DNA from: Dehalococcoidia bacterium
Lineage (GTDB): Bacteria; Chloroflexota; Dehalococcoidia; Lucifugimonadales; Australimonadaceae
Reading direction: 5' to 3'
Length of the DNA stretch: 64,000 nt
NCBI GenBank assembly: GCA_965248065.1
Contig: OZ252088.1
Coordinates: 1,740,773 to 1,804,772 of the forward strand
The translations under genes were made by a program, and so were the position numbers. Below are positions 1 through 64,000 of this stretch, one piece after another. Positions within the stretch are counted from its first letter, which is position 1. Each line of letters begins with the position of its first letter. Below the pieces are notes generated by a model. The model saw only the letters and a list, made by a program, of their open reading frames with translations, did not search any database and had not been told where the DNA came from.

Positions 1-429
1 CAGGAACGCTCCTCGCGCCTCTTGCTCCTCGCGCGTGCGCCGTCGAAGGAGGCGGGGCCGATCGCGGAGTCCATCGCCCGGATGCTGGGGCCGTTGCCGC
101 CGGAGTTTCGCCAGACGGTGACCTTCGACAATGGGACCGAGTTCACCCGTCACTACGAGCTCCACCGGTTGGGCATCGAGACGTTCTTCTGCGACACGTA
201 CTCGCCGTGGCAGAAGGGGGGAGTGGAGAACGCGATCGGCCGGCTGCGGCGGTTCCTGCCGCGGGGGACGAATCTGGGGGAGGTGTCGGATGAGCGGTTT
301 GCGCTGATCGGGCAGGCGTACAACAATACGCCGCGCAAGTGCCTGGGCTACCGGACACCGGCGGGGGTCGTCGAGGAGCAGGTGTTGCACTTCAAATGTG
401 GATTCACCTTCCCGCCTTCGCGGGAATGA
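1..429 (+). CDS. IS30-family DDE transposase, C-terminal fragment (5' end off-window)
   Basis: Frame 1 is open from base 1. The translation ..SRLLLLARAPSKEA..TVTFDNGTEF..SPWQKGGVENAIGRLRRFLPRGT..NNTPRKCLGYRTPA matches the IS30 catalytic core. The last codons run into a hairpin repeat. Confidence 0.8.
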   Translation, partial: QERSSRLLLLARAPSKEAGPIAESIARMLGPLPPEFRQTVTFDNGTEFTRHYELHRLGIETFFCDTYSPWQKGGVENAIGRLRRFLPRGTNLGEVSDERFALIGQAYNNTPRKCLGYRTPAGVVEEQVLHFKCGFTFPPSRE

Positions 430-430
430 C
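401..430 (+). repeat. Hairpin repeat family M1 (TTCCCGCCTKCGCGGGAATGAC, dRS3-like), copy 1
   Basis: TTCCCGCCTTCGCGGGAATGAC has a CCCGC/GCGGG stem. The same motif recurs at 1696, 52870 and 56347, with inverted variants at 19108 and 21246. Confidence 0.8.
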
Positions 431-448
431 GGGGGGGGGGGGGGGGGG
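431..448. repeat. 18-nt poly-G homopolymer
   Basis: An uninterrupted run of 18 G lies directly after the M1 hairpin and the transposase stop. Confidence 0.95.
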
Positions 449-468
449 TCCCGCAGAGGGGCGCGCGT

Positions 469-1506
469 TTAGCGGTGGGCGACCTTCATGTTCGCGACAT
501 CCGGCGTCGTCACTCCCAGGTCGCTCCAGCTGTCGCCGCCGTCTTTGCTCGTGAACAGGCGGCCTGAGCGGGTGGCCACGAACACGCGGCCGGCGGCCTC
601 GGGGTCGACGGCTATCGCCTCGGGGAAGCCGCGGACCACCTCTTCTCCCGCGTGGAGCTCGTGCCAGGTCTCGCCGGCGTCGCGCGAGCGGATAAGGGCA
701 GCCTCGGCACCGGACTCGCGGGCGCGCCACTGGCCGGGGTTGCCGTTGGCCACGGCCGAGTACATGACGGACGGGTCCGCCGGGTCGTACGCGAAGGGGA
801 CCGAGTACTCGTTGCGGAACTCAAGTGCGATTGGAATCCAGCTCTCTCCGCCATCGAGGCTTCGGTACAGACTGCGCCCGGGGGCCTTGCCGGACCGCAT
901 GCCCTCGCCGCCGCTGGATATGTAGATGTGGCTCGTGTCGCGGGGGTCGACGATGACGGCATGGACGTCCTCGTCGAGTCCGTTGTCGAGCAGGCGCCAC
1001 GTCGCGCCGCCGTCGGTCGTCTTCAGCATGTAGCCCACCTGAAGGGCCGCGTAGATGGCGCCTGAATCGTTTGGGTCGACGGTGATGTCGCGCACGTGGG
1101 GCTCGACGATCGGGACGGGGTAGCCGACGCCCGCGACGCTTGGGAAGTTGCGGACCGACTCGATCTCGGTCCAAGTCGCTCCGCCGTCCACGCTCTTCCA
1201 CATGCTGATGGGTTCGCCGCCGGCGTAGACGGTCTGCGGGTCGTGGGGGTCCACCGTGACGCAGCGGACCTTCCCCGGCGCAACCCTTCCGTAGGAGGGC
1301 TTGGACCAGTGCCCACCGCCGTCCTCGCTGCGCCACACGCCGTCTCCGCGCGTGCCGGCGAGGACGTGGCCAGGCTTGCCCGGCACGGCCTCGACCTCAG
1401 TGACTTCCCATCCTTTGAGGTCGTGGTGGGCGATGGCCCATGCCCCGCCGTCCTCCGCGACCGTCAACACTCCGTTACGCGTTCCCAGGTAAAGGACTGT
1501 TCCCAT
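469..1506 (-). CDS. BNR/Asp-box repeat beta-propeller protein
   Basis: Repeated S-x-D-x-G-x-T-W motifs (SEDGGGHW, SVDGGATW, TTDGGATW, SLDGGESW, SRDAGETW, SKDGGDSW). ATG at 1506 (MGTVLYLG); the longer ORF upstream crosses repeat DNA. Confidence 0.8.
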   Translation of the reverse strand: MGTVLYLGTRNGVLTVAEDGGAWAIAHHDLKGWEVTEVEAVPGKPGHVLAGTRGDGVWRSEDGGGHWSKPSYGRVAPGKVRCVTVDPHDPQTVYAGGEPISMWKSVDGGATWTEIESVRNFPSVAGVGYPVPIVEPHVRDITVDPNDSGAIYAALQVGYMLKTTDGGATWRLLDNGLDEDVHAVIVDPRDTSHIYISSGGEGMRSGKAPGRSLYRSLDGGESWIPIALEFRNEYSVPFAYDPADPSVMYSAVANGNPGQWRARESGAEAALIRSRDAGETWHELHAGEEVVRGFPEAIAVDPEAAGRVFVATRSGRLFTSKDGGDSWSDLGVTTPDVANMKVAHR

Positions 1507-1596
1507 GCCGGAGCCTCCTCCCAAGCGTATCGGCGTGAGCGTACCGGAAACGGACGCGCGCCGCCATAAGGGGGCATTCCCGGCCCCTTCGCGCAC

Positions 1597-1639
1597 GGCC
1601 CCCTCTCTAACTCTCCCCCTAGACGAGACCTTTGCGTAT
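1597..1639 (+). repeat. Repeat family M2 (GGCCCCCTCTCTAACTCTCCCCC..GAGACCTTTGCGTA)
   Basis: Near-identical strings at 21674, 50954 and (inverted) 51201. Related CCCCCGCAGACGGGGG hairpins at 15950 and 32940. Confidence 0.8.
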
Positions 1640-1695
1640 CTGCTGCTTGAGGGGTGTTCTTCTTGTCGCCTTCCCTGTCTGCACTCCCGCGCACC

Positions 1696-1730
1696 CTGGA
1701 TTCCCGCTTTCGCGGGAATGACGGAAGGGG
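1696..1730 (+). repeat. M1 hairpin repeat, copy 2
   Basis: The sequence is CTGGATTCCCGCTTTCGCGGGAATGACGGAAGGGG. Confidence 0.85.
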
Positions 1731-3248
1731 TCAGCCTTCGAAGACCAGCGACTTGACCACTACGGGGATCGCCTCCACGGACTCCAGCTGTTCGCCGAGG
1801 TCGATGAAGTTGAACTCGCCTACGGTGATGCCGTCGACGACGATGACGTCCTGCTCGACCTTGCGCTCGTTCTTGAGCATCGAGCCGATCAGCCCTGCGA
1901 CATCCGCGCTCAGGACAATCGTCCAGGTGTGCTCGGTGAGGGGCGCCAGCGCGTCGTATATCGCATCGCACATCGCCTTGATCGAGTCGTAGGTCGGAAT
2001 CACGGGGCCCAGCAGGGCGAGGGCTATCGGCTTGCCGATATCGTGGTGCGCGATGTCGAGCCGCTGGAATCCCTCTGAGATGGCGTGTTCCACCGACTCT
2101 TTGTTGATGTCGTTCGGGTCGGCCGGGAGGTAGGCTGGCACGACCTGGAGGTCGAGGTGCGGCAGCAGCTCCGGCTTCGATACGAACACGGTGCTGGACG
2201 ACACCTGGACGGTGTACTGCGATGCGCCGATGACCGTCGCGCGGATGCGCTCCGCGCTGCCCGACAGGGGCACGCCCAAGGACGGCAGGCGTCTGCGCAC
2301 GGCCGCGCCGAACAGGGGACCCAGGTCGCCGTAGTCCTGCTTGTCGTAGTCGTAGACGTACTCCGCTACGCCGCCGGAGAACCCGATGTCGTCGATCTGC
2401 TCCTTGAACTGCAGCGGACCAGAGATAATCAGCTCGGAGGCGAGGGGGGAGTAGTCCCCGCGTTCGAGGACTTCGAAGAGGAGGTCCGCCAGCTTCTCAG
2501 CGACCTTCTCCTTTTCCTCCTCCTCCATCCGCTTGCCGATCTCGACGTTCACGCCGACGCTGCGGGCGATGACTCGTCCCGCCTCCTCGACGCGCTCGAC
2601 GACGCTGTCCGGGTCCCAAGCGATGAGGCGCGCGCCGATGTTGATGGCCATGGTCTCGACGACCTTGCCGTTCTGGACGATGGCGACCTTGGTCGTGCCG
2701 CCGCCCATGTCCACGTTCATCCCGGCGTTGACCTTGAGCGAGCGAACGACGGCGCCGGAGCCGTGCGCGCCCAGGATGCCCTCGAGGTTCGGGCCGGCGG
2801 TCGCGCAGACGAAGCGTCCGCCGGCCGCCGCGAGCATACGTACGATCGCCTCGGAGTTGTGCTTGCGGACGGCCTCGCCCGTGCAGATGACGGCGCCCGT
2901 GTCGATGTCGTCGGGCTCCAGCTCGGCCTCGGCGTAGCTGGCCTTCACGAACTCGCCGAGGGCGTCGGTGTCGATCGTGTCGGGGTTGGAATAGGGGGTA
3001 AGCAGGATAGGAGAGCGGTGGAGCACCTGGCGGAACACCACCTCGAACTCGCTCGACATTTCGGTGCTGCGGCGCCGCATGACGAGCTTGGAGAACATGA
3101 GGTGCGACGTCGACGAGCCGATGTCGATGCCGACGCTCGTCAGCCGCAGCCAGTCCGGGTTGATGGGGAAACCGTCGTCAGCGATAGAGCCGAAGACCAC
3201 CTCGTCTTCCGCTCCGAAATGTCCGTGCTCCCAAGGATCGTCGTGCAT
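1731..3248 (-). CDS. EutA-like (ethanolamine ammonia-lyase reactivase / GlmL-type) ASKHA-fold protein
   Basis: SVGIDIGSSTSHLMFS..TGEAVRKHN..ATAGPNLEGILGAHGSGA..NVDMGGGTTKVA aligns along its length with EutA. ATG at 3248 (MHDDPWEH) is preferred over the 3371 ORF start. Confidence 0.7.
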   Translation of the reverse strand: MHDDPWEHGHFGAEDEVVFGSIADDGFPINPDWLRLTSVGIDIGSSTSHLMFSKLVMRRRSTEMSSEFEVVFRQVLHRSPILLTPYSNPDTIDTDALGEFVKASYAEAELEPDDIDTGAVICTGEAVRKHNSEAIVRMLAAAGGRFVCATAGPNLEGILGAHGSGAVVRSLKVNAGMNVDMGGGTTKVAIVQNGKVVETMAINIGARLIAWDPDSVVERVEEAGRVIARSVGVNVEIGKRMEEEEKEKVAEKLADLLFEVLERGDYSPLASELIISGPLQFKEQIDDIGFSGGVAEYVYDYDKQDYGDLGPLFGAAVRRRLPSLGVPLSGSAERIRATVIGASQYTVQVSSSTVFVSKPELLPHLDLQVVPAYLPADPNDINKESVEHAISEGFQRLDIAHHDIGKPIALALLGPVIPTYDSIKAMCDAIYDALAPLTEHTWTIVLSADVAGLIGSMLKNERKVEQDVIVVDGITVGEFNFIDLGEQLESVEAIPVVVKSLVFEG

Positions 3249-3421
3249 GAGGCCGCCTTTCAGAATACGGACGCGCGTGGACAGAGCCGGGAGTAGTGGG
3301 ACCTCGGCTCGCCTGAACGCCGCGCGACCGGGAATCCCGGCAATCTTATGCTCCGACGCGAGCAGCGGCAAGGCGGGGGGCCTAGTCCCAGGCTACCCCG
3401 CTACCTCGCCAGTCAATGACC

Positions 3422-3557
3422 CCTATGGTAACTGTTCAGACTTCGTGAGTTCTTCTTGACCAGGGTATCGCCGAGAGACCAACTTTACCTCTGACTAAGG
3501 TCATATCCCCCGGCTCCGCAGGCATTCGCCTCATCAACTCTGAACAGTTACCTATGG
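3422..3557. promoter_or_regulatory. 19-bp imperfect inverted repeat pair in a divergent promoter gap
   Basis: CCTATGGTAACTGTTCAGA (3422-3440) versus TCTGAACAGTTACCTATGG (3539-3557), 17/19 complementary. The ~100-bp interior is visibly less GC-rich and contains TTGACC and a TGACTAAGGTCA palindrome. Confidence 0.5.
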
Positions 3558-3631
3558 ATGCCGATTATGCCGCACCACCCTAAGCGTATAGTACATAGGA
3601 GAACAATCGAGGACCGTGGAGGCCCGGCGCG

Positions 3632-4531
3632 ATGAGTATGGTGATTCAGACAGAGAACCTGACGAAGGACTTCGGCAAGGTCCGGGCCGTTTCCAACGTG
3701 AATTTGGAGGTCAGGGAGGGCGAGGTCTTCGGCTACTTGGGGCCGAACGGGGCAGGCAAGTCCACGACCATACGGGTCTTGATGGACTACATCAGGGCGA
3801 CGGCCGGCGCCGCCTCGGTCTTCGGGCTCGACTCTCGCGCTCATAGCCAGGAGATCAAGAGCCGGACGGCCTACCTCCCCGGCGACATCGCGCTATACGA
3901 ACGCATGACGGGGAGGCAGCTCATCACCTACTTTGCCAATCTGAGCGGCGGAGTCGACTGGCTCCACGTCGAGCGCCTGTCCGACCGGCTGCGCTGCGAG
4001 CTGTACCAGCCGATCAGGTCGCTGTCGCGCGGCAACAAACAGAAGATCGGGCTCGTGCAGGCGTTCATGCACCGGACCGAGCTGATAATCATGGACGAGC
4101 CGTCCAGTGGCCTCGACCCCCTCATGCAGCAGGAATTCTACGCCATCGTGGAAGAGGTCAAGGCCGAGGGGAGGACCGTCTTCATCTCCTCTCATATCAT
4201 GCCGGAGGTCGAGCGCATATGCGATCGCGTCGGGATAATCAGGCGGGGTGAGATCGTCGTGGTCGAGGACGTTGACGCCTTAAAGGAGCGGGCGTTCCAC
4301 CAGATGGAGCTTCACTTCTCGCAGCCCGTTCCCAGTGAGGCTTTCGTCGATCTTCCGGGCGTCCAGGACGTTACCGTCGAGGGCAGCGTGGTCAAGTGCA
4401 CCGTCGTGGGTTGGCCGGATGCGCTGATAAAGGCAGCGGGGCGGTTCGAGGTCACGAGGCTCGTCAGCCAGGAGCCGCATCTGGAGGATGTGTTCCTCTC
4501 ATACTACGGGGATGGCGACTCCGATGCTTAG
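3632..4531 (+). CDS. ABC transporter ATP-binding protein (ABC-2/NatA-like)
   Basis: Walker A GPNGAGKST, signature LSRGNKQK, Walker B LIIMDEPSSGLD. Confidence 0.9.
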   Translation: MSMVIQTENLTKDFGKVRAVSNVNLEVREGEVFGYLGPNGAGKSTTIRVLMDYIRATAGAASVFGLDSRAHSQEIKSRTAYLPGDIALYERMTGRQLITYFANLSGGVDWLHVERLSDRLRCELYQPIRSLSRGNKQKIGLVQAFMHRTELIIMDEPSSGLDPLMQQEFYAIVEEVKAEGRTVFISSHIMPEVERICDRVGIIRRGEIVVVEDVDALKERAFHQMELHFSQPVPSEAFVDLPGVQDVTVEGSVVKCTVVGWPDALIKAAGRFEVTRLVSQEPHLEDVFLSYYGDGDSDA

Positions 4532-5321
4532 GAACGTGTTCTTGAAGAGCCTGTGGGACCAGCGCCGCTCGCTGGCGTGGTGGACCATTGCCCTGGCGGC
4601 GACCGCCATCCTAACCACCCTCTTCTATCCGAGTTTCAAGGACGCCACGGACCTTAACGAGCTGATGGGCAGCGAGGACTCCATCATGCGGGCCTTCGCC
4701 GGCAACATCGAGGACATCACGTCGCCGGAGGGATTCCTCAATAGTCAGCTGTACTTCCTGCTCTTCCCGGTTCTCCTAATCGTCTTCGGCATATCCGCCG
4801 GCAGCGGGGCCGTGGCCGGGGAGGAGGAGAGGGGCACTCTTAGCCTGCTCCTGTCTCACCCCGTGCGAAGGGTCACAATCGTCCTGCATAAGCTCAGCGC
4901 CATGATCGTGTCGATTCTGGCCCTCGCCTTCGTACTCTGGCTGGGAGTTGTGCTAGGGACCCTGATTGTAAGCATGGAGATCAGTCCGATCAGAGTCGCC
5001 GAGGTTACCCTGAGCTGCGCGCTGCTGGGCATAATCTTCGGAGGGTTTAGCCTGGCATTGGGGTGCGCGACCGGCAGGCGGGGGACGACGATAGGCATAT
5101 CGGGAGCCGCATGCACTATGACCTACCTGCTCAACGCGCTGCGGCCGATGGTCGATGTGCTCGAACCAACGAGGTTCGTAACACCCTTCTACTACTACAT
5201 CGAGGCGGACCCGCTGAGCAACGGCCTCGACCCGATACACGCCGGGGTCTTGGCGGCGGCGACCCTGCTGCTATCACTGGCGGCCGTCTTCACCTTCGAG
5301 CGTAGAGACCTCGTCACATAG
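4524..5321 (+). CDS. ABC-2 family transporter permease
   Basis: Multi-pass hydrophobic protein. The ATG at 4524 overlaps the upstream TAG (ATGCTTAG), so the two genes appear translationally coupled. Confidence 0.75.
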   Translation: MLRNVFLKSLWDQRRSLAWWTIALAATAILTTLFYPSFKDATDLNELMGSEDSIMRAFAGNIEDITSPEGFLNSQLYFLLFPVLLIVFGISAGSGAVAGEEERGTLSLLLSHPVRRVTIVLHKLSAMIVSILALAFVLWLGVVLGTLIVSMEISPIRVAEVTLSCALLGIIFGGFSLALGCATGRRGTTIGISGAACTMTYLLNALRPMVDVLEPTRFVTPFYYYIEADPLSNGLDPIHAGVLAAATLLLSLAAVFTFERRDLVT

Positions 5322-5416
5322 CCATACGGCTCTCCTGCCAGCAGCACAAGAACAATCATTCCCCGCAAATGGCCTCGGTCATTGCTCTGGGGGCTTGACT
5401 TCCTACCGCCAGATTC

Positions 5417-5448
5417 ATAACCTATAGATTATACAACTAGAAGGTTAT
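5417..5448. promoter_or_regulatory. Candidate ArsR/SmtB operator (ATAACCT-N18-AGGTTAT)
   Basis: A perfect 7-bp inverted repeat lies in an AT-rich stretch just upstream of the ArsR ATG, with TTGACT at 5394-5399. Confidence 0.45.
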
Positions 5449-5454
5449 AGACGA

Positions 5455-5802
5455 ATGATCGCTGAAGGCCTCGACGCTACGCTTGCCGCGCTTGCCGACC
5501 CCACTAGGCGGGCGATCCTCGCGCGCCTGGCTTCAGGCGAAGCGTCGGTTAAAGAGCTAGCGGAGCCCTTCGAGATGAGCCAGCCGGCCATCTCGAAGCA
5601 CCTCAAGGTGCTGGAGAGGGCGGGGCTTATCTCGCGTGGACGGGATGGGCAGCGGCGGCCATGCCGCATCGAGGCCAAGCCTCTCGCGGAGGTCGCCGAC
5701 TACATCGAGCGGTACCGCGGCTTTTGGGAGGAAGGGTTCGGCCGCTTGGACGAGTACTTGCAGGAACTGAAGAAGGAAGAAAGAGAAGGAGGATCAGGGT
5801 GA
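5455..5802 (+). CDS. ArsR/SmtB family transcriptional regulator
   Basis: LADPTRRAILARLASGEASVKELAEPFEMSQPAISKHLKVLERAGLI is a canonical ArsR wHTH. Confidence 0.9.
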   Translation: MIAEGLDATLAALADPTRRAILARLASGEASVKELAEPFEMSQPAISKHLKVLERAGLISRGRDGQRRPCRIEAKPLAEVADYIERYRGFWEEGFGRLDEYLQELKKEEREGGSG

Positions 5803-6263
5803 CTCAAGGGGATAGCGTGGAGATCGTCATAGAGCGCGTGTTCGATGCGCCGCGGGAGATGGTGTGGAAGGCGTGGACGGAGCCTGAGCACATCGCGCAG
5901 TGGTGGGGACCGCGGGGGTGCACGACACGCGTCGAGGAGTTCGACTTCCGCCCGGGAGGAACCTGGCGGTACGTCATGCTGACTCCCGACGGTTCCGAGA
6001 TGCCGCAGAGTGGCGTCTTCCGCGAGATTGCCGCGCCGGAGACTATCGTGACATCGGCTGAGTTCGGGGTGGGCGCCGGTCTCACTCACGAGGTGGTCTT
6101 GACCTGGCGGTTCGAGGACTTTGGGGAGAAGACGAAGCTCACCATGCGTATAGCGCATCCATCGGCCGAAATCCGCCGCCAGCACGAGGAGGTGGGCGTG
6201 GTCATGGGTTGGAACTCGAACTTCGATAGCTTGGACGATTACCTAACGGCGCTTGCGGCGTAA
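5799..6263 (+). CDS. SRPBCC / AHSA1 (Aha1-like) domain protein
   Basis: IERVFDAPREMVWKAWTEPEHIAQWWGP is typical of ArsR-linked SRPBCC proteins. The GTG start overlaps the ArsR TGA (GTGA). Confidence 0.8.
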   Translation: MTQGDSVEIVIERVFDAPREMVWKAWTEPEHIAQWWGPRGCTTRVEEFDFRPGGTWRYVMLTPDGSEMPQSGVFREIAAPETIVTSAEFGVGAGLTHEVVLTWRFEDFGEKTKLTMRIAHPSAEIRRQHEEVGVVMGWNSNFDSLDDYLTALAA

Positions 6264-6311
6264 TCGGGCCACGGGGTTGCACCGAGCGAGGGGAGAGGAC
6301 GCAGGCGTTCC

Positions 6312-6340
6312 TTGACGCTCTAGGTCATTGGTAGTAAAAA
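6312..6340 (+). promoter_or_regulatory. Sigma-70-like promoter candidate (TTGACG-17-TAAAAA)
   Basis: The hexamers have a 17-nt spacer and lie ~65 nt upstream of the bicupin ATG. Confidence 0.4.
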
Positions 6341-6351
6341 CGGTCGCAGCC

Positions 6352-6380
6352 AGCGCCTGCCGTCCCTCTCGGCAGGCGCT
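6352..6380 (+). promoter_or_regulatory. 10-bp stem hairpin in the bicupin 5' leader
   Basis: AGCGCCTGCC / GGCAGGCGCT stem with a 9-nt loop. Loop TCCCTCTC (6363-6370) is perfectly complementary to GAGAGGGA (6387-6394), which overlaps the Shine-Dalgarno. Confidence 0.5.
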
Positions 6381-6404
6381 TTCATCGAGAGGGAGAACTC
6401 GACC

Positions 6405-7529
6405 ATGACCCAGCTCACCCCCAAGCCCGAGGTAAGGCAGGACCAGGAGCGCGTTTCCAAGGTCAGCGCCTATCAGACGTTCATCGACGGCGAGGGCGTT
6501 CCCAACATTACCGGCTTCGCGGTCGACGACGTGCGCGCGGTCGGGGTCGAGCCCTGGGCGCGGCTCGATTGCTTGGGCGCGTACATCAACCTCGACGGCA
6601 ACGCCGGGACGAACGACTGCTACGTGGCCGAGATTCCCGCGGGCGGGAAGATGGCGCCGGAGAAGCACTTGTTCGAGGAGAACATCTACGTGCTGCGGGG
6701 CAGGGGAGCGACGCTCGTGGGCGACGACCCGAACAGCCGGACCTCGTTCGAGTGGAAGGAAGGCAGCGTCTTCTCGATTCCCCTCAACGTTTGGCATCAG
6801 CACCTGAACGGCTCCGGCTCCGAGTCTGCGCGGTTCTTGGCCGTCACGACGCTGCCGCTGGTCCTCAATTTCTTTCACAACCAGGACTTCATCTTCAGCA
6901 ATCCCTTCGTATTCGAGGACCGCATGGGCGACTCGCGGCAGTTCCAGGGCGAGGGGTCCATGTACACGGGCGGCTCCGGCCGGGTGAACGTGTGGGAGAC
7001 GAACTTCATTCCGGATATCGACTCCTTCACCACGTTCAGCTGGAAGGAGCGCGGCGCCGGCGGGTCGAGCGTGATGTTCGAACTGGCGGGCAACACCCAA
7101 GCCGCCCACGTTTCCCAGTTCCCGGTCGGCACCTACAAGAAGGCGCACCGCCACGGTCCCGGCGCCCACGTCGTCATCGTCTCCGGCGACGGCTACAGCC
7201 TCCTCTGGCCGCCGGAGGGCAGCGTGCCGGACGACGTCATCCGCGTCGATTGGAAGCGCGGCGGCCTCATCGTGCCTCCCAACAACTGGTTCCATCAGCA
7301 CTTCAATGGAGGCGCCGCTCCCGCCCGCTACCTCGCCTTCCGCTGGGGGAGCCAGAAGTATGAGTTCGTGTTCGACCCCGGCGAATCGGATCTCAGCGAG
7401 AAGCTGGGCGGCGCGCAGATCGAATACGAGGACGAGGTTCCCTGGGTCCACGACACCTTCGCCGAGACGCTCACCAAGGCGGGCGCCGAGTCCAAGATGG
7501 CCGATTTCATCCCGCGCCTGCGCGGGTAG
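6405..7529 (+). CDS. Bicupin protein (gentisate-dioxygenase-like fold)
   Basis: Two cupin-like halves (..EKHLFEENIYVLRGRG.. and ..HRHGPGAHVVIVSGDG..WFHQHFN). An RBS GAGGGAG precedes the ATG. Confidence 0.65.
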   Translation: MTQLTPKPEVRQDQERVSKVSAYQTFIDGEGVPNITGFAVDDVRAVGVEPWARLDCLGAYINLDGNAGTNDCYVAEIPAGGKMAPEKHLFEENIYVLRGRGATLVGDDPNSRTSFEWKEGSVFSIPLNVWHQHLNGSGSESARFLAVTTLPLVLNFFHNQDFIFSNPFVFEDRMGDSRQFQGEGSMYTGGSGRVNVWETNFIPDIDSFTTFSWKERGAGGSSVMFELAGNTQAAHVSQFPVGTYKKAHRHGPGAHVVIVSGDGYSLLWPPEGSVPDDVIRVDWKRGGLIVPPNNWFHQHFNGGAAPARYLAFRWGSQKYEFVFDPGESDLSEKLGGAQIEYEDEVPWVHDTFAETLTKAGAESKMADFIPRLRG

Positions 7530-7647
7530 GGGCAACCATTTTGCCCTAGCGAAGCCTCCTAAGGGCAAGAGGGAAGACGCACTAGACGGCCTGGCGCACG
7601 GGAGTTAACCGAACGCAAAAAGTGCACTGGGAGCCTGGGGCGATGCC

Positions 7648-8508
7648 TCAGCCTAGGGCCAACGGGTTCGGCTCGGACGACGACGTGATCTCCCACCAGT
7701 TGCGGTCCAGGTCCGACATTACGAACCACGTCTCGCCGTCGTCCTCGCGCGGCTCGCCGAGTTCCGCCACGCCGTCGCGGAGCCGCCCCAGAGTGTCGTG
7801 GGCGGCGAGGACGTCGGCGCGGCTTGCGAGCTTGAGCGTGTAGCGGTTCACCGGGCGCAGGAGCGTCCGCGTCGCCGCGGGCAACACGACGATGTACCAG
7901 GGGGTGTCCGCCGCGCCGATGTAGGTTGCGACATTCCCGCCCCCCACGATCTGCAAGCCCAGGACTTCCGTGTAGAAGCGGCTGCTCGTCTCCTTGTCGT
8001 CGCACTGCATCGTGCCGTGGGAGAGGGCCTGCGGCACGTATCCACGGCCGGGGAAGCGATCGGGAGGCAGCGGGTCGCTCCAATGGCCCGCCGCAATCTG
8101 CCGCCCGTGCAGCGCCGCGCGCTGGTTGTAGTACTCGATCTCGATCGTGTTGCCGCCCGGCTCCTCGATGTATACGGAGTAGGCGAAATGGCTCGCGCGC
8201 GGCCCGTCGATGAGCGTGAGCCCGTACTCCGCTTGCCGCTCGCGGAGGTAGGCCGCCGCCGCGTCGATCTCCGTGTGGTCGGCGACGCGGTAGCCGTAGT
8301 GGTTCGCGTGGGGCTTGGACGGGGCGCCGGGGCCGCCCTCGTGCACTACGAGCCTCCACGGCGTGTTGGGGTGCTTCACCACCGCCGCGCCGCCGCTTCG
8401 CTCGACGACATCGGACGCGAGGAGATCCGTGAATACGGGCAGCGTCTCGTCGAGCGAGCGGCATTCGTAGTGGCCATAGGTCAGGGCCTCTGGACTGAGG
8501 AGCGCCAT
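7648..8508 (-). CDS. VOC (glyoxalase/extradiol dioxygenase) family protein, two-domain
   Basis: ATG at 8508 (MALLSPEAL). A duplicated beta-alpha-beta-beta-beta-type module is present. The 525-aa ORF extension upstream overlaps the opposing gene. Confidence 0.65.
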   Translation of the reverse strand: MALLSPEALTYGHYECRSLDETLPVFTDLLASDVVERSGGAAVVKHPNTPWRLVVHEGGPGAPSKPHANHYGYRVADHTEIDAAAAYLRERQAEYGLTLIDGPRASHFAYSVYIEEPGGNTIEIEYYNQRAALHGRQIAAGHWSDPLPPDRFPGRGYVPQALSHGTMQCDDKETSSRFYTEVLGLQIVGGGNVATYIGAADTPWYIVVLPAATRTLLRPVNRYTLKLASRADVLAAHDTLGRLRDGVAELGEPREDDGETWFVMSDLDRNWWEITSSSEPNPLALG

Positions 8509-8623
8509 TGTCGTTTCCTTCCTGAAACCGGGCCTGAAGCCGGATTTGGCCGGAGCGGGGTTTGGCGCAATGGTAGCCTGTCCGACCACGCAGCCGCCAT
8601 AACCTGTATTGTGGACCACGCCA

Positions 8624-9423
8624 TGACCGAGCTCACCGAACGCCTCGAACTTGCCGTGCGCCTCGTCCGCGAGGCGGGCGCCCACGCGATGACCTACTAC
8701 CAGGCCCAGGACATGGGCCTCGACTTCAAGCCCGACCGCTCGCCCGTCACGCGCGCGGACAAAGAGGGCGAGGAGCTCATCAGGCGCGCCCTCGACGCCG
8801 AATGCCCGGATGACGCCGTACTGGGCGAGGAGTGCGGGGAGAAGCAGGGCTCGTCCGGCTACAAGTGGCTCCTCGACCCCATCGACGGCACGGAGTCGTT
8901 CATACGGGGCGTGCCGCTGTTCGGCTGCATGGCGGCGCTCGAACAGGACGGCGAGGCGGTCGCGGGCGCCATCTGCTTCCCGGCCCTCGGCGAGATTGTC
9001 TATGCCGCGAGAGGGGAGGGCGCTTGGTGGGCGAACGGCATCGGCGCGCCCGCCGAGCCTCTGCAGCGCCTGCCGGCGCGGGTCTCGTCGGTGGCCGAGC
9101 TTGGGGGCGCGACGTTCTGCGCGACGGGACTCCACGATTTCGCCCACATCGGCAAGGCGGAGGGGTTCGCGCGGCTGCTTGGCGCTGTGGGTCGGGCGCG
9201 CGGCTGGTCCGACTGCTACGGGCACTACCTCGTCGCCACGGGCCGCGTCGACATCATGATCGACCCGCTAATGCACGTCTGGGACAACGCGCCGCTGCTG
9301 CCCATCATCGAGGAGGCCGGCGGGCGCTTCTCCGGCCTCGGCGGCGAGCACTCGATATACGCTCCCAACGCCATCTCAACGAACGGCCTTCTCCACGACG
9401 CCGTGCTGGCCCTGCTGGGGTAG
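8624..9423 (+). CDS. Inositol monophosphatase family protein (IMPase/HisN-like)
   Basis: Motifs LGEE, WLLDPIDGTESF and WDNAPLLPIIEEAGG are present. Confidence 0.85.
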
Positions 9424-9430
9424 GCGCTGA

Positions 9431-9991
9431 TTACAGCAGCCTTCCGAGCCACCGCAACCGCACGAGCCAATGCCACGAGTCCAGCACCACGTCCACGGCG
9501 CGGTAGTTGTCCAGCCATCGCGCGCCGTGCAGGGTGTACTCGTGCGCCTCCTTCAGCACGGCGACCGGGACGAGCCATGCCAGCGACCGCCGCCACGTCA
9601 GCTCGTATCCCGGCGCGAAGAGGCGCGCGCCCGCCACGAACACGAACCAGAACTCGAACACGTTGGGGAATGCGAGCAGCACCCAGCGGTTGCCCAAAAA
9701 CTCGAACGCCAGCACTCCCGCCATGCGGTATACGAACAGCGCTATGGCAATCGTTCGCGCAGGCCCTTGCCACCGCGTCGCGACCCATAGGAACGTCGCC
9801 ATGTACGCGAGGTCCAGCCACTTGTCGAACGCCTGGTAGTTCCGAACGCCGCCCAGGTCGAGCAGGTTCATCATGAAGAGGTCGGACAGGTCTATGGCGA
9901 TGGCGAACAGCGCGCCCGCGAACGCCCAGCGCAGGACGAGCAGCGCGCCCCCGACGCGCACGGCGGCGATGATCAGCTCCTCAGTGGTCAT
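9431..9991 (-). CDS. Hypothetical integral membrane protein
   Basis: 186 aa with about five hydrophobic spans. No family recognised. Confidence 0.5.
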   Translation of the reverse strand: MTTEELIIAAVRVGGALLVLRWAFAGALFAIAIDLSDLFMMNLLDLGGVRNYQAFDKWLDLAYMATFLWVATRWQGPARTIAIALFVYRMAGVLAFEFLGNRWVLLAFPNVFEFWFVFVAGARLFAPGYELTWRRSLAWLVPVAVLKEAHEYTLHGARWLDNYRAVDVVLDSWHWLVRLRWLGRLL

Positions 9992-10185
9992 GGGCGGGAG
10001 GATACGTCAGGCGGGAGGGCAGGGGAGGCAAGCCGGGTAGTGGTCTTTGCGTGTGGCCCATCGTGGCGGTGGAATCCCGGTTGGTGGCGAGCCTGTCGAA
10101 CCACGAGCGTGCCGTGGGCGCTCAAGCCGCTTTCCCGACGCAACGGGCGCGGACTGCGCTATCGTATGGGCACAGGAGGCGTGCA

Positions 10186-10626
10186 ATGAGACTCGACCTA
10201 TCACCGCTGGAGAACGCCATCGTCCAACTGGAAGAGGCGCTTCAGCTGTACGATTCAGATTTGGCGAGCCGCAATCCGCAGACGCCTCAACTGAAGAAGC
10301 ATCTCAGGGCCGCGGTGGTGCAGGCTTTCGAGTTCACCTACGAACTCTCGTTCAAGATGACCAAGCGTTGCCTCGAATCCATGTCTCCCAACCCCGCCGA
10401 GATGCAGCACGCCACGTTCGACGGCGTGATCAGGCAAGCCTACGGAGAGGGCCTGCTCCTCTCCGAGCTCACGGTCTGGCGGGAGTACCGAAAGCATCGC
10501 CGCATAACCAGTCACACCTATGACGAGGACAAGGCCCAGGTGGTCGTCGAGTGTGTTCCCGGCTTCCTTCAGGACGCGCTCTACCTTCTCGCCCGGCTCC
10601 ATGAGAGGAACGAGGCGGTTGACTAG
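10186..10626 (+). CDS. HEPN-type toxin, HI0074-family nucleotidyltransferase substrate-binding protein
   Basis: LENAIVQLEEAL..FEFTYELSFKMTKR..WREYRKHRRITSHTYDE carries the Rx4H HEPN motif. An AGGAGG RBS is present. Confidence 0.8.
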   Translation: MRLDLSPLENAIVQLEEALQLYDSDLASRNPQTPQLKKHLRAAVVQAFEFTYELSFKMTKRCLESMSPNPAEMQHATFDGVIRQAYGEGLLLSELTVWREYRKHRRITSHTYDEDKAQVVVECVPGFLQDALYLLARLHERNEAVD

Positions 10627-10942
10627 CTCCATCGACATCTCCGCCAGGCATCTCGATATGGTCCGCCGCGTTCTGCGGACGCATCTGCCTCAGGGCGTGA
10701 AGGTCTGGGTCTTTGGCAGCCGGGCCTGCGGCGCTGCGAAACGCTCATCGGACCTCGACCTAGCGCTCGAAGGCCCCGCAAAGCTCGACCGGAAGCTCCT
10801 TGCCGCCCTGGAGGATGCCTTCGAGGACTCGGACCTCCCCTATACCGTCGACCTCGTCGACCTCAAGGCAATCGGCGGCGCGTTCGAGCAAATCGTCCTC
10901 GCACAGCGAGTCCCCCTTGCCATGGATGTCAGCGCAGGCTAA
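10619..10942 (+). CDS. Minimal nucleotidyltransferase (MNT) antitoxin, HI0073-like
   Basis: VWVFGSRACGAAKRSSDLDLAL carries the GS..DxD motif. The start is uncertain: TTG at 10619 overlaps the HEPN stop, or ATG at 10601. Confidence 0.75.
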   Translation: MTSSIDISARHLDMVRRVLRTHLPQGVKVWVFGSRACGAAKRSSDLDLALEGPAKLDRKLLAALEDAFEDSDLPYTVDLVDLKAIGGAFEQIVLAQRVPLAMDVSAG

Positions 10943-11016
10943 GCCGGGTCGGGAGCCTCCCCTGCGCTTGCCCGTCGCGTTTGCCCGTCGTAGGCTAGCC
11001 TCGCTAGGAGGGGCGC

Positions 11017-11796
11017 ATGGACGAGCAGCGCAAACGTGAGCTGGCGGGCGAGATGAACGAGCTGGCCCAGCGCTTCTGGGCGGGCGAAGCGGAGATATGC
11101 CGCCGGTTCTGGGGCGAGCCGCGTTCCACCGACGAGCAGGCGCGATGGCTGCGCTTGCAGGTCTACAAGGAGATGTTCGGCTCCGGCCTCGCCGGGCACC
11201 CGGACGGCATCATCAGGGGTCTCATCGAAAGGCTTGCCCAGACCCTTCCGGAGGCGCAGACGAAAGCGCAGCGGGACGAGTTCGAGCGCGACATCCGCGT
11301 GCTGCGCGAGGAGTTCACCCACTACCGCCTCTTCGCCGACATCCTGGAGGACGCCGTCGGCGAACCCGTGCGCTTGGAGAAGCTGCGCGGCTGGCAGCTG
11401 GCGGAGGACGCCAAGCTCCAGCAGGTGCGCCAGTCCGCCCGCGAGGATATGGGGAGCGTCGGCGAGGCCGCCATCGGCTTCACCGAGGGCGGCGGGGCGT
11501 CGTTCTTCTACGAGGGCCGCAAGATCGGCGGCGACCCGCTCTCCGACCGGATTGCCGCCGCCTGCGCGATTGTCTTCGAGGACGAGACCGAGCACGGCGA
11601 GCACGGGGCGTCGGAGCTCGGCCACAGCCTGGACTCGGAGGAAGAGTGGGCCGAGGCGCGCGAGATCGTCGTGGCCATCTGCCAGCAGCGCCTCCGCATG
11701 CGCTACGAGATGTTCGGCCTTCCCGTAGACGAGGCGCGTATCGCCGAGATCACGGACGGGCGCATCGCGCCGCTCAACGTCTACGCCGCAGGCTAG
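11017..11796 (+). CDS. Ferritin-like / di-iron-carboxylate-type protein, paralogue A
   Basis: Candidate ligand pattern GEAE .. REEFTH .. FTEGGG .. EDETEHGEHG. RBS AGGAGGGG. Family not recognised. Confidence 0.6.
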   Translation: MDEQRKRELAGEMNELAQRFWAGEAEICRRFWGEPRSTDEQARWLRLQVYKEMFGSGLAGHPDGIIRGLIERLAQTLPEAQTKAQRDEFERDIRVLREEFTHYRLFADILEDAVGEPVRLEKLRGWQLAEDAKLQQVRQSAREDMGSVGEAAIGFTEGGGASFFYEGRKIGGDPLSDRIAAACAIVFEDETEHGEHGASELGHSLDSEEEWAEAREIVVAICQQRLRMRYEMFGLPVDEARIAEITDGRIAPLNVYAAG

Positions 11797-11825
11797 ACGC
11801 TCCGAAATCCGCCCAGGAGGGCGCC

Positions 11826-12599
11826 ATGACCACCGCAACCGCCGACGACCTGAAGAGCCGGATCCGCGCCGTGGGGCAGTGCTTCTGGGCCGGCGAGGCC
11901 GAGATAGCCCGCAACTTCCTCACCGCGCCCCACGAGCCACTGGACCATGTCCACTGGATCCGCCACCAGTGCTACCGCGAGCTGCGCGGCCCCGGCCTGC
12001 TCGCCCGGCCCCACAGCCGCACGCAGTGGATCATCGACAACGTGCGCGACCGTCTTCCCGCCGCCGAGACCAGGGAGGGCAGGGACACTCTGGAGTACCA
12101 GCTGGAGGCGTTGCGCCAAGAGTTCACTCACTTCCGGCTCTTCGCCGACATCCTGGAGGACATCACCGGGCAGCCGGTGCTGATGAAGGACCTGGACGGC
12201 CTGCGCCTCCCCGGCGACGCTCGCATCGAGGCGATGCGGAGCCGCCTCATCGCCGAGGACGAACGCCTGGCCCACATCGCCTACAACTTCGCCGAGGGCG
12301 GCGGCGCGGGCATCTTCCACGCAGGCGCGGCGCTTGAGGCAGACGATCCGCTCCTGCTCCGCATCAAGTGGGCGTCGCGGACCGTCTACGACGACGAGGT
12401 CGGCCATGGCGAGCACGGCGCGGAGAGCGTCGAGAACGAGCTCGACGACCCAGAGGAGCTAGAGACTCTCCTGCGGATGCTGATGGAGATATGCACGGAG
12501 CGGCTGCGGATGCGCTCCGAGATGTATGGGCTGGAGCCGGACGAAGCGCGCATCGCCGAGATTGCAGCGGGCATGATCGACCCGCTTCCGGCGCTCTGA
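11826..12599 (+). CDS. Ferritin-like / di-iron-carboxylate-type protein, paralogue B
   Basis: Collinear with paralogue A (FWAGEAEI, RQEFTHFRLFADILED, FAEGGGA, DDEVGHGEHGA, RLRMRSEMYGL..DEARIAEI). AGGAGG RBS and ATG at 11826. Confidence 0.6.
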   Translation: MTTATADDLKSRIRAVGQCFWAGEAEIARNFLTAPHEPLDHVHWIRHQCYRELRGPGLLARPHSRTQWIIDNVRDRLPAAETREGRDTLEYQLEALRQEFTHFRLFADILEDITGQPVLMKDLDGLRLPGDARIEAMRSRLIAEDERLAHIAYNFAEGGGAGIFHAGAALEADDPLLLRIKWASRTVYDDEVGHGEHGAESVENELDDPEELETLLRMLMEICTERLRMRSEMYGLEPDEARIAEIAAGMIDPLPAL

Positions 12600-13351
12600 T
12601 GGGGCGCTTCGAGGGCAAGACCGCGGTCGTCACCGGCTTCGGCTCAGGCATAGGTCAGGCCGCCGCCGTCCTCCTCGCCGCCGAGGGCGCAAGGGTCGTC
12701 GGCCTCTCCCGCAACGTCGAGGCGGGCGAGGCGACGCTCGCCGCGATACGCGAGTCGGGCGGGCAGGGGACGTTCGTGAGCACGGACATCCGGTCTTCGG
12801 AGGAGGTCGAACGGGCCTTCGAGCAGGCCGCCGCCCTCTACGGCGGGGTGGATATCTCAGTGAACGCCGCAGGCATCCGAGCCACGGGTTCCGTCGTGGA
12901 CCTTCCGCCCGAGCGTTGGAGCGACACCCTCGACACCAACCTCACGGGCACGTTCCTCGTGGCGCGGGCCGCGGTGCTGGACATGAAGCGGCGCGGCAGC
13001 GGAGGCGTCATCATCAACGTCTCCGCGATATCCGGCTTCCGGGGGCCGGCGGGACGCGCCGCCTACGGGGCCGCCAAGGCCGGCGTCCACAACCTCACCG
13101 AGGCGATGGCCATCGACCACGCCCGCGACGGCATCCGCGTCAACTGCGTCGCTCCCGGTCCCACGGCCACCCCCATGGTTGGCGAGATCACCCCGGAGGT
13201 CGAGGCGGCGATGGCGAGGCGCGTGCCGCTGGGCAAGATAGGCGAGCCGGAGGACGTGGCGGAAGCCATCGCCTTCCTAGCCTCCGACGCAGCCAAGCAC
13301 ATCACCGGCGCGATTCTGCCGGTGACGGGCGGGGCGCATCTGAACGGGTAG
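12599..13351 (+). CDS. Short-chain dehydrogenase/reductase (SDR)
   Basis: TGFGSGIG, NAAG and YGAAKAG motifs are present. The ATG overlaps the upstream TGA (TGATG). Confidence 0.9.
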   Translation: MGRFEGKTAVVTGFGSGIGQAAAVLLAAEGARVVGLSRNVEAGEATLAAIRESGGQGTFVSTDIRSSEEVERAFEQAAALYGGVDISVNAAGIRATGSVVDLPPERWSDTLDTNLTGTFLVARAAVLDMKRRGSGGVIINVSAISGFRGPAGRAAYGAAKAGVHNLTEAMAIDHARDGIRVNCVAPGPTATPMVGEITPEVEAAMARRVPLGKIGEPEDVAEAIAFLASDAAKHITGAILPVTGGAHLNG

Positions 13352-13393
13352 GGCTTGTTGCCCTCGACGCCCAACCAGCCTCATTACCTAAGC

Positions 13394-13424
13394 GAGAGGC
13401 CCCGGCGCACTGCCGGGGCCTCTC
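13394..13424. terminator. Bidirectional intrinsic terminator candidate
   Basis: 13-bp perfect stem GAGAGGCCCCGGC / GCCGGGGCCTCTC with a 5-nt loop, followed by TTGCTTG. It lies between convergent genes. Confidence 0.7.
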
Positions 13425-13455
13425 TTGCTTGATTGGCCGGGGGCTAGCGCCCCGC

Positions 13456-14538
13456 TTACACCCGGGGATCGCCTACAAATGCTTTGTAGTGGCCGCCTTT
13501 GGAGACGGGGGCGAGGCCGGTTACGGCCTTTTGCCAGGAGTCGCCGCCGTCCTCGGACCAGAGGATTTCGCCGTGGGACGTGGCGGCGAACACCTGTACG
13601 GCGTCGGCGGACTCCTCCAGCGTCATCGCCTCGATGCTTGGGACGAGCTTGTCCTCGAGGCCGGGCGCGCTCAAGACTTCCCAGGTCTCGCCGGCGTCGC
13701 GGCTGCGGGAGACGCGCGTCTCGGCGGCGCCGTCGCGATGCCAGTTGCCGGGGCTCTTCTGGCCGGCCGTGATCAGCATGTAGGACGGGTCGCTCGGCTT
13801 GAAGACGAGCTGGTCCGGGTAGCCGCCAAACTCGCTCCCTCTACTAAACACGTTGTCCCAGCTGGCGCCATCGTCCCGCGACAGCCAGAGGCCCTCGCCG
13901 CCGGTCACGAACATCCGCTGAGGGTCCGACGGGTTCGACACCAGCCGGTGGACGTCGTTGTACATGCCGGGAATCTCGGTGAACGAGTCGCCGCCGTCGG
14001 CCGAGCGGTAGAGGCCGCCCTGCTCGATGCTGGCGTACACCGTGCTCGTGTCGCCGGGGCGGAAGCTGATGTGCTTCAGGTGCGCGACGTGGGGCGGGCC
14101 GGGGAACCGCCACTCGCCGGTCTCCTGGGCGTGGAGGGCGGGCTTCTCCGTCCAGGTCTGTCCTAGGTCGTCACTGATGAACAGGTGGGCCGGCTCCGTG
14201 CCCGCGAACACGCGCGTCTTGCCGTCGACCTCTGCGACGGAGAGGCTGTAGATGTCCTGCTCCGTGATGCCGTCGTCGCGCTTCGCCCAGGTGCGGCCGT
14301 CGTCCTCGCTGGCGTAGACGCCACCGTGCTCGACGCCGCAGAACCAGACGCCGCTGCGGGGGTCTTGGACGAGCGCGTGGATGTGCAGCCCTTCCAGCGT
14401 CCGCTCCGTGGCCGTCCATCCCGCGCTGCCGCGCACGATCCGCACGACTCCGTCGATCGTGCCGATGAGCGCCTCGTCGCTGGGCGCGTCCGCCGACAGC
14501 ACCGTCGATCCGCCGCCGTGTGATACTGAGATAGTCAT
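13456..14538 (-). CDS. BNR/Asp-box repeat beta-propeller protein (paralogue of 469-1506)
   Basis: SEDDGRTW, SDDLGQTW, SADGGDSF, SRDDGASW, SRDAGETW and SEDGGDSW repeats are present. Confidence 0.8.
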   Translation of the reverse strand: MTISVSHGGGSTVLSADAPSDEALIGTIDGVVRIVRGSAGWTATERTLEGLHIHALVQDPRSGVWFCGVEHGGVYASEDDGRTWAKRDDGITEQDIYSLSVAEVDGKTRVFAGTEPAHLFISDDLGQTWTEKPALHAQETGEWRFPGPPHVAHLKHISFRPGDTSTVYASIEQGGLYRSADGGDSFTEIPGMYNDVHRLVSNPSDPQRMFVTGGEGLWLSRDDGASWDNVFSRGSEFGGYPDQLVFKPSDPSYMLITAGQKSPGNWHRDGAAETRVSRSRDAGETWEVLSAPGLEDKLVPSIEAMTLEESADAVQVFAATSHGEILWSEDGGDSWQKAVTGLAPVSKGGHYKAFVGDPRV

Positions 14539-14605
14539 CGTCTGCTCCTCCTATTCGCGTTCGGCCCGTCTTTGGCCAGAGTATTGCTTGAGCCGGGCCC
14601 CTGCT

Positions 14606-15865
14606 TTAGTGGTCGATCTTCCGCTCTTCGAGGACCTCGACCTTGTACTCGGTGTCGTAGGCCTCGGGCATCTCGATCTGGTGCGTCAGCTCGATCTGCT
14701 CGTGAGTCTTGGTTGACTCGTTGATGGCGAGGCCGACCTCCAGCGTCGCCATGCCCCACGCGCCGCTGTGGAACACCGGGCGGTCGAGCCTGACGGCGTT
14801 GAAGAGCTCCTCGAGCTCCTGGTCGCGGTGCAGCGGGTCGGAGTCGACGATGAGCTCGCTCAGGCCGTCGTCCGTGTACTTGTACAGTCCCTCGGGACCC
14901 TGCCGCAGCTCGCCGAACTCGCAACTTACGATGACGATGCCCAGGTCGTTGGGCTTCCACTGCTCCGGCCCGCGCTCCCTGCGGAAGATCGCAGACTCCG
15001 CTTCGCCGCCGATGCGAAGCGACAGCTTCTCGGCGTCCTCGGGGCGCGTGCCCGCCGACATCGCCTTGCGGATGCTGTTCCGCTCGCTAGGCGTGTAGCG
15101 CGTGTTCGCGTCCCCCCACGACACGAGCTCCGAAGCCACGAAGTAGCCGTAGCCGTTGTGGATGGCGACGCCGGTGACGCCGTTCTCGAACTCAAGAAAG
15201 ACGGCGTAGTAGCCGGGGATGGAGCGGTACTTCATCCACTGCCCGTAGGCCCCCCGCACGTTGCGCACCTTCCCGCCCGCGATGAGGCGGATGCTGTCGA
15301 TCTGGTGCGGCGTCTGCCGGTACACGAGGCCGCCGCCCTGGTTCGGGTCGAGCTCGTCCGCCGTCCGAGGGCGGATCACCCAGTCGGTGTAGGCGATGGC
15401 GTTGACGGCTCCGAGCTGGCCCAGCTCGCCGGAGGCGACAATCTGGCGCATGAGGCGGACGTGGGGCTGGAAGCTCTGGGTGTGCCCCGCGACCAGCTTC
15501 ACGCCGTTCTTCTCACAGGCCTCGACCATCTCCTCGGCCTGGCGTATGTCGAGGGCCATGGGCTTCTCGACAACCACGTGCTTGCCGTGGTTGGCGGCGA
15601 GGACGGTCATCGGGGCGTGGAACCGGTTGGGCGTCGAGATCCAGACGACTTCCACGTCCGGGTCGCGCACCAGGTCTTCAGCGCTCTCGTAGACGCGGGC
15701 CTCCTCGTAGCGCGCCTTGAACCGCGTGCGGACGTCCGGGTTGACGTCCGCGCCGGCGAACAGGTCGATGTAGGAGGCGCGCTCCATGGGCGGCAGCATC
15801 TCCGCCGCGCCGACTCCGATGCCGATCACTCCGAGTTTCAGTGGCTTTGCTTCAGTCGTGGTCAT
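14606..15865 (-). CDS. Gfo/Idh/MocA family oxidoreductase
   Basis: N-terminal Rossmann segment LGVIGIGVGAAEM.., then WISTPNRFHA and EKPMAL motifs. Confidence 0.85.
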   Translation of the reverse strand: MTTTEAKPLKLGVIGIGVGAAEMLPPMERASYIDLFAGADVNPDVRTRFKARYEEARVYESAEDLVRDPDVEVVWISTPNRFHAPMTVLAANHGKHVVVEKPMALDIRQAEEMVEACEKNGVKLVAGHTQSFQPHVRLMRQIVASGELGQLGAVNAIAYTDWVIRPRTADELDPNQGGGLVYRQTPHQIDSIRLIAGGKVRNVRGAYGQWMKYRSIPGYYAVFLEFENGVTGVAIHNGYGYFVASELVSWGDANTRYTPSERNSIRKAMSAGTRPEDAEKLSLRIGGEAESAIFRRERGPEQWKPNDLGIVIVSCEFGELRQGPEGLYKYTDDGLSELIVDSDPLHRDQELEELFNAVRLDRPVFHSGAWGMATLEVGLAINESTKTHEQIELTHQIEMPEAYDTEYKVEVLEERKIDH

Positions 15866-15889
15866 AACTCGCTCCCCTTATTCGTGCTC

Positions 15890-15968
15890 TTTCCGACTCG
15901 CTCGCGGACCGTCCCTTTCCGACCTCGCTCGCAGACGGCCCCCTCCCGACCTCCCCCGCAGACGGGGG
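15890..15968. repeat. Three degenerate tandem copies of a ~26-28-bp unit
   Basis: TTTCCGACTCGCTCGCGGACCGTCCC / TTTCCGACCTCGCTCGCAGACGGCCCCC / TCCCGACCTCCCCCGCAGACGGGGG. The last unit merges into an M2-type hairpin. Confidence 0.75.
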
Positions 15969-15983
15969 AGGGGTTCCTTCCGG

Positions 15984-17228
15984 CTAGACCGAGATTGGCG
16001 AGAAGTTCCTCGCCTCTCCGTAACGCTCATGCACCGGGACCTGGCGCCGCATCTGAATCTCGCGGCCCTCCGCTCCCGACTGGACAATGCCCAGCACGAC
16101 TTCCAGCGTCGCCAGCCCCCATTCGCCCGTGTGGAAGATGGGCCGGTCGTCGACAACGGCGTCGTATAGCTCTTCGAGCTCGGCCCTCCGGTAGCCGGGG
16201 CCCATATCGCGGTCGATCCGGAGGTCGATCTTGTGCGTGCCGCGGTCGTCATACAGGATCAGGCCTGCCGGGCCGTGGCGGATGTCGCCTCGCTCACAGC
16301 TTACGATGAGCAAGCCGAGGTCCTCGGGCACCCATAATTCTTCGTTCTCCGCCTTGAAGACCTCGCGCTCCTGCATCCCGCCGATGCGCAGCGCCTGCTT
16401 GTCGGCCGACTCGTCGCGGACGCCCTCCCGCATCTGCCGCCGCACCTCGACGCGCTCCTCGGCGGTGTAGCGCTGGCGGTCGTGGCCCCAGGTGACAAAC
16501 TCCGCGCCCATCACGTAGCCGTAGCCGTTGTGGCACACCAGCGACGTCGCGCCGTCCTCGAACTCCAGGAACGCCGCGTAGTAGCCGGGGATGGAGCGCT
16601 CCGGCATCCACTGGCCGGTGGCGCCGCGGACGCTCTTCACCATGCCGCCGCCCAGCAGCCTGACGCTGTCGATCTGGTGCGGGAGCTGGCGCATGGGCAG
16701 CCCTCCGCCTTGGGCCATATCGAGCTCCTCCCAGGTGCGGGGCCGGAGCATCCAGTCCGTGTAGGCGAAGGCGTTGATTGCCCGCGCCCGGCCAATCTCT
16801 CCGGACTGGACGATCTTCCACATCGTTCGGACGGGCGGGGTGAACGACCGCGTATGCCCGGCCAGGAACTTCACGCCTGTCCGGTTCGCCGTCTCCACCA
16901 TTTTCTCCGCGTCTTCGAGATTCAGCGCCATGGGCTTCTCGACGACGACGTGCTTCCCTGCCTCCATCGCCCGTATCGAGTGCTCCGCGTGGAACCGGTT
17001 GGGCGTCGACACCCAGACGGCCTCCACCTCCGGGTCCGCGAGCATCTCGTCGTAGTCGCCGTAGCCTTTCGCGTTGTAGCGCGCGCTGAACTGGTTGAGG
17101 GTCTCCTCGTTGATGTCGCATCCCGCGACCAGCTTGAGCTCGGGCATCGCCTCCATCGCCGGAAGCATCTCCGTCCCGCCGACGCCGATACCGACCATCG
17201 CCAGCCCCAGCCGCCTCTTACTCGCCAT
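15984..17228 (-). CDS. Gfo/Idh/MocA family oxidoreductase (paralogue)
   Basis: Collinear with 14606-15865 (LAMVGIGVGGTEM, WVSTPNRFHA, EKPMAL). ATG at 17228 with a GGAGGAG RBS. Confidence 0.85.
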   Translation of the reverse strand: MASKRRLGLAMVGIGVGGTEMLPAMEAMPELKLVAGCDINEETLNQFSARYNAKGYGDYDEMLADPEVEAVWVSTPNRFHAEHSIRAMEAGKHVVVEKPMALNLEDAEKMVETANRTGVKFLAGHTRSFTPPVRTMWKIVQSGEIGRARAINAFAYTDWMLRPRTWEELDMAQGGGLPMRQLPHQIDSVRLLGGGMVKSVRGATGQWMPERSIPGYYAAFLEFEDGATSLVCHNGYGYVMGAEFVTWGHDRQRYTAEERVEVRRQMREGVRDESADKQALRIGGMQEREVFKAENEELWVPEDLGLLIVSCERGDIRHGPAGLILYDDRGTHKIDLRIDRDMGPGYRRAELEELYDAVVDDRPIFHTGEWGLATLEVVLGIVQSGAEGREIQMRRQVPVHERYGEARNFSPISV

Positions 17229-17414
17229 CTCTCCTCCGTGACGCAAGAAGGGCGCGCCCGTCGCCTGCATCGAGCCGCAAGCGCTGCCGCGCAACTCTCG
17301 GAACCCTACATCAACGGGGATGGCCCCTCAACCGCCGCGTCAGGCCCTGCCTCTCGCGAGCGGGCCTCACCATCTCTGCGCCTATCCAGTCCGCCAGCCG
17401 CTATCATCTCTTCC

Positions 17415-18380
17415 ATGAACACTCCCCTCTTCTCCATCGGCGGAAGCTCAGGACTCGGCTGGCAGGCATTCCTCGACGTCTGCACGGCCTGTGAGGAGAC
17501 GGGCTACTTCGCCTTCTACCCCTCCGACCACCTCATGACCGTTCAAGGAGGGAAGGGGCCCTCGCCCGACCGTCTCGACGCCCTCACGGCGATGGCCGCG
17601 GTCTCCGGCTACACCAAGACCCTCCGCCTCGGCGTCCTCGTCGCCAACAATCTCTTCCGCCATCCGGTGATGACCGCCAAGATATTCAACACCATCGACC
17701 ACGCCTCGAACGGACGCGCCGAGCTCGGCCTGGGCGCCGGCTGGTCGGAGCCTGAGCATCGCGTACACGGCTTCCCGTTCCCGCCGCCCGCCGAGCGTAT
17801 CGCCATGATGGACGAGGCGCTCTCCGTCGTCCGCGCCATCTGGACCGACGAGCCAGCCACTTTCCACGGCGAGCACTACAGCTTGCACGAGGCCCCGCAG
17901 ATGCCGAAGCCCGTCCAGCAGCCGTATCCGCCCATCATCGTGGGGGGCATCAGCGGCCGGACGATGCGGGTCGCCGTCAAGCACGCGGACGATTGGGACC
18001 AGATAGCGCCCGTCCGCCAAGTCGCCCGCAACATCGAGCGATTTCGGGCGGTCGCCGCCGAGATGGGCCGCGACCTCACGAACATGCGCTTCTCCGTCCA
18101 AGTTCCCTTTGCGTTCGTATCGAGCAGGGCGGAGGCCGAAGCCGTCATAGACAACGCCGTGGCCAGCTTCAACTACGGCGCCCACAACGTTGCCCCCGGC
18201 TACGCCGACCTCCGGGAGCACGTCGCCGACTCACGCCTGCTCGGCTCGCCCGACGAAGTCGTCGAACAGGTGGGGCGGTGGGTCGAGGTGGGTGTCAACC
18301 ACTTCATCCTGACCACGCCGCGCCCCTTCAACCGCGAGCCGTTGGAGACGTTCATGTCCGAAGTGGCCCCCGCGTTTTGA
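17415..18380 (+). CDS. LLM-class (luciferase-like) F420/flavin-dependent oxidoreductase
   Basis: FYPSDHLM, RLGVLVANNLFRHPVMTAK and ELGLGAGW motifs are present. The N-terminal 311 aa of the 632-aa ORF are antisense to the Gfo gene. Confidence 0.8.
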   Translation: MNTPLFSIGGSSGLGWQAFLDVCTACEETGYFAFYPSDHLMTVQGGKGPSPDRLDALTAMAAVSGYTKTLRLGVLVANNLFRHPVMTAKIFNTIDHASNGRAELGLGAGWSEPEHRVHGFPFPPPAERIAMMDEALSVVRAIWTDEPATFHGEHYSLHEAPQMPKPVQQPYPPIIVGGISGRTMRVAVKHADDWDQIAPVRQVARNIERFRAVAAEMGRDLTNMRFSVQVPFAFVSSRAEAEAVIDNAVASFNYGAHNVAPGYADLREHVADSRLLGSPDEVVEQVGRWVEVGVNHFILTTPRPFNREPLETFMSEVAPAF

Positions 18381-18462
18381 GTAAAGACGCCTGACCGCTC
18401 GCATGCCGTGGAGGCAGGATGCCGCCACTTGCGCGTCCGCAGCTATAGTGTATGATAGGTGT

Positions 18463-18672
18463 ATGGCGCGCACCAACATCGACATCGACGATCAGGCGTG
18501 CGCAGAGGTCATGCGGCGCTACCAGCTCGCCACCAAGCGCGAGGCGATCAACTTCGCCCTGCGGACGTTGGCGGCCGAACCCGCGTCTCTCGACGAGGCC
18601 CGCGCCCTCCGGGGGATTGGTTGGGAGGGCGACCTCGACGCTCTGCGCTCCGGCCGTTCGTCATGGTCCTGA
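18463..18672 (+). CDS. vapB: Type II antitoxin VapB (MARTNIDIDD type)
   Basis: MARTNIDIDDQACAEVMRRYQLATKREAINFALR is the classic VapB N-terminus. Confidence 0.85.
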   Translation: MARTNIDIDDQACAEVMRRYQLATKREAINFALRTLAAEPASLDEARALRGIGWEGDLDALRSGRSSWS

Positions 18673-19070
18673 TTGACACCTCGGCGTGGATAGAATTCCT
18701 CCGGAACACGGGTTCCATGGTTTGCGAGGCGGTTGACGAGTTGCTGGCGCACGAGGTCGCCACCTGCGATGCAGTGAGGATGGAAGTGCTCGCCGGGGCG
18801 CGGGACGAGTCGCACTTGCTGGGCCTTCGGCGACTTCTTGCGCGGGCTGCGGTGATCCCGACGCGGGCGACGGACTATGACGATGCCGCCGCACTCTATC
18901 GCCGTTGCCGGCGGCAGGGGGAGACAGTCCGAAAGCTGATTGACTGTCTCATCGCCTCCATAGCCGTACGCGCCGGCATCCCGGTCTTGCATAGCGACGC
19001 CGACTTCGAAGTGCTCGCTCGCCACACGGAGCTTGAGGTCTATACGCCCGAACGCGCACGAGGAAGCTGA
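18663..19070 (+). CDS. vapC: Type II toxin VapC (PIN domain)
   Basis: MVLIDTSAWIEFLR..C..E..D acidic pattern of a PIN domain. It overlaps the vapB 3' end by 10 nt. Confidence 0.85.
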   Translation: MVLIDTSAWIEFLRNTGSMVCEAVDELLAHEVATCDAVRMEVLAGARDESHLLGLRRLLARAAVIPTRATDYDDAAALYRRCRRQGETVRKLIDCLIASIAVRAGIPVLHSDADFEVLARHTELEVYTPERARGS

Positions 19071-19107
19071 GGCGGCTGTCTGCTTCAGAAATAAGAAAGC
19101 CTCCTAT

Positions 19108-19146
19108 CCGTCATCCCGCGCAGGCGGAACCTCGTAGCGGCGCGAC
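19108..19146 (-). repeat. M1-variant hairpin repeat (GTCATCCCGCGCAGGCGGAACCTCGYAGCGGCGCG)
   Basis: Near-identical to 21246-21284. It is inverted relative to the M1 copies at 1696 and 52870. Confidence 0.8.
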
Positions 19147-19211
19147 AGCTGCGAAGCGCGGGGGAGGAGAGCGGCGGCGCGCAGGCTTCCCCCTCCATCA
19201 AAGGGGGCGCT

Positions 19212-19261
19212 GCGACATTTGCCCCTTCCGCCAACGCTATCTCTCCTCCTACACTGACTCC
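19212..19261 (+). repeat. C-rich box M3 (GCGACAYYTGCCCCTTCCCCCA..CTACCATG), degenerate copy
   Basis: The sequence is GCGACATTTGCCCCTTCCGCCAACGC... The family has five copies: 19212, 21308, 32975, 51271 (inverted) and 60434. Confidence 0.7.
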
Positions 19262-19303
19262 CGATATCTACACCCCCGAGACCGGAAGCTCCTCTCCCCC
19301 CTC

Positions 19304-19449
19304 CTACGAGTGAAATGAGACTAAATGAGACCAAATGAGACCTTTTTTCAGCAGCCGCTTTCCCCTCACTCGTAAACCTCCCCCATTTGCGAGTGACGCC
19401 AACGCGCCATTTCACCCTCGAAGCGGAAGCGCCGGCGCCTCATTTGCGT
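19304..19449 (+). repeat. Structured element M4, copy A (word AAATGAGAC x3); candidate ncRNA
   Basis: CTACGAGTGAAA, then three AAATGAGAC words at 10-nt spacing, then CTTTTTTCA. Hairpin 19367-19376/19386-19395 contains one T-G pair. Complements to the word region lie at 19408-19415 and 19439-19445. Confidence 0.6.
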
Positions 19450-19664
19450 CCAGCTGCGCCGTCGACGCGTCGCGTCTATCCCCGACGCGTCTCCAGACCT
19501 CTCCGCAATGCTCCCGGATGGCAGTGCAGTGCGGCGTAGCGGTGGCGAGTCCATTGAGGGGCCTACCGCGCCCTCGCAATCGCCCTAGGGACGGGCGACG
19601 CGCTATCATCCTCTGCGGCGCCACATACTCAGGAAGGCGCTCCATAGACATCAGGAGGCTACCC

Positions 19665-20624
19665 GTGGGCAAGGTGCTATTCAGCGTTGGCGGGAGTTCA
19701 GGGCTCGGCTGGGATGACTTTCTGGAGATATGCCAGACCTGCGATGAGCTCGGCTTCCACGGCTTCTACCCGTCGGACCATCTCATGCAGATCAATCCGG
19801 GCCGGGGCGCGACGCCCACGCGGCTCGAAGGGCTCACGGTCATGGCGGCGATGGCCGGCCACACCAAGCGCCTCCGTCTCGGGATGCTCGTCATCAACAA
19901 CAACCTCCGCCACCCCGTTATGACCGCCAAGATCGTCAACACGATCGACCACGCCTCGGGCGGCCGCGCCGAGATGGGCATCGGCTCGGGCAACGTCAAG
20001 CACGAGTTCGACGTCCACGGGATGCCGTTCCCGCCCTTCGCTGAGCGCGCCGAGCGGCTGGACGAGGCGCTCTCCGTCATCAAGGCCATCTGGCAGGACG
20101 AGCCCGCCAGCTTCCAGGGCAAGTACTACAGCCTGGACGAGGCCCCCCAGATGCCCAAGCCCGTCCAGCAGCCGCACCCGCCCATCATCGTCGGCGGACG
20201 CGGCGATAGGACCCTCCGAATCGCCGCCAAGCACGCCGACGACTACAACCAGATCGCGCCGCTGGAGGAGGCGAAGGTCAACCTCGCCCGTATGCAGGCC
20301 GTGTGCGATGAGACCGAACGCGACTTCTCAGCCATGCGCCACTCGGTCCAGATTCAGATCAAGCTGACCGACGATAAGTCGGCGATAGAGGCAACCGTCG
20401 CGCGGGGCGCGAGCCTGGCCACCCAGCGCACCGACTACTACGCGAGCCCCGAGGACCAAGTGCGCGACAGCATGTTCCTGGGGTCGTCATCGGAGGTCGC
20501 CGAGCAGGTCGGCCGGTGGATCGAGGCCGGGGTGGACCACTTCATCCTGATGACGCCGCGCCCGTTCGACCGGGGGATGATGGAGCGCTTCGCCCAAGAG
20601 GTGGCGCCTCAGTTCGCAGGGTAG
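19665..20624 (+). CDS. LLM-class F420/flavin-dependent oxidoreductase (paralogue of 17415-18380)
   Basis: Collinear motifs FYPSDHLM, RLGMLVINNNLRHPVMTAK and EMGIGSG. GTG start at 19665 follows an AGGAGG. Confidence 0.8.
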   Translation: MGKVLFSVGGSSGLGWDDFLEICQTCDELGFHGFYPSDHLMQINPGRGATPTRLEGLTVMAAMAGHTKRLRLGMLVINNNLRHPVMTAKIVNTIDHASGGRAEMGIGSGNVKHEFDVHGMPFPPFAERAERLDEALSVIKAIWQDEPASFQGKYYSLDEAPQMPKPVQQPHPPIIVGGRGDRTLRIAAKHADDYNQIAPLEEAKVNLARMQAVCDETERDFSAMRHSVQIQIKLTDDKSAIEATVARGASLATQRTDYYASPEDQVRDSMFLGSSSEVAEQVGRWIEAGVDHFILMTPRPFDRGMMERFAQEVAPQFAG

Positions 20625-20633
20625 GGGCGGCGA

Positions 20634-21098
20634 CTACTTGCTCTGCCCGATGCGCGCCACAACCGCGAACTCCGCCTCCGTCACCGGCGTGATGGAGAGC
20701 CGGTTGCCGCGCTTGAGCACGACCATGTCGGCCAAGGCCGGTTCTTCCCTGAGCTCGTCGGCGGTGACGATGTCGTTGAACTTGTGGTCGGCTTGGATGT
20801 CGACCATCCACCAGATGGGGTTGTCCGGCGTGCTCTTGGGGTCGGGGTGGTCCGAGTCCGGGTCCCAGGCCGTGTGGTCGGGGTACCCCTCGCGAACCAC
20901 GGTTGCCGTCCCGACTACGCCGATAGGGTTCGCGCTCGAATGCCAGAATAGGATGCGGTCGCCCGGCTTGATTGCGTCCCGCAGCCAGTTGCGGACTTGG
21001 AAGTTGCGCACGCCGTCCCACTCGGAGACGCCGTCGGCAACCAGATCGTCGAAGGAGTAGGTGGTGGGCTCGGACTTGAACAGCCAATAGCTCGTCAT
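20634..21098 (-). CDS. EVE (PUA-like, DUF55) domain protein
   Basis: YWLFKSEP..YSFDDL..W.GVRN.Q.RN.L..I..GD...FWHS is the canonical EVE N-terminus. Confidence 0.85.
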   Translation of the reverse strand: MTSYWLFKSEPTTYSFDDLVADGVSEWDGVRNFQVRNWLRDAIKPGDRILFWHSSANPIGVVGTATVVREGYPDHTAWDPDSDHPDPKSTPDNPIWWMVDIQADHKFNDIVTADELREEPALADMVVLKRGNRLSITPVTEAEFAVVARIGQSK

Positions 21099-21245
21099 CG
21101 CAGACCTCTTGGGTGGTCCGGCAGGCTGACCACGAGCCTATCTGATGGGCTCGTTCGATGAGCTCGCCGCGAACCGATTTGCAGAATCAGCCCCGAGTCG
21201 TGGGGGTTCCCCGAGTATAAACGACGCGCCCGGACTAGGAGGGGG

Positions 21246-21284
21246 CCGTCATTTCCGCGAAGGCGGAACCTCGCAGCGGCGCGG
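21246..21284 (-). repeat. M1-variant hairpin repeat
   Basis: The sequence is CCGTCATTTCCGCGAAGGCGGAACCTCGCAGCGGCGCGG. Confidence 0.8.
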
Positions 21285-21307
21285 TCCTTCCCCTCCCCAC
21301 CCAATCA

Positions 21308-21353
21308 CGACACTTGCCCCTTCCCCCAACGCCCCTATCCCTCTACCATGACC
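21308..21353 (+). repeat. C-rich box M3
   Basis: The sequence is CGACACTTGCCCCTTCCCCCAACGCCCCTATCCCTCTACCATGACC. The complement carries four G-runs. Confidence 0.8.
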
Positions 21354-21420
21354 GCCCCCGACCCTGTACGAGGACACCCCGGCTCCGCTGCGCAACCGCG
21401 CCCCGCGCCGCCGCTCCGGC

Positions 21421-21521
21421 CTCACGAGTAAAATTGCGCACTTTTGCGCGCCTTTGCGCACTTTTCACCCCTCCCACTCGTAAACCTGCGCATTTTACGA
21501 GTGAGGAGCAGCGCAAAAGGC
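21421..21521 (+). repeat. Structured element M4, copy B (word TTGCGCRC x3); candidate ncRNA
   Basis: CTCACGAGTAAAA, then three TTGCGCRC-type words, then CTTTTCA. A perfect 10-bp hairpin lies at 21475-21484/21494-21503. GCGCAAAAG (21511-21519) is complementary to CTTTTGCGC (21441-21449). Confidence 0.6.
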
Positions 21522-21673
21522 AGGCGTTTTCGGCCCCGTTGTGAGTAATGACGGAGGGGGCGCGGAACGACGGAGGGCACGGCTCACTACCTCTGCGAGG
21601 GGCCTATTTTCGAAGCAATCTCTCATGTGGGCCTGTCGGCCCACGTCACAACCGACGAAAATGGGGGTGGAGC

Positions 21674-21710
21674 GGCCCCCTCTCTAACTCCCCTCCGTCT
21701 GCGGGGGAGA
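21674..21710 (+). repeat. M2 repeat
   Basis: The sequence is GGCCCCCTCTCTAACTCCCCTCCGTCTGCGGGGGAGA. Confidence 0.8.
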
Positions 21711-21751
21711 AGATTATTGGGGGAATGACGGAAGGAGTCCGAGGTGACGGT

Positions 21752-22309
21752 GTGAAGAAGAGCGGGTCGCAAGGCCGGCGGTCGACCCTGGTTCGAGCCG
21801 CGTTGCTGGCGGCGCTCGCGCTCGTAGCGGGCGCCGCTCCGGCGTACGCCCACGGACAGCACGAGCTCGAGGTCGAGCTGTTCAGGGGCGCGAAGGGGCC
21901 CTATGAGCTCTGGGTCACCGCCGTGCCCCTGGTCGGCTTCCTGGAAGTCGCGGTGACGTTCGAGCCGGATGCTCCGGACGCTGAGCTCGGCTACAGCCCG
22001 CGCGTCGTGGTGTCGGCGACGAGGGACGGCGTGCGGCTCGGCCCTAAGACCGCAACCCGCGCCTTTCTCGTCACGGCCAATGACTACTCGGCCACCTTCG
22101 ACCCCGGCGGCGAGGGACAATGGGAGATCGTGATCAACATCGATTCCGAGCGCGGCCCCGAGACGCTCACGCTGCCGGTGACCGTAACCCAGGGGAGGGG
22201 CTTCCCCTGGACGGCGCTGATCGCCGGGCTGGGACTGGTCCTGCCTATCGTCTGGCTGGCGTGGGGGGCCGTCCGGCGCAAGGGCCGCGCCAAGCGGCGG
22301 AGAACATGA
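21752..22309 (+). CDS. Secreted protein with C-terminal membrane anchor (predicted mature N-terminal His)
   Basis: Signal peptide ..LVAGAAPAYA followed by HGQHE, plus a C-terminal TM and basic tail. GTG at 21752 was chosen because the upstream ATG lies inside repeat DNA. Confidence 0.55.
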   Translation: MKKSGSQGRRSTLVRAALLAALALVAGAAPAYAHGQHELEVELFRGAKGPYELWVTAVPLVGFLEVAVTFEPDAPDAELGYSPRVVVSATRDGVRLGPKTATRAFLVTANDYSATFDPGGEGQWEIVINIDSERGPETLTLPVTVTQGRGFPWTALIAGLGLVLPIVWLAWGAVRRKGRAKRRRT

Positions 22310-22725
22310 AACCGGAGCATACGATGAACAGACAACTAACAGCCCTCTGCGCGGTCCTCGTGGTCGCGCTGGGGCTCGCGGCATGCGGCGGCGGGAGCAA
22401 GGAGTCATTGACCTTCGACTTGTCGGTCGAGGGCGGAGCGTTGAGCGGCGAGAGCGACACGTTCGTCGTGAAGCAGGGCGACGACGTGACGCTCAACCTG
22501 TTCGCCGACGTGGACGGGGTGTTCCATGTCCACGGGTATGACTTCAGGGCCAGGATTTATGCGAACAGCCGCTCGACGCTCAGCTTTGTTGCCGACGCCA
22601 CCGGCAGCTTCGTGATCGCTCTGCATCCGTCGGAAGTGGGCGAAGGCAGCGGGCATCAGGCAAGCGACGGAGACCACTCGGGCGGCGACATCGCCATCGC
22701 AACGCTGGAGGTCCGCCCCCGGTAG
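22306..22725 (+). CDS. Lipoprotein, cupredoxin-like fold candidate
   Basis: Lipobox LGLAAC and VVKQGDDVTLNLFADVDGVFHVHGYDF. The ATG overlaps the upstream TGA (ATGA); an alternative ATG is at 22324. Confidence 0.6.
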   Translation: MKPEHTMNRQLTALCAVLVVALGLAACGGGSKESLTFDLSVEGGALSGESDTFVVKQGDDVTLNLFADVDGVFHVHGYDFRARIYANSRSTLSFVADATGSFVIALHPSEVGEGSGHQASDGDHSGGDIAIATLEVRPR

Positions 22726-22734
22726 GGGGGGACT

Positions 22735-24234
22735 ATGAGCCGGGGGAGGGCAATCGCGGCTATCGGGCCGCCGCTGCTGCTGGCGGCCGTGCCGAGCACT
22801 GCGTACGCCCACGGTTTCGGCGAACGCTATGACCTCCCCGTCCCGCTGTCGCTATACGTCATCGGGGCGGGGATGGCGGTCGCCCTGTCGTTCGTGGTGA
22901 TCGTTCTGTTCGCGCGCGGCAGGGCAGGTGGGGACTATCCAAGGGCTAACCTATTGCGCCGATGGGCGGGCCGCTTGCTCGCGGATAGCCGCTTTCTCTT
23001 CGCCGTCAAGCTGGCGTCCGCCGCGGTATTCGTTACGTACCTGGTTGCCGGATTCGTAGGGAACCCGGACCCGAACCGCAACCTCGTGCCAACCATGACC
23101 TGGGTCGTCTTTTGGGTGGGACTGGCTTACGTCAGCGGACTCGTTGGGAACCTGTGGGCGCTGATCAACCCTTGGAAGATACTCTTCGGATGGGCGGAGG
23201 CCCTTTGGCGGCGGTCCATCGGCGGACGCCTGAGCCGGGGCGCGGAGTATCCGGCGGAGCTGGGCGCCTGGCCTGCAGTCGCATTGTTCCTCGTGTTCGC
23301 GTGGGCCGAGGTCGCGTGGCCCGACTCCGGCAGACCGTCGCGGGTCGCGACACTCGCGCTGGCCTACACGGGCGTCACCTTCGCCGGGATGTACGTCTAC
23401 GGCAGGGACACGTGGCTGAAGCGCGGAGAGGCGTTCTCCATCGCGATGGCCTTCTTCGCGCGGCTCGCTCCCACGGAGGTCCGCGCGCCGGGCGGGCAGG
23501 GGCAGGTCGTGGACGACTACGAGGCTTACTCCAAGGCGTCGCCCGCGCAGCGGGAGTGGAACCTGCGCCCGTGGGGGAGCGGCTTGCTTACGGGCGAGAG
23601 GCTGACGTTCTCGGGCGCGGTGTTCCTGGCGCTGATGTTGTCGACGGTCTCGTTCGACGGCTTTTCCGAGACGCCGCTGTGGGCGTCGTTCCTCGCGGAC
23701 TCGTTCGGGGCCTTCTCGTGGCTGGGGGTACACGCGTTCACCGGCATCAAGACCTTCGGCCTGCTGCTGGCGCCGGCGCTGCTGTTCGGAGCGTTTGCTC
23801 TGACGGCGCTGCTGGTGCGGCGCCTTGGCCGGTCCGAGGAGCCCGTCGGCGACCTCATAGGCCGGTTCGCCGTCTCGCTTGCGCCCATCGCCTTGGCGTA
23901 TCACGTGGCCCACTTCCTGAGCTTCCTGCTCATCCAGGGCCAGCGCATCGTTCCCCTCGCGTCGGACCCGCTGGGCAAGGGGTGGGACCTATTCGGCACG
24001 GCCGGCTACGCCATCGACATCGGAATCGTGAACGCGCGCTTTGCGTGGATCGTGGGCGTGGCGGCCATCGTCATTGGACACATTGCCGCCGTGTACGCGG
24101 CGCACGTCATTGCCGGACGGACGTTTGCAAGCCACGCGCTCGCGCTGCGGTCGCAGCTTCCGATGATGGCGTTGATGACGGGCTACACGATGCTGAGCCT
24201 GTGGATCATCGCTCAGCCCATCGTAGCGGACTGA
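22735..24234 (+). CDS. Large polytopic membrane protein (predicted mature N-terminal His)
   Basis: Signal peptide ..AAVPSTAYA followed by HGFGERYDLPVP, then about 12 hydrophobic spans. Family not recognised. Confidence 0.6.
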   Translation: MSRGRAIAAIGPPLLLAAVPSTAYAHGFGERYDLPVPLSLYVIGAGMAVALSFVVIVLFARGRAGGDYPRANLLRRWAGRLLADSRFLFAVKLASAAVFVTYLVAGFVGNPDPNRNLVPTMTWVVFWVGLAYVSGLVGNLWALINPWKILFGWAEALWRRSIGGRLSRGAEYPAELGAWPAVALFLVFAWAEVAWPDSGRPSRVATLALAYTGVTFAGMYVYGRDTWLKRGEAFSIAMAFFARLAPTEVRAPGGQGQVVDDYEAYSKASPAQREWNLRPWGSGLLTGERLTFSGAVFLALMLSTVSFDGFSETPLWASFLADSFGAFSWLGVHAFTGIKTFGLLLAPALLFGAFALTALLVRRLGRSEEPVGDLIGRFAVSLAPIALAYHVAHFLSFLLIQGQRIVPLASDPLGKGWDLFGTAGYAIDIGIVNARFAWIVGVAAIVIGHIAAVYAAHVIAGRTFASHALALRSQLPMMALMTGYTMLSLWIIAQPIVAD

Positions 24235-24240
24235 CCCAGC

Positions 24241-24921
24241 CTAGTACTTCGAGGTCAGGCTCGGGACCATCTTCCCGGTAACCAGGTAGATAACCTGCTC
24301 GGCGATGTTCGTCGCCCGGTCGGCGATGCGCTCCAGGTCGTGGGCCGCCCACAGGAGGTATGTCGCCCGCTCGATCACCTTGGGGTCCCTGAGCATGAGC
24401 AACAGCAGCTCGTGATAGACCTGGTCATAGAGCGCGTCGACCTCGTCGTCGTCGGAGAGGACTCGATAGGCCATCTCGGTGTCGCGTTTCACCAGCGCGT
24501 CGAGGGAGGCGCGGAGCATTGCCGAGGACTTCTCCGCCATGCGGGGGATGTCCACGAGGGGTTTGACGGGGGGCTGATCGCCCATCATAAGGCTGATCTT
24601 GCCGATGCCCTCGGCATAGTCGCCGATGCGCTCCAGCTCCATCGAAATGTGAAGCGTGGTGATGAGCGTGCGCAGGTCGAAGGCGACGGGCTGCTGGCTG
24701 GCGATCAAGTCGACGACTCGCTCTTCCAGCTCGGTCCGCTTGCTGTCGATGGCGTCGTCCTCGCGGATGACCTGCCGCGACATGTCCAAGTCGCGGTCCT
24801 TGAGCGCCTCGACTGCCTTGGCAATCGCCTTCTCAACCATGCTTCCAAGACCGAGGAGGCTGTCTTGGAGCTGACGGAGTGACTGGTCGAACTCGGCACG
24901 GGGTGATCGCGCTTGATACAT
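24241..24921 (-). CDS. phoU: Phosphate signalling complex protein PhoU
   Basis: Two PhoU repeats (E..RIGD..) are present, and the gene sits directly downstream of pstB. Confidence 0.9.
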   Translation of the reverse strand: MYQARSPRAEFDQSLRQLQDSLLGLGSMVEKAIAKAVEALKDRDLDMSRQVIREDDAIDSKRTELEERVVDLIASQQPVAFDLRTLITTLHISMELERIGDYAEGIGKISLMMGDQPPVKPLVDIPRMAEKSSAMLRASLDALVKRDTEMAYRVLSDDDEVDALYDQVYHELLLLMLRDPKVIERATYLLWAAHDLERIADRATNIAEQVIYLVTGKMVPSLTSKY

Positions 24922-24935
24922 GATTGGGTCTCCCT

Positions 24936-25727
24936 CTAGCCAAATCTGCCGGTGATGTAGCCCTCAGTCCGCTCGTCCTTGGGGTTAGTGAAGATGTCGT
25001 GGGTGGAGCCGACTTCTACGAGATATCCCGCCCTGTCCTCGCCCATCGTCATGAACGCGGTCCAGTCGGACGCGCGCGCCGCCTGCTGCATATTGTGCGT
25101 TACGACGATGATTGTATAGTCGCGCTTCAATTCGCGCATGAGGTTCTCGATCGCGAGGGTTGAAATGGGATCGAGGGCCGAGGCGGGCTCGTCCATGAGA
25201 ATGACGTCGGGCTGGACGGCGACGGCGCGAGCGATGCACAGGCGCTGCTGCTGCCCGCCGGAGAGAGTCAGGCCGCTGGCTTTGAGGCGGCCCTTCACCT
25301 CGTCCCAGAGGGAGGCTTTGCGGAGGGACATCTCCACGGCCTCATCCATGTTGCCCTTGAAGCCGTTGATGCGGAGTCCAAAGGCGACGTTGTCGTAGAT
25401 GGACTTGGGGAAGGGGTTGGGCTTCTGGAACACCATGCCGACGCGGAGCCGAATCTCCGTGGGGTCGACGCTGGGGTGATAGATGTCCTCGCCGTTGAAG
25501 AGCACCTGGCCTTCTACGCGAGTGCCGGGCACGAGGTCGTTCATGCGGTTGAAGCAGCGCAACAAGGTGCTCTTGCCGGACCCCGATGGGCCGATGAGGG
25601 CGGTCACCGTGTTCCGCTGGACTTCCAGGTTGATGTCTCGCAGCGCCCGGAACGAGCCATAGTACATATCGAGGTTCGTGACGCTCAGCGTGGTGTCCGC
25701 GGCGGTGGCTGCCGTTGTGGTTGTCAT
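24936..25727 (-). CDS. pstB: Phosphate ABC transporter ATP-binding protein PstB
   Basis: [23 protein letters not shown] and [12 protein letters not shown] motifs with the PstB-type C-terminus. Confidence 0.95.
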
Positions 25728-26611
25728 TCCTCAGACCTCTTCTGTGTGCGGTTGCGAATGTAGATGGCCACGGCGTTCATGGAGAGCAGTACTCCTAGGA
25801 GGACAATGATGCCCGCGGCGGCGATGCCCCGGAATTCGGGCTTAGGCTGCTGCACCCAGTTGTATATCTGTACGGGCATCACCGAGAACTCGTCGAGCGG
25901 GTCGGTCGGGATGAACGTGAGGAAGACGAGCGCGCTGATGGCGATCATCGGGGCGGCCTCTCCGATGGCGCGCGACATGGCGAGGATCGTGCCGGTCAGT
26001 ATGCCCGGGGTCGCCTGGGGCAGGACGATGTCCTTCACGGTCTGGAACTTGGTTGCGCCGAGGCCGTACGACGCCTCCCGGTAAGTCGAGGGAACGGCGC
26101 GTATCGCCTCCCGCGAGGCTATGATGACGATCGGCATGACGAGCAGCGACATCGTGAGCGCGCCCGCAATCACCGTTCGCCCCATCGATAGGATCTGTAC
26201 GAAGACTGCGAGGCCGAGCAGTCCGTAGACGATGGACGGCACCCCTGCCAGGTTCGATATGTTGACCTCGATGATGCGAGTGAACCAGTTCTTAGGCGCG
26301 TACTCCTCCAGATAGACGGCCGCGCCGACGCCTACCGGGATAGTGAAGAGGGCGGTCAGCCCCATGATCCATATCGTTCCGAAGATTGCCGATTTCATGC
26401 CGGCCTGTTCCGGGAAACGGGATGGGTAGTCCGTGATGAAGTGGATGCTGAGCCAAGGGATGCCCTCCCATAGCACGCGCACTAGCAGGGCGGCCAGCCC
26501 GGCCAGCCCAAGGAAGATGGCGGCGATGAAAATGACGTAGGCGAACGCGCCAATCCGCTTGCGCACCTCAAGGCGAGGGTTTAGCAGGGCGGTGATTTCC
26601 GTCTTGGCCAT
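25724..26611 (-). CDS. pstA: Phosphate ABC transporter permease PstA
   Basis: Polytopic permease positioned between pstC and pstB. ATG at 26611 (MAKTEIT) follows a GAGGAG RBS; the alternative start at 26626 overlaps pstC. Confidence 0.9.
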
Positions 26612-26612
26612 A

Positions 26613-27599
26613 TCAGTACTCCTCACGGAAGCGGCGGACCAGGAAGTGGCCGAGCACGTTCATGCCGAGGGTGAAGGCGAACAGGAGCAGGCCGACAGCG
26701 AAGATTGTGTTGTATTCCAGCGAGCCATGCGGGGTTTCGCCGTGCGCCAGCTGGACGATGAACGCAGTCATCGCCTGGATGCTTTCGATTGGGTTGAAAG
26801 TGAGCCGAGGCGTAGCGCCGGCGGCAAGCGTCACGAGCATCGTCTCGCCGATAGCGCGCGAGAACGCCAGGATGAACGAGGCGACGATGCCGGAGAGAGC
26901 GGCGGGCACGACGATTCGGAGGGAAACCTCCAGCCTCGTTCCGCCGAGAGCGTAGGCTGCGTGGCGGAGCGACCGGGGCACCGCGACCATCGCATCCTCG
27001 CTGAGCGACGAAACCATCGGAATGATCATCAGGCCCATCACCAGACCGGCGCTCAGCGCGTTGTATACGATCAGGTCCTCGCGGAAGACGCGGATCGGGA
27101 TGCTCTGGAGGAGAGGCGTGATGAACGTGAGCGCGAAGTACCCGTATACGACAGTGGGGATGCCCGCGAGCACTTCCAAGATCGGCTTGATGGTGCGCCG
27201 CACTTTGTCCGGCGCGTACTCCGAGAGGTAGATCGCGATGGCCAACCCCGCGGGGACCGCCACAGCCGCCGCAATGGACGCGACGAGGAGCGTGCCGCTC
27301 ACCAACGGCAGGACTCCGTAGTGCCGGTTGCCCTCTGCGTCTTTGAGGATGGGCGACCAGGTTGTGCCGAACAAGAAGTCCCAGGGGGCAATCTCGCCGA
27401 AGAATCCGAGCGATTGACTCAGCAGGCTCGCCACGATCCCGCCGGTTGTGATGACGGACATGACGGCGCAGGCGAAGAAGAGCCAATGAACGATGCGGCC
27501 CTGCAGCGCTCCGCGTTTGCGGTTGCGGTTCAGCTGCACGGCTTTGCGGCGCTGTCCGATTGGTGCTGCGAAGCCATCTCGTGCGGTAGTGTCCATCAC
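26613..27599 (-). CDS. pstC: Phosphate ABC transporter permease PstC
   Basis: Polytopic permease with EAA-like loop ..FSRAIGETM.., in pst operon context. Confidence 0.9.
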
Positions 27600-27639
27600 T
27601 CATCCCCGGCTCGTCTAGTGCTGTCTTCGCTGTATTTGG

Positions 27640-27772
27640 GGCCGACGGCCACTTGCGCCGGCCGTCGGCCTCCTCCTCCTCCCTGGCCTCTGCTCTGTAG
27701 TGTTGCACGGGGGATGACAGGGGGCTGTGGCCAAACCGGGTCTTGCCCGGTGGGAGGAAGACCACAGCCCCC
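27640..27772 (-). promoter_or_regulatory. Two strong stem-loops in the pstS-pstC intercistronic gap
   Basis: An 11-bp stem at 27640-27650/27660-27670, and an 11-bp perfect stem at 27720-27730/27762-27772 that encloses an inner CCGGG/CCCGG hairpin. Confidence 0.7.
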
Positions 27773-27786
27773 GGAAGACGTTTCGA

Positions 27787-28758
27787 TTAGAGACCCGCGG
27801 CAGCCTTGTTGGCGGCGTAGACGCTGGGGTCGACGGGGACGTAGCCCTCCTCGCCGGTGAGCTGGTAGCCGTTGTCCATGTAGTACTCGACGAAGCCTCT
27901 GATCTCGGGTTTTTCGAGGCTCTTGACGTTGACGTAGATGAAGAGGGGGCGTGAGAGAGGGGTGTAGGAGCCGTCCTCGATGGCAGAGGGTTCAGGAGCG
28001 ACGCAGCCGTCGCCGTCGTCGATGGCGATGACCTTGAGGCTGTCCTTGTTCTCCTGGTAGTAGGCGTAGCCGAAGTAGCCGAGAGAGCCGCGGTCGCCGG
28101 CGATGCCCCGGACGAGGACGTTGTCGTCGGCGGAAGCGGTGTAGTCGGCGCGGGAGACCTGGGACTCGCCGTTGATCTCTTCGGTGAAGTAGTCGAAGGT
28201 GCCGGAATCGGTGTCGGGGCCGTAGAGGCGTAGTCGCTGGTCGGGGAACCCTGCGCGGACGTCTTGCCAGTTGTTGATGGTGGACCCGGGCTTCCAGACT
28301 TCGTTGAGCTCGGCAACGGTGAGACATTCCACGAAGTTGTTGTCGGGGTGGACCATGACGGAGAGTCCGTCGGTGCCGACGCGCATCTCGATGAACTCGA
28401 TGCCGTTGGCGGCGGCGGCTTCGGCCTCGGAGTCCTTGATGGGCCTGGAGGCGTTGGAGATGTCGGTCTCGCCGGCGGTGAAGCGTTTGAAGCCTCCGCC
28501 GGTGCCGGAGACGGCGACGTTGACCTGGACTTTAGGCTGACCCTTGCGGAACTCCTCGGCGACGGCCTGGGTGACGGGGAAGACGGTGGAAGAGCCGTCG
28601 ATCTGGATCGTCCCGCTGAGCTCCTCGGTCGGAGCGGGCTGGCCGGCCGACCCCGTGGGCGTCGGGGTAGGGTCGCCGCACGCCGCAAAGACCGCGACGA
28701 GGGCCGCTGCAAAGAGGGCCAAGCCGTTCAATCGTAGATACCTGCTGGCAATCATCAT
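27787..28758 (-). CDS. pstS: Phosphate ABC transporter substrate-binding lipoprotein PstS
   Basis: Lipobox FAAC and GSSTV..TGGG..ASRP phosphate-binding motifs. It is the first gene of the pst operon. Confidence 0.9.
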   Translation of the reverse strand: MMIASRYLRLNGLALFAAALVAVFAACGDPTPTPTGSAGQPAPTEELSGTIQIDGSSTVFPVTQAVAEEFRKGQPKVQVNVAVSGTGGGFKRFTAGETDISNASRPIKDSEAEAAAANGIEFIEMRVGTDGLSVMVHPDNNFVECLTVAELNEVWKPGSTINNWQDVRAGFPDQRLRLYGPDTDSGTFDYFTEEINGESQVSRADYTASADDNVLVRGIAGDRGSLGYFGYAYYQENKDSLKVIAIDDGDGCVAPEPSAIEDGSYTPLSRPLFIYVNVKSLEKPEIRGFVEYYMDNGYQLTGEEGYVPVDPSVYAANKAAAGL

Positions 28759-28994
28759 TCCTCCTGTTCGTTGGTCCGCTCTAAACGTTACCGACGCGAC
28801 GTTAACGCCCGACCGGAGCCTTCATTAATGGGCGGTTAACCCTTGTGTTCATGAGCCCGAAAGCGCGTTCACGAGTACTGTTGCCCAACGCTTAAGGGGA
28901 TGTTAACAGTCTGAGCGCGGACAGCCCGAGGGCTGCGGCGCGCGCTCAGACCTCTGTCGGGGACCCGCTCACGTCCGGGACATTCGACTATTGG

Positions 28995-29756
28995 ATGGCA
29001 GGCAGGCGTCGGATAGACTCGCTCATATCCGAAATCGAGGCGGTTCGAGTGACGAATATTATCGAAGCCCAGAATGTGTACAAGACCTACCATACCGGAG
29101 AGATTGAGGTGCATGCCCTGCAAGGCATCGGCCTGAACATCGGGAAGGGCCAGATGGTCGCGATCATGGGCCCGTCCGGCTCCGGCAAGACGACCCTGCT
29201 GAACACCTTCTCCGGCATCGATGACGTGACCAGTGGTCAAGTCACCATCGACGGCGCGTCGATCCACGACATGTCCGACAGGGAGCGTACGCAGTACCGC
29301 GCCCTGAACATGGGGTTCGTGTTCCAGTCCTACAACCTTCTGCCCGTGCTCACCGGCGCGGAGAACGTCGAGCTGCCGCTGCTGCTCGCGGGCGACGGCC
29401 AGTCAAAGGCCCGCGCCCGCGCCATGGAAGTGCTCGATATGGTGGAGCTTGCGGACCAGGCGAACAAGCGCCCGGCGGAGATGTCGGGCGGGCAGCAGCA
29501 GCGCGTCACCATCGCGCGCGCCCTCGTGAACGATCCCGCCATCGTGTGGGCGGACGAGCCGACCGGCGCGCTCGACAGCGAGACCGGCGCGCACATCATG
29601 GACCTGCTCTGCCGCCTCAACCGGGAGCGGGAACAGACGTTCGTGCTCGTTACGCACGACGACACGGTCGGCTCTCGCGCCGGACGCATGGTGCGGATGC
29701 GGGACGGGCAGATTGAAAGCGACGAGATGGTCTCGCCGGACGGTAAGGGGGCATAG
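28995..29756 (+). CDS. ABC transporter ATP-binding protein (MacB/LolD-like)
   Basis: [27 protein letters not shown] and [11 protein letters not shown] motifs. An alternative GTG start is at 29049. Confidence 0.9.
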
Positions 29757-29759
29757 GCG

Positions 29760-32700
29760 ATGGAGAAGCTCTTCGGCATACCCATCGGCACGCTTACCGC
29801 CGCGCTTACCGTTGTGTTCCTCATCACCGCCGCTATAACGGCTTTGTTTGCGCTGCGTAATCCCGTCGTGCTGAAGATGGCGGTGCGGAACATCCCGCGG
29901 CGGCGCGCGCAGACCGTGCTCATCGTCGTCGGCCTGATGCTCGCGACGCTGCTCTTCTCCGCGTCCTTCGCTACCGGCGACACGCTGGCCCACTCGATTC
30001 GGGTCCAGACGGTTGAGCAGCTCGGCGAGCTGGATGAGACCGTCTTCTCGGAGACGAGGGCCGCCTCCGGGGCGCCGGAGTACATTCCGCTGGACGTGGC
30101 GGACGCCATTCGGGAGGCGCTGGCTGACGCGCCGGTGGATGTCGTCGCGCCCGTCATCGCCGTCAGGGTCCCGGCGGTGTCGCTCGAATCGGAGCGGAAC
30201 GTGCCAAGGCTTCAGCTGCTGGCTCTCGACCCCGCTCAGACGGGTGTGCTCGGCGGCTACCGCGACGCGGACGGCAGAGAGCTGCCGCTCGACGCCCTCG
30301 GCCGGAACGAGACATACCTGAGCGAGTCGGCTGCCGATGACCTGCGCGCCGGGGCGGGTAGTGAAATCGCGCTCTTCTTCGACGAGACGCCGGTGACGGC
30401 GCGCGTGGCCGGAGTGTTTGCCGAGGGAGGGACGAACCCATCGTTCTCCCCCGTGGCGGTCATGCGTCTGAGCGCCTTGCAGGAAACTCTGGGCGAGCAG
30501 GGGAAGATCAACTACGTCTACATATCGAACGAGGGAGGCGATATCGCGGGCACCGGGCACACTGACGCCGTGCTGGAGGCATTCGCAGACCTGCGCGAGG
30601 AGCGCATGTTGGAATCCGAAAGCCTGAAGAAGGACGCCATCGAGCAAGCGGACGCCGTGGGCGGAGGGCTCGCGAGCATCTTCCTGCTGTTCGGCACCTT
30701 CTCCATCATGGCGGGGATACTGCTCATCGCGCTCATCTTCGTGATGCTGGCGGCGGAGCGGAAGAAGGAGCTGGGCATCGCGCGGGCAGTGGGCGCGCAG
30801 CGCGGGCATATCGTCCGGCTGTTCACGTTCGAAGGCGCCGTCTACTCCCTCGCGGCGGCGGCGGTCGGCAGCGTGCTGGGCGTCGCCGTCGGCGCCGTGA
30901 TGGTCGGCGTCATGGCGGCTGCGCTGGGCAACGCCTTCGAGGACTTCGAGATCGCGTTTTCGTTTCGGTGGCAGAGCCTGCTGCTCGCGTACACGCTGGG
31001 AATGGTGGTGACGTACCTAGTGGTCATCGTCTCGGCCGGGAGGGTGAGCGCGCTCAACATCGTCCGGGCGGTGCGGGACATACCGGAGCCGCCGGGCGAA
31101 GGCCACGCCCTGCGCGAGTCGTGGAAGGCGGTGGGCCGCCCCTACGCAGAGGGCGCGAGGGCGCTGCGGCGTCTGCGTCCGCACCGCGCATTGCGATTGT
31201 GGCTCATCAGCGCCCCGTGCGCCATCGTCAAATTGGCGTGGGCGCTCTTCCTCGCGGGCTACCTCATGGCGCTCCTCGGAGTGGTGGTGACGAACGCAGG
31301 CATCGGGCAGGAGCAGATGGGCCCCTTCCTGCTCGGCGTATCCCTCGTCCTCGTTGGCGCTCCCCTCATGCTCAGACACATCGGCCTCCTGCCGGAGCGC
31401 ATCGCCTACACGGCCGCCGGGGTACTGCTCGTTGCGCTCTGGATGATTCCGATAGACTTGGAAGCGCTCGGGCTGCCGAAGCTCAACGAAGGGATCGAGT
31501 TGTTCATCCTCTCCGGAGTGACCGTCGTGGTCGGCGCGGTCTGGGTGGTGATGTACAACTCGCCGCTCCTCGTGGGCGCGGTGACGGCGCTGGCGGGCAG
31601 GGGGCGCTCTCTCTCGCCCATCATTCGCACCGCGACGGCGTATCCGATGGCGAGCCGCTTCCGCACCGGCATGACGCTGGCCATGTTCTCGCTCGTCATC
31701 TTCACCCTGGCGGTCGTCGGCTTCATCAACGCGGCGTTTGCTTCGTCGCTGGACGACACCCGTAAGTTCTCCGGGGGCATCGACATCGCCGCCCGCGTCA
31801 GCTTCACCAATCCTATCGACGACCTTGGCGCGCGCATCGAGGAATCTCCTGCGCTGGACGCGAGCGAGTTCGCAGTCATCGGCGCTACGAGCGGGCTGCC
31901 CGTCCGCATCCGGCAGCAGGACACGGAACAGGAGCCGCAGGACTGGTTCGTTACAGGCATCGACCCAAGCTACGCGGAAGCCGTCACCTACGGGTTCGCC
32001 CTGCGGGACGAGCGTTACGCCGCCGACCGCGACATCTGGCGCGCGCTCGTGGAGGAGGAGAACGTCGTCGTCGTCAACGCGGCGATGGTCCCCGCCGCGT
32101 CGGACTTCGACACCGGGGAGCCGGAGCTCACCTTTCAGTTGGAGGGTTTCCAGCGGGACGGCGGCGAGCTGCCGGAGGTCTACCTGGAGGTGTACGACGC
32201 AGCCGAGGAGCAGATGGCGGAGCTGCGCGTGATAGGGGTCGTAGAGGACCAGGCGTTCTTCGCCCCCACCGTCATTACCGGCATCGGGACGTTGCAGCCG
32301 CTCGCGCCGGTGGAGCTCCCGTTCCTGAGCTACCAAATCGTGCTGCGCGACCCGTCGCGCGCGGAGGAGGTCGCGACGGCGCTCGAAGACGAGTTCCTGG
32401 AGCACGGGGTGCAGGCGGACTCGCTCGAGAAGACCGTGCGGGACCTCACCGCCCTGAACCTTACGTTCAACCGCCTCATCCAGGGCTTCATGGGTTTGGG
32501 CCTCGTGGTGGGCATCGCCGCCCTCGGCGTGATCGCGGCCCGCTCCGTTGTGGAGCGCCGGGTGCAGATCGGCGTGCTGCGCGCCATCGGCTTCCGACGT
32601 GGCATGGTGCAGCTCTCCTTCCTCATCGAGTCCTCGTTCATCGCGCTGTTGGGCATTGCGCTGGGTCTCGGCCTCGGTTTCGGGCTGTCGGCGAGCATCA

Positions 32701-32867
32701 TCAAGGAGATAGGCGAGAGCATCGACGGGGTGTCGTACACCATTCCATGGGACACGATCATCCTCGTGGTGGTTGTTGCGTACGGCGCTTCGCTGCTCAC
32801 GACGTATCTGCCGGCGCGGCAGGCGTCCAACATCTACCCCGCGGAAGCGCTCAGGATGGACGAGTAG
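29760..32867 (+). CDS. FtsX/MacB-like ABC transporter permease (double FtsX domain, 1035 aa)
   Basis: Two FtsX-type 4-TM modules are separated by large extracytoplasmic regions. The gene lies 4 nt after the ATPase. Confidence 0.85.
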   Translation: MEKLFGIPIGTLTAALTVVFLITAAITALFALRNPVVLKMAVRNIPRRRAQTVLIVVGLMLATLLFSASFATGDTLAHSIRVQTVEQLGELDETVFSETRAASGAPEYIPLDVADAIREALADAPVDVVAPVIAVRVPAVSLESERNVPRLQLLALDPAQTGVLGGYRDADGRELPLDALGRNETYLSESAADDLRAGAGSEIALFFDETPVTARVAGVFAEGGTNPSFSPVAVMRLSALQETLGEQGKINYVYISNEGGDIAGTGHTDAVLEAFADLREERMLESESLKKDAIEQADAVGGGLASIFLLFGTFSIMAGILLIALIFVMLAAERKKELGIARAVGAQRGHIVRLFTFEGAVYSLAAAAVGSVLGVAVGAVMVGVMAAALGNAFEDFEIAFSFRWQSLLLAYTLGMVVTYLVVIVSAGRVSALNIVRAVRDIPEPPGEGHALRESWKAVGRPYAEGARALRRLRPHRALRLWLISAPCAIVKLAWALFLAGYLMALLGVVVTNAGIGQEQMGPFLLGVSLVLVGAPLMLRHIGLLPERIAYTAAGVLLVALWMIPIDLEALGLPKLNEGIELFILSGVTVVVGAVWVVMYNSPLLVGAVTALAGRGRSLSPIIRTATAYPMASRFRTGMTLAMFSLVIFTLAVVGFINAAFASSLDDTRKFSGGIDIAARVSFTNPIDDLGARIEESPALDASEFAVIGATSGLPVRIRQQDTEQEPQDWFVTGIDPSYAEAVTYGFALRDERYAADRDIWRALVEEENVVVVNAAMVPAASDFDTGEPELTFQLEGFQRDGGELPEVYLEVYDAAEEQMAELRVIGVVEDQAFFAPTVITGIGTLQPLAPVELPFLSYQIVLRDPSRAEEVATALEDEFLEHGVQADSLEKTVRDLTALNLTFNRLIQGFMGLGLVVGIAALGVIAARSVVERRVQIGVLRAIGFRRGMVQLSFLIESSFIALLGIALGLGLGFGLSASIIKEIGESIDGVSYTIPWDTIILVVVVAYGASLLTTYLPARQASNIYPAEALRMDE

Positions 32868-33290
32868 GGGCTCCCCCCTGCCTCTGCAAGAGGGGCCGCG
32901 CCCGGCTCTCCTCTCGCGGACGGGAGGGAGTTTATCGTCCTCTCCTCCGCCTGCGGGGGAGACTGAGAGGGGCCGCGACATCTGCCCCTTCCCCCATCCC
33001 CCACCAACCCCTACCATGGACTCCGACAGACTACGCGCTGTCCCCTTCCGTTCCCCTCCTTGCCAAGGAGGGGCTAGGGGTGGTCCCACAGGGGGTCCGG
33101 CGCCCCCCACCAGCCCCGGAAATCCGGGGGGTCGAATTTCTTGAATTCTTGCATTCTTAACCCCCTTCCACCGCACCACGGCCTGGTAAACAGGATCAGA
33201 AAGTTCCGGGGAAAATAAGTTCTTGCCCCCCACTCCGCCGCCCGGCGACCGCGCCACGGCCACGTAAAGGCGGCTCCGAGTCGGCGTTGG
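32868..33290 (+). repeat. Composite repeat block R1 (M2-like hairpins + M3 + M5)
   Basis: M3 lies at 32975-33028 and M5 at 33124-33268. The block is an inverted counterpart of 50803-51325. Confidence 0.8.
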
Positions 33291-33920
33291 CTAGTAGGGC
33301 TCTCTGTAGCAGAGGCCGGCTTCCGGCCCCTGACTCCCGCGGTACGCGTCTACGAACTCAATGAGCTGGTCGGCGTCGAAGCTCTCCAAGGGCAGCACCC
33401 GGCCCCAGACCGTCGCGACGACCTCGTAGGACATGTCGGAGTACGAGCCCGCCACGACGCACTGGTTGCCGGTCGTCCGTACGAGCTGGTTCACCGCACC
33501 TGCAAGCTCAGGATTCCCCGGCTGGTGCCAGATGGCCACGCCGCCGTGCTCCATGTTGTGGACCACTCGTTCGGGGACCAACGGCTCGCCCAAATACCCC
33601 CACCCGTGGTGCGGCAGGTCGAAATGATGCCCGGAGGTCGGCGGGATGCGCGCGGGAGCGCCGTCGACCTCGATGTCCTGGTTGTAGATATACGGCGGCT
33701 CGTGAGCGGCGGGCAGCAGCGGCACCCCGAACCCAGGCTCCGTCCCGCCGCCCCGCAGCAGCACGAACAGCGCGATCGCGGCCGCAATCACCACCGCGCC
33801 GCCGATGGCGTAAAGCGCCCCCCTCTTCTGCTTGCGCTTTTGGCCGTCAGCCCTGCGCTCTTGCGACGCTCGGGCGCGCCGCGATCCTTCTCTGCGGCGT
33901 TGCCGCGCATCAGATGTCAT
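33291..33920 (-). CDS. DUF3105 domain protein (N-terminal TM)
   Basis: The motifs PPTSGHH..HGW..VVHNMEHGGVAIWH are characteristic of DUF3105. Confidence 0.75.
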   Translation of the reverse strand: MTSDARQRRREGSRRARASQERRADGQKRKQKRGALYAIGGAVVIAAAIALFVLLRGGGTEPGFGVPLLPAAHEPPYIYNQDIEVDGAPARIPPTSGHHFDLPHHGWGYLGEPLVPERVVHNMEHGGVAIWHQPGNPELAGAVNQLVRTTGNQCVVAGSYSDMSYEVVATVWGRVLPLESFDADQLIEFVDAYRGSQGPEAGLCYREPY

Positions 33921-33939
33921 AGCGGAGTCCTGGAAGTTG

Positions 33940-34851
33940 TTAGATGGCGTTCTGGATACGCTCCAGCAGCTCGCCGAGCGTCAGCCAATAATAGACGATG
34001 AACGCCCCCGATATGAGGAGCATCACCGCGCTGATCGTCCCGACGTAGGGGAGGACCTTGCGCAGACCGCCGACCATGGCGGTCTTGAATACGGCCATGC
34101 CCACCGTGAGCGCGAGAATCACGAAGCCCATGCCCAGCCCGTACAGCAGGAACTGCAGCATTGAGTCGAGGAAGGTGTCTGCCGTGAACGTGCCGCCGAT
34201 CACCGCTAGGAAGATGGGCAGCGTGCAGCTGAGCGAGGCCGTTCCGTAGCCCAGGCCGAACGTGAAGTACCCGCGGACGCTGTTGTTGTTCGCGTTCCCC
34301 ACCCGGGCGGAGAGGCGCATAGCGAGGTTGTTGTACAGCTTGCCGCCGGAGAGGAGGTACGCCCCGGCGACGGTCAGAAGCACGCCTATCGTCAGTCCGA
34401 CCCAGGGGAAGAAGTCCACCAGGCCGCGCGCCCCGAGTCCAATCGGGACTCCCACGGCCGCGAACATCAGAACGAACCCCGCCGTCACTGTCGCTCCGAC
34501 GAGCAACGCGCGCTGGAGCCTCGCCGCCACGTTCTGGCCCTGGGCCTCCTGATCGCCCAGATACAGCCCAAGATAGGCAGGCAGCATCGCGAAGCCGCAG
34601 GGATTGACCGATGAGACCATGCCAGCGCTGAAGGCGAACCCCAGCGGGAAGATGTCGCCGACCCGGCTGAGGAAGTTTCCGGAGCTTGCCGACGCGGACT
34701 CGACATTCTCGGTCACTACGCCAAGCTCCGCGCCGGTGATGATGGCGCCCACGACCGCTATAGCCAGTGCGCCGACGAGCGCCGCAATCGGCCCTAGCAG
34801 CGTCCAGCGGAGAACGCGGTTCCCGGATATCGCTCCTTGCATCTGGTCCAT
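33940..34851 (-). CDS. ccdA: Cytochrome c biogenesis CcdA/DsbD-family thiol-disulfide transporter
   Basis: SVNPCGFAMLPAYLG and a second conserved Cys (SLSCTLPIF) are present, with 6-8 TM spans. Confidence 0.8.
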   Translation of the reverse strand: MDQMQGAISGNRVLRWTLLGPIAALVGALAIAVVGAIITGAELGVVTENVESASASSGNFLSRVGDIFPLGFAFSAGMVSSVNPCGFAMLPAYLGLYLGDQEAQGQNVAARLQRALLVGATVTAGFVLMFAAVGVPIGLGARGLVDFFPWVGLTIGVLLTVAGAYLLSGGKLYNNLAMRLSARVGNANNNSVRGYFTFGLGYGTASLSCTLPIFLAVIGGTFTADTFLDSMLQFLLYGLGMGFVILALTVGMAVFKTAMVGGLRKVLPYVGTISAVMLLISGAFIVYYWLTLGELLERIQNAI

Positions 34852-34973
34852 CTCCTCCCTCAGCCTAGCAGCCCGCGTATCCGCTCCTCAATCGCAATGA
34901 GCGTCGGCGGAAGGCGTTACCAATGAGATGCGCGCTGAGGCGCGCCGGATGCCGGCGGGAGCGCCGCAGACGC

Positions 34974-36035
34974 CTAGACCGGCGGCGTCCGCCAGACGAG
35001 GCCCGCGCCGGGCGCGACCGACAGGCGCCAGGCCTGGGGCGTGTCTCGTCCTATCCGGCGCTCCACCTCCGGCGTCAGCTCCGCGTAGGCGAACGCCCCG
35101 TTTCGAAGCTCCAACACCAGCGTTCGCCGCAGCCCCGCATCAATCTCCCTGACCAGCTTCGCGTTACCGTTGGGGCCGGGTAGGGCGACCAGGTCCCTTG
35201 CCCGTGCCCCCGCCGTCACCTGCTCGCCTGCCGACAACCCCATGGCGGGCGCCTGCATTTCGATGCCCGCCGCGTCGATTGTGGCGATGCCGTCCTCCAC
35301 GGTGCTGACTGTCCCGTGCAGGATGTTCCGCACGCCCACCAGTTCGCCGACCCTGGGCGACGACGGCCGCCCGAACACCTCGTCCCGCGGCCCCGACTGC
35401 AATATCACGCCGTCGTCCAGCACTACGAGCTGTTGTGCGAGCGCGTGCGCCTCCGCGAGGTCGTGCGTCACTAGCACTGTCGGAGCGCCGACGCGCGATT
35501 CCAGCTCCAAGAGCTGCTCGGTCAACGCGGTCCGCGTCGGGGCGTCGAGGGCCGAAAACGGTTCGTCGAGCAATAGGAAGGCGGGGTCCGAGGCCAGCGC
35601 GCGCCCCAGCGCGACCCGCTGCCGCTGACCGCCGGACAACTGTGACGGCCGCCTCGCTTCGAGCTCCCCCAGCCCAAGGAGCTCGACGAGCTCCGCCACC
35701 CGCGACTGAGCAGACTGCTTGGGGCCAGGGAACCCGTATCCCAGATTTCCGGCCACCGTGAGGTGGGGGAACAGCGCGTAGTCTTGGAAAACGAACCCTG
35801 CGCGCCGCTTCCGTGGCGGCAGGTCGACATTGGCTCCGCTGTCGAACAGCGGTTCGCCGTCGCTCCATATCCTGCCGCCCGTCGGCCTCGTCAGTCCGGC
35901 GATCGTGCGTAAAGTTAGGGTCTTTCCGGAGCCTGACGGCCCAAGAATTGCAGTCGTCGTCCCAGGCTCTACCCGCAGGTTGATTGCCACGCGGAACGCC
36001 CCAGCCTGAGTGTTGGCGCTGGCTTCTAACGCCAT
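34974..36035 (-). CDS. modC: Molybdate-type ABC transporter ATP-binding protein with C-terminal TOBE-like domain
   Basis: [23 protein letters not shown] and LLLDEPFSALD motifs. ATG at 36035 overlaps the modB stop. The 487-aa ORF extension is out of context. Confidence 0.8.
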   Translation of the reverse strand: MALEASANTQAGAFRVAINLRVEPGTTTAILGPSGSGKTLTLRTIAGLTRPTGGRIWSDGEPLFDSGANVDLPPRKRRAGFVFQDYALFPHLTVAGNLGYGFPGPKQSAQSRVAELVELLGLGELEARRPSQLSGGQRQRVALGRALASDPAFLLLDEPFSALDAPTRTALTEQLLELESRVGAPTVLVTHDLAEAHALAQQLVVLDDGVILQSGPRDEVFGRPSSPRVGELVGVRNILHGTVSTVEDGIATIDAAGIEMQAPAMGLSAGEQVTAGARARDLVALPGPNGNAKLVREIDAGLRRTLVLELRNGAFAYAELTPEVERRIGRDTPQAWRLSVAPGAGLVWRTPPV

Positions 36036-36694
36036 AGCAGACCCCTGCCGCGGGCTCCGAGGCCGACAGCGGCCAGCAGTCCGAGAGCGGCGAGCGTAAG
36101 CGTGACCGCGAGCGCCTGCGCCTCGCTGGTCTGGCCTGTCTGAACCGCCTCGTAGATGGCGATGGGCATCGTCCGCGTGCGCCCCGGAATGCTGCCGGCA
36201 ATCATCAGCGTCGCGCCGAACTCGCCGATTGCCCGCGCCAGCGCCAGGGCGACGCCGGCCATCACGGCTCGCCACGCGACGGGAAGCGTTACCGTGAGGA
36301 ATACGCTCAGCTCCGTCCGTCCCAGAGTCCGCGCCGCGTCCTCGAGGTTGGGGTCGACGGCCTCGAATCCCGCCTGCGCCGTCCGCACGAGAAAGGGGGT
36401 GGAGACGAGGAACGCCGCGAGTACGGCGCCGCTCCAACCGAACACGAAGCTGAACCCGAACGCCGAGTCGAGGACTGAGCCGATGGCCGAGTTCTTCCCG
36501 ACGGCCTGGAGCAGGTAGTAGCCCAGCACCGTTGGGGGCAACACCATGGGGACCAGCACTGCGGTCGATAGCGCGTCTCTCAGCCAGCTCCGCTTACGGG
36601 AGAGCCACCAGGCCAACGGCACGCCCAGCAGCGCCGCGAACAAGGTGCTCGTGACGCCGATCTGGAGGCTGAGCCGAAGCGCGTCCCAGTCCAC
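36026..36694 (-). CDS. modB: Molybdate ABC transporter permease
   Basis: CysTW/ModB-like permease with ARAIGEFGAT. The GTG start overlaps the modA TAG (TAGTG). Confidence 0.8.
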   Translation of the reverse strand: MDWDALRLSLQIGVTSTLFAALLGVPLAWWLSRKRSWLRDALSTAVLVPMVLPPTVLGYYLLQAVGKNSAIGSVLDSAFGFSFVFGWSGAVLAAFLVSTPFLVRTAQAGFEAVDPNLEDAARTLGRTELSVFLTVTLPVAWRAVMAGVALALARAIGEFGATLMIAGSIPGRTRTMPIAIYEAVQTGQTSEAQALAVTLTLAALGLLAAVGLGARGRGLLWR

Positions 36695-37464
36695 TACTCT
36701 TGTTCCTCTGCGCCGGCAAGAGGCGTGTAGCCGTAGCGCTTCCAAACCGGGCCTGAAGACGCATCTTGCAGGAACGCGATGAAGCGTCCGGCCAATTCTT
36801 CCTGCTCCGTCTCGGTCGTGGCGCCGGCCGTCACCACTAGGACGGAGCTGGCCTCGGCAGGCAATTCGTCGAGGCGCCGCAACATCTCCGACTGCGACGC
36901 GAGAGTCAATGATAGGGGCACGAAACCCACCTCCGCGTTGCCGCTGGTTACGAACTGGAGCGCCTGGGCGACGTTCTCGCCGTAGACGACCTTATCCGCT
37001 ATACGGTCCCAGACGCCCGCGCCTTCTAAGTATCGTCGCGCCGCGGCCCCGTAGGGAGCAAGGTCGGGGTTCGCCAGCGCGATGTGCGTGACCATGTCCC
37101 CCAAAACGAGCGCGACGGGGTCAGTAGGCGCGCTTTCGAGCGTTGTAACCGCGACGAGCTCGCCCCTTGCAAGCTCCGCAACGCTCATCCTGTCCAAGAA
37201 GCCGTCGTTCGCGAGGTTGGTCGTGAAACGCCCATCCGCAGAGATGAACACGTCGATGGGCGCTCCCTGACGCACCTGTGCGGCAAGCGTCCCGGAAGCT
37301 CCGGTCACGATGGTCACGTCCGGCTCGAAGGCCTGGGCCAGTTCTTCGACGGCCGGGCGCAGGCTGGCGGCGGATCCGACTGTTAGAGTCGGCCTCTCGG
37401 GGCCGGACGCGACGCAAGCGGCCAAGCCGGCGAGCATGACCACGAGGAGCAGGCGGAGAATCAT
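36694..37464 (-). CDS. modA: Molybdate ABC transporter substrate-binding lipoprotein
   Basis: Lipobox LAAC and GASGTLAAQ..GAPIDVFISAD..N..F ModA-type motifs are present. Confidence 0.8.
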   Translation of the reverse strand: MILRLLLVVMLAGLAACVASGPERPTLTVGSAASLRPAVEELAQAFEPDVTIVTGASGTLAAQVRQGAPIDVFISADGRFTTNLANDGFLDRMSVAELARGELVAVTTLESAPTDPVALVLGDMVTHIALANPDLAPYGAAARRYLEGAGVWDRIADKVVYGENVAQALQFVTSGNAEVGFVPLSLTLASQSEMLRRLDELPAEASSVLVVTAGATTETEQEELAGRFIAFLQDASSGPVWKRYGYTPLAGAEEQE

Positions 37465-37506
37465 AGGCCTGGCGTGGACGTCTTTCTGGCCGTGGCGCGA
37501 CAGGGC

Positions 37507-37758
37507 CTACACCGAGGCAAGGACCGCGTAGGCGTGACCCTTCACCTTTACGTTGTTGAGCGCCTCGGCGACCGTGCCGTGCTCGTTTATCACGAACGTC
37601 GTTCGCGCCATGCCCGTGTACGAGCGCCCATAGTTATTCCTCCCGACGCATACCCCGAACAGGATCACCTTCTCGCCGCGCAAGGAGCTCAGTCTGAGCT
37701 CCTCACCCGAGTCGGTCGTCGCGATGAAGTCCGGAGCAGCCTCTTCGGGCTTGATCAT
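37507..37758 (-). pseudogene. Peroxiredoxin (Bcp-type) remnant with internal in-frame deletion
   Basis: An N-terminal APDF..LSSLRGEKVILF joins directly to the C-terminal ..RTTFVINEHGTV..VKVKGHA. The segment that normally carries the PxxxTxxC active site is missing. Confidence 0.6.
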
Positions 37759-37941
37759 TGGGCTCTCACTAAGCCTTGACTAGCGCTTTAGGCGCGAGCT
37801 AATCGTAGACGACCGCAGGGCAGCAGCCAACCAGAGGATTCCCCAGCAATGCATAGGAGTGTCCGCAGTAATATCCAGGAGAATCTTCAGCAAATATCTG
37901 AGATACTACTGCAAAATGGCAGCAAAACGCCACCTAGTTGC

Positions 37942-37970
37942 TTGACTAACCTCTGCGCTACTGCTAGATT
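37942..37970 (+). promoter_or_regulatory. Sigma-70-like promoter (TTGACT-17-TAGATT)
   Basis: Near-consensus hexamers with a 17-nt spacer lie ~80 nt upstream of the 38051 ATG. Confidence 0.55.
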
Positions 37971-37972
37971 GA

Positions 37973-38026
37973 CCCTGCGACCAGGGGAGAACGGGTCGCA
38001 GGGCCGCATCCTGTGAACAGGTGCGG
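37973..38026 (+). promoter_or_regulatory. Two adjacent 5'-leader hairpins
   Basis: CCCTGCGACC/GGTCGCAGGG is a 10-bp stem at 37973-38003 and CCGCA.CCTG/CAGG.TGCGG lies at 38004-38026. They are followed by a GGAGGGAG RBS. Confidence 0.55.
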
Positions 38027-38050
38027 CGGGCTCGGTGAACGGAGGGAGAG

Positions 38051-38848
38051 ATGGCGAAGCTGGGACCGTACTCATACCCCGACATCAGGTTCGGGGACGC
38101 AGTGGAGATTGCAGGGCGCGTGCTCACCAAGTTCAAGGGAACGGTGAGCGTGAAGGGCCTTGCATGGGAGCTGGGGATGGCCGAGGGGAGCGGCACTCTG
38201 TTCGCGAAGGTCGCGGCCCTACGCGACTTTGGGCTCGTGGAAGGTCGTGGTGAGCTGAGGATTTCGCCGTTGGCGCAGCGCGTCCTCCACCCGGCCAATG
38301 CGGAGGAGGGCCAGGAGGCCAGGGCGGAAGCCTTCCAGCGAGTGGAGCTTCTCCGGCAGCTCTACACGCGCTTCGAAGGCGAGGCGCCGGACGATATGAG
38401 CTTGCTCGTAGGGATCGAAGAGATATCACGCGCGCCCCGAGACGAGATCGTCCGGCGAGCCCCCCTTATCCAAAAGCATTTGACGGACGCTATTCGCGTG
38501 CTCGGCAGGCCGGTCAAGGCAGATAAAAACGTAGAATATTCTGTTCCAGACCAGAGAATTGCTATGGCCCAGCCAGAGCCTATCGCCGCACCGCCTGCGG
38601 CCGAGCCTGATGGCAACGGCCTGCAGCTGGTGGCGGCCGGCCGCCGCCTCTCTGTTCCCCTTACGCCTCAGTACGTCGAGGTGGCGATTACGCTTCTGCG
38701 GACGCTGCAGGAAGAACTGACGGTGGAGGCCGGTCTGCCCGGTCCTGATGACGAGGAAGTCGACATAGACGACGAGACCGACGCCCATGCGGCTTCCACG
38801 TCAGCTGCTGAGATGGAGCTCGGACCCACCGACCAGCTGCAGATGTAG
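38051..38848 (+). CDS. Hypothetical protein (possible N-terminal wHTH; acidic C-terminus)
   Basis: The ORF has a good RBS and promoter. No family recognised. The locus is visibly less GC-rich than its flanks. Confidence 0.55.
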   Translation: MAKLGPYSYPDIRFGDAVEIAGRVLTKFKGTVSVKGLAWELGMAEGSGTLFAKVAALRDFGLVEGRGELRISPLAQRVLHPANAEEGQEARAEAFQRVELLRQLYTRFEGEAPDDMSLLVGIEEISRAPRDEIVRRAPLIQKHLTDAIRVLGRPVKADKNVEYSVPDQRIAMAQPEPIAAPPAAEPDGNGLQLVAAGRRLSVPLTPQYVEVAITLLRTLQEELTVEAGLPGPDDEEVDIDDETDAHAASTSAAEMELGPTDQLQM

Positions 38849-38915
38849 CTCGGCGTTTTTTCTCTCGATGAGCCGACGCGGTTTCATCCGAGGGCTGTAT
38901 AGAAATGAGGATCGG

Positions 38916-39011
38916 ATGGACATCAAAGGGAGTCTGATTGGAACTGTAGGGATCGCTGTAGTGGCCTTGACCGTGCTGGTCTTTCTCTATGCCGTGCCCT
39001 ATGCCGTCTGA
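38916..39011 (+). CDS. Possible 31-aa single-TM peptide
   Basis: MDIKGSLIGTVGIAVVALTVLVFLYAVPYAV, with GAGGA 5 nt upstream of the ATG. Support is weak. Confidence 0.3.
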   Translation: MDIKGSLIGTVGIAVVALTVLVFLYAVPYAV

Positions 39012-39197
39012 CCGGCGGCGGCCATTTGCTGGCATCCCGGGAACGGCGCGTTCAGCGCGTAGGCCTGTGCATCGCCCTTGAATGGACAGAGTGGCGGAAC
39101 CGAGCGCAAGCCTTGGCTGGAAGTTACCGGGGAACGATCTACCCGTCCCGTCCGATTGAGGAAACTGTAGAGAGTATCGGTCTTCTTGCCACGCCCT

Positions 39198-41219
39198 TTA
39201 CTCCTCGCCGCCTAAGAACGCCTTGAGCCGGGCGGCGGACGCCAGACCCATTCCAGGCGCCTCAGCCACGTCGGCTGTCGTGGCTGCGCGGATGCCCGCG
39301 ACACTCCCGAACCTCTTGATAAGCTCGCGCCGCTTCTTCGGGCCGATGCCCGGCGCCTGGTCGAGCTGAGAGCGTGTCGCCGCTTTCGAGCGTCGCTGCC
39401 GGTGGTACGTGATGGCGAACCGGTGGGCCTCGTCGCGCACGCGCTGGACCAGGTACAGCCCTTGCGACTGCCGCGGCAGGAGGACCGGCTCCGCCATGTG
39501 GGGGAGAAACACCTCCTCCTCGCGTTTCGCCAGCGAGCAAAGCGGGATGTCCGTGATTCCGAGCTCTAGGAAGACCTGCTGTACGGCGTTGAGGTGCCCC
39601 TTGCCGCCGTCGATGATGACGAGGCCCGGCACGAACCCGAAGGAGTCTTGCGGCTCGCGCCGCTCTCCCAAAGCCGCTGCGTCGTCCGCTAAGGCGCCGG
39701 TCTTGGCGAAGCGGCGGGCGCGGTAGCGTTGGGTCGGCGCTTCGGCGGCCAGCGGCGCGCCGGCTTGCTCGTCGCCGTCCGAGCGCAACGCGCCCTGGAC
39801 CGAGGCGGCCTCGCGCCGGGCTTCGCCGAGCCTGCGGAAGCGCCGCCGCAGCATCTCCTGCATCGAGGCGTAGTCGTCCACGCCGTCCACCCCCCTGATC
39901 TGGAAGCGGCGGTAGTGAGCGTTCTTTGGCCGTCCGTGCTCGAACACGACCATGCTGCCCACCGAGTTCGAGCCCTGGATGTTAGAGATGTCGTAGCACT
40001 CGATGCGGTCGGGCAGCTCCGGCAGATTGAGCGCCTCCTGAAGCTCCGCCAAGGCCTGCAGGACTTTGTCCGATTCGTTCAGCCACTTGATGCGGCGTTG
40101 CGTTAGCGCCTCCAGCGCGTTCGCGGACGCCATCTCCATCAGCCTGCGCTTTGGGCCGCGCTGCGGACGCGCGATCGCCACGCGCCGGCCGCGCTTATCG
40201 CTGAGCCACTCCTCGATCGCCGCGGCGCTCTCCAAGTCGTGCTGCACGAGCAGCGTAGCCGGGACGTCGGTGGACGCCTCGTAGAACTGCTGGACGAAGT
40301 GCTCCAGTAGCAACGACTCTTCCTCCGCTTCGCCGCCCTCCATCAGGAAGTGGTCGCGGTCGATGAGCTTGCCGCGCCGCACCTTGAATAGCTCAACCCA
40401 CGCCTCGCCTTTGTCGCAGGCGAGGGCGATAACGTCCGAGTCCTCCTTGCGGTCGGAGACGACTTTCTGGTTCTGCGAGACGGACTCGATTGCGCGGATC
40501 TGGTCGCGCAGTACGGCGGCGCGCTCGAACTCCAAGCGCTCCGACGCGTCCTCCATCTTCAACCGGATGCTCTTCTCGACTGCCTCCGAGTCGCCTTCGA
40601 GGAACTGGAGCACCTCGCCGATGACCTCACGGTATTCGCGCCGGTCGACGGCGCCGATGCACGGCCCGACGCATCGGCGGATGTAGTACTCCAGGCAAGG
40701 GCGCTCGTCACTGCCGGTGATCGCCTTCGTGCAGGAGCGGTAGGGGAAGAGCTTCTTGAGCAGGTCCATCGTCTTTCGCACCGAACCGGCGCTTGCGAAG
40801 GGCCCGAAGTAGCGCGCGCCGTCGGCCAGCACGCGACGCGTGAAGTAGACCTGGGGAAACTCTTCCGAGAGGTCAATCTTGATGTAGGGGTAAGTCTTAT
40901 CGTCCTTGAGACGCGCGTTGTAGAAAGGCTTCTGCTGTTTGATGAGCAGGTTCTCCAGCAGCAGCGCCTCTTGGACCGACTCGGTGACGATGAACTCGAA
41001 ATCGGCGATGCGCTGGACCATCGCCTGCACCTTCGGCTCCTTGCCGTAGGGCGTTTGGAAGTAGGAACGGACGCGATTCCGCAGGCTCGCGGCCTTGCCG
41101 ACGTAGATGACCGCCCCGCTCTCGTCCTTCATCAGGTACACGCCGGGTTTGACCGGCAGCGCCCTCAGCCGGCCGGCAAAGTCCTTTGAGTTGGCCTCTT
41201 TGCGGACGCGGGTCGCCAT
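39198..41219 (-). CDS. uvrC: Excinuclease ABC subunit C
   Basis: GIY-YIG N-terminus (PGVYLMKDESGAVIYVGKA), UVR domain, endonuclease V-like domain and C-terminal (HhH)2 are all present. Confidence 0.95.
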   Translation of the reverse strand: MATRVRKEANSKDFAGRLRALPVKPGVYLMKDESGAVIYVGKAASLRNRVRSYFQTPYGKEPKVQAMVQRIADFEFIVTESVQEALLLENLLIKQQKPFYNARLKDDKTYPYIKIDLSEEFPQVYFTRRVLADGARYFGPFASAGSVRKTMDLLKKLFPYRSCTKAITGSDERPCLEYYIRRCVGPCIGAVDRREYREVIGEVLQFLEGDSEAVEKSIRLKMEDASERLEFERAAVLRDQIRAIESVSQNQKVVSDRKEDSDVIALACDKGEAWVELFKVRRGKLIDRDHFLMEGGEAEEESLLLEHFVQQFYEASTDVPATLLVQHDLESAAAIEEWLSDKRGRRVAIARPQRGPKRRLMEMASANALEALTQRRIKWLNESDKVLQALAELQEALNLPELPDRIECYDISNIQGSNSVGSMVVFEHGRPKNAHYRRFQIRGVDGVDDYASMQEMLRRRFRRLGEARREAASVQGALRSDGDEQAGAPLAAEAPTQRYRARRFAKTGALADDAAALGERREPQDSFGFVPGLVIIDGGKGHLNAVQQVFLELGITDIPLCSLAKREEEVFLPHMAEPVLLPRQSQGLYLVQRVRDEAHRFAITYHRQRRSKAATRSQLDQAPGIGPKKRRELIKRFGSVAGIRAATTADVAEAPGMGLASAARLKAFLGGEE

Positions 41220-41300
41220 AGCTGTTCCAGTCTATCGCGGGATCTCCTCAACTGAGGAGCGCCGTCTGTCCCGTCTGCGGGGGATAACTGAGGAAGTGGC

Positions 41301-41687
41301 CTAGGCGCCTAGGTCCGTCGCGAGCTTCAGAACGGCTAGGGTGGCTCCGACTATAGCCGTGATCGAGCCAATCATCGCCAGCTCGCGTCTCAGGCCACCG
41401 GCAGGAACCATCGCCGACGCCTGACGCGCCCGCCTCTGGGATACGACGGCCGACGACTGCCTGCGCTCGGCCGTGGCCACTGCGTGGGCCGGCGCCGCCT
41501 CGCTGGGGGTCTCCGCTACGCTGACGGGCGCCTCCTTGGGCGCCTCAACGGCTTCTTCCGGCTCGACCGGCGTCGCGTAAGCCGACTCAGCTAGGGACGG
41601 CCCCGTCGATCGGGCCTTGCGCCGCGCGCGTTCCCTGGCTTTCGCCTGGCTGGCGGCTGTTCTATTTCCGGCCTTCTTATTCGCCAT
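41301..41687 (-). CDS. Hypothetical low-complexity protein with C-terminal TM
   Basis: ATG at 41687 after a GAGAGAGGA RBS. The N-terminus is basic, the middle is Ala/Pro/Glu-rich and the tail is hydrophobic. Confidence 0.45.
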   Translation of the reverse strand: MANKKAGNRTAASQAKARERARRKARSTGPSLAESAYATPVEPEEAVEAPKEAPVSVAETPSEAAPAHAVATAERRQSSAVVSQRRARQASAMVPAGGLRRELAMIGSITAIVGATLAVLKLATDLGA

Positions 41688-42399
41688 TCGTCCTCTCTCG
41701 CTGGTCAAGCAGCCGCGCCGTTTCCACGATGACATCGGCGGTGTGGTCAATGTTCAGTAAGTCGGTGTTGAGCACCTGATGGTAATACTGTGGGTCCTCC
41801 GGGTCGACCTTGAAGAAGCGCTTATAGTAGGCGACTCGCGCACGGTCGTTCTCCAGAACGTGCCGCTCGGCCTCCACCGCGTTCAGGTTCTCCCGCTCCA
41901 TGATGCGCTTCAAACGCTCTGCGTGAACGGACACCAGTCCCACATGCAGGGCGTCGGGATCGTCCCGCAGAATGATGTTCGCGCCCCGCCCCGCGATCAC
42001 CACGTTCCCCGAGGACGCGATTTCCTTGATGACTGCGGACGTGACGTTCAGCAGGTTATCGTCGGACAGCGACTCGTCGCCCCCGGACTCCTCGCTCGGG
42101 AAGTCGCGGTACTCGCGGACGAGGAGAGCGTCGAGCCCGCCGCCGAAGTACGGGTCGGCTCCGCCCCCGGCAAGCGCGGAGCGCTCCAGGATGGTCTTGA
42201 CGAATCCTGCGACTCGGTCGCCCAGGCGGGGAGGGCGCTCGGTGCGCTCCGCCACTGCTGCGACTGTCGTCCCGATTTTCTTCGCCGCCTCGGCCATGAT
42301 CATCCGGTCGATGTAGTCGATGCCAAGCTTGCGGGCGACCTGCGCGCCGACCTCTATCGCGCCGCTGCCGATGAGTCCTGTCACCGTAATGACGGGCAT
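41677..42399 (-). CDS. Cytidylate-kinase-like family protein (P-loop NTPase)
   Basis: ITVTGLIGSGAIEVG..LGIDYIDR and a C-terminal ..RDRARVAYYKRFF pattern are present. Confidence 0.65.
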   Translation of the reverse strand: MPVITVTGLIGSGAIEVGAQVARKLGIDYIDRMIMAEAAKKIGTTVAAVAERTERPPRLGDRVAGFVKTILERSALAGGGADPYFGGGLDALLVREYRDFPSEESGGDESLSDDNLLNVTSAVIKEIASSGNVVIAGRGANIILRDDPDALHVGLVSVHAERLKRIMERENLNAVEAERHVLENDRARVAYYKRFFKVDPEDPQYYHQVLNTDLLNIDHTADVIVETARLLDQRERTNGE

Positions 42400-42411
42400 T
42401 CCGTGCTCCTC

Positions 42412-42864
42412 CTACCTGCTGACCGTTGTGCGGTCCATGTCACGCAGCATATCAATCATACGGGCATCTTCGTCGTCGCCCGCTGGGGCGGCGAACCACG
42501 CATCGAGAATCTCGGTTGCTTCATCCGGCGAGGTGGCGCGGAGGCTCATAACCAGGGCGTTTGCATCGTTCCATCGCCGCGCCCCCTCTACAGTCTGTGC
42601 GTCGCCGCAGAGAGCAGCTCGCACACCGGGCACCTTGTTGGCCGCTATGCTAACGCCTGTCCCGGTATAGCAGAAGAGGACTCCCTGGTCGCAATGTCGT
42701 TGGGCAACGGCGGCGCCGACTTCGCGACCGACCGCGGGCCATTGGGCGTCGTGCCCTGCGGCGAGCGCGCCAGCCCGCGATATGTCGTGACCGCGCTTGC
42801 GCAGCTCGTCGATCACGTGATCGGTGATGTGGGTCGCCTCGTCACTGCCAACGGCGATTCTCAT
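42412..42864 (-). CDS. rpiB: Ribose-5-phosphate isomerase B (RpiB/LacA/LacB family)
   Basis: MRIAVGSDEA..GVLFCYTGTGVSIAANKVPGVRAAL motifs are present. The start is ATG at 42864. Confidence 0.85.
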   Translation of the reverse strand: MRIAVGSDEATHITDHVIDELRKRGHDISRAGALAAGHDAQWPAVGREVGAAVAQRHCDQGVLFCYTGTGVSIAANKVPGVRAALCGDAQTVEGARRWNDANALVMSLRATSPDEATEILDAWFAAPAGDDEDARMIDMLRDMDRTTVSR

Positions 42865-42877
42865 CTGTGCTTCGTGG

Positions 42878-43828
42878 CTACGCACGGGGGTGTGCTCGCT
42901 CGAATGTCTCACGGACTTGCCGGTCTGTCAGATGTGTGTAGACCTGCGTAGTTGAAATACTAGCATGTCCCAACAGCTCCTGGACATGCCGCAGCGGAGC
43001 GCCCCCGCGCAGCAGGTGCGTGGCGAAGCTATGGCGCAACGTATGTGGCGAGAGCCTGCGCCGGATTTCGCCACGGGCTCCGGCGCGCTTCAGGATCAGC
43101 CAGTACCCTTGCCGCGTCATTGCGCTGCCTCGCGCGTTGAGAAAGAGAGCCGTCGTCACCGGGCCCCGGCGTCTTGAGTGCGCGAGCAGCTGCGGACGAA
43201 CGTCACTGACGTAGGAAGCCAGCTGATGAACGATGCCGGGATACACCGGCGCGAGGCGCTCCTTCGATCCCTTGCCGAGCACCCGTATCCAGCCCGAATC
43301 GAGGCTCAGCGCCGAGACCGAGAGCCCCTGCGGGCCGACGACCTCCGACACCCGCAGCCCGGCCGCGTAAGTCAGCTCCAGCATCACCCGGTCCCGCACG
43401 CCCTCGGGGCCGGGCCGGGCGCTCGCCGCCTTGAGCAAGCGCGCCACCTCCTGCTCCGTCAGCACGTCGGGCAGCGAGCGGGCAGGGCGGCGCGATTGCA
43501 TGTGCTCCGCCGGGTTGGCGTCGATGACGCCCTCTTCCAGGAGGAACCGAAAGAACGAGCGCGAAGCCGCTGTCTTGCGGGCGAGGCTGGTCTCTGAGTA
43601 GCCGTGCTTTGCCAGCGTCAGCCGCGCGTTCTCCACGTCGCGCTGGGCGACTGCCGTCCAGCGTATGTCCGAACGCCCGCCGCCCAGAAGATGCTGAAGC
43701 TGAGTCAGGTCGGCCCTATAGGCCGCAATCGTATTGGCCGAGAGGCCGCGCTCCGCGCGAAGGTGGCTGAGGAACGCCTCGATCTGCTGGTCGGCTTCCC
43801 GGATGGTTTCCCTGACAGAGGTAGTCAT
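42878..43828 (-). CDS. Tyrosine recombinase, XerC/XerD family
   Basis: FLSHLRAERGLSANTIAAYRADL at the N-terminus, then GLRVSE and HTLRHSFATHLL..LLGHASISTTQVYTH catalytic motifs. Confidence 0.9.
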   Translation of the reverse strand: MTTSVRETIREADQQIEAFLSHLRAERGLSANTIAAYRADLTQLQHLLGGGRSDIRWTAVAQRDVENARLTLAKHGYSETSLARKTAASRSFFRFLLEEGVIDANPAEHMQSRRPARSLPDVLTEQEVARLLKAASARPGPEGVRDRVMLELTYAAGLRVSEVVGPQGLSVSALSLDSGWIRVLGKGSKERLAPVYPGIVHQLASYVSDVRPQLLAHSRRRGPVTTALFLNARGSAMTRQGYWLILKRAGARGEIRRRLSPHTLRHSFATHLLRGGAPLRHVQELLGHASISTTQVYTHLTDRQVRETFERAHPRA

Positions 43829-43918
43829 AGTTCGACTATTCTAGGAAGCGCGCCTGCGGCTATGGCATGAGGTTGGCATGCCGGAAACGTCAGGTTGCGA
43901 TAGCTTGCAAAGCCGCCC

Positions 43919-44689
43919 ATGACCATCTCGCTCGACCCAAACGCATTCGGCTCGCCCCTGCTGCCCTGGGTGGGGCTGTTCACGATCGCAGGCGCGCTGG
44001 CCGGGGGCGGCATGTTCCTGCGCCAAGCCGGGGCGCTGGGGACGAGCAGGCGAACGTTGTACGGGACCGTGCTCGCAGCCCTGTTCTGGGGGCTGATCGG
44101 CGCGCGTCTGTTTCACGTCGTCGACTACTGGGACTTCTACACGAAAGCCCCGTTCCAGGCCTTCTACTTCTGGAACGGCGGGCTTTCGCTGTGGGGAGGG
44201 GCGCTCGTTGGGCTGGCCGCAGGCCTTTGGCGCGCCCGCCGCCGCGGACTGTCCGCCCCCCGAGTCGCCGACGCCGCCCTCGTCCCAGCCATGATTGGCT
44301 TTGCGATAGGGCGGGGTGGCGATCTGCTGGCGGGCGAGCGCGCCGCGTCTGGCTCATCGCTGCCTTGGGCCGTCGTTTACTCCAATGACCGCGCCGAAGC
44401 GTTTGCCGACGGCTCGAGTGTCCACCCCGTTGCGCTGTACGAGATACTCTTGGACCTAGCGATAGCCGCCGCCGTGGCGCGGTGGCGGGGCCGGCTGCCG
44501 GGAGGAGCGCTCATGCCCGCGGCACTGGCAAAGTGGGCGCTCGGGCGCTTCCTGATTGCATTCGTGCGCCTCGACCCTGCGCACCTTGGTCTACAGCAAG
44601 CGCAGTGGGTCGGGCTGATCGTCATGGCCGCCGTCGCGCTTTGGGCGTGGCGCTCGCGCTACCGGCTGCGGCCCTACGACGGCAGGTAG
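43919..44689 (+). CDS. lgt: Prolipoprotein diacylglyceryl transferase
   Basis: GARLFHV..W.GGLS.WGG..G and HPV.LYE motifs are present. Confidence 0.85.
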   Translation: MTISLDPNAFGSPLLPWVGLFTIAGALAGGGMFLRQAGALGTSRRTLYGTVLAALFWGLIGARLFHVVDYWDFYTKAPFQAFYFWNGGLSLWGGALVGLAAGLWRARRRGLSAPRVADAALVPAMIGFAIGRGGDLLAGERAASGSSLPWAVVYSNDRAEAFADGSSVHPVALYEILLDLAIAAAVARWRGRLPGGALMPAALAKWALGRFLIAFVRLDPAHLGLQQAQWVGLIVMAAVALWAWRSRYRLRPYDGR

Positions 44690-45834
44690 CTCGGGAAGCC
44701 GTAGAGCGCGACGCAGTTGTCATGCACGATCTTCCGCATGTCCTCCTGCGCCTCGGGACCGGCGAAATCGCGCTCGATGAACTCGCGGGACTTCGGCCAC
44801 GTCGACGCGGCGTGGGGGTAGTCCGACGACCACATCACCCGGTCTACGCCGATGTCTCCCCGGTACTGGATTCCCACCTCGTCGTCGATGTAGGTGACGT
44901 ACACCTGGCGGGCGAAGTACTCCGTCGGCTTCATGCTGAGGGGCGTCGAGAAGCCGCCGCGCCTGCTCGACCCGCGCCCCACTGTGCTGTTCACCCGGCC
45001 GAGCCAGAAGGGGACCCAGCCGACGCCGTACTCCGCGGAGATTACGTTGAGGGTGGGGAACCGCTCCAGCACCCCGGAGGCGATGATGACCGCGAGCGAT
45101 TTCTGCACCTCGTGCGCCGCGATGATCGGCCGCAGGACGCGGTTCTCCCGCCCAAACTCGTACTTTGGCCGCTCCATGCCCGTCGGGGGATGGAGGCTGA
45201 GGGGCATCCCCAACTCCTCCGCCCGGCTCCAAAAGACATCGTACATGTCCAGGTGGTACGGCTGGTCCTCGGGCGGGGAGGCCCAGATCATGGCGCCGCT
45301 GAGTCCCATCTTGGCGCAGCGTTCGAGCTCCTCGGCGCCGAGCTTCGGGTCGTACAGCGACACCAGCGCCAGCCCCTTCAGCCGGTCCGGCGCGTAGCTG
45401 CAGTATTCAGCCAGCCAATCGTTGTACACGCGGAAGCACTCGCGTTGCAGGGCCGGGTCTTGCAGCCAGAAGAGCCGGAAGCCAAGGGTCGTATAGAGGA
45501 CCTCGGCGGCCACGCCGTCGACGGCCATATCCTTCAATCGCTCCACCGGGTCCCACCCGCCTGGCCGGGCGTCGGCGTACCCGCCGGTCTTCATGAACTC
45601 GACCTTCTCGTCCTCGGTGCGGCTCTGGCCCGCCGCCACCCCGACGGCGAGATCGTGGGGCTGGTAGCCCTCGTAGACCCACCACGCCCCCGGAACTCCG
45701 TTGTACTCGTCCTCCACATGCGGCGCGCGGTCCCGGAACTGCGCGTCCATCCGCGTTGTCCACAGGTCCAACGGCTCACTCATGTGAGAGTCCGACGATA
45801 TGTACCAAGCATTCGCCGTCGGGGCATTCGCCAT
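44674..45834 (-). CDS. Amidohydrolase-2 (ACMSD/decarboxylase-like) family protein
   Basis: [10 protein letters not shown] metal-binding start and ..MWSSDYPH end motif are present. ATG at 45834 follows a GGGAGGA RBS. Confidence 0.75.
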
Positions 45835-45983
45835 CGGTTTCCTCCCATGCGTCAGTGCGCCCAACTATCCTCTCAGCCGCCCACGCCGTCAATCTCCCGC
45901 AAGCCGGTCATGCGGGCGCCTGGGCGCATCCCACTTCCGAACGCTACAATGTGTTGCGCCTGCTAGAAACCCCGAGCATCGCT

Positions 45984-47657
45984 ATGAGCAACGAGCCGCA
46001 GCCTGTCGAGCAGACGGCCCCCGCCCAGGACCGTGTGCTCGCGTTGGGCATGGACCGGCGGCGGTTCATGGTGAAGGCCGCCGCCCTTGGGCTGACCGCG
46101 ACCGCCATGCCCGCCTTCCTCGCCGCCTGCGCGCAGCTCGACGCGACTGCAACCGCTTCAACCCCCACGCCCGCGAGCACTCCCTTCCCCACGCCAACCC
46201 CGTTCCGTGAGGCAGCCGTTACGCCCTCCCCGACGCCCACGGCGACGCCGGTTTCGCCGACGCCGACCGCCATGTCTGCGCCTACGGCAACGCCGGCGCC
46301 CACGGCAACGCCAACCCCCACGCCCGCGCCCACGGCAACGCCGACGCCTACGGCAACGCCGACCCCCACGCCGACGCCTACTCCAACGCCGCTCCCACCC
46401 TTGCTGGCCGGCGAGGACGCCCGCGTTAGCCACTTGCTATGGCGCGCCGGGTTCGGCGCGTCGCAGGCGGAGCTGGCCCGCTTCCGCGGCATGGGACTGC
46501 AGGCGACGATCGATCACCTCGTCGATTTCGAGTCCGTCGACGACGAGCCGCTGGAAGCCCGCCTGGCCGAGCAGAATCTCGATTTGGAGGGCAAGCTCAA
46601 TCACCTCCAGCGCTGGTGGCTCCAGCGCATGGCGTATACAGAGCGGCCTTTGCAAGAGAAGATCACTCTCTTCTGGCACGGCATCTTGACCAGCTCCTTC
46701 AAGAAGACCGGCGACGGACCGCAGATGCTGCAGCAGAACCAGCTCTTCCGTACGCAGGGCATGGGCCGGTACAGCGACATGCTGAAGGCCGTCTCACGCG
46801 ACCCTGCGATGATGATCTATCTCGACAGCCGCTCCAATAAGAAGGCGGCCCCCAACGAGAACTACTCCCGCGAGCTCATGGAGCTCTTCAGCCTCGGCAT
46901 CGGGCCCTACTCCGAGGACGACGTCCGCGAGTCGGCGAGGGCCTTCACCGGCTGGCAGCTGAAGCGCAAGACCGAGTTCTTCTTCAACGAGCGCCAGCAC
47001 GACTTCGGCGATAAGACCTTCCTTGGGCAGACCGGCGATTTCGACGGCGACGACATCGTCGACATCATCATGGCCAAGCCCGCCGCCGCCGAGTACGTCT
47101 GCACGCGGCTATGGCGGTTCTTCGCATACGACGACCCCGAGCCCGCCGTCATCGCGCGCCTCAGCGCGATCTTCAAGTCCGACGATTTCTACTCCGACCG
47201 CGCCGCCGCCGCATTGGTGAAAGCGCCTGTCGAACTCGCCGCGGGCGCGGTGCGGTCCCTCGAGGTCAGCACCGACTTCGTCCCGCTCGACCCTATCATC
47301 GAGAAAATGGGCCAGGCGCTCTTCGTTCCGCCCAACGTGGCGGGCTGGCCGGGCGGCGTTACGTGGATAAACAGCTCAACCCTCCTCCAACGCGTGAACA
47401 TGGCCAACGCTATCGCGACCGCCCGCCGCGGCCGCATGCGGTTCGATCCCAAACGGCTCGTGGAGGAGCACGCCGCCGCCGGGTCCGAGGGCATCGTCAC
47501 CTTCTTCGGCGACCTGCTGCTCGGCCCCCGGCTGCGCCGGACCGAGCGCCAGCTCCTCGTCTCCTTCCTCGAGGGTCTGGACGACTCATCACTCAACGAG
47601 AAGCTGCGCAGCGTCGCCTTTCTGATGCTCGCGTCGCCGGACTTCCAGCTGGCATGA
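45984..47657 (+). CDS. DUF1800 domain protein with Tat signal and Thr/Pro-rich linker
   Basis: [14 protein letters not shown] is a twin-arginine signal. A long [10 protein letters not shown] linker follows, and [23 protein letters not shown] is DUF1800-like. Confidence 0.75.
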
Positions 47658-47667
47658 GGCTTGCGAC

Positions 47668-48948
47668 GTGTTGATCAGCCGCAGGCAATTCCTCGCAGGG
47701 AGCATCGTCGTCGTGCCGGCGGCCGCGGTGATGCCTGCCGTCTTCAGCCGGGCCGTCGCAGCCTCGATTCACGAGCAACCGTCCTCCGACGCGCCGATGG
47801 GCAACCGGACCCTCGTCATCGTGCAGATGGCCGGCGGCAACGACGGCTTGAATACGATCGTTCCGGCCAACGACTCCGCCTACTACGAGCTGCGGCAGGA
47901 CCTGGCCATCCAACCCGGAGACGTGCTCCCCATCGACGGCCAGGTGGGATTCCATCCCAGCCTCGCCTCATTCAAGGAGCTGTGGGACGAGGGAGTTCTC
48001 GCCGTTGTCGAGGGCGTCGGCTACCCGGACCCGAGCTTCTCGCATTTCGCGGCCATGGACATCTGGCAGACCGCAGACCCCGGCGGACGCGGCTTCGAGG
48101 GCTGGCTCGGCCGCTACCTCGAAGGCATCGCGGCTGAGCAGGCTGACCCTTTCCATTCCCTCGTCGTAGACTCCCGTATGCCGCGCGCGCTTTTCTCACG
48201 CGAGGTGAACGTGCCTCTCGTCGAAAGCGTCGACGCCTACCGGCTCCAGGCCGACCCGCGGAACGCCCATAGCTAGGCGGCCCGCACGGACGCGCTGCTC
48301 CGGCTCTACGCCTCTTCCCCGAACGCCACGCGCTTCGGCGCGCTCTTCGACAACACCCTGCAGGCCGCGGTCCGCAGCTCGGAGGCTGTGCAACGGGCCC
48401 ACGAGCGCTACGCCCCCGCCGTCGATTACGGCGAGTCGCGGCTCGCGCAGGCGCTGCGCGTCATCGCCGAGGCCATCGACGCGGACCTGGGCGTGCGGGT
48501 GGGGCATGTGGGGATAGGCGGGTTCGACACCCACGCGTCGCAGGGGCCGAGGCACGAACTCCTGCTCGCCCAGACGGCCGACTCCATCAGACTCTTCTAC
48601 CGCGACCTCCAAGCCCACGGTCGCAGCCAAGATGTTCTCGTCATGACCTGGTCCGAGTTCGGGAGGCGCGCCACCGGCAACGCCAGCGGCGGCACCGACC
48701 ACGGCGCCGCCGGCCCGATGTTCCTTATCGGCGACCCGGTCGCGGGCGGCCTCTACGGCGAGCGTCCAAGCTTGAGGGACCTGGTGCGGAACAACCTCCG
48801 GTTCACGACCGACTTCCGCCAGGTCTACGCGTCGGCGTTGGAGGACTGGCTGGGCGCCCCTGCCGAGATCGTCCTCGGCGGGCGGTTCGAGCGCCTGTCG
48901 CTCTTCAAGGCGGCCGCCGTCTCGTCGCTGGCCGCTGTCTCGTCGTAG
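47668..48948 (+). pseudogene. DUF1501 domain protein interrupted by one in-frame TAG (48274-48276)
   Basis: Tat signal SRRQFLAG, GGNDGLNT and GGFDTH..TDHG (sulfatase-like) motifs are present. The same frame is open on both sides of a single amber codon. Confidence 0.75.
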
Positions 48949-48953
48949 GAAGG

Positions 48954-50666
48954 CTAGAGCGCCAGGCGCGGCTGGGCCGTCGGCGCGTAGTCCTGGAGGG
49001 TGAGGCGCACTCGCTGCTGGCCGTTCCAGTGGTCGATTTCTATCGTGTAGACGATATCGACATGCTGGGTCCCGTCGAGCCAGTTCTGCCTGAACGCCAC
49101 GATATCCCAGAGCGCTCCCCCTGAGCGGACGGTCAGCCTGAAGTGCTTGCCATCCGCTCCCATCGTCGCCGCCTTCACGACCTCGACGCCGCGCGCCATG
49201 AAGGTGGGGGCCGGGTTGCCCACGCCGTGCGGTTCGAGCTGGCGCAGCGCCTGAAACGTGCGCCCCATCAGCTCGCCCGGCTGCGCCTCCGCGTCCACGA
49301 TGCCCTCACGGAGGGGCTGGGCTTCTCCAAGCTGTTCGGCCGCGATGGTCGTGAGCCGCTCGTTCAGCTCGGGCAGGACGCCCGCGTCGCAGGCGAATCC
49401 CGCCGCCTGGGCGTGACCGCCGTAGCGGATGAGCAGGTCGTCGCACCGGGTGAGCGCGTCGGCCCAATGGAAGCCGGGCGCGCTCCTGCAGCTTGCCATC
49501 ACGCGGTCGCCGTCCATCCCGTACACCGCCGCCGGCGCGCCGAACTGTTCGGCGAGCTTGCCTGCTGCGAGACCCACGACGCCTGGGTTGAAGTCGGCCT
49601 CGCCTACCAGGATGAGCGGCGGGATGGCCGCCGGCACGAGCGCCGTGGCCCGCTCGACGGTCTCCTCCGTCAGCGCCTGCCGCTGCGAGTTGTACGAGTC
49701 GAGCTCCCGCACGAGCTCGGCGGCCCGGGCCTCGTCGTTCGTCAGCAGCAGCTCCAGCGCCGAGTTGGCATGATCGAGACGGCCCGCGGCGTTGATGCGC
49801 GGACCTATGGCGAAGCCGATTGTCTCCGCGCTGACGTGCTGAGGAGCGACCCGCGCCGCGTCCAGCAGGGCGAGCAGCCCCGACGAGCCGGTGCGCCGGA
49901 GGTCGAGGATGCCGCGGTGGACGATGTAGCGGTTCTCGCCGAACAGCGGCGCCATGTCCGTGATCGTGCCTATCGCCGCAAGCTCCATGAGGTCTTTGCC
50001 CCACGCGTCCCCGAACAGGGGCCGCAGGAGGGCCTGAGCGAGTTTGAGAGTCATGCCGACGCCGGTCAGGTGGTCGAACGCGTACCCGGAGTGCGGCGCA
50101 TGGGGGTTGATGATTGCCGACGCATCGGGCAGGCGGGCTGCCGTCAGGTGGTGGTCCGTGATGATGGCGTCGATGCCCAACGAGCGGGCGTACGCGACCT
50201 GTTCGATGTCCGTGACTCCGCAGTCCACCGTCACGATCAGGCTCGCGCCCCGTTCGCGCAGCCGGTCGACCGCGCCGTGGTTGAGGCCGTGGCCCTCGCT
50301 CACTCGGTGGGGGATGTAGTGGAGGACGTTGAGCCCATACCGCCGGAGCGCCTTGACGAGCAGCGCCGTCCCCGTCACGCCGTCCGCGTCGAAGTCGCCG
50401 TACACCGCGACTGTCTCACCGCCGTCGCGGGCCAGTTCGAGGCGCCGGACGGTCTTCTCGATGTCCGGCAGCGTCCCCGGGTCTTCGAAGAGCGACTCGG
50501 CTACGTCGAGGAACTCGCGCGCCTCCTCTGCGCCTCGAACGCCGCGACGCCAAAGAAGGTGGCCGACGACGTAGGGAAGCGGGCCGAGAGGGGAGGGGTC
50601 GGTGGGGTCGGCGACGCGCCAAGAGCGCCGCTGACCGATGAGGGTTGGCTGAGTGTCGGTGGTCAT
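48954..50666 (-). CDS. recJ: Single-stranded-DNA-specific exonuclease RecJ
   Basis: DHH motifs (YGDFDADGVTG, TVDCG, IITDHH) and a DHHA1 domain (GGHAQAAG) are present. Confidence 0.95.
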   Translation of the reverse strand: MTTDTQPTLIGQRRSWRVADPTDPSPLGPLPYVVGHLLWRRGVRGAEEAREFLDVAESLFEDPGTLPDIEKTVRRLELARDGGETVAVYGDFDADGVTGTALLVKALRRYGLNVLHYIPHRVSEGHGLNHGAVDRLRERGASLIVTVDCGVTDIEQVAYARSLGIDAIITDHHLTAARLPDASAIINPHAPHSGYAFDHLTGVGMTLKLAQALLRPLFGDAWGKDLMELAAIGTITDMAPLFGENRYIVHRGILDLRRTGSSGLLALLDAARVAPQHVSAETIGFAIGPRINAAGRLDHANSALELLLTNDEARAAELVRELDSYNSQRQALTEETVERATALVPAAIPPLILVGEADFNPGVVGLAAGKLAEQFGAPAAVYGMDGDRVMASCRSAPGFHWADALTRCDDLLIRYGGHAQAAGFACDAGVLPELNERLTTIAAEQLGEAQPLREGIVDAEAQPGELMGRTFQALRQLEPHGVGNPAPTFMARGVEVVKAATMGADGKHFRLTVRSGGALWDIVAFRQNWLDGTQHVDIVYTIEIDHWNGQQRVRLTLQDYAPTAQPRLAL

Positions 50667-50689
50667 TCGTCGGCACGCATCCTGTCAGG

Positions 50690-51493
50690 CGCGGCGTCGA
50701 ATCAACAAGAGGGGGCACGGCGGGTTTCTGCCGGACATTGCGCCGTGGGTGGAGGAGCAAGAACTTTTTTTCGCAGGCCCCTTCAATTCTTGGAATCCTT
50801 GATTTACGTGGCCGTGATGCGGTCGGCGGGCGACGGGGCAGGGGGCAGAAACTGAAATTCCCCGGACGTTTCTGATCCTGTTTACTAGGCCGTGGTGCGG
50901 TGGAAGGGGGGTTAAGAATCCAAGAACCCACAAATTTCGGCCCCCCCGGTTTTGGGGCCCCCTCTCTAACTCTCCCCCGCAGACGGGGGCTTTGCGTAAC
51001 CCTATTTTCCGGCGGGCGTAACTCTTCCCACCCACCCGCCCGTCATGTTGTGGGGGACACCCCCACGCCCCCCGGCAGAGGGGCGTCGCCCCTCTGCGCT
51101 CCCCGGTATTCCAGACTGGTTCATGGTTCGACAGGCTCATCACGAACCGATTGGGAAAGGGAGAACGATTGGGGAGGGCGGTCCTTGATCGCCCCTACGA
51201 TTATGCAAAGGTCTCGCAGACGGGGGAGAGGTTTAGGGGAGGAGGCAGGGAGGGCGCGCCGACTCTTGCTTGTCGGAGTCCATGGTAGGGATCGGTTGGG
51301 GATGGGGGAAGGGGCAAGTGTCGCCGTGGGGGCTATCGCCGGTAGTCGGGGTTCTTGCCCTCCGCCTCGTCGCGGGCGCTTCACCATCGCCGACAGCAGG
51401 GCTCCCACGCTGAGACCGGAGCCGGCAGAGATGGCGACGAAGAGGATCAGGCCGATGCTGCGGGCAAGGCCGAAACCTTCCTCGTCCATCGCC
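50690..51493 (-). repeat. Composite repeat block R2 (M5 + inverted M2 pair + M3)
   Basis: M5 lies at 50803-50949, M2 at 50954-50999 and (inverted) 51201-51243, and M3 (inverted) at 51271-51325. Confidence 0.8.
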
Positions 51494-52732
51494 CTATTGC
51501 GCCCGCCTGAATATGAGCGATGCGTTGTGTCCGCCGAAGCCAAGGTTGTTGCTCATCGCCGCCTTCACCACGCCCTTCTGAGCATGGTGCGCGGTGTAAT
51601 CGAGGTCGCAGTCCGGGTCCGGGGTCTCCAGGTTGATGGTCGGCGGAATCGCGCTCTGCGAGACCGCCAAAGCCGCGATTGCCGCCTCGACGCCCCCGGC
51701 CGCGCCCAGCAGATGGCCGGTCATCGACTTCGTCGAGCTGATTTTGATCTTGTACGCCTCATCGCCGAAAACGGCCTTCATCGCCTCTGTTTCGAGGCGG
51801 TCGTTCATCGGCGTGCTCGTGCCGTGGGCGTTCACGTAGCTGATGTCGGTCGGCGTCATTTCGGCTTCGGCCAGCGCGGTCCTCATCGCCCGCGCCGCTC
51901 CCTCGCCTCCGGGCGGCGGCTGTGTGACGTGGTAGGCGTCCGAGGACGCGCCGTAGCCCGCCAGCTCAGCGATGGGAGTGATTCCCCGGCGAACGACGCT
52001 CTCCTCGCTCTCGATAACCAGCACCCCGGCGCCCTCGCCCATCACGAAGCCGTCGCGCTCCGCGTCGAAGGGCCGGCTCGCCGCCTGGGGGGCGTCGTTG
52101 CGCTTGGAGAGGGCCATGCACGCGTTGAACCCCGCGACCGCGATGGGACAGATAGGAGCCTCCGTGCCGCCGGCGATGGCGATGTCAATCTCGCCGCGCC
52201 GGATCATCTCCGATGCGATGCCGATGCCGTCCGCGCCGCTGGAACAAGCTGTGACGGTGCAGTAGTTGGGCCCCTTCGCGCCATAGATGATGGACACCTG
52301 GCCTGGCGCCATGTCCGCCAGCATCATCGGCACCAGGAACGGGTTCACCCGGTCGGGGCCCTTCTCGTTCAGCACGGCCCACTGCTCGGACAGGGTGATG
52401 ATTCCGCCGATGCCGCTGCCGATGACTGAACCGACGCGCGTCGCATCGACGCTCCCGTCGCGCAGGTCGAGCTGCGCCTGCTCCAACGCCTGCGCCGTCG
52501 CCGCCACGGCGAACTGCGCGAACCGGTCCAGGCGGCGCGCTTGCTTGCGGTCCACGTACAGCGTCGGGTCGAAGCCGCGCGCCTCGCCCGCGATGGTCGT
52601 CTCGAAGCCCTCGGCGTCGAACGCTCCAATGGAGTCGATGCCCGACTTGCCCTTCAGCAGCGCTTTCCAGGTCGATTTCGTGTCGAGTCCAAGGGGAGTG
52701 ACCGTGCCGATACCGGTGACGTAGACCTTCAA
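51494..52732 (-). CDS. fabF: Beta-ketoacyl-ACP synthase II
   Basis: Active-site TACSSG, the HGTSTP and GHLLGAAG motifs. TTG start follows a GAGGAGG RBS. Confidence 0.95.
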   Translation of the reverse strand: MKVYVTGIGTVTPLGLDTKSTWKALLKGKSGIDSIGAFDAEGFETTIAGEARGFDPTLYVDRKQARRLDRFAQFAVAATAQALEQAQLDLRDGSVDATRVGSVIGSGIGGIITLSEQWAVLNEKGPDRVNPFLVPMMLADMAPGQVSIIYGAKGPNYCTVTACSSGADGIGIASEMIRRGEIDIAIAGGTEAPICPIAVAGFNACMALSKRNDAPQAASRPFDAERDGFVMGEGAGVLVIESEESVVRRGITPIAELAGYGASSDAYHVTQPPPGGEGAARAMRTALAEAEMTPTDISYVNAHGTSTPMNDRLETEAMKAVFGDEAYKIKISSTKSMTGHLLGAAGGVEAAIAALAVSQSAIPPTINLETPDPDCDLDYTAHHAQKGVVKAAMSNNLGFGGHNASLIFRRAQ

Positions 52733-52869
52733 GAGAGCCTCCTCAAAGAGCGCTCTCGTCGCGGGTGAGCGCGCGTCGATTCTAGGCGCGGTCAGCGACC
52801 GCTACAAGCTCGCCGCGGACTGCCCCTTCTCTCTAGCAACGATGAAAGTGGCGGGTGGGGCGCCGATAC

Positions 52870-52903
52870 CTGGATTCCCGCCTGCGCGGGAATGACGGAA
52901 GGG
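52870..52903 (+). repeat. M1 hairpin repeat
   Basis: The sequence is CTGGATTCCCGCCTGCGCGGGAATGACGGAAGGG. Confidence 0.85.
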
Positions 52904-52921
52904 CCAGCGGGAGAGAGCCGC

Positions 52922-54748
52922 TTACGCCAGCAGCTCCTCCTCGTATTCGTCCCGGCGCATCAGCGCGTTGACGTTCCGCGCCGTATGGATGAACCCGATG
53001 TGGCTGAACGCTTGGGGGAAATTGCCCAGCGCCTCGCCCGTCTTCGGGTCGTGCATCTCGGCGAACAGCCCGAGATGGTTCGCCGTCTTGGACACGGTCT
53101 CGAAGTACGCCAGCGCCTCGTCCGTTTCTCCTATCGTGAGGAGGGCGCCGATCAGCCAGAAGGTGAGGATGTAGAAAGCGCCCTCCTCGCCTTCGAGGCC
53201 GTCGTCCGTCTCTTCGACCCGGTACCTCCGCACGAACGGCCCGTCGGCCAGCTCCTCCTGGATGCGGCGGACGGTTGATCGCAGGCGCGGGTCGTCGTAG
53301 GACAGAAAGCCAAGGAATGGGATCAGCAGCGCGCTGGCGTCGACCGCCTCCGAGTCGTACGCCTGGACGAAGCACTGCTTGGTCTCCGACCAGCCCCGCG
53401 CGAATATCTCATCGCGGAGGAGGTCTCGCTCGGCGCGCCAGCGCTCGATATTGCCGTCGAACCCGTGGCCCTCGGCGAGCCTTACAGCCCGGTCCAGCGC
53501 GACCCAACACATGACCTTCGAGTACACGAAGTGCTGCTCCGGCCCGCGCACCTCCCAGATGCCCCGGTCCGGCAGACGCCATGAGCCCGCGGCAAGGTCG
53601 GCCATGCGGGCGAGGAGCCCCCACGCGTTGTCCGAGAGGTTGCCTGTGTATCGGTGGAAGACCGCGAGGGTCAACGCCACCTCGCCGAACACGTCCAGCT
53701 GCCTATGGAAAGCGGCGTCGTTCCCTATCCGCACCGGGGCCGATCCTCGGTACCCTTCCAGATGGTCCAGCGCCGTCTCGGTCAACACGCTCTCCGGAGC
53801 GATGCCGTAGAGGATCTGCATCGAATCGAGCCCGAGCTGGCATTCGTGGACGGTCCATTCCAGGTACGCCTCCCCGTCGTGCGAGTCCCCGATGCGCTGG
53901 AGGATGCCCAGCGTCCAAGCGCTGTCCCGCAGCCACGAGAAGCGGTAGTCCCAGTTCCGCTCGCCCCCCAACGCTTCCGGCAGCGAGGTCGTCGCCGCGG
54001 CGACGACGGCGCCGGTCGGGTCGTAGATGAGCAACCGCAGCGTCAGATACGACCGCGCCACCTCGTCACGGAGATAGCCGTCGTACTGGAGCTTGGTCAC
54101 GCTCGCCCGGTCCCGGCGGACGGCCCGGACCATCTTGTTTCGGCAGTCCATCGCGCCGATGGAGGGGAGACGGCGTAGGTCGTGGACGATGGCGATGTGC
54201 ACGGTGTCGCCTTCGCTGACCGTGAACTCGGCGACCGCCCGCTGGCCTCCGTCCTCAGCGTCCACGATTTCGAACGGCAGGTCGGCGCTCAGCCCGAGGC
54301 GGCCGGTCTCGTGCTCGGCAATCACGCCGGAGCGGACGCGCGTGAGCCTCGTGTCGCCCCGCGCGTAGTCGAGCCGGGGCTGGAACGAGAGGCGCACCGT
54401 CGGCGAGCCGGAGAGGCACATGACGATGCGGATGATCTCGTGGGGTGCTTCCGGGTCGCGAGCCGGGGCGTGGGTCATGAAGTCGGAGACCTGCACGACG
54501 CCCGCCGCGCTCTCATACGTCGTTTCGAGGATGGTCGTATCAGGCACGTACCGCTGCGAGACCGATTGCGCGCCCTCCACGTCGATGGAGCAGCGGCCGC
54601 CCTTGGCGTCGTCCAGCAGGGCCGCGAACACGCTCGGCGAGTCGAAACGCGGGAAGCACGCCCAGTCGATAGACCCCTCGCGGCTGACCAAGGCGCACGA
54701 GTTCATGTCGCCGATGAGTCCGTAGTCGTGGATAGGGATGTATGGCAC
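52922..54748 (-). CDS. Glycoside hydrolase family 15 (glucoamylase/trehalase-like)
   Basis: IHDYGLIGDMNSCALVSREGSIDWACFPRFDSPSVFAALL, and WLRDSAW plus the (alpha/alpha)6 C-terminal part. GTG start at 54748. Confidence 0.85.
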   Translation of the reverse strand: MPYIPIHDYGLIGDMNSCALVSREGSIDWACFPRFDSPSVFAALLDDAKGGRCSIDVEGAQSVSQRYVPDTTILETTYESAAGVVQVSDFMTHAPARDPEAPHEIIRIVMCLSGSPTVRLSFQPRLDYARGDTRLTRVRSGVIAEHETGRLGLSADLPFEIVDAEDGGQRAVAEFTVSEGDTVHIAIVHDLRRLPSIGAMDCRNKMVRAVRRDRASVTKLQYDGYLRDEVARSYLTLRLLIYDPTGAVVAAATTSLPEALGGERNWDYRFSWLRDSAWTLGILQRIGDSHDGEAYLEWTVHECQLGLDSMQILYGIAPESVLTETALDHLEGYRGSAPVRIGNDAAFHRQLDVFGEVALTLAVFHRYTGNLSDNAWGLLARMADLAAGSWRLPDRGIWEVRGPEQHFVYSKVMCWVALDRAVRLAEGHGFDGNIERWRAERDLLRDEIFARGWSETKQCFVQAYDSEAVDASALLIPFLGFLSYDDPRLRSTVRRIQEELADGPFVRRYRVEETDDGLEGEEGAFYILTFWLIGALLTIGETDEALAYFETVSKTANHLGLFAEMHDPKTGEALGNFPQAFSHIGFIHTARNVNALMRRDEYEEELLA

Positions 54749-54780
54749 GAGTCTCGTCCCCTGCGGCTGGGGCCGGGCCG

Positions 54781-55617
54781 CTAGTCGAGCGAGACAGGCC
54801 GGAGGTAGAGCCGTCCCCCCCGGTCCTGTAGATAGCCGGCCTTCTCGTTCACGCCATGGCTGAACACGAGCAGCCAGCCCTCCTGCACCGCCTCGCGAAG
54901 GACCTGGCGCTTCACGAGCAGCGTCTCCTCGGGTTGGCGGTCGCTCGCCGCGATGCACGCGAGCTGAAGGTGGTAGGGCGTCGGCGCCAGGTCCCCCAGG
55001 AACGCGACGCGCTCGCCGCCGTGGGCGATGATGACGATCTGGTGGCCTTGGTACGGCCCGCTCGCCCTGCGCACTTGGAGGCCGGGCACGATGATCTCTT
55101 CGCCGTCCACGAGCTCCAGCTTGTCCTTGTTCTTCAACGGCATGAAGTCGTCGGGCGCGAAGCCGTTGATGCCCCGCTCGGTGGGCGAGACCGCCTCCTC
55201 CAACGCCTCGCGCTGCACGAAGTACGACGCCTTGGGGAACGTCGGCACGAGCTCGCCCCGCCGGTTCACCCGCGTGCACCCCCCGGTGTGCTCGAAGTGC
55301 AGACTCGTCAGCACGACGCCGTTGATGTCTTGCGGTGAAAGGCCGTGGACCCGCAGCTCAGAGAGGAGCTGGCTCGTCGAAAGGCCGTGGGCCTCCTTCT
55401 CGTCGATCGAGTGCTTGACGCCGACGCCGGTGTCGATGAGGTAGTTCTGCTCGCCGATGCGGACGAGCAGGCAGTTCAGCCCGAGCTTGACGCGGTTGCG
55501 CCGGTCGGCGGGCATCCAGTCCTGCCACTGGCTCTTGGGCGCCTGTCCGAACAGGACGCCGCCGTCCATCCTGATGGCCCCATCAGAGACTAGATGAAGT
55601 TCTGTTCTACCGCTCAT
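54781..55617 (-). CDS. MBL-fold metallo-hydrolase
   Basis: CLLVRIGEQNYLIDTG..LTSLHFEHTGG pattern is present. Confidence 0.7.
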   Translation of the reverse strand: MSGRTELHLVSDGAIRMDGGVLFGQAPKSQWQDWMPADRRNRVKLGLNCLLVRIGEQNYLIDTGVGVKHSIDEKEAHGLSTSQLLSELRVHGLSPQDINGVVLTSLHFEHTGGCTRVNRRGELVPTFPKASYFVQREALEEAVSPTERGINGFAPDDFMPLKNKDKLELVDGEEIIVPGLQVRRASGPYQGHQIVIIAHGGERVAFLGDLAPTPYHLQLACIAASDRQPEETLLVKRQVLREAVQEGWLLVFSHGVNEKAGYLQDRGGRLYLRPVSLD

Positions 55618-55939
55618 GGCAGAACCTCGGTGAAAGATTAGGCAATCTATATCCAGGTGTAGCCCATGCGGGCCGGGGGCCGCCGCCTCCCGCGTCCTTC
55701 GCCCCCGGTCATAGGCATAATCGCCCGTCCGCGCCGGGACTCTGTGGGGTAGAGGCTCGGGTTGGATGCCGCATGGGACTCTAAAGACCGCCCCCGCGCC
55801 CTGTCAATGTCGTGCAAGGGGAAGGCTATAGCCCTTAGAATACGGAGTGCATCGTTGCTATGGCGGAAGCCGCAATGGATAGCGTAAGCCATCGCGCTAG
55901 TCTGGCGCGATGCCGTAAGGTTTCCGTCCGGGGCGCCAT

Positions 55940-56338
55940 ATGACGCGAGTTTTGGGACTGGACCACATCGTTCTCAAGTCGCCTGATGTCGAGCGCTCGC
56001 TCGCTTTCTATCAGGGTGTGCTCGGACTCGATGGCGACCGGGTCGAGGAGTGGCGCAGAGGAGAAGTGCGCTTCCCCTCGGTCCGCCTGACCACGCAGAC
56101 GATTATCGACATCTTCCCATCGGACGCGCCGACGGCGGACCCTGGGGGTCAGCAGCTCGATCACTACTGCCTGGTCCTGGAGCCCGGCTCGCTGGACGAG
56201 ACCCTTGCCAAGGCCGAGTCGTTCGGCCTATCCCCGGGCCCGAAGCAGTCGCGTTGGGGCGCGCAGGGCAGGGGAGAGTCGTCGTACCTCGTAGGCCCCG
56301 AGGGGGTAACCATCGAGCTCCGGCACTACCCGGCCTAG
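55940..56338 (+). CDS. VOC/glyoxalase family protein
   Basis: LDHIVLKSPDVERSLAFYQGVLGL..DHYCL motifs are present. Confidence 0.8.
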   Translation: MTRVLGLDHIVLKSPDVERSLAFYQGVLGLDGDRVEEWRRGEVRFPSVRLTTQTIIDIFPSDAPTADPGGQQLDHYCLVLEPGSLDETLAKAESFGLSPGPKQSRWGAQGRGESSYLVGPEGVTIELRHYPA

Positions 56339-56346
56339 AGGGGCGA

Positions 56347-56373
56347 GGTTCCCGCCTGCGCGGGAATGACGGG
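56347..56373 (+). repeat. M1 hairpin repeat
   Basis: GGTTCCCGCCTGCGCGGGAATGACGGG lies between convergent genes. Confidence 0.85.
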
Positions 56374-56383
56374 ATTGGGGGGG

Positions 56384-58111
56384 CTACGGGTAGGAGACGA
56401 GCCCCTCGATGACGTGGATCGGCTCCCGGTGGTGGACGACGCGCGGGTCCTCGACCGTCTCGGCGAGCGATGCGCCCGGAGGGACCATCGGGTACACGTT
56501 CTCCTCGGGCGAGACGTGGAAGTCGATCAGGTATGGGCCCGGGTGCTGGGCGGCCGTCGCGAGCGCCATGCCCACGTCGTGCTTGTCCGTCACCTTGCTC
56601 GCGGCGATCCCGTAGGCCTCCGCGAGCTTCACGTAGTCCGGGCTGCTCATGGCCACCGACTTGTAGTGGTGGTCGTAGAAGAGCTCCTGCCACTGGCGCA
56701 CCATGCCCAGATAGCCGTTGTTCATGATGCAGAGCTTCACCGGCAGATGTTCCTGCGAGATGGTCGCCAGCTCTTGGAGCGTCATCTGGAAGCCGCCGTC
56801 GCCGCAGATGCCCCATACCGTGGAGCCCGGCCGCGCGATCTGTGCGCCGATGACGGCGGGCGTCTCGAATCCCATCACTCCCAGCCCGCCCGACGATACG
56901 AACGAGTTGACGGTCGGCATGAACATGAACTGAGCGGCCCACATCTGGTGCTGGCCCACGCCGGTCACGACCACCGGGTTGTCGCTGTGCTCGACGATCT
57001 TGTTCAGCTCGCGCAGCACGTATTGGGGCGTGACGACATCGACATCCGGGATGTCGATGCTGGGGTGGCCGTGCTCGAGGTTCCGCAGGCGGTCGAACCA
57101 TATGCTGCGGGCGTCGCGCTGCACCAAGGGGAGGAGCGCGTCCAGCGTCAGCTTCACGTCGCCGGTCAGGCCGACGGCGGCGCGCACGTTCTTGTCGATC
57201 TGCGATTGCTCGATGTCGAGGTGAATGATGTCGGCGTTGGGCCCGAAAGTGCCCGGCTTGCCGATCACCCGGTCGTCGAACCGCATGCCGATGCCGAAGA
57301 TGAGGTCCGCCTCGGTCGTCGCGATGTTGCTCCAGTACATACCGTGCATGCCCAGCATCCCGTAGCCGAGCTCGTGGTGGCGCGGGAACGCGGACGTGCC
57401 GTGCAGCGTATTGAGCACGGGGGCGTTCACCTTCTCGGCGAATGCCTGCAGCTCGTCCCACGCGGACGAGACGTGGACTCCGCGCCCCGCTATCAGCAGG
57501 GGACGCTCGGACTCGTTGATGAGGCGGGCCGCCTCGCGGATGAGCTCCTCGCCGGCGGGTCGGCGGGGCTTGGCCGCGTAGCCGCTCGCGGGGTATTCGA
57601 AATCGAAGGCCTCTGCTTGCACGTCCTTGGGCAAGTCGATGAGCACGGGGCCCGGCCGGCCCTCCTGAGCGACTTGAAAGGCCTCCTGGATGATTGGGCC
57701 GATGTCCTCCGGCTTCATCACCAAGAACGCCTTCTTCACCGCCGGCGTGGCCATGCCGACCGTGTCGCACTCCTGAAAGGCCTCGGTGCCCATAAAGGGA
57801 CGCGCGACTTGCCCGGTGATGGCGACGATGGGCGTCGAGTCCATCTTCGCGGCGGTCAAGCCTGTCAGCAGGTTCGTCGCTCCCGGCCCGGACGTCGCGA
57901 CGCAGACGCCGACGCGCCCCGTCAGCCGCGCGTAGGCCTCGGCCGCATGGGCTGCCGCCTGCTCGTGCCGCACCAAGACGTGCCGCAGCTGCGGATAGTG
58001 CCAGAGCGCGTCGTAGAAGGGCAGGATCGCCCCGCCGGGGTGGCCGAAAATAACCGCGACGCCTTCCCTGAGGAGGGATTCGCAAACCGCGCTGGCGCCG
58101 ATCGTACGCAT
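56384..58111 (-). CDS. ilvB: Acetolactate synthase large subunit (ThDP-dependent)
   Basis: FGHPGGAILPFYDAL..HEQAAAHAAEAYAR..ATSGPGATNL, and GLGVMGF..GDGGFQM ThDP motifs are present. Confidence 0.9.
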   Translation of the reverse strand: MRTIGASAVCESLLREGVAVIFGHPGGAILPFYDALWHYPQLRHVLVRHEQAAAHAAEAYARLTGRVGVCVATSGPGATNLLTGLTAAKMDSTPIVAITGQVARPFMGTEAFQECDTVGMATPAVKKAFLVMKPEDIGPIIQEAFQVAQEGRPGPVLIDLPKDVQAEAFDFEYPASGYAAKPRRPAGEELIREAARLINESERPLLIAGRGVHVSSAWDELQAFAEKVNAPVLNTLHGTSAFPRHHELGYGMLGMHGMYWSNIATTEADLIFGIGMRFDDRVIGKPGTFGPNADIIHLDIEQSQIDKNVRAAVGLTGDVKLTLDALLPLVQRDARSIWFDRLRNLEHGHPSIDIPDVDVVTPQYVLRELNKIVEHSDNPVVVTGVGQHQMWAAQFMFMPTVNSFVSSGGLGVMGFETPAVIGAQIARPGSTVWGICGDGGFQMTLQELATISQEHLPVKLCIMNNGYLGMVRQWQELFYDHHYKSVAMSSPDYVKLAEAYGIAASKVTDKHDVGMALATAAQHPGPYLIDFHVSPEENVYPMVPPGASLAETVEDPRVVHHREPIHVIEGLVSYP

Positions 58112-58148
58112 GATTGTTGTCCTATCGTGGCCGGTGTCCGGTGGTTAG

Positions 58149-58212
58149 CAAAAACAAGCCCCTCCATTCGAGGAACGGGCTGCGGGGTTTGGCCGGGCCT
58201 GACGAGCCCGTT
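58149..58212 (-). promoter_or_regulatory. Attenuator-like alternative hairpins in the ilvB leader
   Basis: On the minus-strand RNA, GCCCGUUCC..GGAGGGGC is followed by UUGUUUUUG, which is terminator-like. Its 5' arm can instead pair with an upstream AACGGGCU. Confidence 0.4.
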
Positions 58213-58233
58213 TAGCAGGTCACGGCCTACTTA

Positions 58234-58263
58234 ATCGTACCCATCGCGCGCGAGTAGTGTCAA
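58234..58263 (-). promoter_or_regulatory. Sigma-70-like promoter for ilvB (TTGACA-18-TACGAT)
   Basis: The hexamers are read on the minus strand and lie ~125 nt upstream of the ATG. Confidence 0.45.
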
Positions 58264-58337
58264 CGCGGCTGATATGTATCGAAGAGGCGGTTGCGCGACG
58301 GAACGGAATATGTGCGGGTTGTAGGACCATTATGGCC

Positions 58338-58400
58338 GGGACGCCATTATATACGTGCGGAATACGCGATATACGTGCGGAGTACGTGCATATATTCGGC
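58338..58400. promoter_or_regulatory. Three 21-bp tandem repeats (ATATACGTGCGGARTACG core), operator-like
   Basis: Units lie at 58338, 58359 and 58380, with a degenerate fourth at ~58297. The stretch is AT-rich and sits just upstream of the cupredoxin gene. Confidence 0.55.
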
Positions 58401-58452
58401 GAATCATGGTAATATTGTAGTGCGAGGTGGGTGGACAGCCGGGAGGTGCGTC

Positions 58453-58971
58453 ATGAAGACGAGGCTGTTCCTGATACTGGGAACGTTGGTTGGCTGCGCC
58501 GGGAGCGTCGTTGCGTGCGGCGAGGAGGCGCCGCCGCCCTCCACGGTCGCAATCGAGCTGGACGAATACACCGTCTCGGCAACGTCCTACAAGGCGGCTG
58601 CCGGTCATGTGACGTTCAACGTCCGAAACGTCGGCAGCCTCGAGCACGAGCTCATGGTGCTGCGGACGGATATGCCGGCGGACCGACTGCTCTATGCGGA
58701 TGGCGCGGTGGTCCTCGAAAGGGCGGGCCGCTTGGCTGGCCAGGTTACGCCTGACGTGCACGGCGGCGAAACCGGCGATATGCCCGGAGACGAATCCATG
58801 CGTGGAGAAGAGACCGGCGGCATGGAGGACATGGAGCACGGAGGCCACTTCATCGGGCCGGATGGGACCGGACAAGGGGTCTTCGACCTCGAGCCCGGCT
58901 CCTACGTGCTGATCTGCAACATTCCGACACACTACCGCTTGGGCATGTACGCCGAGCTGGAAGTTTCCTGA
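58453..58971 (+). CDS. Cupredoxin-domain lipoprotein (type-1 copper site candidate)
   Basis: Lipobox LVGCAG. Candidate ligands are H in LEHELMV and C-x4-H-x4-M in LICNIPTHYRLGM. An internal Met/His/Asp/Glu-rich loop is present. Confidence 0.75.
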   Translation: MKTRLFLILGTLVGCAGSVVACGEEAPPPSTVAIELDEYTVSATSYKAAAGHVTFNVRNVGSLEHELMVLRTDMPADRLLYADGAVVLERAGRLAGQVTPDVHGGETGDMPGDESMRGEETGGMEDMEHGGHFIGPDGTGQGVFDLEPGSYVLICNIPTHYRLGMYAELEVS

Positions 58972-59114
58972 AGCCTGTCTTGGCCGGGCGGGCGAGGCGC
59001 AGCGTTCGTCCGGCCAAGCTCTATCCCCTGTCCCAATGGCGGCTGTCTCTACCTCGCAGGGGCGGCGCGGGAAACAGGCCCCGGTAGAGCAGGGCGCTGG
59101 TACACTCGCTCCCC

Positions 59115-60401
59115 ATGAGCTACGCCGCCGACCTGCACCTCCATTCCCGGTACGCCGGCGGGACCAGCCCCAACCTGTCGTTGGAAGCGATGGCGTGGTG
59201 GGCGGGCGTCAAAGGCGTCCGGCTCCTGGCGTGCGGCGACTTCACCCACCCTGAATGGCTCTGCGAGCTGAAAGACAAGCTCCGACCTGCCGCGGACGGC
59301 CTGTTCGACCTCACGCCGGAAGCCGTCCGCCCGTCGCCGGTCCGCCCGCCGGCCGATGGCGCCGCCGCGACTCCCCGGTTCGTCCTCGGCACGGAGGTCA
59401 GCTGCGTCTACCCGCAGGACGGCCGCGGCCGGCGGCTGCACCTGCTCGTGCTCGCCCCCGGCTTCGATGTCGTCGATGGCCTGTGCGCCGCCTTCTCGCC
59501 GCACGGCGCCCTCGCCTCCGATGGACGGCCAATGCTCAGCCTCTCGGGTCGCGATGTCGTCGAGGCCGCGCTATCCGTCAACCCGCGCTGCGAGGTGATC
59601 GCGGCCCACGCGTGGACGCCCTGGTACTCGGTCTACGGGTCCAGGGGCGGTTTCGACTCGCTCCAAGAGTGCTTCCGCGACATGACCCCGCATATTCACG
59701 CCATCGAGACCGGCTTATCGAGCGACCCGTCGATGAACTGGCGCGTGCCGGAGCTGGACGGACGGACCATCGTATCCTTCTCCGACGCTCACTCGGCCCC
59801 GAGGATGGCCCGCGAGCTGACGGTGTTTCCCGGCGAGCCGAGCTACGACGGCCTGCTCGAATCCCTGCGAGGCGGCAGGGTCGAGTGGACGGCCGAGTTC
59901 TACCCCCAAGAGGGCAAGTACCACTACGACGGCCACCGCAAGTGCGCCGTCTGTCAGCATCCCGCCGTGACTCTGGAGCGCGGCGATAGATGTCCCATTT
60001 GCAGCCGCAAGCTGACCCTCGGCGTCCTTCACCGCATGGAGGCGCTATCCAGGCGGCCCGCCCCGGAGCTCCCGCGAGCGGACGACGGCCTGCTCCGCGA
60101 CCCGGACGGCGCGCGTCCGCCCTTCAGACGGCTGCTCCCCTTGGAAGAGGTCATCGCCGAGGCCTTGGGCCGCCGCGTCGCTGCGAAGGCCGTGCGCGCC
60201 GCCTACCTCAGCCTCATCGAGAACGTCGGCACGGAGCTCGACGTGCTGATTGCAGCGACGCCCGCCGCCATCGAGTCCGTCGCGGGCGAGCGCATAGCCG
60301 AGGGAGTGCTGCGCGCCCGCCTTGGCCAGGTCGAGGTGCGCCCCGGGTTCGACGGCGAATACGGGAAGGTGCGCCTTTGGCCCCTTAGCTCGTCTGTGTG
60401 A
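59115..60401 (+). CDS. Endonuclease Q (EndoQ) family protein
   Basis: PHP-like ADLHLHSRY, AHAWTPW, GLSSD, FSDAHS and a Zn-finger C..C...CPIC are present. The protein is collinear with archaeal EndoQ. Confidence 0.8.
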   Translation: MSYAADLHLHSRYAGGTSPNLSLEAMAWWAGVKGVRLLACGDFTHPEWLCELKDKLRPAADGLFDLTPEAVRPSPVRPPADGAAATPRFVLGTEVSCVYPQDGRGRRLHLLVLAPGFDVVDGLCAAFSPHGALASDGRPMLSLSGRDVVEAALSVNPRCEVIAAHAWTPWYSVYGSRGGFDSLQECFRDMTPHIHAIETGLSSDPSMNWRVPELDGRTIVSFSDAHSAPRMARELTVFPGEPSYDGLLESLRGGRVEWTAEFYPQEGKYHYDGHRKCAVCQHPAVTLERGDRCPICSRKLTLGVLHRMEALSRRPAPELPRADDGLLRDPDGARPPFRRLLPLEEVIAEALGRRVAAKAVRAAYLSLIENVGTELDVLIAATPAAIESVAGERIAEGVLRARLGQVEVRPGFDGEYGKVRLWPLSSSV

Positions 60402-60433
60402 GAGGGCAGGGAAGGAGGGGAGGGGGCCGCACT

Positions 60434-60480
60434 GCGACATCTGCCCCTTTCCCCAACGTCCTTCCCCGCCTACCATGTCC
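60434..60480 (+). repeat. C-rich box M3
   Basis: The sequence is GCGACATCTGCCCCTTTCCCCAACGTCCTTCCCCGCCTACCATGTCC. Confidence 0.8.
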
Positions 60481-60524
60481 CCCTCGCAGCCCATGCCCGA
60501 TTCCGCGCCGGGCCGCCGTCCCAA

Positions 60525-60627
60525 CTTACGAGTAAATGGCGCTAAATGGCACCAAATGGCACACTTTTCAAGCCTCTCCACTCGTAGACTCGTGCGATGT
60601 GCGAGTGGCTGCTTGCGCCATTTTCGG
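60525..60627 (+). repeat. Structured element M4, copy C (word AAATGGCRC x3); candidate ncRNA
   Basis: CTTACGAGTAAA, then three AAATGGCRC words at 10-nt spacing, then CTTTTCA. Hairpin 60578-60586/60600-60608 contains a T-G pair. GCGCCATTT (60615-60623) is the exact complement of word 1 (60534-60542). Confidence 0.6.
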
Positions 60628-60735
60628 CCCGTTCCGGCCCTTTACGAGCGACAATCGCGTCGGACGGAGCATAAAGCGGGGCCGCAGGAGACGCCGCTTC
60701 GTAGAAATCAGCACTTTGACGTAAGCAGAGGTTGT

Positions 60736-60975
60736 ATGGACGAGATAATCACCATGGAAGACATGGCAAAGGTCTACGAAGTCACCGACGAGCTCGGCAT
60801 CGACCGGGAGGCCATCAACGTGGAGCTGGGCAAGGAAGACCCGGGCGCATGGGGCAGGGGAGACGGCGGAATGATGAAGCGGGACGTGATCGAAATCACG
60901 CTTCCCCTCACCACCCCGCTGGAGGACTGGCTGCCCGTATTGAAGTCCGGTCTGGCCCAGCTGGCGAAGGAGTGA
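60736..60975 (+). CDS. Small hypothetical protein (79 aa)
   Basis: The third-position GC bias looks coding and AGAGG precedes the ATG. The stop lies 4 nt before the next gene. No family recognised. Confidence 0.45.
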   Translation: MDEIITMEDMAKVYEVTDELGIDREAINVELGKEDPGAWGRGDGGMMKRDVIEITLPLTTPLEDWLPVLKSGLAQLAKE

Positions 60976-60979
60976 TGCG

Positions 60980-61831
60980 ATGAGAACGACGACGCGGCTC
61001 CGCGAGCTGCTGACGGCCGACCGGATGCTGCTTGCGCCCTTCACCTACGACGGCTTCACCGCCAAGGTTGCCCAGGAGGCAGGGTTCGACGCCGTGTACA
61101 TGTCCGGCTTTGGCACATCCATGTCAAAGGGCCTGCCGGACGTGGGCTTGCTCACCCAGACCGAGATGGTCCAGAACGCCGCCTATATCGCCGCTGCCGT
61201 CGACGTTCCCGTCATCGCCGACGCCGACACCGGCTACGGCAACGCGATCAATGTCCGCCGCACCATCCGCGAGTACGAGCGGGCAGGCGTCGCGGGCGTC
61301 CACGTCGAGGACCAGGTTGCTCCCAAGAAGTGCGGCTTCTTCGACGGCAAGGATGTCATTCCCCTCGACGAGGCCGCCGCCAAGGTCCGCGCCGCCGTCG
61401 AAGCGCGGGACGACGGCGATTTCGTCGTCATCGCTCGCACGGACGCCCTCGTCGTCAACGGCTGGGACGACGTAGCCAATCGCTGCAGGGCGTTCGTCGA
61501 GGCAGGGGCCGATCTCGTATTCGTCGACGGCATTCGCACCGCCGCCGACCTTCGGGAGTTCGCGGAGCGGCTTGGCGATCTCCCGCGCATGTACAACGGC
61601 GAGATTGTCCCCGCGGAGGTCGAGGAGCTCGGCTTCAAGCTGCAGATTCACCGCGGCCCCGTCTTCTCGCTCTACCCCATCGTGAAAGAGATGATGGTCG
61701 AGCTGCGCGAAAGCGGCCGCATCTCGGCGCTGGACCGCTACGGCTCCGGCGGCGAGCTGCGCATGTCCATAGCCAACGCCCTCGGCCTTGGCGAGATTAC
61801 CGAGCTCGAACGGCGCTACGCCGCCGGGTAG
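60980..61831 (+). CDS. Isocitrate lyase / PEP mutase superfamily enzyme
   Basis: MSGFG..ADADTGYGN..GVHVEDQ..PKKCG..ARTDA motifs are present. Confidence 0.85.
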   Translation: MRTTTRLRELLTADRMLLAPFTYDGFTAKVAQEAGFDAVYMSGFGTSMSKGLPDVGLLTQTEMVQNAAYIAAAVDVPVIADADTGYGNAINVRRTIREYERAGVAGVHVEDQVAPKKCGFFDGKDVIPLDEAAAKVRAAVEARDDGDFVVIARTDALVVNGWDDVANRCRAFVEAGADLVFVDGIRTAADLREFAERLGDLPRMYNGEIVPAEVEELGFKLQIHRGPVFSLYPIVKEMMVELRESGRISALDRYGSGGELRMSIANALGLGEITELERRYAAG

Positions 61832-61841
61832 GAGGCTTCCC

Positions 61842-62243
61842 TTGAGCGACATCACCCTCGAAGACGCGAACAAGGTCATCGCCGCAGCAATCGCCAAGTC
61901 GACGGAGCTCGGCTTCAACATGGCGGTTGCCGTCGTCGATTTGCAGACGAGCCTCGTGGCCTCCGCCCGCATGGACGGCACGAACCCCTTCACCCCCGAC
62001 GTAGTGCGGGGCAAGGCCGTGGCCACCGCCGTTACCAAGGGCACGCCCAGCGGCGCCGCAGCGGCGCGCTTCCCGCAGGCGCTCCTCGACACCGTGCGCG
62101 ACCTCTACGGCGGGCGGATAACCTGGGTGCAGGGCGCGGTGCCCCTCTACAAGGACGGCCGCTTGGTTGGCGCCGTCGGCGCAGGCGGCGGCCCGCCGGA
62201 CAAGGACGAAGAGGTCGCTCAAGCAGGCGCCGACGCTCTCTAG
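61842..62243 (+). CDS. GlcG/HbpS-like (DUF336) heme-binding family protein
   Basis: AVAVVD..G..........A.. and GGAVPLYKDGRLVGAVGAGG motifs are present. TTG start follows GGAGG. Confidence 0.75.
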   Translation: MSDITLEDANKVIAAAIAKSTELGFNMAVAVVDLQTSLVASARMDGTNPFTPDVVRGKAVATAVTKGTPSGAAAARFPQALLDTVRDLYGGRITWVQGAVPLYKDGRLVGAVGAGGGPPDKDEEVAQAGADAL

Positions 62244-62436
62244 GCGGTCGGGCAGCCTGGTTGCCGGACGCAGCGCCAAGCGTTTCAGCCGCCCTGCTCT
62301 GCGTATCCGTAGATTTCTCCGAGTAGCCTTGACAGTGAGGCTCCGTGGATGCGACGGTTCCCGGACTGGCAGCATGGACCGTCCGTGGGGCCCGTGCTGC
62401 CGAGTGGCGTTCGGCTGGGCAAGGAGAGGGGCCACG

Positions 62437-63630
62437 ATGTTGACGTCCGAACAGAACGATTTGCTTACTCGGGTTGGCCCTGGGACGCAAGCCGGAGAGC
62501 TGCTCCGGCGATACTGGCACCCGATCGCGCTTGCTCGAGACCTGAGCGAGCAGCAGCCGACGAAGTTCGTTCGCGTGCTTGGCGAAGACTTGGTCCTGTT
62601 TCGAGATAAGTCCGGTAGGACGGGTCTGATAGCGGACAAGTGCGCGCACCGTAACGCATCGTTGGTGTACGGACGGGTGGAAGAACGCGGCATCTCCTGC
62701 GCGTACCACGGTTGGTTGTATGACTGCGAGGGGAACGTCATCGAGACGCCGCCTGAGCGCAACGACTCCATCATCAGAAACGTCAAAACGAAGGCGTACC
62801 CCACCCAGGTCCACCTGAACCTCATCTGGACGTACATGGGTCCGCACCCCGTCCCGCCGATGACCCGCTTCGACACGCTGTTCAGGGGGGGCGTGCACCG
62901 AAAGATCGTGTTGCATCCCCAGCTCGACTGCAATTGGTTCCAGGCGATGGAGAACTCAGTCGATCCGGCGCACCTCCAAGTGCTGCACCAGGAGTTCGCA
63001 GGCCGCGGCGGGCGCAAGCCTGCCAGCACGACCCGCGGTTTCACCGATGACGTTGAGATGTTCGATTTCTACCTGACCGAGTACGGCGTCATGAAGAAGC
63101 GCACGTATAAGAACGGGATGGTGGACGAGCATCCGCTCATCTTCCCCAACATACTGCGGCAGGGGTCGAGCACCCAGTTCCGAGTTCCGATAGACGACAC
63201 GCACACCTATCACATTCATGTGGTGTGCCAGCATGCGAACGAGGGCGACGATTTGTCGGACGCCTTCGATCCGCCGATTGAGATTAAGGAACCGTACAAG
63301 CATCCCGCCGCCGCTTTGCATCCGGTGGCGAAGTTCACGATGCATCACGTCATCCCTCAAGACCACATGGCGTGGGAGACCCAAGGGCCAATCGCGGACC
63401 GCACTATCGAACACCTGAGCTATTCGGACCGGGGCATAGCCTTACTCCGGAAGCTGGTGTTCGATCAGCTGGCGGCACTGGAGCGCGGCGAGGACCCGAT
63501 GGCCGTTCAACGCGACCCCGACCACCCGGTCATCGACACGAACCTCGACGACGGAATCATGCAGCAGCGGCGGGCCCGGGCCCCGGAGGTTAGGGACGGC
63601 ATCGTGGAGAGGGCTGCTGCTCAGAGGTAA
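62437..63630 (+). CDS. Rieske [2Fe-2S] aromatic-ring-hydroxylating oxygenase alpha subunit
   Basis: Rieske CAHR..x17..CAYHGW is present, as are mononuclear-iron N..E..VD.AH....H motifs. Confidence 0.85.
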   Translation: MLTSEQNDLLTRVGPGTQAGELLRRYWHPIALARDLSEQQPTKFVRVLGEDLVLFRDKSGRTGLIADKCAHRNASLVYGRVEERGISCAYHGWLYDCEGNVIETPPERNDSIIRNVKTKAYPTQVHLNLIWTYMGPHPVPPMTRFDTLFRGGVHRKIVLHPQLDCNWFQAMENSVDPAHLQVLHQEFAGRGGRKPASTTRGFTDDVEMFDFYLTEYGVMKKRTYKNGMVDEHPLIFPNILRQGSSTQFRVPIDDTHTYHIHVVCQHANEGDDLSDAFDPPIEIKEPYKHPAAALHPVAKFTMHHVIPQDHMAWETQGPIADRTIEHLSYSDRGIALLRKLVFDQLAALERGEDPMAVQRDPDHPVIDTNLDDGIMQQRRARAPEVRDGIVERAAAQR

Positions 63631-63676
63631 GGATAGTCAAGGCTAGACTGTCATCCATCACAGGGAGGACTTGGAT

Positions 63677-64000
63677 ATGACGAAACGTAGTTTGAGTTTG
63701 GCGGCCCTGCTGGCAGGCGTCTTTGCTTTGTTGGCGGCGGCTTGTGGAAGCGATCCGACAGCAACGCCGACACCGCGACCGACGCCTACTCCGGTCCCGA
63801 CAGTGGCGATGGCTGACCCCACGCCGACGCCCGACCCGTTCGAGGCGGAGTGGGAGGCCCTCGTCGCCGCAGCTCGGGAAGAGGGCAAGCTGGACGCGTT
63901 CATCTGCTGTGCTCTCGGACGTGTGTTCGACGACCACATCGACGCGTTCCAGGAGAACTTCGGTGTCGAGATCACCAGCGCAACCGGCTCATCGCGTCAG
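63677..64000 (+). CDS. ABC-type solute-binding lipoprotein (3' end off-window)
   Basis: Lipobox LAAAC, a Pro/Thr linker and an EEGKL.. SBP-like start are present. The frame is open to the window end. This ORF is not in the ORF track because it has no stop. Confidence 0.6.
   Translation, partial: MTKRSLSLAALLAGVFALLAAACGSDPTATPTPRPTPTPVPTVAMADPTPTPDPFEAEWEALVAAAREEGKLDAFICCALGRVFDDHIDAFQENFGVEITSATGSSRQ

Follow-up and report, generated by a model that had tools for sequence, protein, structure and literature searches.

Positions 19304–19449 of the 64-kb stretch of DNA analysed here (the window) contain a nine-nucleotide word three times in tandem, followed by a hairpin and two complements of the word. 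This arrangement raises the question of whether the region represents a structured RNA, as proposed in an earlier note made from the sequence, an array of protein binding sites, or part of a dispersed repeat. On balance, and with moderate confidence, we read 19304–19449 as the core of a solo, gene-less, MITE-like copy of the 5' control region of a two-gene cassette, termed HTH-p124.

Layout of the element in the window

The window contains three gene-less copies of the element (A, B and C) and a partial fourth, D (Table 1). Copies A, B and C are built in a common order. The M3 box (GCGACAYYTGCCCCTTYCCCC..TACCAT) is followed by a spacer of ~60 nt, the motif ACGAGT and three tandem 10-nt words, and then by CTTTTCA, a hairpin of the form CACTCGTARAC-N7-WTKTRCGAGTG and a complement of the word. 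The word itself differs by copy, with AAATGAGAC in A, TTTTGCGC in B and AAATGGCRC in C, and the pairwise identity of the three copies is just 44–59%.

Copy A is a real, repeated and oriented element, and all coordinates that the earlier note gave for it are correct. The 10-nt period of the words is exact, both downstream complements are present, and M1 and M3 lie 5' of the words in identical order in copies A and B. The hairpins of these two copies differ as the note had described, with TTTGCGAGTG in A where B has TTTACGAGTG, and the stem of copy A contains one T·G pair.

Table 1. Positions of the copies of the element and of their parts in the window.
Copy	Feature	Position	Strand	Sequence or remark
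A	Whole composite	19043–19570	+	Order M1, spacer, M3, leader, words, hairpin, inverted words, tail
A	M1 hairpin	19108–19131	+	REP-like palindrome with CGTC tag, CCGTCATCCCGCGCAGGCGGAACC
A	M3 box (P-box)	19212–19256	+	GCGACATTTGCCCCTTCCGCC..N..TACACT; repeat family D7
A	X1 motif	19305–19312	+	TACGAGTG, direct copy of the hairpin 3' arm
A	Tandem 10-nt words (n = 3)	19313–19342	+	AAATGAGACT, AAATGAGACC, AAATGAGACC; AAATGAGAC at 19313–19321, 19323–19331 and 19333–19341
A	Hairpin, 11 bp	19366–19396	+	Arm TCACTCGTAAA (19366–19376), 9-nt loop, arm TTTGCGAGTGA (19386–19396)
A	First downstream inverted word	19404–19415	+	GCGCCATTTCAC, encloses complement CATTTCAC (19408–19415)
A	Second complement	19439–19445	+	CTCATTT; with flanks GCCTCATTT, one mismatch from the full word complement
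B	Whole copy	21236–21548	+	
B	M1	21246–21270	+	
B	M3	21307–21350	+	
B	ACGAGT-type motif	21423–21429	+	CACGAGT
B	Words	21430–21460	+	TTTGCGC-type
B	Hairpin	21475–21503	+	
B	Motif 3' of the hairpin	21511–21519	+	GCGCAAAAG
B	X3	~21538–21548	+	GTTGTGAGTAA
C	Whole copy	60434–60656	+	
C	M3	60434–60477	+	
C	Motif 5' of the words	60526–60533	+	TTACGAGT
C	Words	60534–60563	+	AAATGGCGCT, AAATGGCACC, AAATGGCACA
C	Hairpin	60579–60607	+	
C	Motif 3' of the hairpin	60615–60624	+	GCGCCATTTT
C	X3	60640–60649	+	CTTTACGAGC
C	3' end motif	60648–60656	+	GCGACAATC
D	M3 box alone	32975–33018	+	Then a different module: TTCTTG ×3, 8-nt period, ~33127–33155

Each word of copy A contains one ATG, which at a period of 10 nt places three ATGs in three different frames. 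The third of them shares its frame with the LLM gene, a purely accidental coincidence. The site of the X1 motif is occupied in other family members by AGGAG, which resembles a Shine-Dalgarno (SD) sequence. The M1 palindrome recurs in the window at 403, 1695, 52869 and 56343 (repeat family D11) as well as at 21246, and it also flanks many members of the dispersed repeat family described below.

Three tandem words are plainly not a product of chance. Across the whole window, matches to the 9-mer with up to one mismatch number six versus 5.2 expected, so that the word is without enrichment as such.

Homology to the control region of the HTH-p124 cassette

In a number of loci the element is followed, 170–250 nt further 3', by two co-oriented genes encoding a putative HTH protein and p124 (L043, L040/L066, L052 and L055–L065). 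All loci that were reached via homologues of the two proteins (L055–L066) show this arrangement. Two gene orders recur, PAPS reductase – DUF2061 – (unit–HTH–p124) – Rieske oxygenase – MFS (context 1) and helicase – kinase – (unit–HTH–p124) – deacetylase (context 2), and in both the whole unit, including the hairpin region and the inverted words, lies upstream of the cassette. Copy B is 82.5% identical to the element preceding the HTH cassette in L040. The canonical hairpin is present in L043, L040 and L066, whereas the cassette-linked units L055–L065 carry a word-containing segment in its place.

The first cassette protein, 125–144 aa long, yields only sub-threshold matches to HTH_Tnp_1_2 in Pfam, and nothing above threshold was found for it in Pfam, NCBIfam, PADLOC or PDB. 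It matches PHROG 2538, annotated as 'terminase small subunit', at 3.8e-9, with the corresponding Pfam family PF13022 below threshold, and a tblastn search of phage genomes gave one weak match (E = 6e-3). A role as terminase small subunit acting on a pac site was rejected, as no terminase or phage genes occur in any cassette locus. The second protein, p124 (typically ~124 aa, range ~100–139 aa), has a conserved Cys and VHG and CxC motifs. No family was found for it in Pfam, NCBIfam, PADLOC, a PDB sequence search or phage tblastn, and in a set of 1.84 billion representative proteins it has ~65 relatives. The structures modelled with AlphaFold for the HTH protein and p124 have pLDDT values of 50 and 57, too poor for fold comparison.

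The relationship between solo copies and cassette is seen in the diverged cassettes L052, L072 and L075/L076. Directly 5' of their HTH gene lies an M3-like box, YGACAY-N6-7-G-TTGCRY-N18-TAYCMTG, which is followed by a leader of ~75 nt and by AAAGGAG or CAGAGGAG (SD-like) or TTCACGAGTG. Three (A/C)(A/T)ATG motifs at 10-nt spacing then straddle the HTH start, the ATG of the second being that of the called ORF. In blastn comparisons, the M3 boxes of copy B and of the solo copy L030a match the box upstream of the HTH gene in L075/L076 with 74–78% identity over ~50 nt, having TTCCCC where the cassettes have TTGCGC; the homology of the copy A box to the cassette box is drawn from the family alignment, and its -35 position is degenerate relative to the promoter-like box 5' of the cassette HTH genes. 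The ACGAGT motif of the solos sits at the SD position of the cassettes. The M3 match and the shared order make the solo copies collinear with the promoter-like box, the leader and the translation-start region of the cassette. The 5' half of the unit, from the box via the leader and the SD/ACGAGT motif to the words, is homologous to the 5' control region and translation start of the cassette. Judged by position and conservation, the M3 box is a putative promoter, on which the consensus scanner is silent.

The repeat unit comprises a promoter-like M3 box, a leader of ~60–75 nt, an SD-like or ACGAGT motif and three ATG-containing 10-nt words, followed by a palindromic hairpin and phased inverted NNNNCATT(T) words. 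Derivation of the hairpin from the HTH codons S-P-R-Q..L-P-Y is doubtful, with an alignment of just 47–52% identity. The hairpin may alternatively have arisen by insertion between TTTTCA and GAAAACCTCAC, as in L073.

A dispersed repeat family in soil Dehalococcoidia

A scan with the hairpin pattern, in which each species was represented by one genome, returned 47 loci. The 2.93-Mb chromosome of a Dehalococcoidia MAG, OZ244812.1, accounts for 37 of them (38 hairpin matches); the remainder are distributed over three related Dehalococcoidia MAGs, OZ244741.1 (three), CBDFLP01 (two) and CBDHDB01 (one), and over unrelated taxa, in which four hits are evidently due to chance. A few additional degenerate copies were found by nhmmer, and the JGI metagenomes gave just two matches to the hairpin pattern, both by chance. 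The repeat is lineage-specific and occurs in a few soil Dehalococcoidia genomes. No description of the element was found in literature searches.

The dominant subfamily of OZ244812.1 comprises 25 aligned copies with a mean identity of 86.7% and common boundaries over ~300 nt. Here the M3 box is followed by GAAGCCTGTCCTGAGCCCGTC (once or twice), GATTTACGAGT, AAATGTCGCA ×3 and the hairpin, and 3' of the hairpin by AAAAACCTCACG and four to five inverted NNNNCATTT words with a period of 10–11 nt. Other copies have words of the types GGCGC, GGCCC, GAGAC, GACGC, GATAC and TTGCGCA, and throughout the family the words are nearly identical within each copy and different among copies. Within-copy identity would result from continual homogenisation of the 10-bp tandem repeat by slippage or gene conversion. 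In one whole subfamily CCAGAGGAG replaces TTTACGAGT, with AGAGGAG in place of X1.

With at least 25 copies of ~87% identity in one chromosome, the gene-less copies have multiplied like a miniature non-autonomous element. The spacers of 34 copies, classified by crude gene calls, are divergent in 16 cases, co-directional in 14 (nine with the element in the same sense as the genes, five in the opposite sense) and convergent in four; for orientation relative to the flanking genes only the co-directional sites are informative. The genes downstream of the copies are unrelated to one another. No transposase was found between the paired copies at L030, L008 and L044, where only Rieske oxygenases, hydrolases and oxidoreductases occur, and the long gene-poor flanks of L004 contained nothing useful.

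The number of words is nearly always three, with two in the aligned copies L014, L019 and L045 and in L047. The near-constant count, together with the cleaner words of solos relative to diverged cassettes, is a hint that the array is under selection and is counted against the reading as solo copies. The preference for divergent, promoter-containing spacers (16/34) is likewise counted against that reading.

The tandem words as possible protein binding sites

Alternatively, the words may be iterons or operators, that is binding sites of the cassette HTH protein that lie on one helix face at a 10-bp period, with a word particular to each HTH variant. The dispersed solos would then wire neighbouring, often catabolic, genes into an HTH regulon, or serve as cis sites for mobilisation by HTH/p124. 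Although this explanation survives best among the alternatives, we consider it improbable. It is consistent with the location of the element, which in context-1 and context-2 loci is always directly 5' of the HTH operon. In context 1, ATGTCGC is found three times as a direct repeat and once more 32 nt further on, at the place of the hairpin loop of the solos. An inverted copy, GCGACAT, stops 7 nt short of the -35-like hexamer in a second promoter-like box that adjoins the HTH gene; these ATGTCGC/GCGACAT sites number 6–7 versus ~1.4 expected. Moreover, the word type tracks the HTH lineage, GTCGC being found with P0121–P0125 and TTGCGCA with P0126/L040 (three lineages seen), and the dominant solo word of OZ244812.1 is the word beside the cassette of that genome, L043. 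Within a copy, the B family keeps the GC-rich part of the word and not the A-tract, and the genes adjoining the solos include those of Rieske oxygenases, dienelactone hydrolases and oxidoreductases.

Against dedicated binding sites speaks the presence of at least eight word types in one genome, yet of only one HTH gene beside them. The words are also non-identical in the diverged cassettes L052, L072 and L075, which have only (A/C)(A/T)ATG at 10-nt spacing in common. Furthermore, the HTH assignment derives from the sub-threshold Pfam matches and the one PHROG match, with structure models in the pLDDT range of 50–57, which leaves DNA binding putative. A broader proposal, less probable still, is that HTH-p124 and its upstream unit constitute an undescribed selfish or regulatory module, in which the triple ATG-words would be specificity-determining iterons recognised by the HTH protein, and the solos, those of the window among them, would be mobilised in trans by the two cassette proteins or be co-opted operators.

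Folding of the element and the proposed + strand RNA

According to the earlier note, the element would be read as a + strand RNA. As a cis-regulatory leader or small RNA, one of the three redundant words would pair with a downstream complement, and this pairing around the hairpin, possibly alternating with ACGAGT/ACTCGT pairing, would control the downstream gene. The complements themselves stand well above chance in the shuffled-control comparison suggested in that note. When the words of copy A were kept fixed and the 53 nt downstream were shuffled with dinucleotides preserved, four complements of at least 7 nt were observed versus 0.05 expected (p = 0.0004), and two of 8 nt versus 0.015 (p = 0.004). 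The fold of 19300–19450 has a z-score of -3.7 on the + strand and of -1.7 on the minus strand, relative to shuffles. X1 (TACGAGTG) is able to pair with the 5' arm of the hairpin, and in intact cassettes the homologous stretch is transcribed in the same orientation, as leader and start region.

Joint folding, likewise suggested in the earlier note, gave a divided result. In the three window copies the hairpin forms together with a helix of word 2 and the complement that contains compensatory changes, whereas RNAalifold on 46 family copies retained an invariant 8-bp hairpin as the sole structure, with zero covarying pairs. Across the family, the helix between the word and the first downstream word is 55–58% paired, which exceeds neither the shuffled (120/500 and 287/500) nor the slid controls. 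It is missing from the dominant 25-copy subfamily, in which the downstream words (GGCCCATTT and similar) have no complementarity to the upstream word AAATGTCGC, and in the non-dominant copies the commonest first downstream word is GCGCCATT, regardless of the upstream word. A weak positive association is seen in 14 diverse copies, where word complementarity exceeds that of permuted pairings (p ~ 0.007 when the first downstream word is taken and 0.04 when any is); two related copies that have a GACGC/GCGTC double change account for part of it. The first of these values is a further point counted against the solo-copy reading. Family-wide, there is no conserved helix between word and complement. 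A conserved structure with compensatory changes, the mark of a structured cis-regulatory RNA, was not found across the 46 copies. The partial complementarity may reflect the common AAATG/CATTT core of the words, to which quasi-palindrome correction may add.

The T·G pair in the stem of copy A, which is a C·A mismatch on the minus strand, had been taken as favouring a + strand RNA. This argument is void, since the T·G variant occurs in 3/46 copies and the commonest variant, A·C on the + strand and G·U on the minus strand, in 21/46, which by the same logic would favour the minus strand. The + strand remains the sense of the homologous unit. The + strand RNA reading finds at best partial support, in the window copies and not across the family. 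The loops of the hairpin vary by copy as well (CTCCCCC, CTGCGCA, CCCTGCA, CCCCTAC and others).

Further points weigh against an RNA. X1 is replaced across the whole AGAGGAG subfamily, the downstream genes are unrelated, and 9/34 copies face a gene end or a gene on the opposite strand. The sigma-70 and terminator scanner made no call in copy A or in the head of the L075 cassette. Rfam gave no match at gathering score in the whole window; at an E-value threshold the sole match in 19050–19700 was CRISPR-DR20, by chance and outside the element, with 17 bits versus a gathering score of 42. A tRNA scan found nothing. Taken together, a + strand regulatory RNA is doubtful, and we rank it below both binding-site proposals.

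Presence and absence in relatives

Loci syntenic to the window were reached via homologues of the EVE protein, at ~92–95% DNA identity. In these relatives the two LLM genes are ~100 nt apart. L049, L050 and L051 have 31 nt where the window has 18368–19570, which contains VapBC and copy A, and L048 keeps VapB and lacks copy A. The segment with copy B (21236–21737) stands where L049 has a 519-nt segment with a 135-aa gene. Copy C is a clean insertion of ~214 nt relative to L067–L070, in which an identical 79-aa protein is encoded downstream of a 125-nt spacer without the copy. Copy C is flanked by GCGACATC and GCGACAATC, and the empty site has a single TTGACAC, the left repeat being part of the conserved M3 box. 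Copies of the element therefore vary in presence and absence among close relatives. Where the ends of the dominant subfamily were mapped, no terminal inverted repeats can be seen, and a clear target-site duplication was not found.

In the more distant relative L052, the LLM1/LLM2 spacer harbors an intact cassette at the site of VapBC and copy A in the window. This spacer contains, in order, an M3-like box, inverted GTCTCATT words, the complement of the copy A word, CAGACC ×5 and GATTCACGAGTGGAATG, which leads directly into two small genes. An intact cassette at this site is compatible with independent decay, in which each window copy would be the 5' remnant of its own HTH-p124 insertion after deletion of the genes. 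The low identity of copies A, B and C, with their three word types, means that they could be independently decayed cassettes and not amplification products, and the match of copy B to the unit of the intact L040 cassette points the same way. However, the solos end at a common right boundary, just past the inverted words or X3, and HTH coding sequence is never retained. In addition, the 25 near-identical solos of a single genome speak for a gene-less unit that was amplified, and the perfect hairpin is common to solos, whereas it is replaced in the cassette-linked L055–L065. Independent decay is for these reasons the least probable of the explanations discussed up to this point.

Three further candidates were discarded: integrase arm-type sites, in view of the lack of a nearby integrase; a phased A-tract bend module, as the A-tract is not the part conserved within copies of the B family; and stop codons in three frames, which are not general across copies.

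Comparison with known repeat systems

MITEs, such as the Correia element (CREE) of Neisseria, are non-autonomous derivatives of bacterial mobile elements. The present element resembles them in being ~200–500 nt long, non-coding, multi-copy, intergenic and polymorphic between close relatives, in its sequence relationship to part of a gene-bearing unit, and in that it may carry promoter-like sequence. Many similar short non-coding copies in one genome and insertion polymorphism are thus both observed. In contrast to MITEs, neither a terminal inverted repeat nor a clear target-site duplication was found, and the solo matches one end only, the 5' control region, of the gene-bearing unit. A cognate transposase was not recognised either: for both cassette proteins, Pfam, NCBIfam, PADLOC and PDB are empty above threshold. 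These absences, too, are counted against the solo-copy reading.

In Streptococcus pneumoniae, BOX repeats are assembled from the modules boxA-boxB(n)-boxC. The element shares with them a modular intergenic mosaic structure, an internal module that varies in sequence or number and the lack of a transposase of its own; it differs in that the module is a 10-nt word ×3 whose sequence varies by copy, and in having a homologue at the start of a protein-coding operon. REP palindromes span 20–40 bp, have a GTAG or CGTC tag left unpaired at one end, and favour convergent and unidirectional spacers 3' of genes (Di Nocera et al. 2013, PMC3733652). An imperfect palindrome of ~30 nt, which is intergenic and often part of mosaics, and the CGTC tag of the neighbouring M1 are reminiscent of REP, BIME and REPIN sequences. 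Unlike REPs, the 29-nt hairpin lacks an unpaired tag, GTAA/GTAG being part of the stem; it belongs to a ~300-nt unit that also holds tandem words, and the element favours divergent spacers.

Iterons adjoining a hairpin are also found at the origins of HUH/Rep replicons, such as the pMV158 dso and those of geminiviruses and circoviruses, and parC-type centromeres lie 5' of operons for small DNA-binding proteins. In common with these systems, the element has tandem repeats of about one helical turn, variable in sequence among relatives, next to a conserved hairpin, and in cassette loci the repeats lie upstream of a small operon for a putative DNA-binding protein, as in parC. The resemblance is superficial. 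In contrast to HUH/Rep origins, the loop is not conserved, so that there is no nick-site nonamer, and dozens of copies are chromosomal. No Rep, relaxase or ParA/ParM gene was found in the flanks of the copies.

The best reading of the element is that of a dispersed non-autonomous repeat, lineage-specific and resembling MITEs and mosaic repeats (Correia, BOX, BIME). The copies in the window most likely lack a dedicated function, and the most they might contribute to the downstream gene is a weak outward promoter or leader.

Significance

In annotation, the units are best masked, as a lineage-specific repeat of soil Dehalococcoidia, and should not be called RNA genes or N-terminal extensions. 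The family offers a traceable case in which the promoter, leader and start region of a gene appears to have turned into a proliferating gene-less repeat. It also points to a rare, uncharacterised two-gene cassette of ~65 protein clusters, in which start codons in three frames, arrayed in tandem at 10 nt, are conserved at the nucleotide level. If the cassette proteins bind or move the units, this would represent a new mobile or regulatory mechanism. Operator function would bring catabolic genes under HTH control, and mobilisation in trans would imply a transposition system without a known transposase fold.

Composition of the M3 box and possible origin of the hairpin

The + strand of the M3 box, the promoter-like box of the element, is extremely C-rich and holds few G. 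In several copies of the family its complement displays four G tracts, each no shorter than four nucleotides and separated by short loops, and thereby constitutes a G-quadruplex-type motif. In copy D, which has the box only, a different module follows, GGGGGG-TCGAATTTCTTGAATTCTTGCATTCTTAA-CCCCC, in which TTCTTG occurs three times with an 8-nt period within the G/C stem. Past this module lie a GTAAAC-containing mini-hairpin and another TTCTTG, the whole stretch occupying 33127-33230; the genes flanking the module are convergent.

In the distant cassette of L073 the HTH coding sequence reads, within 1040-1110, ..TTTTCAGAAAACCTCAC.., whereas in the solo copies the hairpin is situated between TTTTCA and (G)AAAAACCTCAC. 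This comparison suggests that the solo copies may have gained the hairpin secondarily, by its insertion into what was once coding sequence.

Location of features in the window and in locus L043
Feature	Coordinates	Remarks
LLM (luciferase-like monooxygenase) genes, two paralogues	17448-18380, 19665-20624	
VapB/VapC toxin-antitoxin pair	18403-19070	between the two LLM genes
M3 box	19212-19256, 21307-21350, 32975-33018, 60434-60477	G-run motif considered on minus strand
M1 palindrome	403-437, 1695-1729, 19108-19131, 21246-21270, 52869-52903, 56343-56377	
Third palindrome family	L043 6340-6380, 7605-7645	brackets whole unit-HTH-p124 block
CCCACGGCAACGCCGAC-like tandem repeat	46159-46398, 63755-63792	

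Associated repeats

M1, (C)CGTCATTCCCGC..GCGGGAAT with a CGTC tag, constitutes a separate REP-like palindrome family, whose members often adjoin the element, to its left or to its right. The palindromes of the third family have the form CCTCCTCCCC-N4-GGGGGAGGATTGAGGAGGGGG and recur just 5' of the unit in the upstream regions of the orthologous loci L055-L064; IS481-type transposase genes are inserted nearby in L055 and L057. The ORF 45597-47657 contains a long imperfect tandem array of CCCACGGCAACGCCGAC-like units with a 12/18-nt period, which probably encodes a repetitive Pro/Thr/Ala-rich protein segment.

Genomic surroundings of copies A and B

The copy B segment (21236-21737) corresponds to 6566-7084 of the close relative L049 in reverse complement. 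At the position of copy B close relatives instead carry a gene that has a TTGACA-type promoter of its own and encodes a predicted membrane protein of 135 aa, and the 5' part of the window ORF 21548-22309 is thus without counterpart in those relatives.

At copy A, the third ATG of the words opens a 429-codon ORF (19335-20624) in frame with the downstream LLM gene. Since the real start of this gene lies at about 19665 and the 110 extra codons are element sequence, the ORF is almost certainly a gene-calling trap. The paralogous LLM genes share about 77% DNA identity and are adjacent in close relatives. In the more distant relative L052 an HTH-p102 cassette occupies the same spacer that harbors VapBC here; the spacer is thus a site at which small cassettes have repeatedly landed.

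Follow-up and report, generated by a model that had tools for sequence, protein, structure and literature searches.

Insertion-polymorphic intergenic repeat units in a Dehalococcoidia lineage, with a promoter-like head and a triplicated word that may pair in copy-specific fashion around a conserved hairpin

The general kind of element to which the units described here belong, small mobile intergenic repeats that sometimes bear promoters, is already known. The Correia elements of Neisseria are MITEs with internal tandem repeats or outward promoters, and the pneumococcal BOX elements have a middle module, boxB, that is tandemly repeated. REP and BIME sequences typically occupy the 3′ ends of genes and lack copy-specific modules; we know of no REP, BIME or BOX element with a conserved scaffold whose outer helix changes wholesale between copies. 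A Porphyromonas gingivalis MITE containing a minisatellite is among the elements dealt with in PMC4596501, and promoter reuse, with putative mobile promoters, is among the subjects of Nijveen, Matus-Garcia & van Passel 2012 (PMC3575422).

The stretch of DNA analysed, referred to below as the window, is 64 kb of ordinary chromosome (66% GC) with genes for monooxygenases, ABC and Pst transporters, UvrC, RecJ and a PEP-mutase operon; no tRNA genes were found in it. On its + strand are three copies, A, B and C, of one arrangement: ACGAGTR, three 10-nt words, CTTTTCA, a hairpin of 8-10 bp and, 3′ of the hairpin, a complement of the word. A first-pass annotation, made from the letters, had described three copies of a scaffold carrying a triplicated word of ~10 nt, and its coordinates and sequences are right, with Tandem Repeats Finder in agreement (Table 1). 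ACGAGTRAA occurs in the window at A, B and C only. CACTCGTARAC, one mismatch being allowed, has 7 matches there where 1.14 are expected, a number reached by none of 100 shuffles. Three further assertions, that copy B has a perfect 10 bp hairpin, that its CTTTTGCGC (21441-49) pairs with GCGCAAAAG (21511-19), to which it is exactly complementary, and that the 5′ ACGAGT is identical to the hairpin 3′ arm, can be read off directly, and the accompanying caveat that the TGCGCA core of copy B is self-complementary is a valid one.

Two of the annotation's claims have had to be given up. What it took for a free-standing element of ~100 nt is the folded core of a repeat unit of ~230 bases that consists of a head, a leader and a body. 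The promoter-like head is 75-85 nt upstream of the ACGAGT box, and in an alignment of A, B and C it reads CCCCACYGCGACAYYTGCCCCTTYCSCCA-N15/16-TACCAT, or in fuller form GCGACAYYTGCCCCTTYCSCCA-N15/16-(C)TACCATG. The leader is 57-81 nt long in the window copies, which corresponds to 50-74 nt between TAnnnT and the box. Secondly, the complement assigned to copy A, CTCATTT, is ~35 nt beyond the homologous position. At that position is GCGCCATTTCAC, homologous to the complement site of B and C, which pairs with the junction of box and word 1, GTGAAATG, and not with the word core. The candidacy of CTCATTT as a conserved scaffold motif is unsupported by the tail alignment.

Table 1. Features of the window units, neighbouring genes, and P1 partners and words by copy (coordinates are those of the window; P1 and P2 are defined in the text)
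Feature	Coordinates	Strand	Sequence or remark
Copy A	19303-19426	+	
Copy B	21420-21538	+	
Copy C	60524-60632	+	
Period-10 array, A	19313-19342		~three repeats
Period-10 array, B	21434-21465		~three repeats
Period-10 array, C	60533-60562		~three repeats
Unit B head	21305-21355	+	GACACTTGCCCCTTCCCCCA at 21309-21328; repeat family D8
Unit B -35-like hexamer	21321-26	+	TTCCCC, then 17-nt spacer
Unit B -10-like hexamer	21344-49	+	TACCAT
Unit B leader	21350-21423	+	GC-rich, variable; unalignable between copies
Unit B box	21424-21430	+	ACGAGTA; same letters as hairpin 3′ arm
Unit B words	21431-21467	+	AAATTGCGCA, CTTTTGCGCG, CCTTTGCGCA, then CTTTTCA
Copy B TTGCGC cores	21434-39, 21444-49, 21454-59		
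Copy B CTTTTCA	21461-67		resembles a degenerate fourth word
Unit B P2 hairpin	21475-21503	+	CACTCGTAAA (21475-84) / TTTACGAGTG (21494-503), perfect 10 bp; loop CCTGCGCAT, 9 nt; repeat family D20
Unit B P1 3′ strand	21511-21537	+	GCGCAAAAG(GC), partner of word 2 or 3; then conserved tail TTTTCGGCCCC
Unit A	19210-19445	+	head 19210-19264; TTCCGC 19226-31; TACACT 19250-55
Unit A box	19306-12	+	
Unit A words	19313-42	+	three AAATGAGAC
Unit A hairpin	19367-76 / 19386-95	+	
Unit A complement site	19404-15	+	GCGCCATTTCAC
Unit A CTCATTT	19439-45	+	
Unit C	60431-60650	+	head 60431-60485; TACCAT 60471-76; tail TCGGCCC
Unit C box	60528-33	+	
Unit C words	60534-63	+	AAATGGCGCT, AAATGGCACC, AAATGGCACA
Unit C hairpin	60579-86 / 60600-07	+	
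Unit C complement	60615-23	+	GCGCCATTT
Unit D, sister family	32973-33280	+	same head; three TTCTTGRA words 33138-33158; scaffold ACCGCACCACGGCCTGGTAAAC...
Unit E, sister family with REP-like modules	50700-51326	-	head 51326-51265; body ~50940-50730
Gene kept at site B	21722-22264		90% identity
XerC/D-like recombinase gene	42878-43840		
PEP mutase gene	60980-61831		flanks unit C
P1 in L052			AGATGTCTCA / TGAGACATCT; 10/10
P1 in L012			GAATGGCACT / AGTGACATTC; 9/10
P1 in L013 and copy C			AAATGGCGC / GCGCCATT(T); L013 8/9, C 9/9
P1 in L021 and copy B			AATTGCGC / GCGCAGTT or GCGCAA..TTT; L021 8/9, one wobble; B 9/9 allowing 10-nt bulge
P1 in copy A			register shifted; GTGAAATG / CATTTCAC
Word AAATGAGAC			window A, L019
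Word AAATGGCRC			window C, L012, L046b; word 1 in L013 and L024
Word TTGCGCA			window B, L021
Word AATGTCTCA			L052; words 2-3 in L024; also L015-type units
Word TTGACTCA			words 2-3 in L013

All three window units are missing from the orthologous sites of the closest relatives, and presence or absence varies between close strains. Five independent assemblies with a flanking PEP mutase at 99-100% identity do not carry unit C, nor does L002, whose PEP mutase is at 92% (L001-L005 are without the unit); the stretch between the genes, 330 nt long in the window, measures 63-135 nt in the unit-less assemblies. Those PEP mutase homologues that are named in their source, at 83% identity and below, are annotated as Chloroflexi or Dehalococcoidia MAG. 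Units A and B are absent from L062-L065, which have homologues of the EVE-domain protein at 95-96% identity, and L003 has unit E, of the sister family dealt with below, which neither L001 nor L004 has. The relatives have at site C a native promoter, TTGACA-N18-GAGTAT. In the window the unit is exactly at the native -35, and the leftover GCGACA is just 13 nt from GAGCAT, the promoter being disrupted. At site B, REP modules together with the unit replace the TTGACA... promoter of the relatives and the first gene of the operon (135 aa), the next gene being kept. At site A the insertion, which brought in REP modules and a vapBC pair along with the unit, lies upstream of a native promoter region that is intact. 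The next gene is co-oriented in all nine evaluable copies, and the intergenic context is divergent in 6/11 copies and convergent in none of the 11. The genes downstream are non-homologous (a luciferase-like monooxygenase, a membrane-protein operon, the PEP-mutase operon, Rieske oxygenases) and unrelated in function; no regulatory logic common to them can be seen.

Small (~230 bp), non-coding, multicopy (3 in 64 kb and 7 in relatives), intergenic, polymorphic for insertion and with an internal short tandem array, the units resemble MITEs in these respects. Unlike MITEs, A-C are without TIR (none bounds B or C when their ends are set against the empty sites) and without an unambiguous TSD, and their orientation is biased to the downstream gene. 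A and B are in composite blocks with REP modules; C is flanked on both sides by GCGACA where relatives have one TTGACA, an ambiguous case, with GCGACA also in every head. No transposase was found within the window, and its sole recombinase gene, XerC/D-like, is at least 17 kb from any copy. Attention is drawn to a genuine MITE in a sister genome, OZ244741, that bears the head of the units: it is 347-348 bp long, has the TIR GYAACTGTTCAGA and a TSD of 8 bp, is present in at least 10 near-identical copies, and contains GGATTCTTG words that resemble its own TIR. (A TIR GTAACTGTTCAGA with an 8-bp TSD we take to be IS66-like.) According to the first-pass annotation, its claim would fall if the copies turned out to be duplicates of a known mobile element whose ends explain the motifs. 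Since the units belong to a strain-polymorphic, modular intergenic repeat superfamily, this has partly come about, but A-C have no TIR or TSD ends that explain the motifs.

Comparison with other classes is also pertinent. Like BIME and BOX elements the units are mosaics of short recombined modules, and they adjoin genuine REP-like palindromes; they differ from REP, BIME and REPIN sequences in their AT-containing hairpin arms, in being in 5′ regions and in that none is between convergent genes. Unlike the repeats of a CRISPR array, the three words follow one another directly at a 10-nt period, with no spacers between them, and CACTCGTAAA and TTTACGAGTG misfit the R″ RYYYAAC and R′ GTTRRRY of an integron attC or tyrosine-recombinase core. 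Plasmid and phage collections gave no match to the unit, and Rfam gave none at gathering score over the window, with only noise at E-values up to 10. The earlier statement that the element is of no described class is supported as regards Rfam, and no catalogued RNA or transposon class matches the unit. The units are like mobile promoters in that highly similar DNA of promoter geometry, near-identical between sites, precedes non-homologous genes and differs between close strains. Unlike mobile promoters, the units are far longer than a promoter and have a structured body with tandem words, the promoter is putative and no flanking IS was identified. No matched class is described as having a conserved scaffold with a variable, self-matched word triplicated on one side, a recurring word vocabulary and a head shared by several body types.

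Five heads are present in the window, of which two, at 32973 (+) and 51326 (-), carry a different body. A scan of genome contigs with the head motif GACAYYTGCCCCTTYCSCCA yielded 56 loci, 35 of them with real heads and the remainder chance matches in Streptomyces and other genera. The real heads are confined to a few Dehalococcoidia/Chloroflexota MAGs (OZ244741.1, CBDHDB01, CBDFLP01, JAPOOH01); the unit is specific to one lineage and has been seen so far in only a few related Dehalococcoidia genomes. (The corresponding metagenome scan was set aside as a source of more heads, its 27 matches being mostly chance.) Tandem words and a scaffold are found 60-120 nt after every real head, with other body types including one with TGAGCC words (4 copies, OZ244741), a GGACAACTTCT type and a type with a direct ACTCGTAAAC repeat. 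When L003 and the five window heads are taken together with those of the genome scan, all 38 heads are of the type TTYCSC-N17/18-TAnnnT (37 with TAnnnT, one with TACACC). The spacing from TTYCSC to the hexamer is 17 nt in 30 heads and 18 nt in 8, with 30 distinct spacer sequences, and the -10-like hexamer is TACCAT in 29 of the 38 and TACCCT, TACACT, TACGAT, TACGCT or TACACC in the others.

The geometry of the head looks like that of a promoter, and the constancy of its spacing could reflect common descent rather than constraint. Native promoters at the empty sites are TTGACA-N17/18-TAnnnT, so the head fits at -10 and is weak at -35, TTYCSC being a poor match to the TTGACA of the same genomes' native promoters, and a simple consensus scanner called no sigma-70 promoter in the head. 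Two unrelated metagenome contigs carry this upstream block together with TATAAT, which there follows TTCCGC after a 16-nt spacer. Other interpretations of this region were discarded. The word TGGCAC is like the -24 box of a sigma-54 promoter, but the spacing to TTGC is one base off and most words are without GG. A G-quadruplex or i-motif could form in most of the C-rich heads, though not in A or C; a long hairpin, with the head as its 3′ arm and a G-rich REP module upstream as its partner, is possible only where such a module adjoins the head (C and D).

The covariance-model search that the annotation had proposed, carried out together with nhmmer, produced seven more full copies in relatives (in L012, L013, L019, L021, L024, L046 at 6404-6521, and L052) and a degenerate one in L002, for a family of ten full copies and one degenerate. 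A scaffold relative at 4533 of L046 has the hairpin and is without box and words. No further copies were found in 468 kb of relatives with covariance model R1, and a strict pattern, TTTTCA..CACTCGTARAC..TRCGAGTG, had 0 matches in genome and metagenome contig collections, the pattern being narrow and the collections without the source genome.

Pairing was assessed in an alignment (A4) of the ten copies, with P1 denoting the helix that word 1 makes with the segment following the hairpin, and P2 the hairpin. The ten-copy structure has 80% of its cells paired; sliding the partners by 1-3 columns lowers this to 30-44%. P2 has 89.7% of its cells paired over the ten copies, with arms that hardly vary. 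Changes on both sides are seen in 7 pairs, and the covariation score was matched by 5 of 500 shuffles, a frequency that, like the other permutation p-values for these copies, is optimistic because the ten are mutually related and independence is overstated. The duplex of each copy's own box and word 1 with its complement has a mean of -9.97 kcal/mol, against -6.81 for swapped partners (RNAduplex, p=0.002), and the equivalent swap test for words 2-3 gave p=0.13 (RNAduplex), from which it follows that the complement tracks word 1. Copy B is an exception, as its complement pairs best with words 2 and 3; in the family register, GCGCAA, a 10-nt bulge and TTT pair with its word 1. That the complement changes with the word, as the annotation had proposed for three copies, is borne out by the seven more, with the qualifications that the tie is to word 1 and that P1 is lost in three of the ten (L046b, L024 and L019).

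In each of the three window copies, folds of the + strand bring a word and the complement together around the hairpin (z -3.2, -4.1 and -2.6). Those of the minus strand also score well for B and C (z -3.5 and -2.4), and the wobble cells in P2, 6 G.U against 3 A.C, leave the strand undecided. A T-box-like pairing with the 3′ end of tRNA was considered and rejected, as UGGC/GCCA fits just two word types. A small ORF was also considered, with the ATG or TTG of each word in three different frames and AGGAG-TAA-ATG in one subfamily; coding is rejected because the reading frames are not conserved (L013 has a stop after 7 codons), and the long open frames of A and C are ordinary at 66% GC.

The reading that we prefer, and to which we would give close to but short of an even chance, is of an insertion-polymorphic, self-promoted unit whose transcript, to judge from the sequences, would fold so that a conserved hairpin is enclosed by an outer helix specific to the copy. 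Such a unit would spread or turn over between closely related strains and lodge in the 5′ intergenic region of genes, facing them. The head, TTYCSC-N17/18-TACCAT, would be the unit's own promoter and probably drives transcription, with the body being the 5′ part of a leader or perhaps a separate small RNA. The RNA is predicted to form P2, the conserved inner hairpin CACUCGUARA / UUUACGAGUG, and P1, the copy-specific outer helix in which word 1 would pair with a segment 7-8 nt past the hairpin. Words 2-3, as tandem copies of the P1 5′ strand, may be unpaired in the P1 loop or may provide alternative registers for the complement.

A quite different possibility, unlikely in our judgment and yet to be taken seriously, is that the units have no host function and are mosaic repeat DNA, selfish or neutral, comparable to BIMEs or REP clusters, the decamers being a slippage minisatellite and the inverted repeats relics of the origin of the unit or of ssDNA intermediates. 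The polymorphism for presence and absence is as would be expected of such a repeat, as are the decay of P1 in three of the ten copies and the embedding of units among two REP-like families (D12 and D15). The modules are shuffled: the same array is found on different scaffold subtypes, and in L013 and L024 word 1 differs from words 2-3, so arrays can be heterogeneous. There is also a precedent in the minisatellite-bearing MITE of PMC4596501. However, a neutral mosaic leads one to expect neither the orientation towards the downstream gene in 9/9 copies nor the conservation of word cores above that of the scaffold between diverged copies. The maintenance of P1 complementarity through four or five word sequences, and an array length of three words in most copies, also argue against it.

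Comparison of words across the copies, another of the annotation's proposals, showed word/complement co-variation in the additional copies and a small vocabulary, TGAGAC, TGGCRC, TTGCGCA, TGTCTCA and TGACTCA, that recurs between genomes. Recurrence across genomes and scaffolds is among the features that favour an element acting at the level of DNA, in which the words would be binding sites for proteins (a transposase or recombinase acting on subterminal repeats, or transcription factors) and the RNA fold incidental. The transcription factors might be of the OmpR/PhoB or ribbon-helix-helix type, on direct repeats spaced by one helical turn. The inverted copy downstream would be a second site for synapse or DNA looping. 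The period is exactly 10 bp, the array of three AAATGAGAC is nearly identical in copy A and L019 despite diverged scaffolds, AAATGGCAC is shared by copy C, L012 and L046b, and two AATGTCTCAC are shared by L024 and L015-type units. The vocabulary holds a reverse-complement pair, TGAGAC / GTCTCA, ACGAGTG occurs three times per unit (two direct, one inverted), and in the MITE of OZ244741 the same head is combined with words like the element's own TIR. Nevertheless we regard this explanation as fairly improbable. A single protein does not explain a copy-specific word in a conserved scaffold, and the complement tracks word 1 base for base, beyond any common core. The units have no linked transposase or regulator gene, the XerC/D-like recombinase being remote, A-C have no bounding TIR or TSD, and the periods of the sister family, 8 and 12 nt, do not match a helical turn. 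(Phased A-tracts, with curved DNA, were a further candidate; L021 keeps the GC core and loses the A/T linkers, and the candidate was dropped.)

The sister family has TTCTTG words, and one of its members, unit D, sits between convergent genes. In nine copies of this family S1 (the 5′ arm), S2 (the 3′ arm) and S3 (~85 nt downstream) co-vary, being GTTCAGAAA / TTTCTGTTTCT / AAGAACAGAAGG in the first of two main types and GTTGTGAAA / TTTCGCATCTT / AAGATGTGAAGG in the second. The helices S1:S2 and S2:S3 are mutually exclusive, own partners do better than swapped ones for both (p=0.003 and 0.007), and the U.G wobbles fall on the head-sense strand. The two families share a design in which one arm of a hairpin recurs as a third copy, and its recurrence suggests selection on nucleic-acid structure rather than accident. 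A more novel reading would make the units mobile, self-promoted riboregulator genes with a swappable word cassette, displayed on a conserved RNA scaffold (P2 with its flanks) and masked in cis by P1, in which different words address different partners; this we consider decidedly speculative and give a small chance. The module would be a cassette of 20-30 nt comprising two or three tandem copies of a 7-9-nt word from the small vocabulary, and its partners might be proteins or RNAs, including transcripts of sister units with the reverse-complement word (TGAGAC/GUCUCA).

With attenuators and riboswitch platforms the units have in common a hairpin with a third copy of one arm, a co-varying long-range helix and a location 5′ of genes on the sense strand; they differ in being without a conserved ligand or protein pocket, a terminator, a platform for sequestering the Shine-Dalgarno, a coherent set of genes or an Rfam relative. 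An intrinsic terminator at P1 or P2 was rejected: the U-tract, of 2-4 U, lacks conservation, and none was called by the scanner. That the unit is a ligand-sensing riboswitch or protein-dependent attenuator, in which the 5′ ACGAGU box would compete with the 3′ arm for the hairpin 5′ arm, is very improbable indeed, for although the box is identical to the 3′ arm, L052 has a pairing-compatible T to C in the box with A to G in the 5′ arm, and the alternative helices of the sister family may be analogous, there is no expression platform, the downstream genes are unrelated, Rfam has no match, the AGGAGY box of the L024/L046b/L052 subfamily breaks the pairing with the arm, and L021 has a C in the box with the arm unchanged.

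The head motif is an easily searchable marker with which hundreds of copies could be gathered for covariation statistics. If the head is an active promoter, the units would rewire the transcription of metabolic genes between strains that are at 95-100% protein identity, and would exemplify mobile regulatory DNA in a lineage of Chloroflexota that is uncultured and poorly studied. Should the riboregulator reading be true, they would constitute a modular, re-addressable family of regulatory RNAs that spreads between promoter regions.

The promoter-like head of the roughly 230-bp intergenic repeats, of which units A, B and C are the plus-strand copies in the window, also serves other bodies. In a sister family, the same head precedes a different body, built of a TTCTTGRA word repeated three times with a period of 8 and of a scaffold, ACCGCAYCACGGCCWSGTAAA, present two times. 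Three segments of this family co-vary, and the helices that they are predicted to form would be mutually exclusive. The plus-strand window copy has convergent genes on its two sides.

A further setting for the head is a genuine MITE of 347-348 bp in the sister genome OZ244741.1, with the terminal inverted repeat (TIR) GYAACTGTTCAGA, an 8-bp target-site duplication and at least 10 near-identical copies. The head motif is internal to it, 38 nt from the MITE end, and a TTGACA -35 box often follows 5-20 nt downstream of the element. It contains GGATTCTTG words similar to its own TIR; the GTAA start of the latter, together with the 8-bp duplication, is reminiscent of IS66.

Locations of the features discussed (window coordinates unless a locus is named; L-numbers are comparison loci from related genomes or metagenomes)
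Feature	In the window	In comparison loci
Sister-family copies	32973-33280 (+); 51326-50700 (-)	L003, L006, L008, L011, L016, L029, L047, L055
MITE copies		L009, L031-L034, L038, L044, L050, L059, L060 (all OZ244741.1)
REP-like palindrome TTCCCGCCTGCGCGGGAATGACGG(A/G)AGGG	403-437; 1695-1729; 52869-52903; 56343-56377; also 21253-21280; 19150-19175
Second REP-like module GGCCCCCTCTCTAACTCYCCCCCGYCTGCGGGGGAG	1589-1617; 15929-15957; 21666-21712; 50948-50976; 32940-32975
Units with the reverse-complement words	unit A	L019, L052, L024, L015/L027/L053/L054
3′ box-like sequences	60645-60655 (unit C); 21538-21548 (unit B)
vapB-vapC (PIN) pair	18403-19070
Region of the 135-aa gene	21240-21720	4426-5000 (L062-L065)
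GACATTTGCCCCTTCCGCCA/TATAAT block		L071 (197-260), L086, L091
DUF1800 coding repeat	46221-46398
20-nt tandem repeat	58349-58386

Head-bearing units are frequently adjoined by the REP-like palindrome, several copies of which occur in both orientations. Where the second module lies just 5′ of a head, its G-rich arm and the C-rich head could form a long hairpin, which accounts for the noise of miRNA-like matches. Of other repeats, a DUF1800 protein has, in its N-terminal region, a long imperfect coding repeat (CCCACGGCAACGCCG-like; periods 6, 12, 18 and 48), and ATATACGTGCGGAATACGCG, repeated 1.9 times near the start of ORF 58291-58971, is AT-richer, uncommon for a genome of 66% GC.

Two words of the vocabulary, TGAGAC(A) and TGTCTCA, are reverse complements of each other, and base pairing through them between the transcripts of separate units is conceivable in principle. 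Since a further box-like sequence occurs at the 3′ boundary of unit C (TTTACGAGCGACA) and of unit B (GTTGTGAGTAATG), the ACGAGT box may form direct repeats on either side of the unit body.

Near unit A, the vapB-vapC pair is flanked by two tandem luciferase-like monooxygenase paralogues; among relatives lacking units A and B, L063-L065 are without the pair, with an intergenic region of 99-120 nt, and L062 retains vapB with vapC deleted. At unit B, these four relatives have an operon of four hypothetical genes, the first of which, of 135 aa, is missing from the window, REP modules and unit B standing in place of it and its TTGACA promoter.

Metagenome contigs of ~50% GC carry GACATTTGCCCCTTCCGCCA and, 14 nt further on, TATAAT; this arrangement stands immediately 5′ of a gene in L086 and L091, and because of these occurrences the head block may represent a wider promoter type in Chloroflexota.

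Follow-up and report, generated by a model that had tools for sequence, protein, structure and literature searches.

A modular intergenic repeat with a tripled 10-nt word and a putative plus-strand fold in a clade of Chloroflexota

What is the composite of short sequence modules that lies ahead of a PEP-mutase operon in this Dehalococcoidia genome, and does it serve that operon? The locus was analysed within a stretch of 64,000 nucleotides, here called the window. A sequence-only reading of the window had recognised two modules, M3 and M4, that follow each other in three copies (A, B and C), and had suggested a promoter or leader function of the composite ahead of the plus-strand operons downstream. 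The explanation that we favour, with a confidence slightly above even, is a different one: the composite would be a clade-restricted modular repeat subject to gain and loss and, if it acts at all, would most likely do so as folded plus-strand RNA within neighbouring transcripts.

Read 5′ to 3′ on the plus strand, the copy C locus first shows a G-rich stretch (60396-60433) that is able to pair with the C-rich M3 box (60434-60480; repeat family D8) to form a long imperfect hairpin. An Rfam E-value search returned many weak miRNA-precursor-like matches on both strands of 60396-60480, which are the signature of such a long hairpin. The M3 box contains GCGACATCTGCCCC, a -35-like TTTCCC (60448-60453), a 17-nt spacer and a -10-like TACCAT (60471-60476). 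The M3-M4 spacer (60481-60527) is C-rich, G-poor and variable, and the alignment shows it to be unconserved between copies; M3 and spacer together hold 48 C and 17 G in 94 nt. The M4 core (60528-60623) opens with the motif ACGAGT (60528-60533), which resembles the 3′ arm of the hairpin described below (P2) and could alternatively pair with its 5′ arm. Immediately 3′ of this motif are three tandem 10-nt units, AAATGGCGCT, AAATGGCACC and AAATGGCACA (60534-60563), which are evident on direct reading and from Tandem Repeats Finder (TRF; 10-nt period, 3.0 copies at 60533-60562). Their 9-nt words are AAATGGCGC (word 1, 60534-60542) and twice AAATGGCAC (words 2 and 3, 60544-60552 and 60554-60562). 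A CTTTTCA run (60564-60570), kept in all three copies, follows the third word and forms, with the AAAT of each word, four A/T tracts in a 10-11 nt phase.

Hairpin P2 (60578-60608) was delineated by pairing, folding and pair counts across the family. Its arms, CCACTCGTA (60578-60586) and TGCGAGTGG (60600-60608), enclose a 13-nt loop and form nine pairs, including T60585·G60601. Further downstream lies GCGCCATTT (60615-60623), the exact reverse complement of word 1, which matches words 2 and 3 at 8/9 positions and would provide the 3′ strand of a helix, P1, that encloses P2. The tail (60621-60655) consists, according to the alignments, of TTTTCGGCCCGTT, common to copy B, and then TTACGAGCGACAAT; similarity to the relatives restarts, by eye, at ~60655. 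Direct reading and pattern search confirm all the positions that the sequence-only reading had assigned to the words, the complement and the hairpin of copy C, and the M3 box is present ahead of M4 as it had described.

These features exceed chance expectation. The word AAATGGCRC has five matches in the window against 0.56 expected, and five or more were obtained in none of 100 dinucleotide-preserving shuffles; the fifth match, GCGCCATTT at 19404-19412, lies within copy A. A 9-nt word complement at most 140 nt downstream, as in copy C, has p ~0.008-0.017 in dinucleotide shuffles. Three occurrences of the skeleton ACGAGT-N-CTTTT-N-CACTCGTA, each of them on the plus strand, are found in the window against 0 expected, and copy C is indeed the same element as A and B.

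The sister M4 cores span 19306-19450 (A) and 21424-21530 (B), and each of the three copies is preceded by an M3 box, with starts at 19212 (A), 21307 (B) and 60434 (C). The copy A composite (19212-19450, plus strand) comprises M3, ACGAGTG, three times AAATGAGAC, the hairpin, GCGCCATTT at 19404 and CTCATTTG at 19439; that of copy B (21307-21530, plus strand) comprises M3, ACGAGTAA, the words AATTGCGCAC, TTTTGCGCGC and CTTTGCGCAC, the hairpin, and GCGCAAAAG at 21511. Two more M3 boxes in the window, at 32975 (plus) and 51324 (minus), precede a different module, M5. Alignment of the three copies reveals conserved blocks at M3, ACGAGT, the three 10-nt words, CTTTTCA, the hairpin CACTCGTA…CGAGTG, and a word-complementary block placed 6-8 nt 3′ of the hairpin. 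The words themselves vary by copy, being AAATGAGAC in A, (A/T)TTTGCGCRC in B and AAATGGCRC in C, and the complement changes with the word in B (GCGCAAAAG) and C (GCGCCATTT). In copy A the usual complement position holds GCGCCATTT, the complement of copy C's word, and the complement of its own word, CTCATTTG, is located 44 nt 3′ of the hairpin. Judged from these alignments, the downstream complement tracks the word in the window subfamily.

Does the composite belong to the operon behind it? That operon was correctly described before as a small ORF, a PEP mutase and a GlcG gene (HbpS/GlcG-like), to which a Rieske gene can be added. Orthologous loci were found through the neighbouring proteins, with DNA ~88-95% identical to the window, and the relatives' sequence covered amounts to ~0.3 Mb of the clade; the PEP mutase homologs come from sources named Chloroflexi or Dehalococcoidia. 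Seven related assemblies (L005-L012) keep the order MJ0043_C gene, small ORF, PEP mutase, with a gap of 63-135 nt against 334 nt in the window, and both M3 and M4 are missing from this gap in the alignments. When L010 and L005 were compared with the window by blastn, homology ended at 60385 and restarted at 60705. The stretch 60386-60704, which has no blastn match to the same intergenic site in the relatives, is 319 nt long here as opposed to 114 nt in L010, and holds the entire M3-M4 composite. Neither M3 nor the hairpin was found in the 142-nt gap of an eighth assembly, L028, and the alignments show copies A and B to be missing from the orthologous sites in L024-L026. Whether or not the element is present, the sequence immediately ahead of the downstream genes is conserved.

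The proposal that the composite is the promoter or 5′ leader of the operon from 60737, and likewise of the operons after A and B, draws on the position of all three window copies, on the plus strand upstream of plus-strand genes, on the promoter-like geometry of M3, and on a relative (member E, below) that stands at the same site before the same operon with a promoter detected by the scan. Against it, the operon is intact without the element in the assemblies described above, native sequence beside the genes is retained regardless of the element, and the three copies are followed by unrelated genes, for a luciferase-like monooxygenase, an unknown protein and PEP mutase. The order M3, M4, plus-strand operon does hold within the window. 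Copy B, however, lies between divergent genes, so that only A and C are informative for orientation, and the pattern has a chance probability of ~0.25. The order breaks down in the relatives, where six members (F1-F3 and G1-G3) run antisense to the genes on both sides and member D is probably located between convergent genes; the sampled relatives already point to no orientation bias toward downstream genes. Unrelated downstream genes, absence at orthologous loci and antisense or convergent relatives are also unlike what is expected of a cis-regulatory leader or riboswitch. We therefore regard the leader proposal as very doubtful, and the element is probably not a dedicated regulator or leader of the PEP-mutase operon.

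Members of the family were found in at least five genomes, namely the window genome and four looser relatives (L006, L027, L029 and L030). A covariance model built from A, B and C and run on the window and 11 loci gave only a weak match in L006, which led to member D, and no further full copies. Member D (L006, 20586-20800), located after an amidase gene, consists of an M3-like box, CACGAGT and the words AAATGACCCA, GAATGAGCCA and CAATGAGCCC. Member E (L027, 592-700), with CAGGAGT followed by AAATGGCGGC, TAATGGCGCA and ATTTGGCATA, shares both its intergenic site and its word with copy C. Members F1-F4 (L029) and G1-G4 (L030), at least four per genome, lie on the minus strand in mosaic blocks of 1.0-1.3 kb that also contain M3 boxes and CGTC-tagged REP-like palindromes; at the sites of these blocks, L028, L027 and L006 have gaps of 12-43 nt. 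In one relative, a 270-aa ORF is called across a mosaic block.

The order M3 then M4 recurs in these other genomes, and the earlier judgement that the structured, repeated composite is not random debris holds. The family consensus word is ~AAATGAGnC. Its WWTG start is conserved in nearly all words, the five bases that follow are variable between arrays and uniform inside an array, and the period is exactly 10 nt in all arrays. The motif ahead of the words is ACGAGT in copies A, B, C and D, GGAGT in E, and CGAGG or ATAGG in L029 and L030. One and the same array consists of two unlike units in L029 but of three identical ones in L030. L030 also carries an inverted word pair, AAATGAGGCC-5 nt-GGCCTCATTT; the block GGCCTCATTT pairs instead, in L029 and L030, with a nearby word-like AAAYGAGGCC. 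On the sequence comparisons, then, copies come and go at orthologous sites and word arrays expand or homogenise between orthologs, while the M4 core is kept, with its ACGAGT-like motif, its three 10-nt words, the T-rich run and the CACTCS…SGAGTG hairpin.

Alignments of filled and empty sites revealed no terminal inverted repeats and no clean target-site duplication; a GCGACA-like motif occurs at both element edges in direct orientation. No transposase, recombinase, Rep or RAYT gene adjoins the copies in the annotated loci. The case for mobility is consequently one of presence and absence, and this pattern is as open to deletion in the relatives as to insertion here. Since member E has the site and the word of copy C, an old resident element that was lost several times would fit as well. 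ARAGORN predicted no tRNA or tmRNA in the window, which leaves no tRNA-linked integration site. An oriT or a nic site 3′ of the hairpin was dismissed in view of three copies in 64 kb and the lack of a relaxase. The idea that the words are copied from a local target, hinted at by GGAGTATGGCGCA at the empty site of L005 and by the copy-C word of E, was also dropped, as no match is present at the inspected empty site of copy A.

Folding points to the strand on which the element would act. Plus-strand RNA of the three window copies folds better than shuffled sequences (z = -3.5, -3.3 and -2.7), whereas the minus strand (z = -1.1, -3.5 and -1.7) does so clearly for B only. RNAalifold predicts the outer helix P1, formed by a word and its complement, around P2, with compensatory differences between B and A/C; its input of three sequences has little statistical power, and further members were for this reason searched for. 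Among eight family members, the pair at position 8 of P2 (the sixth of the CACTCS/SGAGTG core) is never broken, being G-C in five and C-G in three; position 9 is evenly divided, with T-A and T·G in four members each and C-A in none. In the eight hairpins 80.7% of P2 cells are paired, compared to 28-41% when the partner strand is slid, and the P2 covariation score was matched by 11/500 shuffles. Because T·G pairs correspond to C·A mismatches on the opposite strand, the plus strand is the likely folding strand; the compensatory changes (G-C to C-G) and the recurrent T·G in P2 both point to a plus-strand fold. The evidence for P1 is more uneven. For the word complement, p is 0.006-0.02 in each of the copies A, B and C, and Fisher's combined p over nine family members is 5e-4. 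The complement is marginal in F2, F3 and F4, and was not found downstream of the words in D, E or F1 by the same shuffle test, so that P1 may belong to one subfamily only.

The same arrays can be read as duplex DNA. Three direct words and one inverted word, spaced one helical turn apart, would then be sites for a multimeric protein, such as a transposase, a recombinase, or a partition-type or nucleoid protein, with phased A/T tracts that bend the DNA and with the hairpin as a cruciform or as a single-strand site of the kind found at IS200/IS605 or REP ends. The exact 10-nt period everywhere and the WWTG of nearly all words agree with this arrangement, as do the AAAT/TTTT tracts, in phase with the subsequent T-rich run, the inverted pair of L030, and a gain and loss that is consistent with a mobile element. 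Irregular hairpins are recognised by HUH transposases, and the T·G at a fixed position of P2 recalls them. However, word positions 5-9 differ among copies and are uniform within each, which a single protein would not require, and in copy B AAAT becomes TTTT along with its complement. Adding the absence of terminal inverted repeats, of target duplication and of a neighbouring transposase, recombinase or Rep gene, we consider this arrangement rather improbable, and a single strand of plus sense, most likely RNA in preference to single- or double-stranded DNA, would be the acting form.

How such an RNA would be produced depends on M3. Twelve M3 instances from five genomes share the pattern TTsCsC, a variable spacer whose length is fixed (17-18 nt) and TAnnnT, which is a sigma-70-like geometry; all 12 keep the TT of the -35 element and, in the -10 element, T at position 1, A at 2 and T at 6. 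A consensus promoter scan nevertheless found no promoter at 60300-60800 or 19050-21800, with M3 of copy C below threshold. The only relative to pass the scan is M3 of L027 (TTGCGA, 17 nt, TATGAT; 9/12). A promoter function, as suggested earlier, is weakly indicated by the geometry of M3 and by L027, and not by the scan of the window copies. The -35-like hexamers match TTGACA at just 2-3/6 positions, and the best-conserved part of M3 (CGACAnyTGCCC) lies outside and upstream of the hexamers. M3 and spacer contain 48-54% C and 13-20% G, a composition that would be just as fitting for a Rho-loading region where the upstream gene ends. A sigma-54 promoter within M3 was discarded for its wrong spacing, and one formed by TTTTCA and TAGACT inside M4 for its spacer, which varies from 13 to 22 nt.

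The retained geometry leaves room for a self-contained small transcription unit. M3-M4 would then be a small RNA gene that spreads as a unit; from a sigma-70-type promoter in M3 it would yield a transcript of ~150 nt in which M4, as the 3′ half, forms P1 and P2 and leaves two unpaired words, each with AAAUG, to act as seed or decoy. M3 is always directed toward M4 or M5, and the M3-M5 copy at 32975 is located between convergent genes, where only a short RNA is possible. Together with the kept promoter elements, the score of the L027 box, the stable folds and the T·G pairs that favour the plus strand, this gives the small RNA gene some standing. Its hexamers are weak, however, and no terminator after M4 was found: the interval 60300-60800 has no intrinsic terminator-like site, and P1 ends in TTTT yet encloses ~70 nt. 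Rfam at gathering thresholds gave no match over the whole window, and E-value searches of 19100-21800 and 60380-60760 gave chance-level miRNA and CRISPR-repeat matches, with none better than E = 3.8 over M4. The M3-to-M4 distance ranges from 35 to ~95 nt, and REPs or other modules intervene in L029 and L030. With the strongest conservation outside the hexamers and a base composition that also fits Rho loading, a small RNA gene is unlikely, although it retains some weight.

Translation of the words was considered as well. In arrays with the word AAATGAG, word 1 supplies an ATG and word 3 a TGA in the same frame, and the resulting 7-codon ORF could be a leader peptide whose translation would melt P1. 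Such an ORF is present in A (MRLNETK), D (MTQNEPQ), F1 (MNQNESE) and F4 (MIGNERK), and the in-frame stop needs exactly three units. By contrast, copy C reads 62 codons, E passes the words without an early in-frame stop, and B has no ATG; a distance of just 1-4 nt separates the GAG(G) from the ATG, less than a normal ribosome-binding site needs; and the peptide pattern is an automatic outcome of the repeat. The absence of the short ORF excludes a leader peptide for copy C, and for the family as a whole the idea is hardly credible. Two related candidates were rejected: a small protein from ORF 60536-60724 (62 aa) has no counterpart in A or B, and a T-box-like pairing of UGGC with a tRNA 3′ end is incompatible with the words of A and B.

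We return to the modular repeat as the favoured explanation. The composite, M3 box plus variable C-rich spacer plus M4, would be set among CGTC-tagged REP-like palindromes in mosaic blocks. Its RNA would arise by read-through from the upstream gene or by a start at the promoter-like M3, and the strand would fold with the outer helix P1, made by one of the three words and the complement, around the inner P2. The element would persist mainly by spreading or by being tolerated, and effects on neighbours would be generic, with a stable structure in co-transcribed RNA acting on 3′-end stability, processing or read-through. A merely selfish repeat does not account for homogeneous words that number strictly three. 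A slim prospect is that M4 is a programmable single-stranded element with a changeable 9-10 nt word in three tandem copies and one complementary copy, either as an M3-driven mobile small RNA gene in which the tripled word serves as guide, decoy or register switch, or with words re-copied from the complement by a templated process. Templated re-copying would account for the uniformity within copies, the fixed number of three and the co-variation with the complement.

The family appears to be confined to a narrow clade of Chloroflexota. An exact search for the M4 skeleton in 185,579 species genomes gave four matches (L001-L004), all taken as chance, since L002 and L004 have no word triplet and L001 and L003 are from unrelated taxa. 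The M4 skeleton and hairpin patterns had 0 matches in viral contigs; the M3 pattern had 11 chance matches in JGI metagenomes and 0 in viral contigs; and blastn of the composite against plasmids found nothing. The exact patterns, fitted to the three window copies, are too strict and would miss the diverged members D, E, F and G, so that a narrow distribution is unproven. If the favoured explanation is right, the modules are an undescribed mosaic repeat family in a poorly studied, mostly uncultured soil and sediment lineage, and would account for much of the intergenic difference between close relatives there; annotators should then mask them and not call ORFs across them. If M3 is a promoter, the elements would be movable transcription starts that could rewire the expression of neighbouring genes.

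Comparison with known systems places M3-M4 among short intergenic repeats. The origins of HUH Rep replicons (pMV158-type plasmids, geminiviruses and circoviruses) combine a conserved hairpin with flanking short direct repeats and, in many cases, one inverted copy; the repeats differ between lineages while the hairpin is kept. Each replicon has one such origin, beside a rep gene, and the hairpin loop contains a conserved nick sequence. Unlike these origins, M4 is present in several copies per 64 kb of chromosome, its loops are unconserved between copies, and no rep-like gene was found among the neighbours in the annotated loci. Correia elements of Neisseria and enterobacterial ERIC/IRU are intergenic repeats that can carry promoters and form RNA structures affecting neighbouring transcripts. 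Their defining features, terminal inverted repeats and the duplication of a TA target, were not found for M3-M4. A further lead, prompted by PMC12288879, was the IS110-family bridge RNA or seekRNA, solo copies included. Such an RNA has two internal loops with target and donor guides and is also carried by an IS110 recombinase gene elsewhere; the predicted fold of M4 does not have this two-loop layout, and no recombinase gene is present in the loci that were read.

A MITE of Porphyromonas gingivalis with an internal minisatellite (PMC4596501) resembles M3-M4 as a small non-coding mobile repeat with tandem direct repeats. It differs in having terminal inverted repeats and longer units, whereas the M4 unit is 10 nt, its count stays at three, and M3-M4 showed no such termini. 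Closest are REP/BIME mosaics and the pneumococcal BOX elements (PMC3733652, PMC3049150). Parasitic-repeat reasoning has been applied to BOX, RUP and SPRITE (PMC3049150). Like them, M3-M4 is modular, contains internal units in varying number, is restricted to a narrow clade, folds extensively into secondary structure, would be expressed along with the genes around it, turns over slowly from strain to strain and is probably parasitic. There is no sequence relation to BOX, and the terminal inverted similarity of BOX was not found in M3-M4. The repeated unit boxB is ~45 nt long, compared to 10 nt in M4.

REP super-families that include CGTC- and GTAG-tagged REPs have been described (PMC3733652). 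Like REP/BIME, the family consists of short structured intergenic repeats, often just 3′ of a co-oriented gene, in mosaics with other motifs, with strain variation and a presumed action as RNA hairpins (PMC3733652). CGTC-tagged REP-like palindromes (CCGTCATTCCCGC…GCGGGAAT) in fact flank M3 and M4 modules in the clade. Unlike REP/BIME, M4 is not a simple palindrome of 20-40 bp and has a tripled 10-nt word with a long-range complement, which REPs lack; a tripled uniform word with matching complement is not standard in REP, BIME, BOX or MITE. The unpaired GTAG or CGTC tag by which REPs are recognised (PMC3733652) was not found at the end of P2, where the flanks are CTCTC (5′) and GCTGC (3′). GTAG occurs in copy C only inside the P2 stem. 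P2 itself, a hairpin of 31 nt, is present three times in the 64-kb window and also in L029 and L030.

The C-rich box M3, which has a promoter-like geometry, occurs in a second type of composite, in which it is followed by a module designated M5. These M3-M5 composites are found in the window at 32975-33270 on the + strand and at 51324-50760 on the - strand, and in one orthologous locus of a related Chloroflexota genome, L010 (1124-790, - strand); they are absent from the orthologous loci L005, L011 and L012. M5 carries the word TTCTTG three times with an 8-nt period (window 33138-33158) and a hairpin whose arms vary among copies while their pairing is kept (CAGAAAC/GTTTCTG versus CTAGAAACAGAAA/TTTCTGTTTCTAG). 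The complement of the M5 word, CCAAGAATTG, lies further downstream in two of the three copies (the minus-strand window copy and that of L010). The M3-M5 composite has no match in Rfam.

The M3 and M4 modules, the latter comprising ACGAGT, three 10-nt words, a T-rich run, a hairpin and a word complement, are adjoined by REP-like palindromes of the general form CCGTCATTCCCGCGnnGGCGGGAAT with a CGTC tag (window 403-437, 1695-1729, 52869-52903, 56343-56377, 19108-19135 and 21248-21275). They are numerous in the orthologous loci L029 and L030 and fit the CGTC REP super-family of Di Nocera et al. (PMC3733652). Eighteen consecutive G residues occupy window 431-448. A separate family of palindromes of about 46 nt, GGCCCCCTCTCTAACTCTCCCCCGTCTGCGGGGGAGAGTTAGAGAGGGGG (window 1589, 15929, 21666 and 50948), is frequently located immediately 5' of M3.

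In L029 (2147-3179) and L030 (1877-3191), mosaic blocks of 1.0-1.3 kb on the - strand contain M3, REP and several M4-like modules. They lie in the intergenic gap that has the CoA-transferase gene on one side and the acyl-CoA dehydrogenase gene on the other, and that measures 12-43 nt in L028, L027 and L006. A 270-aa ORF called across the L030 block has no Pfam hit and is probably spurious. Both blocks share a word array on the - strand, composed of two unlike units in L029 (AAATAAAGGCC and AAATCGGGCC; about 2290-2270) versus three identical copies of AAATCGGGCC in L030 (2026-1997). This difference shows expansion or homogenization of the array among close relatives.

The edges of the composites also carry recurrent sequence. 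A GCGACA-like motif, with which M3 begins, is found again at their far edge in the same orientation, as GAGCGACAATCG for copy C, an M3-M4 composite (window 60648-60655), and as AAGCGACAGAAATG and AAGCGACACTGATG at the right edge of the L029 and L030 blocks. The empty copy C site in L005 and L010 reads TTGACACGCGG. The motif could serve as a core for recombination or reflect a preferred target. At the intergenic site of copy C, L027 (592-700) has a diverged element that shares its word with copy C (AAATGGCGsC) and in which a promoter scan detects a sigma-70-like promoter (TTGCGA, 17 nt, TATGAT); the CACTCGTA hairpin is missing from this element. Either an ancestral element has been lost repeatedly, or re-insertion has taken place at a preferred site.

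In the copy C region, a G-rich stretch upstream of M3 can pair with this C-rich box in a long imperfect hairpin (window 60396-60480), which gives numerous sub-threshold miRNA-precursor-like hits on both strands. A comparable upstream partner is present in copy A, another M3-M4 composite (GGGGGAGGAGAG with CTCTCCTCC).

Among the genes of the window, a vapB-vapC toxin-antitoxin pair (18463-19070) has a luciferase-like monooxygenase gene on either side, and these two genes are paralogs (17448-18380 and about 19665-20624); the pair's vapC product is predicted to be a PIN protein from the sequence MVLIDTSAW…. Of the two genes, vapB alone is present in L024, and both are missing from L025 and L026. 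Elsewhere in the window, ORF 45597-47657 contains a Pro/Thr-rich coding repeat with an 18-nt period (46218-46398).
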